Of a DNA stretch of 10,738 nucleotides, positions 1-10,738 are shown one piece after another (position 1 is the first letter of the stretch; the number at the start of each line of letters is the position of its first letter). A model generated the notes under the pieces. The model saw only the letters and a program-made list of their open reading frames with translations. It did not search any database and had not been told where the DNA came from. The position numbers and the translations under genes are program-made. Origin of the DNA: a virus; the UHGV virus genome UHGV-1751350, one strand, 5' to 3'.

Positions 1-1043
1 CGTTCGTCGGTGGCAGCCTGAAGCAGAGAGCCACCGACGAACGTCTGCATAAGCTGATCTCCACGCATCCCAATGGCTATATGACGCCGCAGGAGTTCTG
101 GGAGCTGGTGGTCACCTGTCTGTGCCTGCGGGGAAACTTTTACGCCTACAAAGTGAAAGCATTTGGCGAAGTGGCTGAACTGCTGCCCGTCGATCCCGGC
201 TGTGTGGTACCGAAGCTTAACAGTAGCTGGGAGCCGGTCTATCAGGTCACATTCCCGGATGGCTCCACGGATGTACTGAGCCAGGAGGATATCTGGCATG
301 TGCGCACGCTGACGCTGGACGGTCTGGTGGGACTGAATCCCGTCGCCTATGCCCGTGAGGCAATATCGCTGGCAGCTGCGACCGAAGAGCACGGGGCCGG
401 ACTGTTCAGCAATGGCGCGGTGACGTCGGGTGTGTTGCGTACAGAACAGACGCTGTCGGATCAGGCTTATGAGCGCCTGAAGAAAGATTTTGAGGAGCGT
501 CACACCGGGCTTGGTAATGCTCACCGCCCGATGATCCTTGAGATGGGGCTGGACTGGAAGTCGATGGCGCTGAACGCCGAGGACAGCCAGTTCCTGGAAA
601 CCCGCAAGTTTCAGCTTGAAGAAATCTGTCGTCTGTTCCGGGTGCCGTTGCACATGGTGCAGAACACCGATCGCGCCACCTTCAACAATATCGAAGAGCT
701 GGGGCTGGGATTTATCAACTATTCACTGGTGCCGTATCTGACCCGCATCGAACAGCGGATCAACACCGGACTGGTACGAAAAAGTAAGCAGGGCGTTTAT
801 TACGCCAAATTTAACGCCGGGGCGTTACTGCGCGGGGATATGAAGTCCCGTTTTGAAGCCTACGCCACCGGGATCAACTGGGGAATTTACTCTCCCAATG
901 ACTGCCGCGATCTGGAAGATATGAATCCGCGTCCCGGTGGTGATGTCTATCTCACACCGATGAACATGACCACGAAACCCTCCGATGGCAGTAAAGCCGG
1001 TAAGCAGAAGGATAACGCCAATGCAGACGAAACAACGTCTTGA
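1..1043 (+). CDS. Phage portal protein, HK97-like family; 5' end lies outside the window
   Basis: ORF track gives 81..1043, but the same frame is open back to the window start (first full codon at 3, no stop before 81), so the gene begins upstream. Size and position immediately upstream of the prohead protease and major capsid genes fit a portal. Family call is from recognition of the translated sequence, not a search. Confidence 0.75.
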   Translation, partial: FVGGSLKQRATDERLHKLISTHPNGYMTPQEFWELVVTCLCLRGNFYAYKVKAFGEVAELLPVDPGCVVPKLNSSWEPVYQVTFPDGSTDVLSQEDIWHVRTLTLDGLVGLNPVAYAREAISLAAATEEHGAGLFSNGAVTSGVLRTEQTLSDQAYERLKKDFEERHTGLGNAHRPMILEMGLDWKSMALNAEDSQFLETRKFQLEEICRLFRVPLHMVQNTDRATFNNIEELGLGFINYSLVPYLTRIEQRINTGLVRKSKQGVYYAKFNAGALLRGDMKSRFEAYATGINWGIYSPNDCRDLEDMNPRPGGDVYLTPMNMTTKPSDGSKAGKQKDNANADETTS

Positions 1044-1671
1044 TGTACCGCTGAGTCTGAAGTCTATCAGTGACTCCGGTGAGTTTGAAGGGTATGGCTC
1101 CGTCTTTGGTGTAAAGGACAGCCACGATGATGTGGTGATGTCCGGGGCATTTGCCGCCTCCCTGCGGGCGTGGAGTGACAGAAAAGCGTTACCTGCGCTG
1201 CTCTGGCAGCACCGCATGGATGAGCCCATCGGTGTTTACACCGAAATGAAGGAAGACGATGTCGGGCTTTACGTCAGGGGGCGGTTGCTCATTGATGATG
1301 ATCCCCTGGCAAAACGCGCACATGCACACATGAAGGCCGGTTCGTTAACCGGCCTTTCTATTGGGTACGTCCTGAAAGACTGGGAATACGACCGGACGAA
1401 AGAAGCCTTTCTGCTAAAAGAAATCGACCTCTGGGAAGTCAGTCTGGTGACGTTCCCGTCTAACGACGAGGCACGGATCAGCGACGTCAAGAACGCGCTG
1501 GCCCGCGGGGAAATCCCCGAACAGAAAAAAATCGAAAGAGTCCTGCGTGATGTCGGACTCTCCCGTACCCAGGCCAAAGCATTCATGGCCGGGGGCTATA
1601 GCGCACTGTCCCTGCGCGACGCTGAGGATGTGAGCTCTGCACTGAATGCACTGAAAAATCTGAACTTCTAA
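1021..1671 (+). CDS. Prohead maturation protease, HK97 family (peptidase S78/U35-like)
   Basis: Translation contains the segment EFEGYGSVFGVKDSHDDVVMSGAF, typical of HK97-type prohead proteases, and the gene sits between portal and capsid. The ORF track starts at ATG 985; I prefer ATG 1021 (MQTKQRLD...) because AAGGAT lies about 7 nt upstream, but 985 is possible. Either start overlaps the portal 3' end. Confidence 0.75.
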   Translation: MQTKQRLDVPLSLKSISDSGEFEGYGSVFGVKDSHDDVVMSGAFAASLRAWSDRKALPALLWQHRMDEPIGVYTEMKEDDVGLYVRGRLLIDDDPLAKRAHAHMKAGSLTGLSIGYVLKDWEYDRTKEAFLLKEIDLWEVSLVTFPSNDEARISDVKNALARGEIPEQKKIERVLRDVGLSRTQAKAFMAGGYSALSLRDAEDVSSALNALKNLNF

Positions 1672-1685
1672 TCAGGAGAAATACG

Positions 1686-2891
1686 ATGGCGGTAGATATT
1701 AAAGATGTCGAACAGGTCGCGCAGGAGCTGCAGCAGAAGTTTGACGACTTCAAAGCAAAGAACGACAAGCGCGTGGAGGCGATTGAGCAGGAAAAAGGCA
1801 AACTTGCCGGGCAGGTGGAAACCCTGAACGGAAAACTCAGCGAGCTGGAAAATCTCAAAAGCGACCTTGAAAAAGAGCTGCTTGAGCTGAAACGTCCGGC
1901 AGGTGGTGCGCAAAATAAACTGGCCACCGAGCATAAAGAGGCGTTTGTGGGTTTTCTGCGTAAAGGCCGTGAAGACGGTCTGCGCGATCTGGAGCGTAAG
2001 GCATTGCAGGTGGGCACCGATGAAGACGGTGGCTACGCCGTGCCGGAAGAACTGGATCGCAACATTCTCAACCTGCTGAAAGATGAAGTGGTGATGCGTC
2101 AGGAAGCCACGGTGATCACCGTTGGCGGTTCCGACTACAAAAAACTGGTGAATCTGGGCGGTACGGCTTCCGGATGGGTGGGGGAAACGGATACGCGATC
2201 CCAGACTGCCACCTCCAGACTGGAGCTGATTGAACCTCTCATGGGGGAAATCTACGGTAACCCGCAGGCCACCCAGAAAATGCTGGACGATGCCTTTTTC
2301 AACGTGGAGGCCTGGATCAACAGCGAGCTGGCAACCGAATTTGCCGAACAGGAAGAAATTGCCTTTACCTCCGGCGATGGCACCAAGAAGCCAAAAGGGT
2401 TCCTGGCGTATGAATCCACCGATGAAACCGATAAGGTCCGGGCGTTCGGCAAACTTCAGCATATTGTATCCGGCGAAGCGACGGCGGTGACCGCAGACGC
2501 CATTATCAAACTGATTTACACGCTGCGTAAGGCACACCGCACTGGCGCGAAATTCATGATGAACAACAACAGCCTGTTTGCCATCCGTCTGCTGAAAGAC
2601 AGCGAGGGTAACTATCTGTGGCGTCCGGGGCTGGAACTGGGGCAGCCGTCCTCTCTGGCGGGTTACGGTATCGCTGAAAACGAACAGATGCCGGATATCG
2701 CCGCTGATGCGAAAGCCATTGCATTTGGTAACTTCAAACGGGGTTACACCATCGTTGACCGTATCGGCACCCGCATTCTGCGTGACCCGTACACCAATAA
2801 ACCGTTTGTCGGTTTTTATACCACCAAGCGCACCGGCGGGATGCTGGTCGATTCGCAGGCCATCAAACTGCTGAAGATTGCAGCGGCGTAA
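1686..2891 (+). CDS. Major capsid protein, HK97 fold, with an N-terminal coiled-coil delta (scaffold-like) domain
   Basis: 401-aa ORF with AGGAG about 8 nt upstream of the ATG. The N-terminal ~100 aa are strongly charged and heptad-like (KFDDFKAKNDKRVEAIEQEKGKLAGQVETLNGKLSELENLKSDLEKELLELK), as in the HK97 gp5 delta domain. Position directly after the protease and absence of a separate scaffold gene fit this. Confidence 0.85.
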   Translation: MAVDIKDVEQVAQELQQKFDDFKAKNDKRVEAIEQEKGKLAGQVETLNGKLSELENLKSDLEKELLELKRPAGGAQNKLATEHKEAFVGFLRKGREDGLRDLERKALQVGTDEDGGYAVPEELDRNILNLLKDEVVMRQEATVITVGGSDYKKLVNLGGTASGWVGETDTRSQTATSRLELIEPLMGEIYGNPQATQKMLDDAFFNVEAWINSELATEFAEQEEIAFTSGDGTKKPKGFLAYESTDETDKVRAFGKLQHIVSGEATAVTADAIIKLIYTLRKAHRTGAKFMMNNNSLFAIRLLKDSEGNYLWRPGLELGQPSSLAGYGIAENEQMPDIAADAKAIAFGNFKRGYTIVDRIGTRILRDPYTNKPFVGFYTTKRTGGMLVDSQAIKLLKIAAA

Positions 2892-2897
2892 TCACTC

Positions 2898-2919
2898 AGG
2901 GGCGCGGAACCGCGCCCCT
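2898..2919 (+). terminator. GC-rich perfect hairpin just downstream of the capsid gene; candidate partial (attenuating) intrinsic terminator or RNA stability element
   Basis: AGGGGCGCGG at 2898-2907 and CCGCGCCCCT at 2910-2919 are exact reverse complements (10-bp stem, 2-nt AA loop). It is followed by GTTCTG, only a weak U-tract, so full termination is uncertain. Confidence 0.4.
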
Positions 2920-2939
2920 GTTCTGACGGGTGAAGAATC

Positions 2940-3140
2940 ATGATCCTGAAACAAGATCTGAAATGGTCACCGGACGGTATGCGTGTTGAGGTCATTCGGG
3001 CCGGTGAGTATGACGACGGGGCGCTTCCTGCCCGGGTGCAGGAGATTGCACTTCAGGCTGGGTTAGCAGAGCGCGGAATCAGTACAAAAAGCAGTAAAGC
3101 GGCAAAAGAGAAAAAAGCCACGACCAGTAAAGAGGGCTGA
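2940..3140 (+). CDS. Hypothetical small protein (66 aa) with a Lys/Ser/Thr-rich C-terminal tail
   Basis: ORF on the operon strand between the capsid hairpin and the head-tail connector gene. Its 3' end supplies the RBS (AAAGAGGG) for the next gene. Its own RBS is weak (GAAG). No family recognised. Confidence 0.4.
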   Translation: MILKQDLKWSPDGMRVEVIRAGEYDDGALPARVQEIALQAGLAERGISTKSSKAAKEKKATTSKEG

Positions 3141-3142
3141 GT

Positions 3143-3463
3143 ATGCTTCTGACAATGGAAGAGATTAAAGCCCAACTCCGGCTGGATGAGGATTTCGATG
3201 CTGATGACCGCCATCTGCAACTGCTGGCCTGTGCGGCGCAAAAGCGGACGGAAACGTATCTGAACCGGAAGCTCTATGCACCGGATGAAACCATTCCGGA
3301 CAGCGATCCGGACGGGCTGCACCTGCCGGATGATATTCGTCTGGGGATGCTGATGCTTATCAGCCATTTTTACGAAAACCGCTCGTCGGTTACGGAAGTG
3401 GAGAAACTCGACATGCCGCAGAGTTTTGGCTGGCTTGTCGGCCGGAACGTAACCGGGTATTGA
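3143..3463 (+). CDS. Head-tail connector protein (phage gp6-like)
   Basis: 106-aa acidic protein (MEEIKAQLRLDEDFDADD...), typical in size, composition and position (first gene after the capsid region) of gp6-like head-tail connectors. RBS AGAGGG upstream. Confidence 0.65.
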   Translation: MLLTMEEIKAQLRLDEDFDADDRHLQLLACAAQKRTETYLNRKLYAPDETIPDSDPDGLHLPDDIRLGMLMLISHFYENRSSVTEVEKLDMPQSFGWLVGRNVTGY

Positions 3464-3840
3464 TGCTCCTGCCGGACCCCGGTGAACTGAATAAACGCGT
3501 CCTGATCCGCCAGCGGGTGGATATGCCCGCGGATAACTTTGGCGTGGAGCATCAATACCCGGTTACGTTCCGGACATGGGCGAAGGTTATCCAGACCAGT
3601 GCCACCACCTGGCAGGAAACCGCGCAGACTGGAGACGCCATCACCCATTACATCACCATTCGCTACCGCCGGGGGATCACCGCTGATTATGAGGTGGTCT
3701 GCGGTGACAGTGTGTACCGGGTGAAACGTCAGCGCGATCTGAACGGGGCGCGGCGCTTTCTGCTGCTGGAGTGTACGGAACTGGGCGAATTTACGCAGAG
3801 TCACGGAGGCAGCAATGGCGACTCCCTTTTTTCACGTTGA
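3460..3840 (+). CDS. Head closure / head-tail adaptor protein (SPP1 gp16-like family)
   Basis: 126-aa ORF whose ATG overlaps the upstream stop (ATGATG/TGA overlap at 3460-3463). Size and position after the gp6-like connector match head closure proteins. Family call is from recognition only. Confidence 0.6.
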   Translation: MMLLPDPGELNKRVLIRQRVDMPADNFGVEHQYPVTFRTWAKVIQTSATTWQETAQTGDAITHYITIRYRRGITADYEVVCGDSVYRVKRQRDLNGARRFLLLECTELGEFTQSHGGSNGDSLFSR

Positions 3841-4321
3841 TGTTCAGCAGCCCGCGGAGATGCGCTTTAACCGCGCCCGTGTCCGGCGGGCGTTTGTCAC
3901 GATTGGGCAGCGTCATATGCGTGATGCCCGTCGGCTGGTGATGCGCCGTGCGCGGTCGGCACCGGGTGAAAATCCCGGTTATCAGACCGGACGTCTGGCT
4001 CGTTCGATTGGTTACATGGTGCCGAGAGCCAGTAAAAAGCGAGCCGGTTTTATGACACGCATTGCCCCTAACCAGCGCAACGGGAAGGGGAACCGGATGA
4101 TCTCTGGTGACTTCTATCCGGCGTTTCTGTTTTTTGGTGTCCGGGGAGGAGCAAAACGTCGTCGTAGCCATCATCGTGGTGCATCCGGTGGCAGCGGCTG
4201 GCGGCTGGCTCCACGTAATAACTTTATGGTGGAAACTCTTGAAAAGAACCGCAGCTGGACACGCTATTTTCTGGCGCGGGAATTGCGTAAATCACTGAAG
4301 CCGGAGCGACGACACAGATGA
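3815..4321 (+). CDS. Neck / tail-completion protein, possibly HK97 gp10-like
   Basis: 168-aa basic ORF with GGAGG 5-9 nt upstream of ATG 3815; overlaps the previous gene by 26 nt. Position between head closure and tail genes suggests a neck component; the family assignment is tentative. Confidence 0.45.
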   Translation: MATPFFHVDVQQPAEMRFNRARVRRAFVTIGQRHMRDARRLVMRRARSAPGENPGYQTGRLARSIGYMVPRASKKRAGFMTRIAPNQRNGKGNRMISGDFYPAFLFFGVRGGAKRRRSHHRGASGGSGWRLAPRNNFMVETLEKNRSWTRYFLARELRKSLKPERRHR

Positions 4322-4878
4322 AACTGACGCCTGTTATTGCTGCGCTGCGTGCCCGCTGCCCGTATTTTGAAAACCGGGTGGCAGGCGCGGCACAGTTCAA
4401 AAATCTGCCGGAGGTCGGAAAGCTGAGACTCCCGGCGGCGTATGTGGTACCGGGTGATGACTCTCCGGGAGAAAACAAAAGCCAGACCGACTACTGGCAG
4501 GAGCTGAAAGAGGGCTTCTCCGTGGTTGTCATACTGAGTAACGGGCGTGATGAGCGCGGTCAGTTTGCCTCGTATGATGTGGTGGACGATGTCCGGCAGA
4601 TGCTCTTTAAGGCTCTGCTGGGCTGGAACCCGGAAGCGTGCGGTAACCCGATTACCTATGACGGCGGCACGCTGCTGGATCTGAATCGTCATGAGCTGAT
4701 TTATCAGTTCGATTTTTCGGTCATCAGCGAGCTGACCGAAGACGATACCCGCCAGCAGGATGACCTGAACAGTCTGGATGAACTGCGAACGCTGGCGATT
4801 GATGTTGATTATCTCGATCCCGGTAACGGGCCTGACGGCGATATCGAACATCACACCGAAATAACCCTTCCTTCCTGA
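4318..4878 (+). CDS. Phage neck/tail-terminator-like protein (Mu gp37-like, DUF1834-type)
   Basis: 186-aa acidic ORF with ATGA overlap to the upstream gene, lying just upstream of the sheath module. Resemblance to Mu-type gp37 proteins is from memory, not a search. Confidence 0.45.
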   Translation: MKLTPVIAALRARCPYFENRVAGAAQFKNLPEVGKLRLPAAYVVPGDDSPGENKSQTDYWQELKEGFSVVVILSNGRDERGQFASYDVVDDVRQMLFKALLGWNPEACGNPITYDGGTLLDLNRHELIYQFDFSVISELTEDDTRQQDDLNSLDELRTLAIDVDYLDPGNGPDGDIEHHTEITLPS

Positions 4879-4886
4879 GGATCCTC

Positions 4887-5057
4887 ATGTTTGTGAAACC
4901 TGTTAAAGGGCGGTCAGTGCCTGACCCTGCCCGCGGCGACCTTTTGCCCGCCGAAGGGCGAAATGTTGACGAGAACAACTACTGGCTGCGCCGTGAAGCA
5001 GCGGGTGATATCCGGCGCGTGAATAAAAAGGTGAATACCGATGACGATAAGCTTTAA
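4887..5057 (+). CDS. Small conserved phage protein (56 aa; DUF2635-like) immediately upstream of the tail sheath
   Basis: Not in the supplied ORF track (short). I translated it by hand as MFVKPVKGRSVPDPARGDLLPAEGRNVDENNYWLRREAAGDIRRVNKKVNTDDDKL*. GAGGA lies about 7 nt upstream of the ATG, and its 3' end overlaps the sheath start by 17 nt. A small gene at this position is common in Mu-like tail modules. Confidence 0.5.
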   Translation: MFVKPVKGRSVPDPARGDLLPAEGRNVDENNYWLRREAAGDIRRVNKKVNTDDDKL

Positions 5058-6545
5058 CACCATTCCGTCGAATACGCTGGTTCCGCTGTTTTATGCGGAA
5101 ATGGATAACCAGGCTGCGAATACTGCACAGGACAGCGGAGCATCGCTGCTGATTGGTCATGCCAATAACGGTGCAGAGATTGTTGCCAACAGTCTGGTGC
5201 TGATGCCGTCGGCAGACTATGCATGCCAGATTTGTGGTGCGGGAAGTCAGCTGGCGCGTATGGTCGAGGCTTATCGCCAGACCGACCCGTTTGGTGAGCT
5301 GTATGTGATTGCCGTTCCTGAATCCACGGGCGCGGCGGCAACGGTTACGCTGACGGTGACTGGAGCAGCAACCGAAAGCGGCACGGTGAATGTTTATGTG
5401 GGACGTACCCGCGTGCAGGCACCGGTGACCAACGGCGATAACGTCACGACGATTGCCAGCAGTATCCAGGATGCCATCAATGCCGTTCCGACCCTGCCGT
5501 TTACGGCCTCATCTTCGGCAGGCGTGGTCACGCTGACCGCGCGTCATAAGGGGCTTTGCGGGAATGAAATTCCTGTCAGCCTCAATTACTACGGCTTTGG
5601 TGGTGGCGAAGTGCTGCCAGCGGGTGTACAGATTGCTGTGGCGACGGGTACCGCCGGAACGGGCGCTCCGGTTCTCACCGGCGCGGTGGCTGCAATGGCG
5701 GATGAGCCGTTTGATTATATCGGCCTGCCGTTCAACGACACGGCCTCCGTTAACACGCTGGTGACCGAGATGAACGATACCAGCGGTCGCTGGAGCTATG
5801 CGCGTCAGCTGTATGGTCATGTGTATACGGCAAAGATCGGCACGCTGTCAGAACTGGTGACCGCAGGTGACCAGTTTAACCAGCAGCACATTACCCTGGC
5901 GGGATACGAAAAAGACACCCAGACGCCTGCCGACGAGCTGGCGGCCACCGCGCCGGTGAGACCGCCCGCGCAGCGGTGTTTATTCGCAACGATCCGGCAC
6001 GTCCCACGCAGACCGGTGAGCTGGTGGGTATGCTGCCTGCGCCGAAGGGGAAACGGTTCACGATGACAGAACAACAGACCCTGCTGTCTCATGGCGTGGC
6101 AACGGCGTATGTCGAAAGCGGGGTGCTGCGCATTCAGCGTGATGTCACCACGTACAGGGAAAATGCTTACGGGGTTGCGGATAACAGCTACCTCGACAGC
6201 GAGACGCTGCATACCAGTGCGTATGTACTGCGCAAACTGAAATCCGTCATTACCAGTAAGTACGGGCGTCACAAGCTTGCCAGCGACGGTACCCGCTTTG
6301 GTCCCGGTCAGGCGATTGTCACCCCGGCGGTGATCAAAGGGGAACTGCTGGCAACCTACCGTCAGCTCGAGCGTGCGGGCATCGTGGAAAACTACGAACT
6401 GTTTAAGCAGTACCTGGTTGTGGAGCGTGATGCCAGCGATCCAAATCGCCTGAACACGCTGTTCCCGCCTGACTATGTTAACCAGCTGCGTGTCTTTGCC
6501 GTGGTTAACCAGTTCCGTCTTCAGTATTCAGAGGAGTCCGCATAA
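5041..6545 (+). pseudogene. Contractile tail sheath protein (Mu gpL-like), reading frame interrupted by a frameshift in this sequence
   Basis: Two overlapping ORFs in different frames (5041..6066 and 5976..6545) together span 1505 nt, one nucleotide short of a multiple of three. The first ORF's last ~35 aa (…PVRPPAQRCLFATIRHVPRRPVSWWVCCLRRRGNGSR) are Arg/Cys/Trp-rich and look out-of-frame. The second frame is open from 5880 and reads as plausible protein (…GETARAAVFIRNDPARPTQTGELVGMLPAPKGKRFTMTEQQ…). Together they give a ~500-aa sheath directly upstream of the tube gene. Confidence 0.6.
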
Positions 6546-6901
6546 TGGCCCGTATCGGGGGAACCTGTTATTTCAAGATTGACGGTCAGCAGCTATCGCT
6601 GACCGGCGGCATTGAGGTGCCCATGAACAAAACGGTTAATGATGACATCATCGGTCTGGACGGTTCAGTGGACCGCAAGGAAACTCACCGTGCACCTTAT
6701 GTCAAAGGGACCTTCAAGGTACCGAAGAATTTTCCGGTGAGCAAAATCACCTCGTCTGATGAGATGACCATCACTGCCGAGCTGGCGAACGGTCAGGTCT
6801 ATGTATTGTCGTCAGCCTGGCTGCACGGCGAAGCGAACCATAATGCCGAAGAAGGCACGGTCGATATTGAATTTCACGGTGAAGAAGGGGATTACCAGTG
6901 A
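6545..6901 (+). CDS. Tail tube protein (Mu gpM-like)
   Basis: 118-aa ORF immediately after the sheath (TAATG overlap at 6543-6547) with GAGGAG upstream. Size and position are typical of a contractile-tail tube protein. Confidence 0.75.
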   Translation: MARIGGTCYFKIDGQQLSLTGGIEVPMNKTVNDDIIGLDGSVDRKETHRAPYVKGTFKVPKNFPVSKITSSDEMTITAELANGQVYVLSSAWLHGEANHNAEEGTVDIEFHGEEGDYQ

Positions 6902-7221
6902 TTGAGCTTGTACTTAAAAAACCGATCATCGCCCACAAAGAAACACTGCATGTGTTGGAAATACGTGAGCCTACGTATGACGAGATTGAGGCGCTGGGGT
7001 TCCCTTTCTCTGTTTCGCCTGATGGTGGTATGAAAATGGACAGTCAGGTGGCGCTGAAATATATCCCGCTTCTGGCCGGGATCCCGCGCTCGTCTGCAGC
7101 GCAGATGACGAAGCTGGATATTTTCAAGGCAGGCATGATTGTAATGCGTTTTTTTACCGGCTTGGAGACGGAAGAGACCTCAGGAAGCGATTCTACAATG
7201 TCGCGTGGTTCTGGAAATTAA
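6898..7221 (+). CDS. Tail assembly chaperone, short form (lambda G / P2 E analogue)
   Basis: 107-aa ORF between the tube and tape measure genes, the conserved position of the tail assembly chaperone. GTGA start/stop overlap with the tube gene. Contains a T7 run in frame. Confidence 0.65.
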   Translation: MIELVLKKPIIAHKETLHVLEIREPTYDEIEALGFPFSVSPDGGMKMDSQVALKYIPLLAGIPRSSAAQMTKLDIFKAGMIVMRFFTGLETEETSGSDSTMSRGSGN

Positions 7222-7313
7222 ACCCACTTGAACTTCGCCGGACGGCTATTTCCCACTTTGCTGATCTGGAGGCAGAGGCCGTCCGTATAAATGAGGAGAT
7301 GAAGCATGGCTGA
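6898..7313 (+). CDS. Tail assembly chaperone, predicted -1 frameshift-extended long form (lambda G-T / P2 E+E' analogue)
   Basis: The zero frame reads cgT TTT TTT Acc across the T run at 7149-7155. After a -1 slip the new frame stays open from 7155 to a TGA at 7311-7313, overlapping the tape measure start at 7306. Hand translation of the extension: YRLGDGRDLRKRFYNVAWFWKLNPLELRRTAISHFADLEAEAVRINEEMKHG*. Predicted fusion is about 138 aa. Confidence 0.45.
7149..7155 (+). other. Candidate -1 programmed ribosomal frameshift slippery heptamer (T TTT TTT)
   Basis: Seven consecutive T in the chaperone coding frame, with an open -1 frame downstream that runs to the tape measure start. Confidence 0.45.
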
Positions 7314-9213
7314 TAATTTTCAGCTGAAAGCCATCATCACCGCCGTTGACAGGCTATCCGGCCCGCTTAAAGGTATGCAGCGTCAGCTTAAGGGATTTCA
7401 GAAAGAAGTCTCCAGCCTTGCTCTGGGTGCTGCCGGGGCGGGTACTGCAATAATGGGGGCACTGGCACTCCCTGTAAAATCAGCCATCACCCTTGAATCG
7501 AAGATGGCTGATGTCCGCAAAGTGGTGGACGGTCTGGATACGCCGGATGCATTTAAGGCCATGACGGAGCAGGTACGCGCTTTGTCTACAGAGCTTCCCA
7601 TGTCTGCAGACGGGATCGCGGAAATTGTGGCGGCTGGCGGTCAGGCCGGGATTGCACGTGATGAACTGATGCAGTTTGCCACTGATGCGGTGAAGATGGG
7701 CGTGGCCTTTGATACAACGGCTGAAGAGTCCGGGCAGATGATGGCCCAGTGGCGTACTGCGTTTAATATGACGCAGGATGAAGTGGCCGGGCTGGCTGAC
7801 AAAATCAACTACCTTGGTAATACCGGCCCGGCGAATGCGAAGAAAATCTCCGATATTGTTACGCGTATTGGTCCTTTAGGTGGTGTTGCAGGTGTGGCTT
7901 CCGGCGAAATTGCGGCAATGGGGGCAACCATTGCCGGGATGGGCGTGGAGTCAGAAATTGCCGCCACAGGGATCAAGAACTTCATGCTTTCCCTGACCGC
8001 GGGAAATTCTGCGACAAAATCGCAGAAACAGGCATTGCGTTTTCTGCGGATCAATCCGAAGAAATTAGCTGCTGATATGCAGAAAGATGCCCGGGGCACC
8101 ATGCTGTCTGTACTGGATGCGATGGCTAAAGTGCCTAAAGAAAAACGGGCCGCTGTGCTGAATGCCCTGTTCGGGAAAGAGTCTCTGGGCGCGATAGCAC
8201 CTCTGCTGACTAACCTTGATTTGTTGCGTACCAACTTCAGGCGGGTTGCGGATTCCCAGCAGTATGGCAGTTCGATGCAGAAGGAATATGCTTCGAGGGC
8301 AGCGACGACGGAAAACCAGCTTTTACTTCTGCAAAATCAACTTGATGCCATTTCTTCCACGCTGGGGGAAACGTTTCTTCCTGAGGTTAATGATGGTCTT
8401 GAAGCGGTAAAACCGCTCCTTGAGGAAGTGAGAACGTTTGTCCGTGAAAACCCGGAGCTCGTTAAGACCATTGCTAAAATCGGTCTGGCCTTACTGACGG
8501 TGGGAGCCGCTGCAGGCTCTTTGTCCAGAATTATGAAAGTTCTCGGCGGTGTGATGAATATGACGCCAGCTAAGGGGCTGATTGCTCTTCTGGTTGGTGG
8601 CGCTTACCTCATTATTGATAACTGGGAAACCGTAGGCCCTGTCATAAAAAAAGTCTGGCACGTGGTGGATGAAACGGCGCAGGCGATGGGGGGATGGGAA
8701 ACTGTTCTGAAAGCGATTGCCCTGTTTATGGCAACCAAATGGGTTGCTGACGTTACCAAATCCATTACCGCAGTGACCAGAGAGATGCGTACGCTGGGGA
8801 AGGTATCGGCAGAAACGGGATTGATGGGGAAAGGCCGCGGCTTTATCGGGAAGGCCGGGGGATATGGTTTTCTGGGAACCCTGATGTATGAGCCGGTTAA
8901 AGATACTCTGGAAAGTGTTGTTCCTGAAGATACGGTTAACTGGCTGGATAATAAAGGGCTGTTTCTGGCTTCAGACTGGACGCCTTTTTTTGATCGTAAA
9001 GAGTACGAGCAGTATCAGGCCAGCCTGAGCCAGTACAAACCCAATGTTCCGCTGTTGAATCCATCTTCTTCCATGACACAGCACAGCGAACTGAAAGTCA
9101 CGTTCGAGAATGCTCCGCCAGGTATGAAGATAATTGATGTACCGGGCAAAGCCGATCCCCTGATGAAAATCACGCACGATGTGGGGTATTCCCCTTTTCG
9201 TTTTCCACGATAA
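7306..9213 (+). CDS. Tail tape measure protein
   Basis: 635-aa ORF with GAGGAG upstream, directly after the chaperone. Ala/Gly-rich and predicted helical, with a hydrophobic Gly-rich segment (IAKIGLALLTVGAAAGSL…GLIALLVGGAYLII) typical of tape measure proteins. Largest gene in the tail module. Confidence 0.85.
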   Translation: MADNFQLKAIITAVDRLSGPLKGMQRQLKGFQKEVSSLALGAAGAGTAIMGALALPVKSAITLESKMADVRKVVDGLDTPDAFKAMTEQVRALSTELPMSADGIAEIVAAGGQAGIARDELMQFATDAVKMGVAFDTTAEESGQMMAQWRTAFNMTQDEVAGLADKINYLGNTGPANAKKISDIVTRIGPLGGVAGVASGEIAAMGATIAGMGVESEIAATGIKNFMLSLTAGNSATKSQKQALRFLRINPKKLAADMQKDARGTMLSVLDAMAKVPKEKRAAVLNALFGKESLGAIAPLLTNLDLLRTNFRRVADSQQYGSSMQKEYASRAATTENQLLLLQNQLDAISSTLGETFLPEVNDGLEAVKPLLEEVRTFVRENPELVKTIAKIGLALLTVGAAAGSLSRIMKVLGGVMNMTPAKGLIALLVGGAYLIIDNWETVGPVIKKVWHVVDETAQAMGGWETVLKAIALFMATKWVADVTKSITAVTREMRTLGKVSAETGLMGKGRGFIGKAGGYGFLGTLMYEPVKDTLESVVPEDTVNWLDNKGLFLASDWTPFFDRKEYEQYQASLSQYKPNVPLLNPSSSMTQHSELKVTFENAPPGMKIIDVPGKADPLMKITHDVGYSPFRFPR

Positions 9214-9237
9214 TGCAGTCCTTTTTGAGGTCAGTCT

Positions 9238-10614
9238 ATGGATTTATCCTCATTTCCCACCCGACCTTCATTACTTTCGTCGTCTTCAGGCTGGCGTGAC
9301 AGACTTCAGGACGCGTCATTTCGCGGCGTGCCGTTTAAGGTTGAAGAAGAAAGTGCGGGAACCGGTCGCCGTGTGGAAACACATGAATACCCGAACCGCG
9401 ACAAACCCTATACCGAAGACCTGGGGAAAATCACTTTTCGCCCGTCCATCACGGCTTATGTGGTGGGAGATGACTGCTTTGACCAGCGCGATCGCCTGAT
9501 TGACGCGCTGAATAAACCCGGTCCCGGCACGCTTGTCCATCCGACATACGGTGAGCTGAAAGTCTGTGTTGACGGGGAGGTTCGGGTCAGCACATCGAAG
9601 AGTGAAGGGCGTATTGTCCGCTTTGACCTGAAGTTTGTCGAAGCGGGAGAACTCTCTTACCCCACATCAGGTGCGGCGACGGCGCAGACGCTGATGTCAT
9701 CCTGTTCTGCACTGGATGACTGCATCAGTGACAGTTTCAGTGGTTTCAGTATCGATGGCGTGGCAGATTTTGTGCAGAACGACGTCGTCGGTAATGCCAG
9801 CACAATGCTTGGGTATGTTTCTGATGCGATGAAAGTGGTGGATTCTGCCGTATCGGATGCCGCCAGGCTGTTGCAGGGGGATATCTCGGTACTTCTGCCG
9901 CCGCCATCGTCAGGCAAAAATTTCGTTGAGCAGGTGCAGAAAATGTGGCGTACCGGGAAACGCCTTTATGGTAACGCCAGCGACCTGGTCACCATGATCA
10001 AAACGCTTTCCGGTGTCAGCCTCGGCAGCGATCTGCAACCGCGCGGCGTCTGGAAAACGGACAGTAAAACTACCGCTACGGCGACGCAGCAGCGTAACGT
10101 GGTTGCCAGCACCCTTCGTACGACCGCAATCAGCGAAGCGGCGTATGCCGTCACACGATTGCCTGCGCCAACAACTTCCGCGGTGATGCAGAATGCCGCA
10201 ATGGGGCAGGCAACAACACCTGCGCAGAGCACTGGCTGGCCTTCCGTCACGCATCCGGCACTGAACAATGCACCGGCGGTGAAAAGCACGGTTGACCTGC
10301 CGACGTGGGAAGAACTGACTGACATTCGCGACACACTGAATACGACAATTGATAAGGAGTTGTCCCGTACAACCAGTGATGCGCTGTTTCTGGCGCTGCG
10401 CCGGGTGAAAGCAGATCTGAATGCGGATATCAACATGCGCCTTGAACAGTCTGCGCGGATCATTCAGCGCACACCGGATGAGGTTTTACCCGCGCTGGTG
10501 CTGGCGGCGACCTGGTTTGATAACGCGGCGCGTGACGCGGACATTATCCGGCGTAATGCCATTACGCATCCCGGCTTTGTGCCGGTGATCCCTCTGAAGG
10601 TGCCAGTGCAATGA
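9238..10614 (+). CDS. DNA circularization protein (Mu gpN-like)
   Basis: 458-aa ORF directly after the tape measure gene. The N-terminal region (WRDRLQDASFRGVPFKVEEESAGTGRRVETHEYPNRDKPYTEDLGKITF) matches what I recognise as the conserved N-terminal domain of Mu gpN-type proteins. GAGG upstream of the ATG. Confidence 0.75.
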   Translation: MDLSSFPTRPSLLSSSSGWRDRLQDASFRGVPFKVEEESAGTGRRVETHEYPNRDKPYTEDLGKITFRPSITAYVVGDDCFDQRDRLIDALNKPGPGTLVHPTYGELKVCVDGEVRVSTSKSEGRIVRFDLKFVEAGELSYPTSGAATAQTLMSSCSALDDCISDSFSGFSIDGVADFVQNDVVGNASTMLGYVSDAMKVVDSAVSDAARLLQGDISVLLPPPSSGKNFVEQVQKMWRTGKRLYGNASDLVTMIKTLSGVSLGSDLQPRGVWKTDSKTTATATQQRNVVASTLRTTAISEAAYAVTRLPAPTTSAVMQNAAMGQATTPAQSTGWPSVTHPALNNAPAVKSTVDLPTWEELTDIRDTLNTTIDKELSRTTSDALFLALRRVKADLNADINMRLEQSARIIQRTPDEVLPALVLAATWFDNAARDADIIRRNAITHPGFVPVIPLKVPVQ

Positions 10615-10738
10615 ACGACAATGTCACGCTACGGATAAATGGCCGGGAGTGGAATGGCTGGACATCGGTGCGCATCGGTGCCGGTATTGAACGGCTGGCG
10701 CGGGATTTCAGTGTGGAGATCACCCGCCAGTGGCCGGG
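10611..10738 (+). CDS. Baseplate hub protein (Mu gpP / P2 gpD-like), N-terminal fragment; 3' end outside the window
   Basis: ATG at 10611 overlaps the gpN-like stop (ATGA). Translation MNDNVTLRINGREWNGWTSVRIGAGIERLARDFSVEITRQWP runs to the window end. Gene order (tape measure, gpN, gpP) matches Mu-like tails. Confidence 0.5.
   Translation, partial: MNDNVTLRINGREWNGWTSVRIGAGIERLARDFSVEITRQWP

Follow-up and report, generated by a model that had tools for sequence, protein, structure and literature searches.

The tail sheath gene is divided between two reading frames

What has divided the tail sheath gene of this prophage DNA between two reading frames, and was the change made in a cell, in a tube or in the sequence record? 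The window, by which we mean the whole stretch of 10,738 nt that was analysed, had been predicted from its letters to carry a sheath gene split in this manner, and both the ORFs and the Pfam matches on the two halves bear this out. The 5′ fragment (5041..6066, + strand, frame A) is a 341-aa ORF that starts as in the annotated 498-aa gene; translated from ATG 5041, it comprises 302 native residues followed by 39 out-of-frame residues, and ends at a TGA stop at 6064-6066. The 3′ part (5880..6545, + strand, frame B) lies behind a TAA at 5877-5879 and is open from 5880 through 6545, with native sheath residues (TARAAVFIRND...) picking up again at 5961. The first start codon in this frame is GTG 5976, giving a 189-aa ORF (5976..6545, + strand). 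From the positions of the TAA and the TGA, the two frames are simultaneously open over exactly 5880-6066, the span given in the original prediction. Instead of a single uninterrupted sheath ORF of ~498 codons, the window copy is thus split into ORFs of 341 and 189 aa.

Fragment A matches PF17481 at residues 95-196 (45.8 bits) and profile positions 2-104 of PF04984 at residues 206-301 (61.8 bits), whereas the frame-B translation carries profile positions 109-168 of PF04984 (45.2 bits) and the C-terminal domain PF17482 (79.8 bits), all four Pfam matches being above the curated cut-offs. PF17481, PF04984 and PF17482 are all found on one chain in the intact reference sheath, which matches PHROG 165 with E = 6e-231. 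Together, 5041..6066 and the frame open over 5880..6545 constitute one tail sheath of the SfV/SfI type. The window gene shares with the SfV/SfI/SfII/SfIV-type sheaths (Mu gpL-like; PHROG 165) the same start codon and the domain order PF17481, PF04984 and PF17482, and with SfV-type systems the neighbours, i.e. a DUF2635 gene upstream and a tube gene downstream (ORF 6545..6901, directly behind the sheath gene). It differs from them in being interrupted at codon 303 by a deletion-insertion of net +8 nt, whereas the SfV-type homologues are a single 498-codon ORF. The break falls in the middle of PF04984, after residue 302 (...ADELAA), and the C-terminal third of the protein, including PF17482, lies in the other frame without a dedicated start. 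As written, the gene is predicted to be dead, i.e. unable to yield a functional sheath.

The remainder of the window follows the expected plan. A partial portal gene is followed by genes for the prohead protease, major capsid, head-tail adaptor, head closure, tail terminator, DUF2635, sheath, tube, assembly protein, tape measure and DNA circularisation protein, the same order as in the annotated reference prophage (L001), SfI and SfV. The tail assembly protein ORF (GTG 6898..7221, 107 aa) leaves an 84-nt gap before the tape measure gene (region 6898-7305), and this gene is annotated at 324 nt in E. coli RefSeq records as against 270 nt in SfI and SfV.

Seven nucleotides of the sheath gene are replaced by a 15-nt inverted copy

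When all complete E. coli genomes were searched by megablast with 5041-6545, matches came from 1107 records, and in 1076 complete genomes the sheath gene was covered to 80% or more. In each of the 30 E. coli matches listed, the 1505 nt of the query align with 1497 nt (498 aa) of an annotated, uninterrupted sheath gene, and the sheath genes of SfI, SfII, SfIV, SfV, ST64B and phiP27 are 1497 nt each; the sole exception to this length, one phage among the near-full-length phage matches listed, spans 1494 nt. As the intact genes measure 1497 nt and the window copy 1505 nt, the latter is 8 nt too long and not 1 nt short. The sheath DNA of the window is 96-97% identical to the phage genes and 99.4% identical to the E. 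coli prophage alleles, from which it differs in a single patch only.

Alignment, blastn and a reverse-complement match place this patch at 5946..5960, inside the 5940-5980 interval where the junction had been guessed to lie. The ancestral state is known because the homologues fix the AAGCCGT structure: where the intact genes read GGCGGC-AAGCCGT-ACCGCC, the window reads GGCGGC-CACCGCGCCGGTGAG-ACCGCC, so that 15 nt stand in place of 7 and the net gain of 8 nt amounts to a frame change of -1. The patch is the exact reverse complement (15/15 nt) of window positions 5674-5688, and this donor is unaltered with respect to the reference. Within the donor arm (5673..5693), the copied part (5674-5688) is bordered by microhomology at both ends, GC at one and A at the other. 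The arm faces 5941-5961 in a new 21-nt inverted repeat, 20/21 complementary, with its arms 247 nt apart. An exact 15-nt reverse-complement match within ±1 kb would be expected by chance with a probability of about 2e-6. Judged from the alignment, a reverse-complement replacement of this kind is characteristic of a template switch of the switch-and-return type.

The patch appears to be private to the window, a point that carries less weight than it might seem to, as the source may have been withheld from the collections searched. It is present in none of the 969 E. coli records that match 5900-6010, where the best identity is 91.9% and corresponds to the ancestral structure, and its exact junction string is found in none of the species-representative genomes, IMG/VR contigs or metagenome contigs searched. 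No look-up match is on record for the exact 341-aa sheath fragment or for the altered 106-aa head-tail adaptor described below.

Two further inverted-copy patches in an otherwise identical prophage

The closest relative of the window is an intact prophage carried by about 15 complete E. coli genomes (e.g. CFSAN061770, EC6868 and MS14387), the carriers having been isolated in different countries from humans, poultry, duck, a heron and cheese. The genes of this prophage, terminase through baseplate, are all annotated as intact. In a base-by-base comparison, window positions 12-3443 and 3469-10738 are identical to L001 except for the sheath patch, with no SNPs, and the only two further differences, at 1-11 and 3444-3468, are both reverse-complement patches. 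Each of the three differences is, over its full length, a reverse-complement copy of a stretch lying 20-260 nt away.

The patch at 3444..3468 is 25 nt long and is the reverse complement of 3547-3571 (25/25), with a chance probability of about 2e-12. It replaces 58 ancestral nt, a net change of -33, and creates a 28-bp perfect inverted repeat (3442-3469 versus 3546-3573). Sitting where the head-tail adaptor and head closure genes overlap, it swaps the last 7 residues of the adaptor for 6 others and leaves the head closure protein with Met-Leu in place of its first 13 residues (125 aa versus 136). A TGATG stop/start overlap is fortuitously retained, and both genes keep usable stop and start codons. 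Local megablast finds this patch in no complete E. coli genome, and its junction string is absent from the metagenome contigs and species-representative genomes searched.

The patch at the window edge (1..11), in the portal gene, is the reverse complement of 33-43 (11/11), where the reference has ATCACCTGAAC; its chance probability is about 5e-4. Including a GGC microhomology, 1-11 and 33-43 form a 14-bp stem with a 15-nt loop. As the left junction is hidden by the window edge, the 11 nt could represent either a patch or the beginning of a longer fold-back. This patch, too, is found in no complete E. coli genome by local megablast. A contig-end tip of a de Bruijn graph was considered for 1-11 and is not supported, since such a tip would reach ~k-1 nt (at least 20) beyond the junction and not 11.

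Natural variation in the same region served as a control. L001 differs from one relative (L003) by 84 differences in 63 clusters and from another (L004) by 167 differences in 137 clusters, with no reverse-complement patch in either comparison; natural relatives of the region differ by scattered substitutions. In the distant controls SfI and SfV, only chance-level matches of 10-14 nt occur, and these lie inside long mosaic segments. Three patches together with zero SNPs in 10.7 kb would not be the pattern of ordinary, slow prophage decay. Of the two explanations originally offered for the split, a sequence error and a true inactivating mutation, both are still live, although the accompanying picture of a decaying prophage is weakened by the lack of point differences elsewhere.

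With the patches set aside, the identity of window 12-10738 across the prophages of ~15 genomes implies that the prophage lineage is very young or highly conserved. In strain KK05-19 (NZ_CM144239.1 / NZ_OZ392455.1), the same prophage region is interrupted by an IS3-like element, ISEc31, and matches in three pieces over about 12 kb, an instance of ordinary prophage decay that may be set beside the window for contrast.

A switch-and-return template switch as the probable mechanism

We attribute the split of the sheath gene to a short switch-and-return template switch by a DNA polymerase, a reading to which we assign a probability of roughly 0.85. Top-strand synthesis would have left its template after 5945, and the 3′ end would have re-paired via a 2-nt GC microhomology ~260 nt behind, either on the folded-back nascent strand or on the opposite strand. 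At the donor, 15 nt would then have been copied, from 5688 back to 5674, and synthesis would have rejoined its original template 7 nt further on via a 1-nt A microhomology. The lesion has the attributes of such an event, i.e. a reverse-complement copy of nearby sequence, a known ancestral state and collinear flanks that are 100% identical to L001. Moreover, microhomology is present at 5/5 visible junctions of the three patches (3, 2, 1, 2 and 1 nt; chance expectation about 4^-9), as would be expected if the 3′ end left by a polymerase had primed anew at short complementary sites, and which speaks against random editing.

Two classes of template-switch mutation offer themselves for comparison. 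Quasipalindrome template switches, known from the Ripley model and from E. coli assays of the Lovett laboratory, reportedly correct a pre-existing imperfect palindrome. The window patches resemble quasipalindrome mutations in that a strand switch by the polymerase leaves a perfect inverted repeat behind and may shift the reading frame. They are unlike them in their ancestral state, as all three target sites shared just 1-3 nt of microhomology with the flanks of their donors (left flank of the sheath patch versus donor: 4/5 nt, GCGGC versus GCAGC). Because the targets held no pre-existing quasipalindromes, the events appear to be nearer to microhomology-mediated switching than to palindrome correction of the Ripley type.

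In the four-point template-switch model (Loytynoja & Goldman 2017), events of type 3-2-1-4, or the mirror type 1-4-3-2, create an inverted repeat (PMC5453318). The window patches agree with this model in that each mutation cluster is wholly explained by a nearby reverse-complement copy, the flanks are collinear and a new inverted repeat arises (PMC5453318). They depart from it in their density of three events per 10.7 kb, in having no accompanying substitutions and in a donor-target distance of up to 247 nt.

Origin of the patches

Where the polymerase acted is a separate matter. From the sequence comparisons, we lean slightly towards the view that it did so in vitro, or that the record is otherwise non-native, through low-input strand-displacement amplification, editing or an assembly artefact. 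Our weights are rough and the rival readings need not sum to one: the largest share goes to an in vitro or record-level origin, a smaller one to an event in vivo, and the rest, which includes editing, is left unassigned. Amplification offers an incomplete parallel: phi29 MDA of E. coli DNA gives rise, about once every 10-22 kb, to inverted junctions biased towards nearby sequence, about 77% of which have priming complementarity of at least 2 bp (Lasken & Stockwell 2007, PMC1855051). The window patches share with these chimeras the inverted orientation, the nearby donor and the short priming complementarity (PMC1855051), the latter reaching at least 2 nt at 3/5 junctions. However, each MDA chimera described consists of one inverted junction plus an intervening deletion (PMC1855051), whereas the window patches switch and return, rejoining the template after 15-25 nt, and two coupled switches per patch, of which that paper gives no account, would be needed to produce them by this route. 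Furthermore, such errors would not normally become fixed in the consensus of a high-coverage isolate assembly. The usable stop and start codons left by the 3444-3468 patch are also compatible with a real, tolerated mutation, although chance could have preserved them too.

The alternative that the sheath was inactivated by a real mutation in vivo, through one or several template switches (e.g. in a single error-prone episode of microhomology-mediated break-induced or restart replication), we consider doubtful, though it has definite points in its favour. Template-switch mutations in vivo have been described as taking just this form, inverted patches that switch and return with microhomology (PMC5453318), as they reportedly do in E. 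coli quasipalindrome work too, the junctions are clean on both sides at 3444-3468 and at 5946-5960, and hits of this sort are tolerated by a resident prophage. If this alternative is true, the strain is left with an inactivated sheath gene and is unable to assemble contractile tails. Against it, three events in 10.7 kb without a single SNP far exceed any spontaneous rate, judging from general knowledge of mutation spectra, and such a density throughout the genome would presumably be lethal. The ~200 natural difference clusters among the relatives include no patch of this type, none of the three patches occurs in the other genomes or contigs searched, and the ancestral target offered no quasipalindrome and just 1-3 nt of flanking microhomology. 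The more specific proposal that all three patches are real and arose together, in one low-processivity, MMBIR-like episode of restart or break-induced replication in a natural E. coli lineage, is in our estimation improbable. If true, the window would hold a natural bacterial MMBIR-like multi-switch scar, made up of inverted templated patches without base substitutions.

There is also a slender chance that the record was altered after sequencing, whether through template-switch edits, deliberate or simulated, or through a software artefact, in an otherwise unmodified prophage sequence. Such an alteration would sit well with a sequence that is perfectly identical to L001 save for three stereotyped patches, one of them abutting window position 1, and with exact products and junction strings that turned up in none of the collections searched. 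Random edits would not be expected to give microhomology at all five visible junctions, however, and the record bears no positive sign of manipulation.

Under any of these origins, the lesion belongs to a standard class of complex mutation or artefact and the sheath is of the standard SfV/Mu gpL type; it is the clustering of the patches that is unusual. As far as phage biology is concerned the case is an ordinary one, another disrupted prophage gene that involves neither recoding nor a new sheath architecture. The presence of three inverted-copy patches without SNPs is, in turn, a strong quality flag on the source sequence. If the patches are artefacts, hundreds more are probably spread throughout the whole assembly, and if they are real, the locus would be one of the rare natural cases in which a bacterial chromosome has recorded template switches in a cluster.

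A one-base indel and recoding as explanations of the split

Two simpler accounts of the split leave the inverted copy aside. The original prediction proposed a single-base deletion from a gene of ~501 codons, which could be a simple sequencing or assembly indel, and the arithmetic is suggestive, as 1505 is 1506 - 1 and the frame change does equal -1. The deletion is nevertheless refuted by the lesion itself, a 15-for-7-nt replacement of net +8 with a defined inverted donor at 5674-5688, and no intact ORF of ~501 codons is found among the homologues, in which the gene measures 1497 nt (498 aa), or 1494 nt in the one phage, and not 1506. The allele that a one-base indel would imply (...AATAPGETAR...) is found in none of the 969 E. 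coli records, and this account is accordingly very improbable. We also looked for a natural allele three codons longer, and there is none among the 969 E. coli records matching 5900-6010 or the phages listed. One added base, suggested at the outset as a way to a single ORF of ~501 codons, would not give back the ancestral 498-aa gene. For annotators, the sheath gene and the adaptor/closure junction are best treated as bearing template-switch patches, for which the addition of a base is no repair.

Programmed ribosomal frameshifting or other recoding that fuses both frames into one sheath protein, already ranked as the least likely explanation at the outset, retains a practically negligible probability: both frames are open over 5880-6066 and an X XXY YYZ heptamer (GGGAAAC at 6048) falls by coincidence into frame A, but the two-frame layout occurs in no homologue among the E. 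coli genomes and phages compared, there is no slippery heptamer at the junction (5946-5960), and the heptamer at 6048 lies ~90 nt beyond the lesion and is out of frame in the intact genes, so that a shift there would leave ~30 conserved residues replaced by out-of-frame sequence. GGGAAAC (6048-6054) is the only in-frame heptamer, lies within the out-of-frame tail of fragment A and is present in the intact genes, and we judge its occurrence to be due to chance. The scan for heptamers and homopolymers also picks up an A5 run at 5909, which is likewise present in the intact genes.

Follow-up and report, generated by a model that had tools for sequence, protein, structure and literature searches.

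A predicted programmed -1 frameshift in the tail assembly chaperone gene of SfIV-like Escherichia coli prophages

We found that the tail assembly chaperone gene of an SfIV-like prophage contains a slippery heptamer, T TTT TTT, in its own reading frame, and that the -1 frame entered at this heptamer is kept open in relatives up to the start of the tape measure gene. The best reading of this arrangement, to which we assign a probability of about 0.85, is a programmed -1 ribosomal frameshift at positions 7149 to 7155, which would yield a 138-aa fusion protein next to the 107-aa product of the zero frame. All positions are those of the window, by which we mean the whole stretch of 10,738 nucleotides of virus genome UHGV-1751350 that was analyzed. 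The features on which the argument turns are as follows.

6545 to 6901, plus strand: tail tube gene, 118 aa; Pfam PF10618 Tail_tube, E = 8.5e-33; 'phage tail tube protein' according to PGAP in the identical locus of CFSAN061770
6898 to 7221, plus strand: tail assembly chaperone gene, short zero-frame product, 107 aa; GTG start at 6898, TAA stop at 7219 to 7221
7149 to 7155, plus strand: slippery heptamer T TTT TTT, in X XXY YYZ register in the zero frame; seven Ts read directly
7155 to 7313, plus strand: -1 frame extension, 52 sense codons at 7155 to 7310 (YRLGDGRDLRKRFYNVAWFWKLNPLELRRTAISHFADLEAEAVRINEEMKHG) and TGA at 7311 to 7313; base 7155 is read twice
join(6898..7155,7155..7313), plus strand: predicted long product, a fusion of 86 + 52 = 138 aa
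7293 to 7298, plus strand: Shine-Dalgarno sequence GAGGAG of the tape measure gene, 7 nt 5' of the ATG, read from the sequence
7306 to 9213, plus strand: tape measure protein gene, 635 aa; Pfam PF10145 PhageMin_Tail, E = 1.2e-42; 'phage tail tape measure protein' according to PGAP

Genomic context and short product of the chaperone gene

Judged from its sequence, the window is the late operon of an E. coli prophage that resembles SfIV and combines a head of the HK97 type with a contractile tail of the Mu type. A Pfam search recovered the head genes for a portal, an S78 protease, and a capsid, and tail genes in the order terminator, sheath, tube (PF10618), chaperone (PF10109), tape measure (PF10145), and DNA_circ_N. 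The region from 6545 to 7400 was 100% identical to the finished chromosome of E. coli CFSAN061770, 97.7% identical to Shigella phage SfIV, and 74 to 77% identical to phiP27 and ST64B; SfV, SfI, and SfII have a tube gene that is 94 to 95% identical to that of the window and a different chaperone allele. SfV/SfIV-like tail modules are found in ~1,079 of 5,426 complete E. coli genomes (about a fifth), and the chaperone allele of the window is present in ~211 of the genomes with such modules. The sheath gene is disrupted in the window copy, which may therefore build no tails, and further local lesions are present in the window.

The chaperone gene is placed between the tube gene, whose TGA stop overlaps the GTG start of the chaperone gene (GTGA), and the tape measure gene. 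We then analyzed the sequence of the short product. Residues 5 to 86 match Pfam entry PF10109 (Phage_TAC_7, the tail assembly chaperones E/gp41/gp14; E = 2e-7, 31.4 bits versus a cut-off of 25) over profile positions 3 to 78 of 79, and the protein also matches phrog_166, 'tail protein' (E = 3.9e-22). The final 21 residues, which form the zero-frame tail past the slip site, are poorly conserved. PF10109 was the sole Pfam match of the chaperone, which showed no match to PF23746 (Mu gp41 family), and none of the NCBIfam models represents the short form, the long form, or the extension. Among the solved structures of the PDB, a profile search returned nothing below E = 0.4, and an AlphaFold model built with P0001, a naturally fused relative, and 4 further sequences was unusable (pLDDT of 41, pTM of 0.27).

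The slippery heptamer and the -1 frame

A first-pass annotation of the window had placed a T TTT TTT at 7149 to 7155 in the zero frame of the chaperone ORF, and both a direct read of the sequence and the codon register of the ORF confirmed this position. The chaperone codons run ...ATG CGT TTT TTT ACC..., in which CGT TTT TTT are codons 84 to 86, and the heptamer stands in the context cgT TTT TTT acc. Taken by itself, the T-run is not statistically remarkable in the window: TTTTTTT occurs 4 times versus 1.9 expected, and at least 4 occurrences were obtained in 39 of 200 shuffles. In-frame X XXY YYZ heptamers are also common, and the chaperone ORF holds a second one, CCCTTTC, at 7002 to 7008. 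We rejected the latter as a slip site, since relatives do not keep it and a stop in the -1 frame follows it; an extension in the +1 frame was rejected as well, that frame being open over no more than 28 codons and lacking conservation. The heptamer at 7149 to 7155 is raised above chance because of its conservation and because of the selection signature in relatives, both of which are described below.

The open stretch of the -1 frame spans 7023 to 7313 (96 codons). It had been claimed that about 52 codons follow the slip site up to a TGA overlapping the tape measure start, and this description proved accurate in codon number and in coordinates: the TGA at 7311 to 7313 overlaps the ATG of the tape measure gene at 7306 (ATGGCTGA), and the Shine-Dalgarno sequence of that gene sits within the final codons of the extension (NEE). 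Peptides within the predicted extension include FYNVAWFWK, LNPLELR, and TAISHFADLEAEAVR, and the extension matches phrog_32181 (E = 4.5e-6).

The sequence diversity used to evaluate conservation was drawn from phage records and from contigs encoding relatives of the chaperone, where a scan of viral contigs gave mostly near-identical copies and a scan of genome contigs gave 6 loci. Nine annotated phages were compared, namely, SfIV, vB_EcoM-720R4, phiP27, ST64B, SfV, SfI, Pantoea AH07, Edwardsiella EPP-1, and Yersinia YeP1. All nine have a zero-frame T TTT TT[T/C] at codon 84 to 89, with a chaperone identity that goes down to ~37%, and in all nine the -1 frame is open to a stop that overlaps or abuts the tape measure start. 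The same arrangement was found in 34 of 36 distinct sequences from 97 loci and in three of four further relatives (Cronobacter-type, Cedecea-type, and metagenome loci), and it is carried by Mixta, Leclercia, Cronobacter-type, and Cedecea-type prophages. The T-run and the open -1 frame are thus kept in related phages, which was the conservation that the first-pass annotation had asked to be checked. Each of the three exceptions is a 1-nt change in the length of a homopolymer: T8 in L020, T6 followed by A in L102, and an extra G 30 nt downstream in L019. Fused variants in the databases have T8 (L020), T5 (P0001), or an extra G (P0007 of Shigella flexneri, seen on 661 contigs), and the fused forms in the protein database come only from such run-length or indel variants.

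Two features of the nucleotide sequence are those needed for a slip site. Whichever of four codons precedes the Phe codons (CGT for Arg, AAT for Asn, GGT for Gly, or AGT for Ser), its last base, a synonymous position, is T, and the first Phe codon is always TTT in the relatives compared. The second Phe codon varies, and the SfV/SfI/AH07/EPP-1 group and L101 have the same architecture with only six Ts (T TTT TTC). At the protein level, the -1 frame encodes a shared motif, R.[YF][ND].A.[FY]W[KR].NP ... A.RI..E, across chaperones of only ~37 to 41% identity, and the end of the extension, ...RINEEMKHG*, is also kept in relatives. Conservation of the -1 peptide starts at the heptamer. Since the -1 frame has stops 21 to 30 nt 5' of the heptamer in several relatives and the zero frame of the SfV group stops 3 codons past it, the change of frame is confined to a stretch of ~36 nt, in which the heptamer is the sole conserved slippery element.

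We then compared selection on the two frames in nine sequences with collinear 55-codon extensions. Variable sites were distributed 15/11/39 over positions 1, 2, and 3 of the -1-frame codons (of 52 each; chi-square P = 2.5e-5), and pairwise pN/pS in the -1 frame ranged from 0.13 to 0.32. In the stretch where both frames are open, pN/pS of the zero frame was ~1, and zero-frame variation peaked at its own second position, which is the third position of the -1 frame. Similar counts were obtained for the SfV/AH07/EPP-1 group (25/16/38) and for the Cronobacter/Leclercia group (23/12/38). The bias toward third positions and the low pN/pS demonstrate that the -1 frame is coding and under purifying selection, in line with the protein-level conservation of the extension on which the frameshift proposal depended. 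The zero-frame tail past the slip site, on the other hand, evolves neutrally and is essentially unconstrained.

Proposed mechanism, alternatives, and annotation

We propose that most ribosomes stay in the zero frame and make the 107-aa protein, while a minority would slip at cgU UUU UUU acc, where the tRNA-Phe in the P site and that in the A site would re-pair one base upstream on an identical UUU. The -1 frame would then be read for 52 codons and end at the UGA inside the start of the tape measure gene. The resulting 138-aa fusion would share its N-terminal 86 residues with the short form and differ from it in ending with a conserved domain of its own. Lambda G/GT and P2 E/E+E' suggest by analogy that the shared N-terminal domain may coat the tape measure protein and that the extension may recruit the tube protein, so that tube polymerization begins on the tape measure; by the same analogy, the ratio of long to short product would be low and fixed, depending on how slippery the heptamer is in itself.

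The H_HHU_UUY class, of which U_UUU_UUY is a member, ranks with the most efficient -1 motifs of E. coli and is active without stimulators, and both U_UUU_UUU and U_UUU_UUC shift at >0.1% without stimulators (PMC4066793). In E. coli, U_UUU_UUU was reported to be much less shifty than A_AAA_AAG (PMC5009743). We looked for stimulatory elements around the heptamer. Folding of 7149 to 7260 as a single sequence revealed no stimulatory RNA (z = +0.5), the consensus fold of nine relatives contained only a 4-bp hairpin (-3.3 kcal/mol), no Shine-Dalgarno-like sequence was found upstream of the heptamer, and an Rfam search gave no match anywhere in the window. As no stimulator was found, the efficiency of the shift may be low.

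The same 138-aa protein (R-F-F-Y...) would be obtained without any ribosomal shift if RNA polymerase added one U on the T7 run. The protein is identical by either route, the site is a pure homopolymer of 7, and the run is indel-prone in databases, as the T8, T6, and T5 variants (L020, L102, and P0001) illustrate; moreover, UUUUUUU is rarer than expected in E. coli genes in all three frames, for which the authors offered transcriptional slippage or a high indel rate as possible reasons (PMC4066793). However, the architecture is the same with the T TTT TTC of the SfV/SfI/AH07/EPP-1 group and L101 and with the T TTT TTG of P2, and the run always lies in the one of three registers that tandem ribosomal slippage needs, whereas polymerase slippage is register-independent. 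The retention of T at a synonymous position after four different codons also speaks against the polymerase, as does the fact that the RNA polymerase of E. coli is not known to slip to an appreciable extent on runs shorter than ~9. In P2, the case was described as a translational frameshift (PMC3091744). We infer that the mechanism is ribosomal rather than transcriptional and regard polymerase slippage on T7 as unlikely. A related idea, which we also hold to be unlikely, is that the T-run may in addition act as a homopolymer switch at the RNA or DNA level, through polymerase stuttering or heritable T5/T6/T7/T8 changes that alter how much short chaperone is made relative to the long form. Databases do contain run-length variants and a fused allele that is fixed in Shigella flexneri, and the variants may equally reflect the decay of defective prophages or sequencing errors. 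If true, such a switch could lock a prophage in a 'fusion only' or 'short only' state and would serve prophage populations as a contingency control that turns tail production on or off.

The remaining explanations dispense with a change of frame, and we consider all of them excluded. It is highly improbable that coincidence accounts for the T-run and the open -1 frame, with the 107-aa protein made alone and the 85-nt gap being non-coding. Such a coincidence would agree with the motif count in the window, which is within chance, and with public annotation, in which only the short form is listed and to which NCBIfam adds no long-form or extension model, but it leaves unexplained why the -1 frame is under clear purifying selection and the zero-frame tail is not, why the -1 peptide motif is kept across such divergent chaperones, and why the open frame always ends at the tape measure start; an overlapping constraint such as the ribosome binding site of the tape measure gene could account for only the last ~5 codons. 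We give even less credit to the extension being a small gene apart from the chaperone, whether with a start codon of its own or translated by re-initiation. phrog_32181 does show that a stand-alone ORF of ~63 aa is called here by some annotators, and KU927493.2 and ON470584.1 contain a further 'hypothetical protein' beneath the match, yet the -1 frame of the window has no ATG, GTG, or TTG before 7299, which is 4 codons from its end, two relatives (L015 and L017) lack any start codon in this frame, and no start position is conserved among relatives. Termination and re-initiation would also miss the most conserved motif, because conservation of the -1 frame begins at the heptamer, upstream of the zero-frame stop in the group of the window. 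Just as improbable is that T7 represents a frameshift mutation or a sequencing error in a single 138-aa gene with a true T8, that is, a pseudogene or an artifact. The fused versions in databases (T8 in L020, T5 in P0001, and the extra G in P0007) and the other local lesions in the window would fit a broken gene, but by far the most sequences are in the split state, with T7 or T6C, and this state is found in the plaque-forming isolates SfIV, SfV, SfI, phiP27, AH07, EPP-1, and YeP1, and the identity of positions 6545 to 7400 to a finished E. coli chromosome is complete.

With the -1 ribosomal frameshift as the preferred reading, the annotation of this prophage group needs to be revisited. The remark that gene callers annotate only the short form was true of all GenBank and RefSeq records inspected, and the long product is absent from all GenBank, RefSeq, and PGAP records inspected for the lineage. 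The genome papers of SfI and SfIV make no mention of a frameshift, and our literature search did not find an experimental study of frameshifting in the SfIV/SfV-like lineage. The phage clusters found in the supplement of an E. coli heptamer survey have A_AAA_AAG, G_GGA_AAG, and A_AAG_GGN motifs, with no T7 cluster among them. The frameshift in this lineage would be new as an annotation, and an earlier compilation of tail chaperones may already list SfV, P27, or ST64B. The phenomenon itself is textbook, being the ordinary arrangement of long-tailed phages, and involves no new principle. The significance lies mainly in correcting how a prophage group found in about a fifth of complete E. coli genomes is annotated: a predicted essential tail assembly protein would be systematically missing from the proteomes of this group, which includes serotype-converting Shigella phages and the Stx phage phiP27. 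As predicted from the sequence, the lineage would also provide a natural example of U_UUU_UUY slippage without a detectable stimulator.

Comparison with lambda, P2, and Mu

The first-pass annotation had likened the chaperone to the two-product systems lambda G/GT and P2 E/E+E'. This view is supported by the gene position, the PF10109 family, the parallels with P2, the conservation in relatives, and the selection on the -1 frame. The predicted fusion appears analogous to lambda GT and P2 E+E', P2 E/E+E' being the closest known system.

Lambda G/GT, with a -1 shift at G GGA AAG, is the paradigm of the conserved tail chaperone frameshift. As in lambda, the gene of the window lies between those of the major tail subunit and the tape measure, its two products would share their N terminus, neither product is known as a virion component, and the shift seems to need no strong stimulatory structure. 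The lambda site works at a low level, with an essential ratio of ~30:1, and in the model of lambda tail assembly the N-terminal domain is bound to the tape measure protein, with the extension serving to bring in the tube protein (PMC5009743). The two systems differ in that lambda is a siphovirus and the window encodes a contractile tail, there is no detectable sequence similarity between them, and the slippery tRNAs are tRNA-Gly/Lys in lambda versus tRNA-Phe/Phe in the window, for which the roles of the two products are inferred.

The likeness to P2 extends to details. Both phages have a contractile tail and a chaperone gene directly 5' of the tape measure gene (gene T in P2), and in both the PF10109 match ends at the slip site, at residues 7 to 85 of P2 E (47.9 bits) and residues 5 to 86 of the window protein. 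The P2 slip site, T TTT TTG, is at codon 84, and the T6-based heptamers of P2 and the window are placed at nearly the same codon (84 versus 85), after ...GFF/RFF. The extensions have 52 aa in the window and 56 aa in P2, and their stop lies 8 nt into the tape measure ORF in both (ATGnnTRA). P2 makes E (91 aa) and E+E' (142 aa) (PMC3091744), and the fusion of the window is collinear with the latter, with the FF slip residues matched. In contrast, the last base of the heptamer is T in the window (C in relatives) and G in P2, overall identity between the window fusion and P2 E+E' is ~13%, the zero-frame tail past the slip site has 21 aa in the window versus 6 aa in P2, and the tail module of the window is of the Mu/SfV type (DNA_circ_N, PF10618 tube) rather than the P2 type.

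We also evaluated whether the extension is related to P2 E', a comparison recommended in the first-pass annotation. The window extension and 11 family members gave no match to PF06528 (Phage_P2_GpE) at E ≤ 10, whereas P2 E+E' matches this entry at 1.2e-21, and an hhalign comparison of the extension alone with P2 E' was not significant (E = 0.016, probability of 2.8%), although the two share the same register, A-x-x-[FW]-x-x-x-P-x-E-L. Profiles of the whole fusion aligned collinearly with P2 E+E' over 116 columns (E = 2.4e-4, probability of 44%). Homology of the extension to P2 E' is therefore best described as suggestive and not established.

The rest of the tail module of the window is closest to Mu (sheath, PF10618 tube, chaperone, tape measure, and DNA circulation protein), and Mu gp41 also matches PF10109, albeit weakly. 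An in-frame X XXY YYZ heptamer is present in the window chaperone and absent from Mu gp41, whose candidate extension is in the +1/-2 frame; this fits the -2 frameshift reported for Mu gp41 (Mup41) (PMC2628397; PMC5009743). Mu gp41 further matches PF23746 at 9e-35. As the window protein lacks this match and has its conserved extension in the -1 frame, its chaperone behaves like that of P2 and not like that of Mu. The lineage would thus be an example of a Mu-type tail module with a P2-style -1 site in place of the -2 site of Mu.

The split sheath gene and other departures from the E. coli chromosome

The sheath gene of the window (5041-6545) is split into two ORFs, 5041-6066 and 5976-6545, and it contains a short patch of divergent sequence. 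Besides this patch, two further short differences separate the window from CFSAN061770, an E. coli chromosome that carries the same locus.

Window 5946-5960: patch in the sheath gene, 15 nt, CACCGCGCCGGTGAG
Window 3444-3468: where the head-tail connector gene meets the head closure gene, ~25 nt in place of ~58 nt in CFSAN061770
Window 1-11: window start, first 11 bases unlike CFSAN061770

The sheath patch stands where CFSAN061770 has AAGCCGT and makes the window 8 nt longer here; the loci are otherwise identical, and the sheath is a single 499-aa ORF both in this chromosome and in Shigella phage SfIV. We found the patch in none of the 1,065 matching complete E. coli genomes (top identity, 95.3%). 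Since the gene is split and the patch is absent from these genomes, the window copy is either tail-defective or locally mis-sequenced in the sheath gene. The replacement at 3444-3468 alters the C terminus of the connector and removes the ATG and first ~12 codons of the head closure gene. Outside these short patches, the window and CFSAN061770 are essentially identical.

A mosaic junction at the tube/chaperone boundary

Related sequences revealed a mosaic junction near window position ~6898, at the boundary between the tube and tail assembly chaperone genes, with the affected region extending to 9213. Through the tube gene, the window matches phages SfV, SfI, and SfII and ~850 E. coli genomes at 94 to 95%, and the similarity of SfV/SfI/SfII-type sequences to the window is lost no more than a few dozen bases into the chaperone gene. 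Beyond this point, the chaperone, its -1 extension, and the tape measure are a different allele in SfV/SfI/SfII-type sequences; the SfIV paper puts the identity of the alleles past the junction at <50%. The chaperone and tape measure genes seem to be swapped jointly, as one cassette.

Length variants of the slippery run and a fused allele

Public data contain variants of the T7 run with eight, six, or five T's (T8, T6, and T5), and a fused allele with an extra G.

L020 (IMGVR_UViG_2534681784_000009, ST64B-like contig) 1746-1753: T8
L102 (GCA_002978915.1) 1455-1461: T6
L019 (phiP27-like prophage of Shigella flexneri) ~1785: extra G; proteins P0003, P0004, and P0007

T8 is the sole difference across 601 nt and joins the zero and -1 frames, T6 shifts the chaperone gene into the +1 frame, and T5 is implied by a database protein, P0001 ("...MRFYRLGDG..."; 9 member sequences). 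Either sequencing errors in the homopolymer or genuine mutations of a site prone to indels could account for these variants.

The extra G of L019 lies ~30 nt downstream of the heptamer, which is itself intact, and fuses the zero and -1 frames ("...RFFTQSETGSTSGKRLYNVAWFW..."). As database records place the fused protein P0007 on 661 contigs, one of them a 4.5-Mb chromosome, this allele looks real and fixed, a "long-form only" version; the prophage carrying it is probably decaying.

The chaperone of phage Mu

L011 (phage Mu) 3553-4131: gp41, the Mu chaperone

The gp41 gene (L011 3553-4131) lacks an in-frame X XXY YYZ heptamer, and only the 144-aa form of gp41 is annotated in the Mu RefSeq record. 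The frame that is open as far as the tape measure start is +1/-2, in agreement with the published -2 frameshift of Mu.
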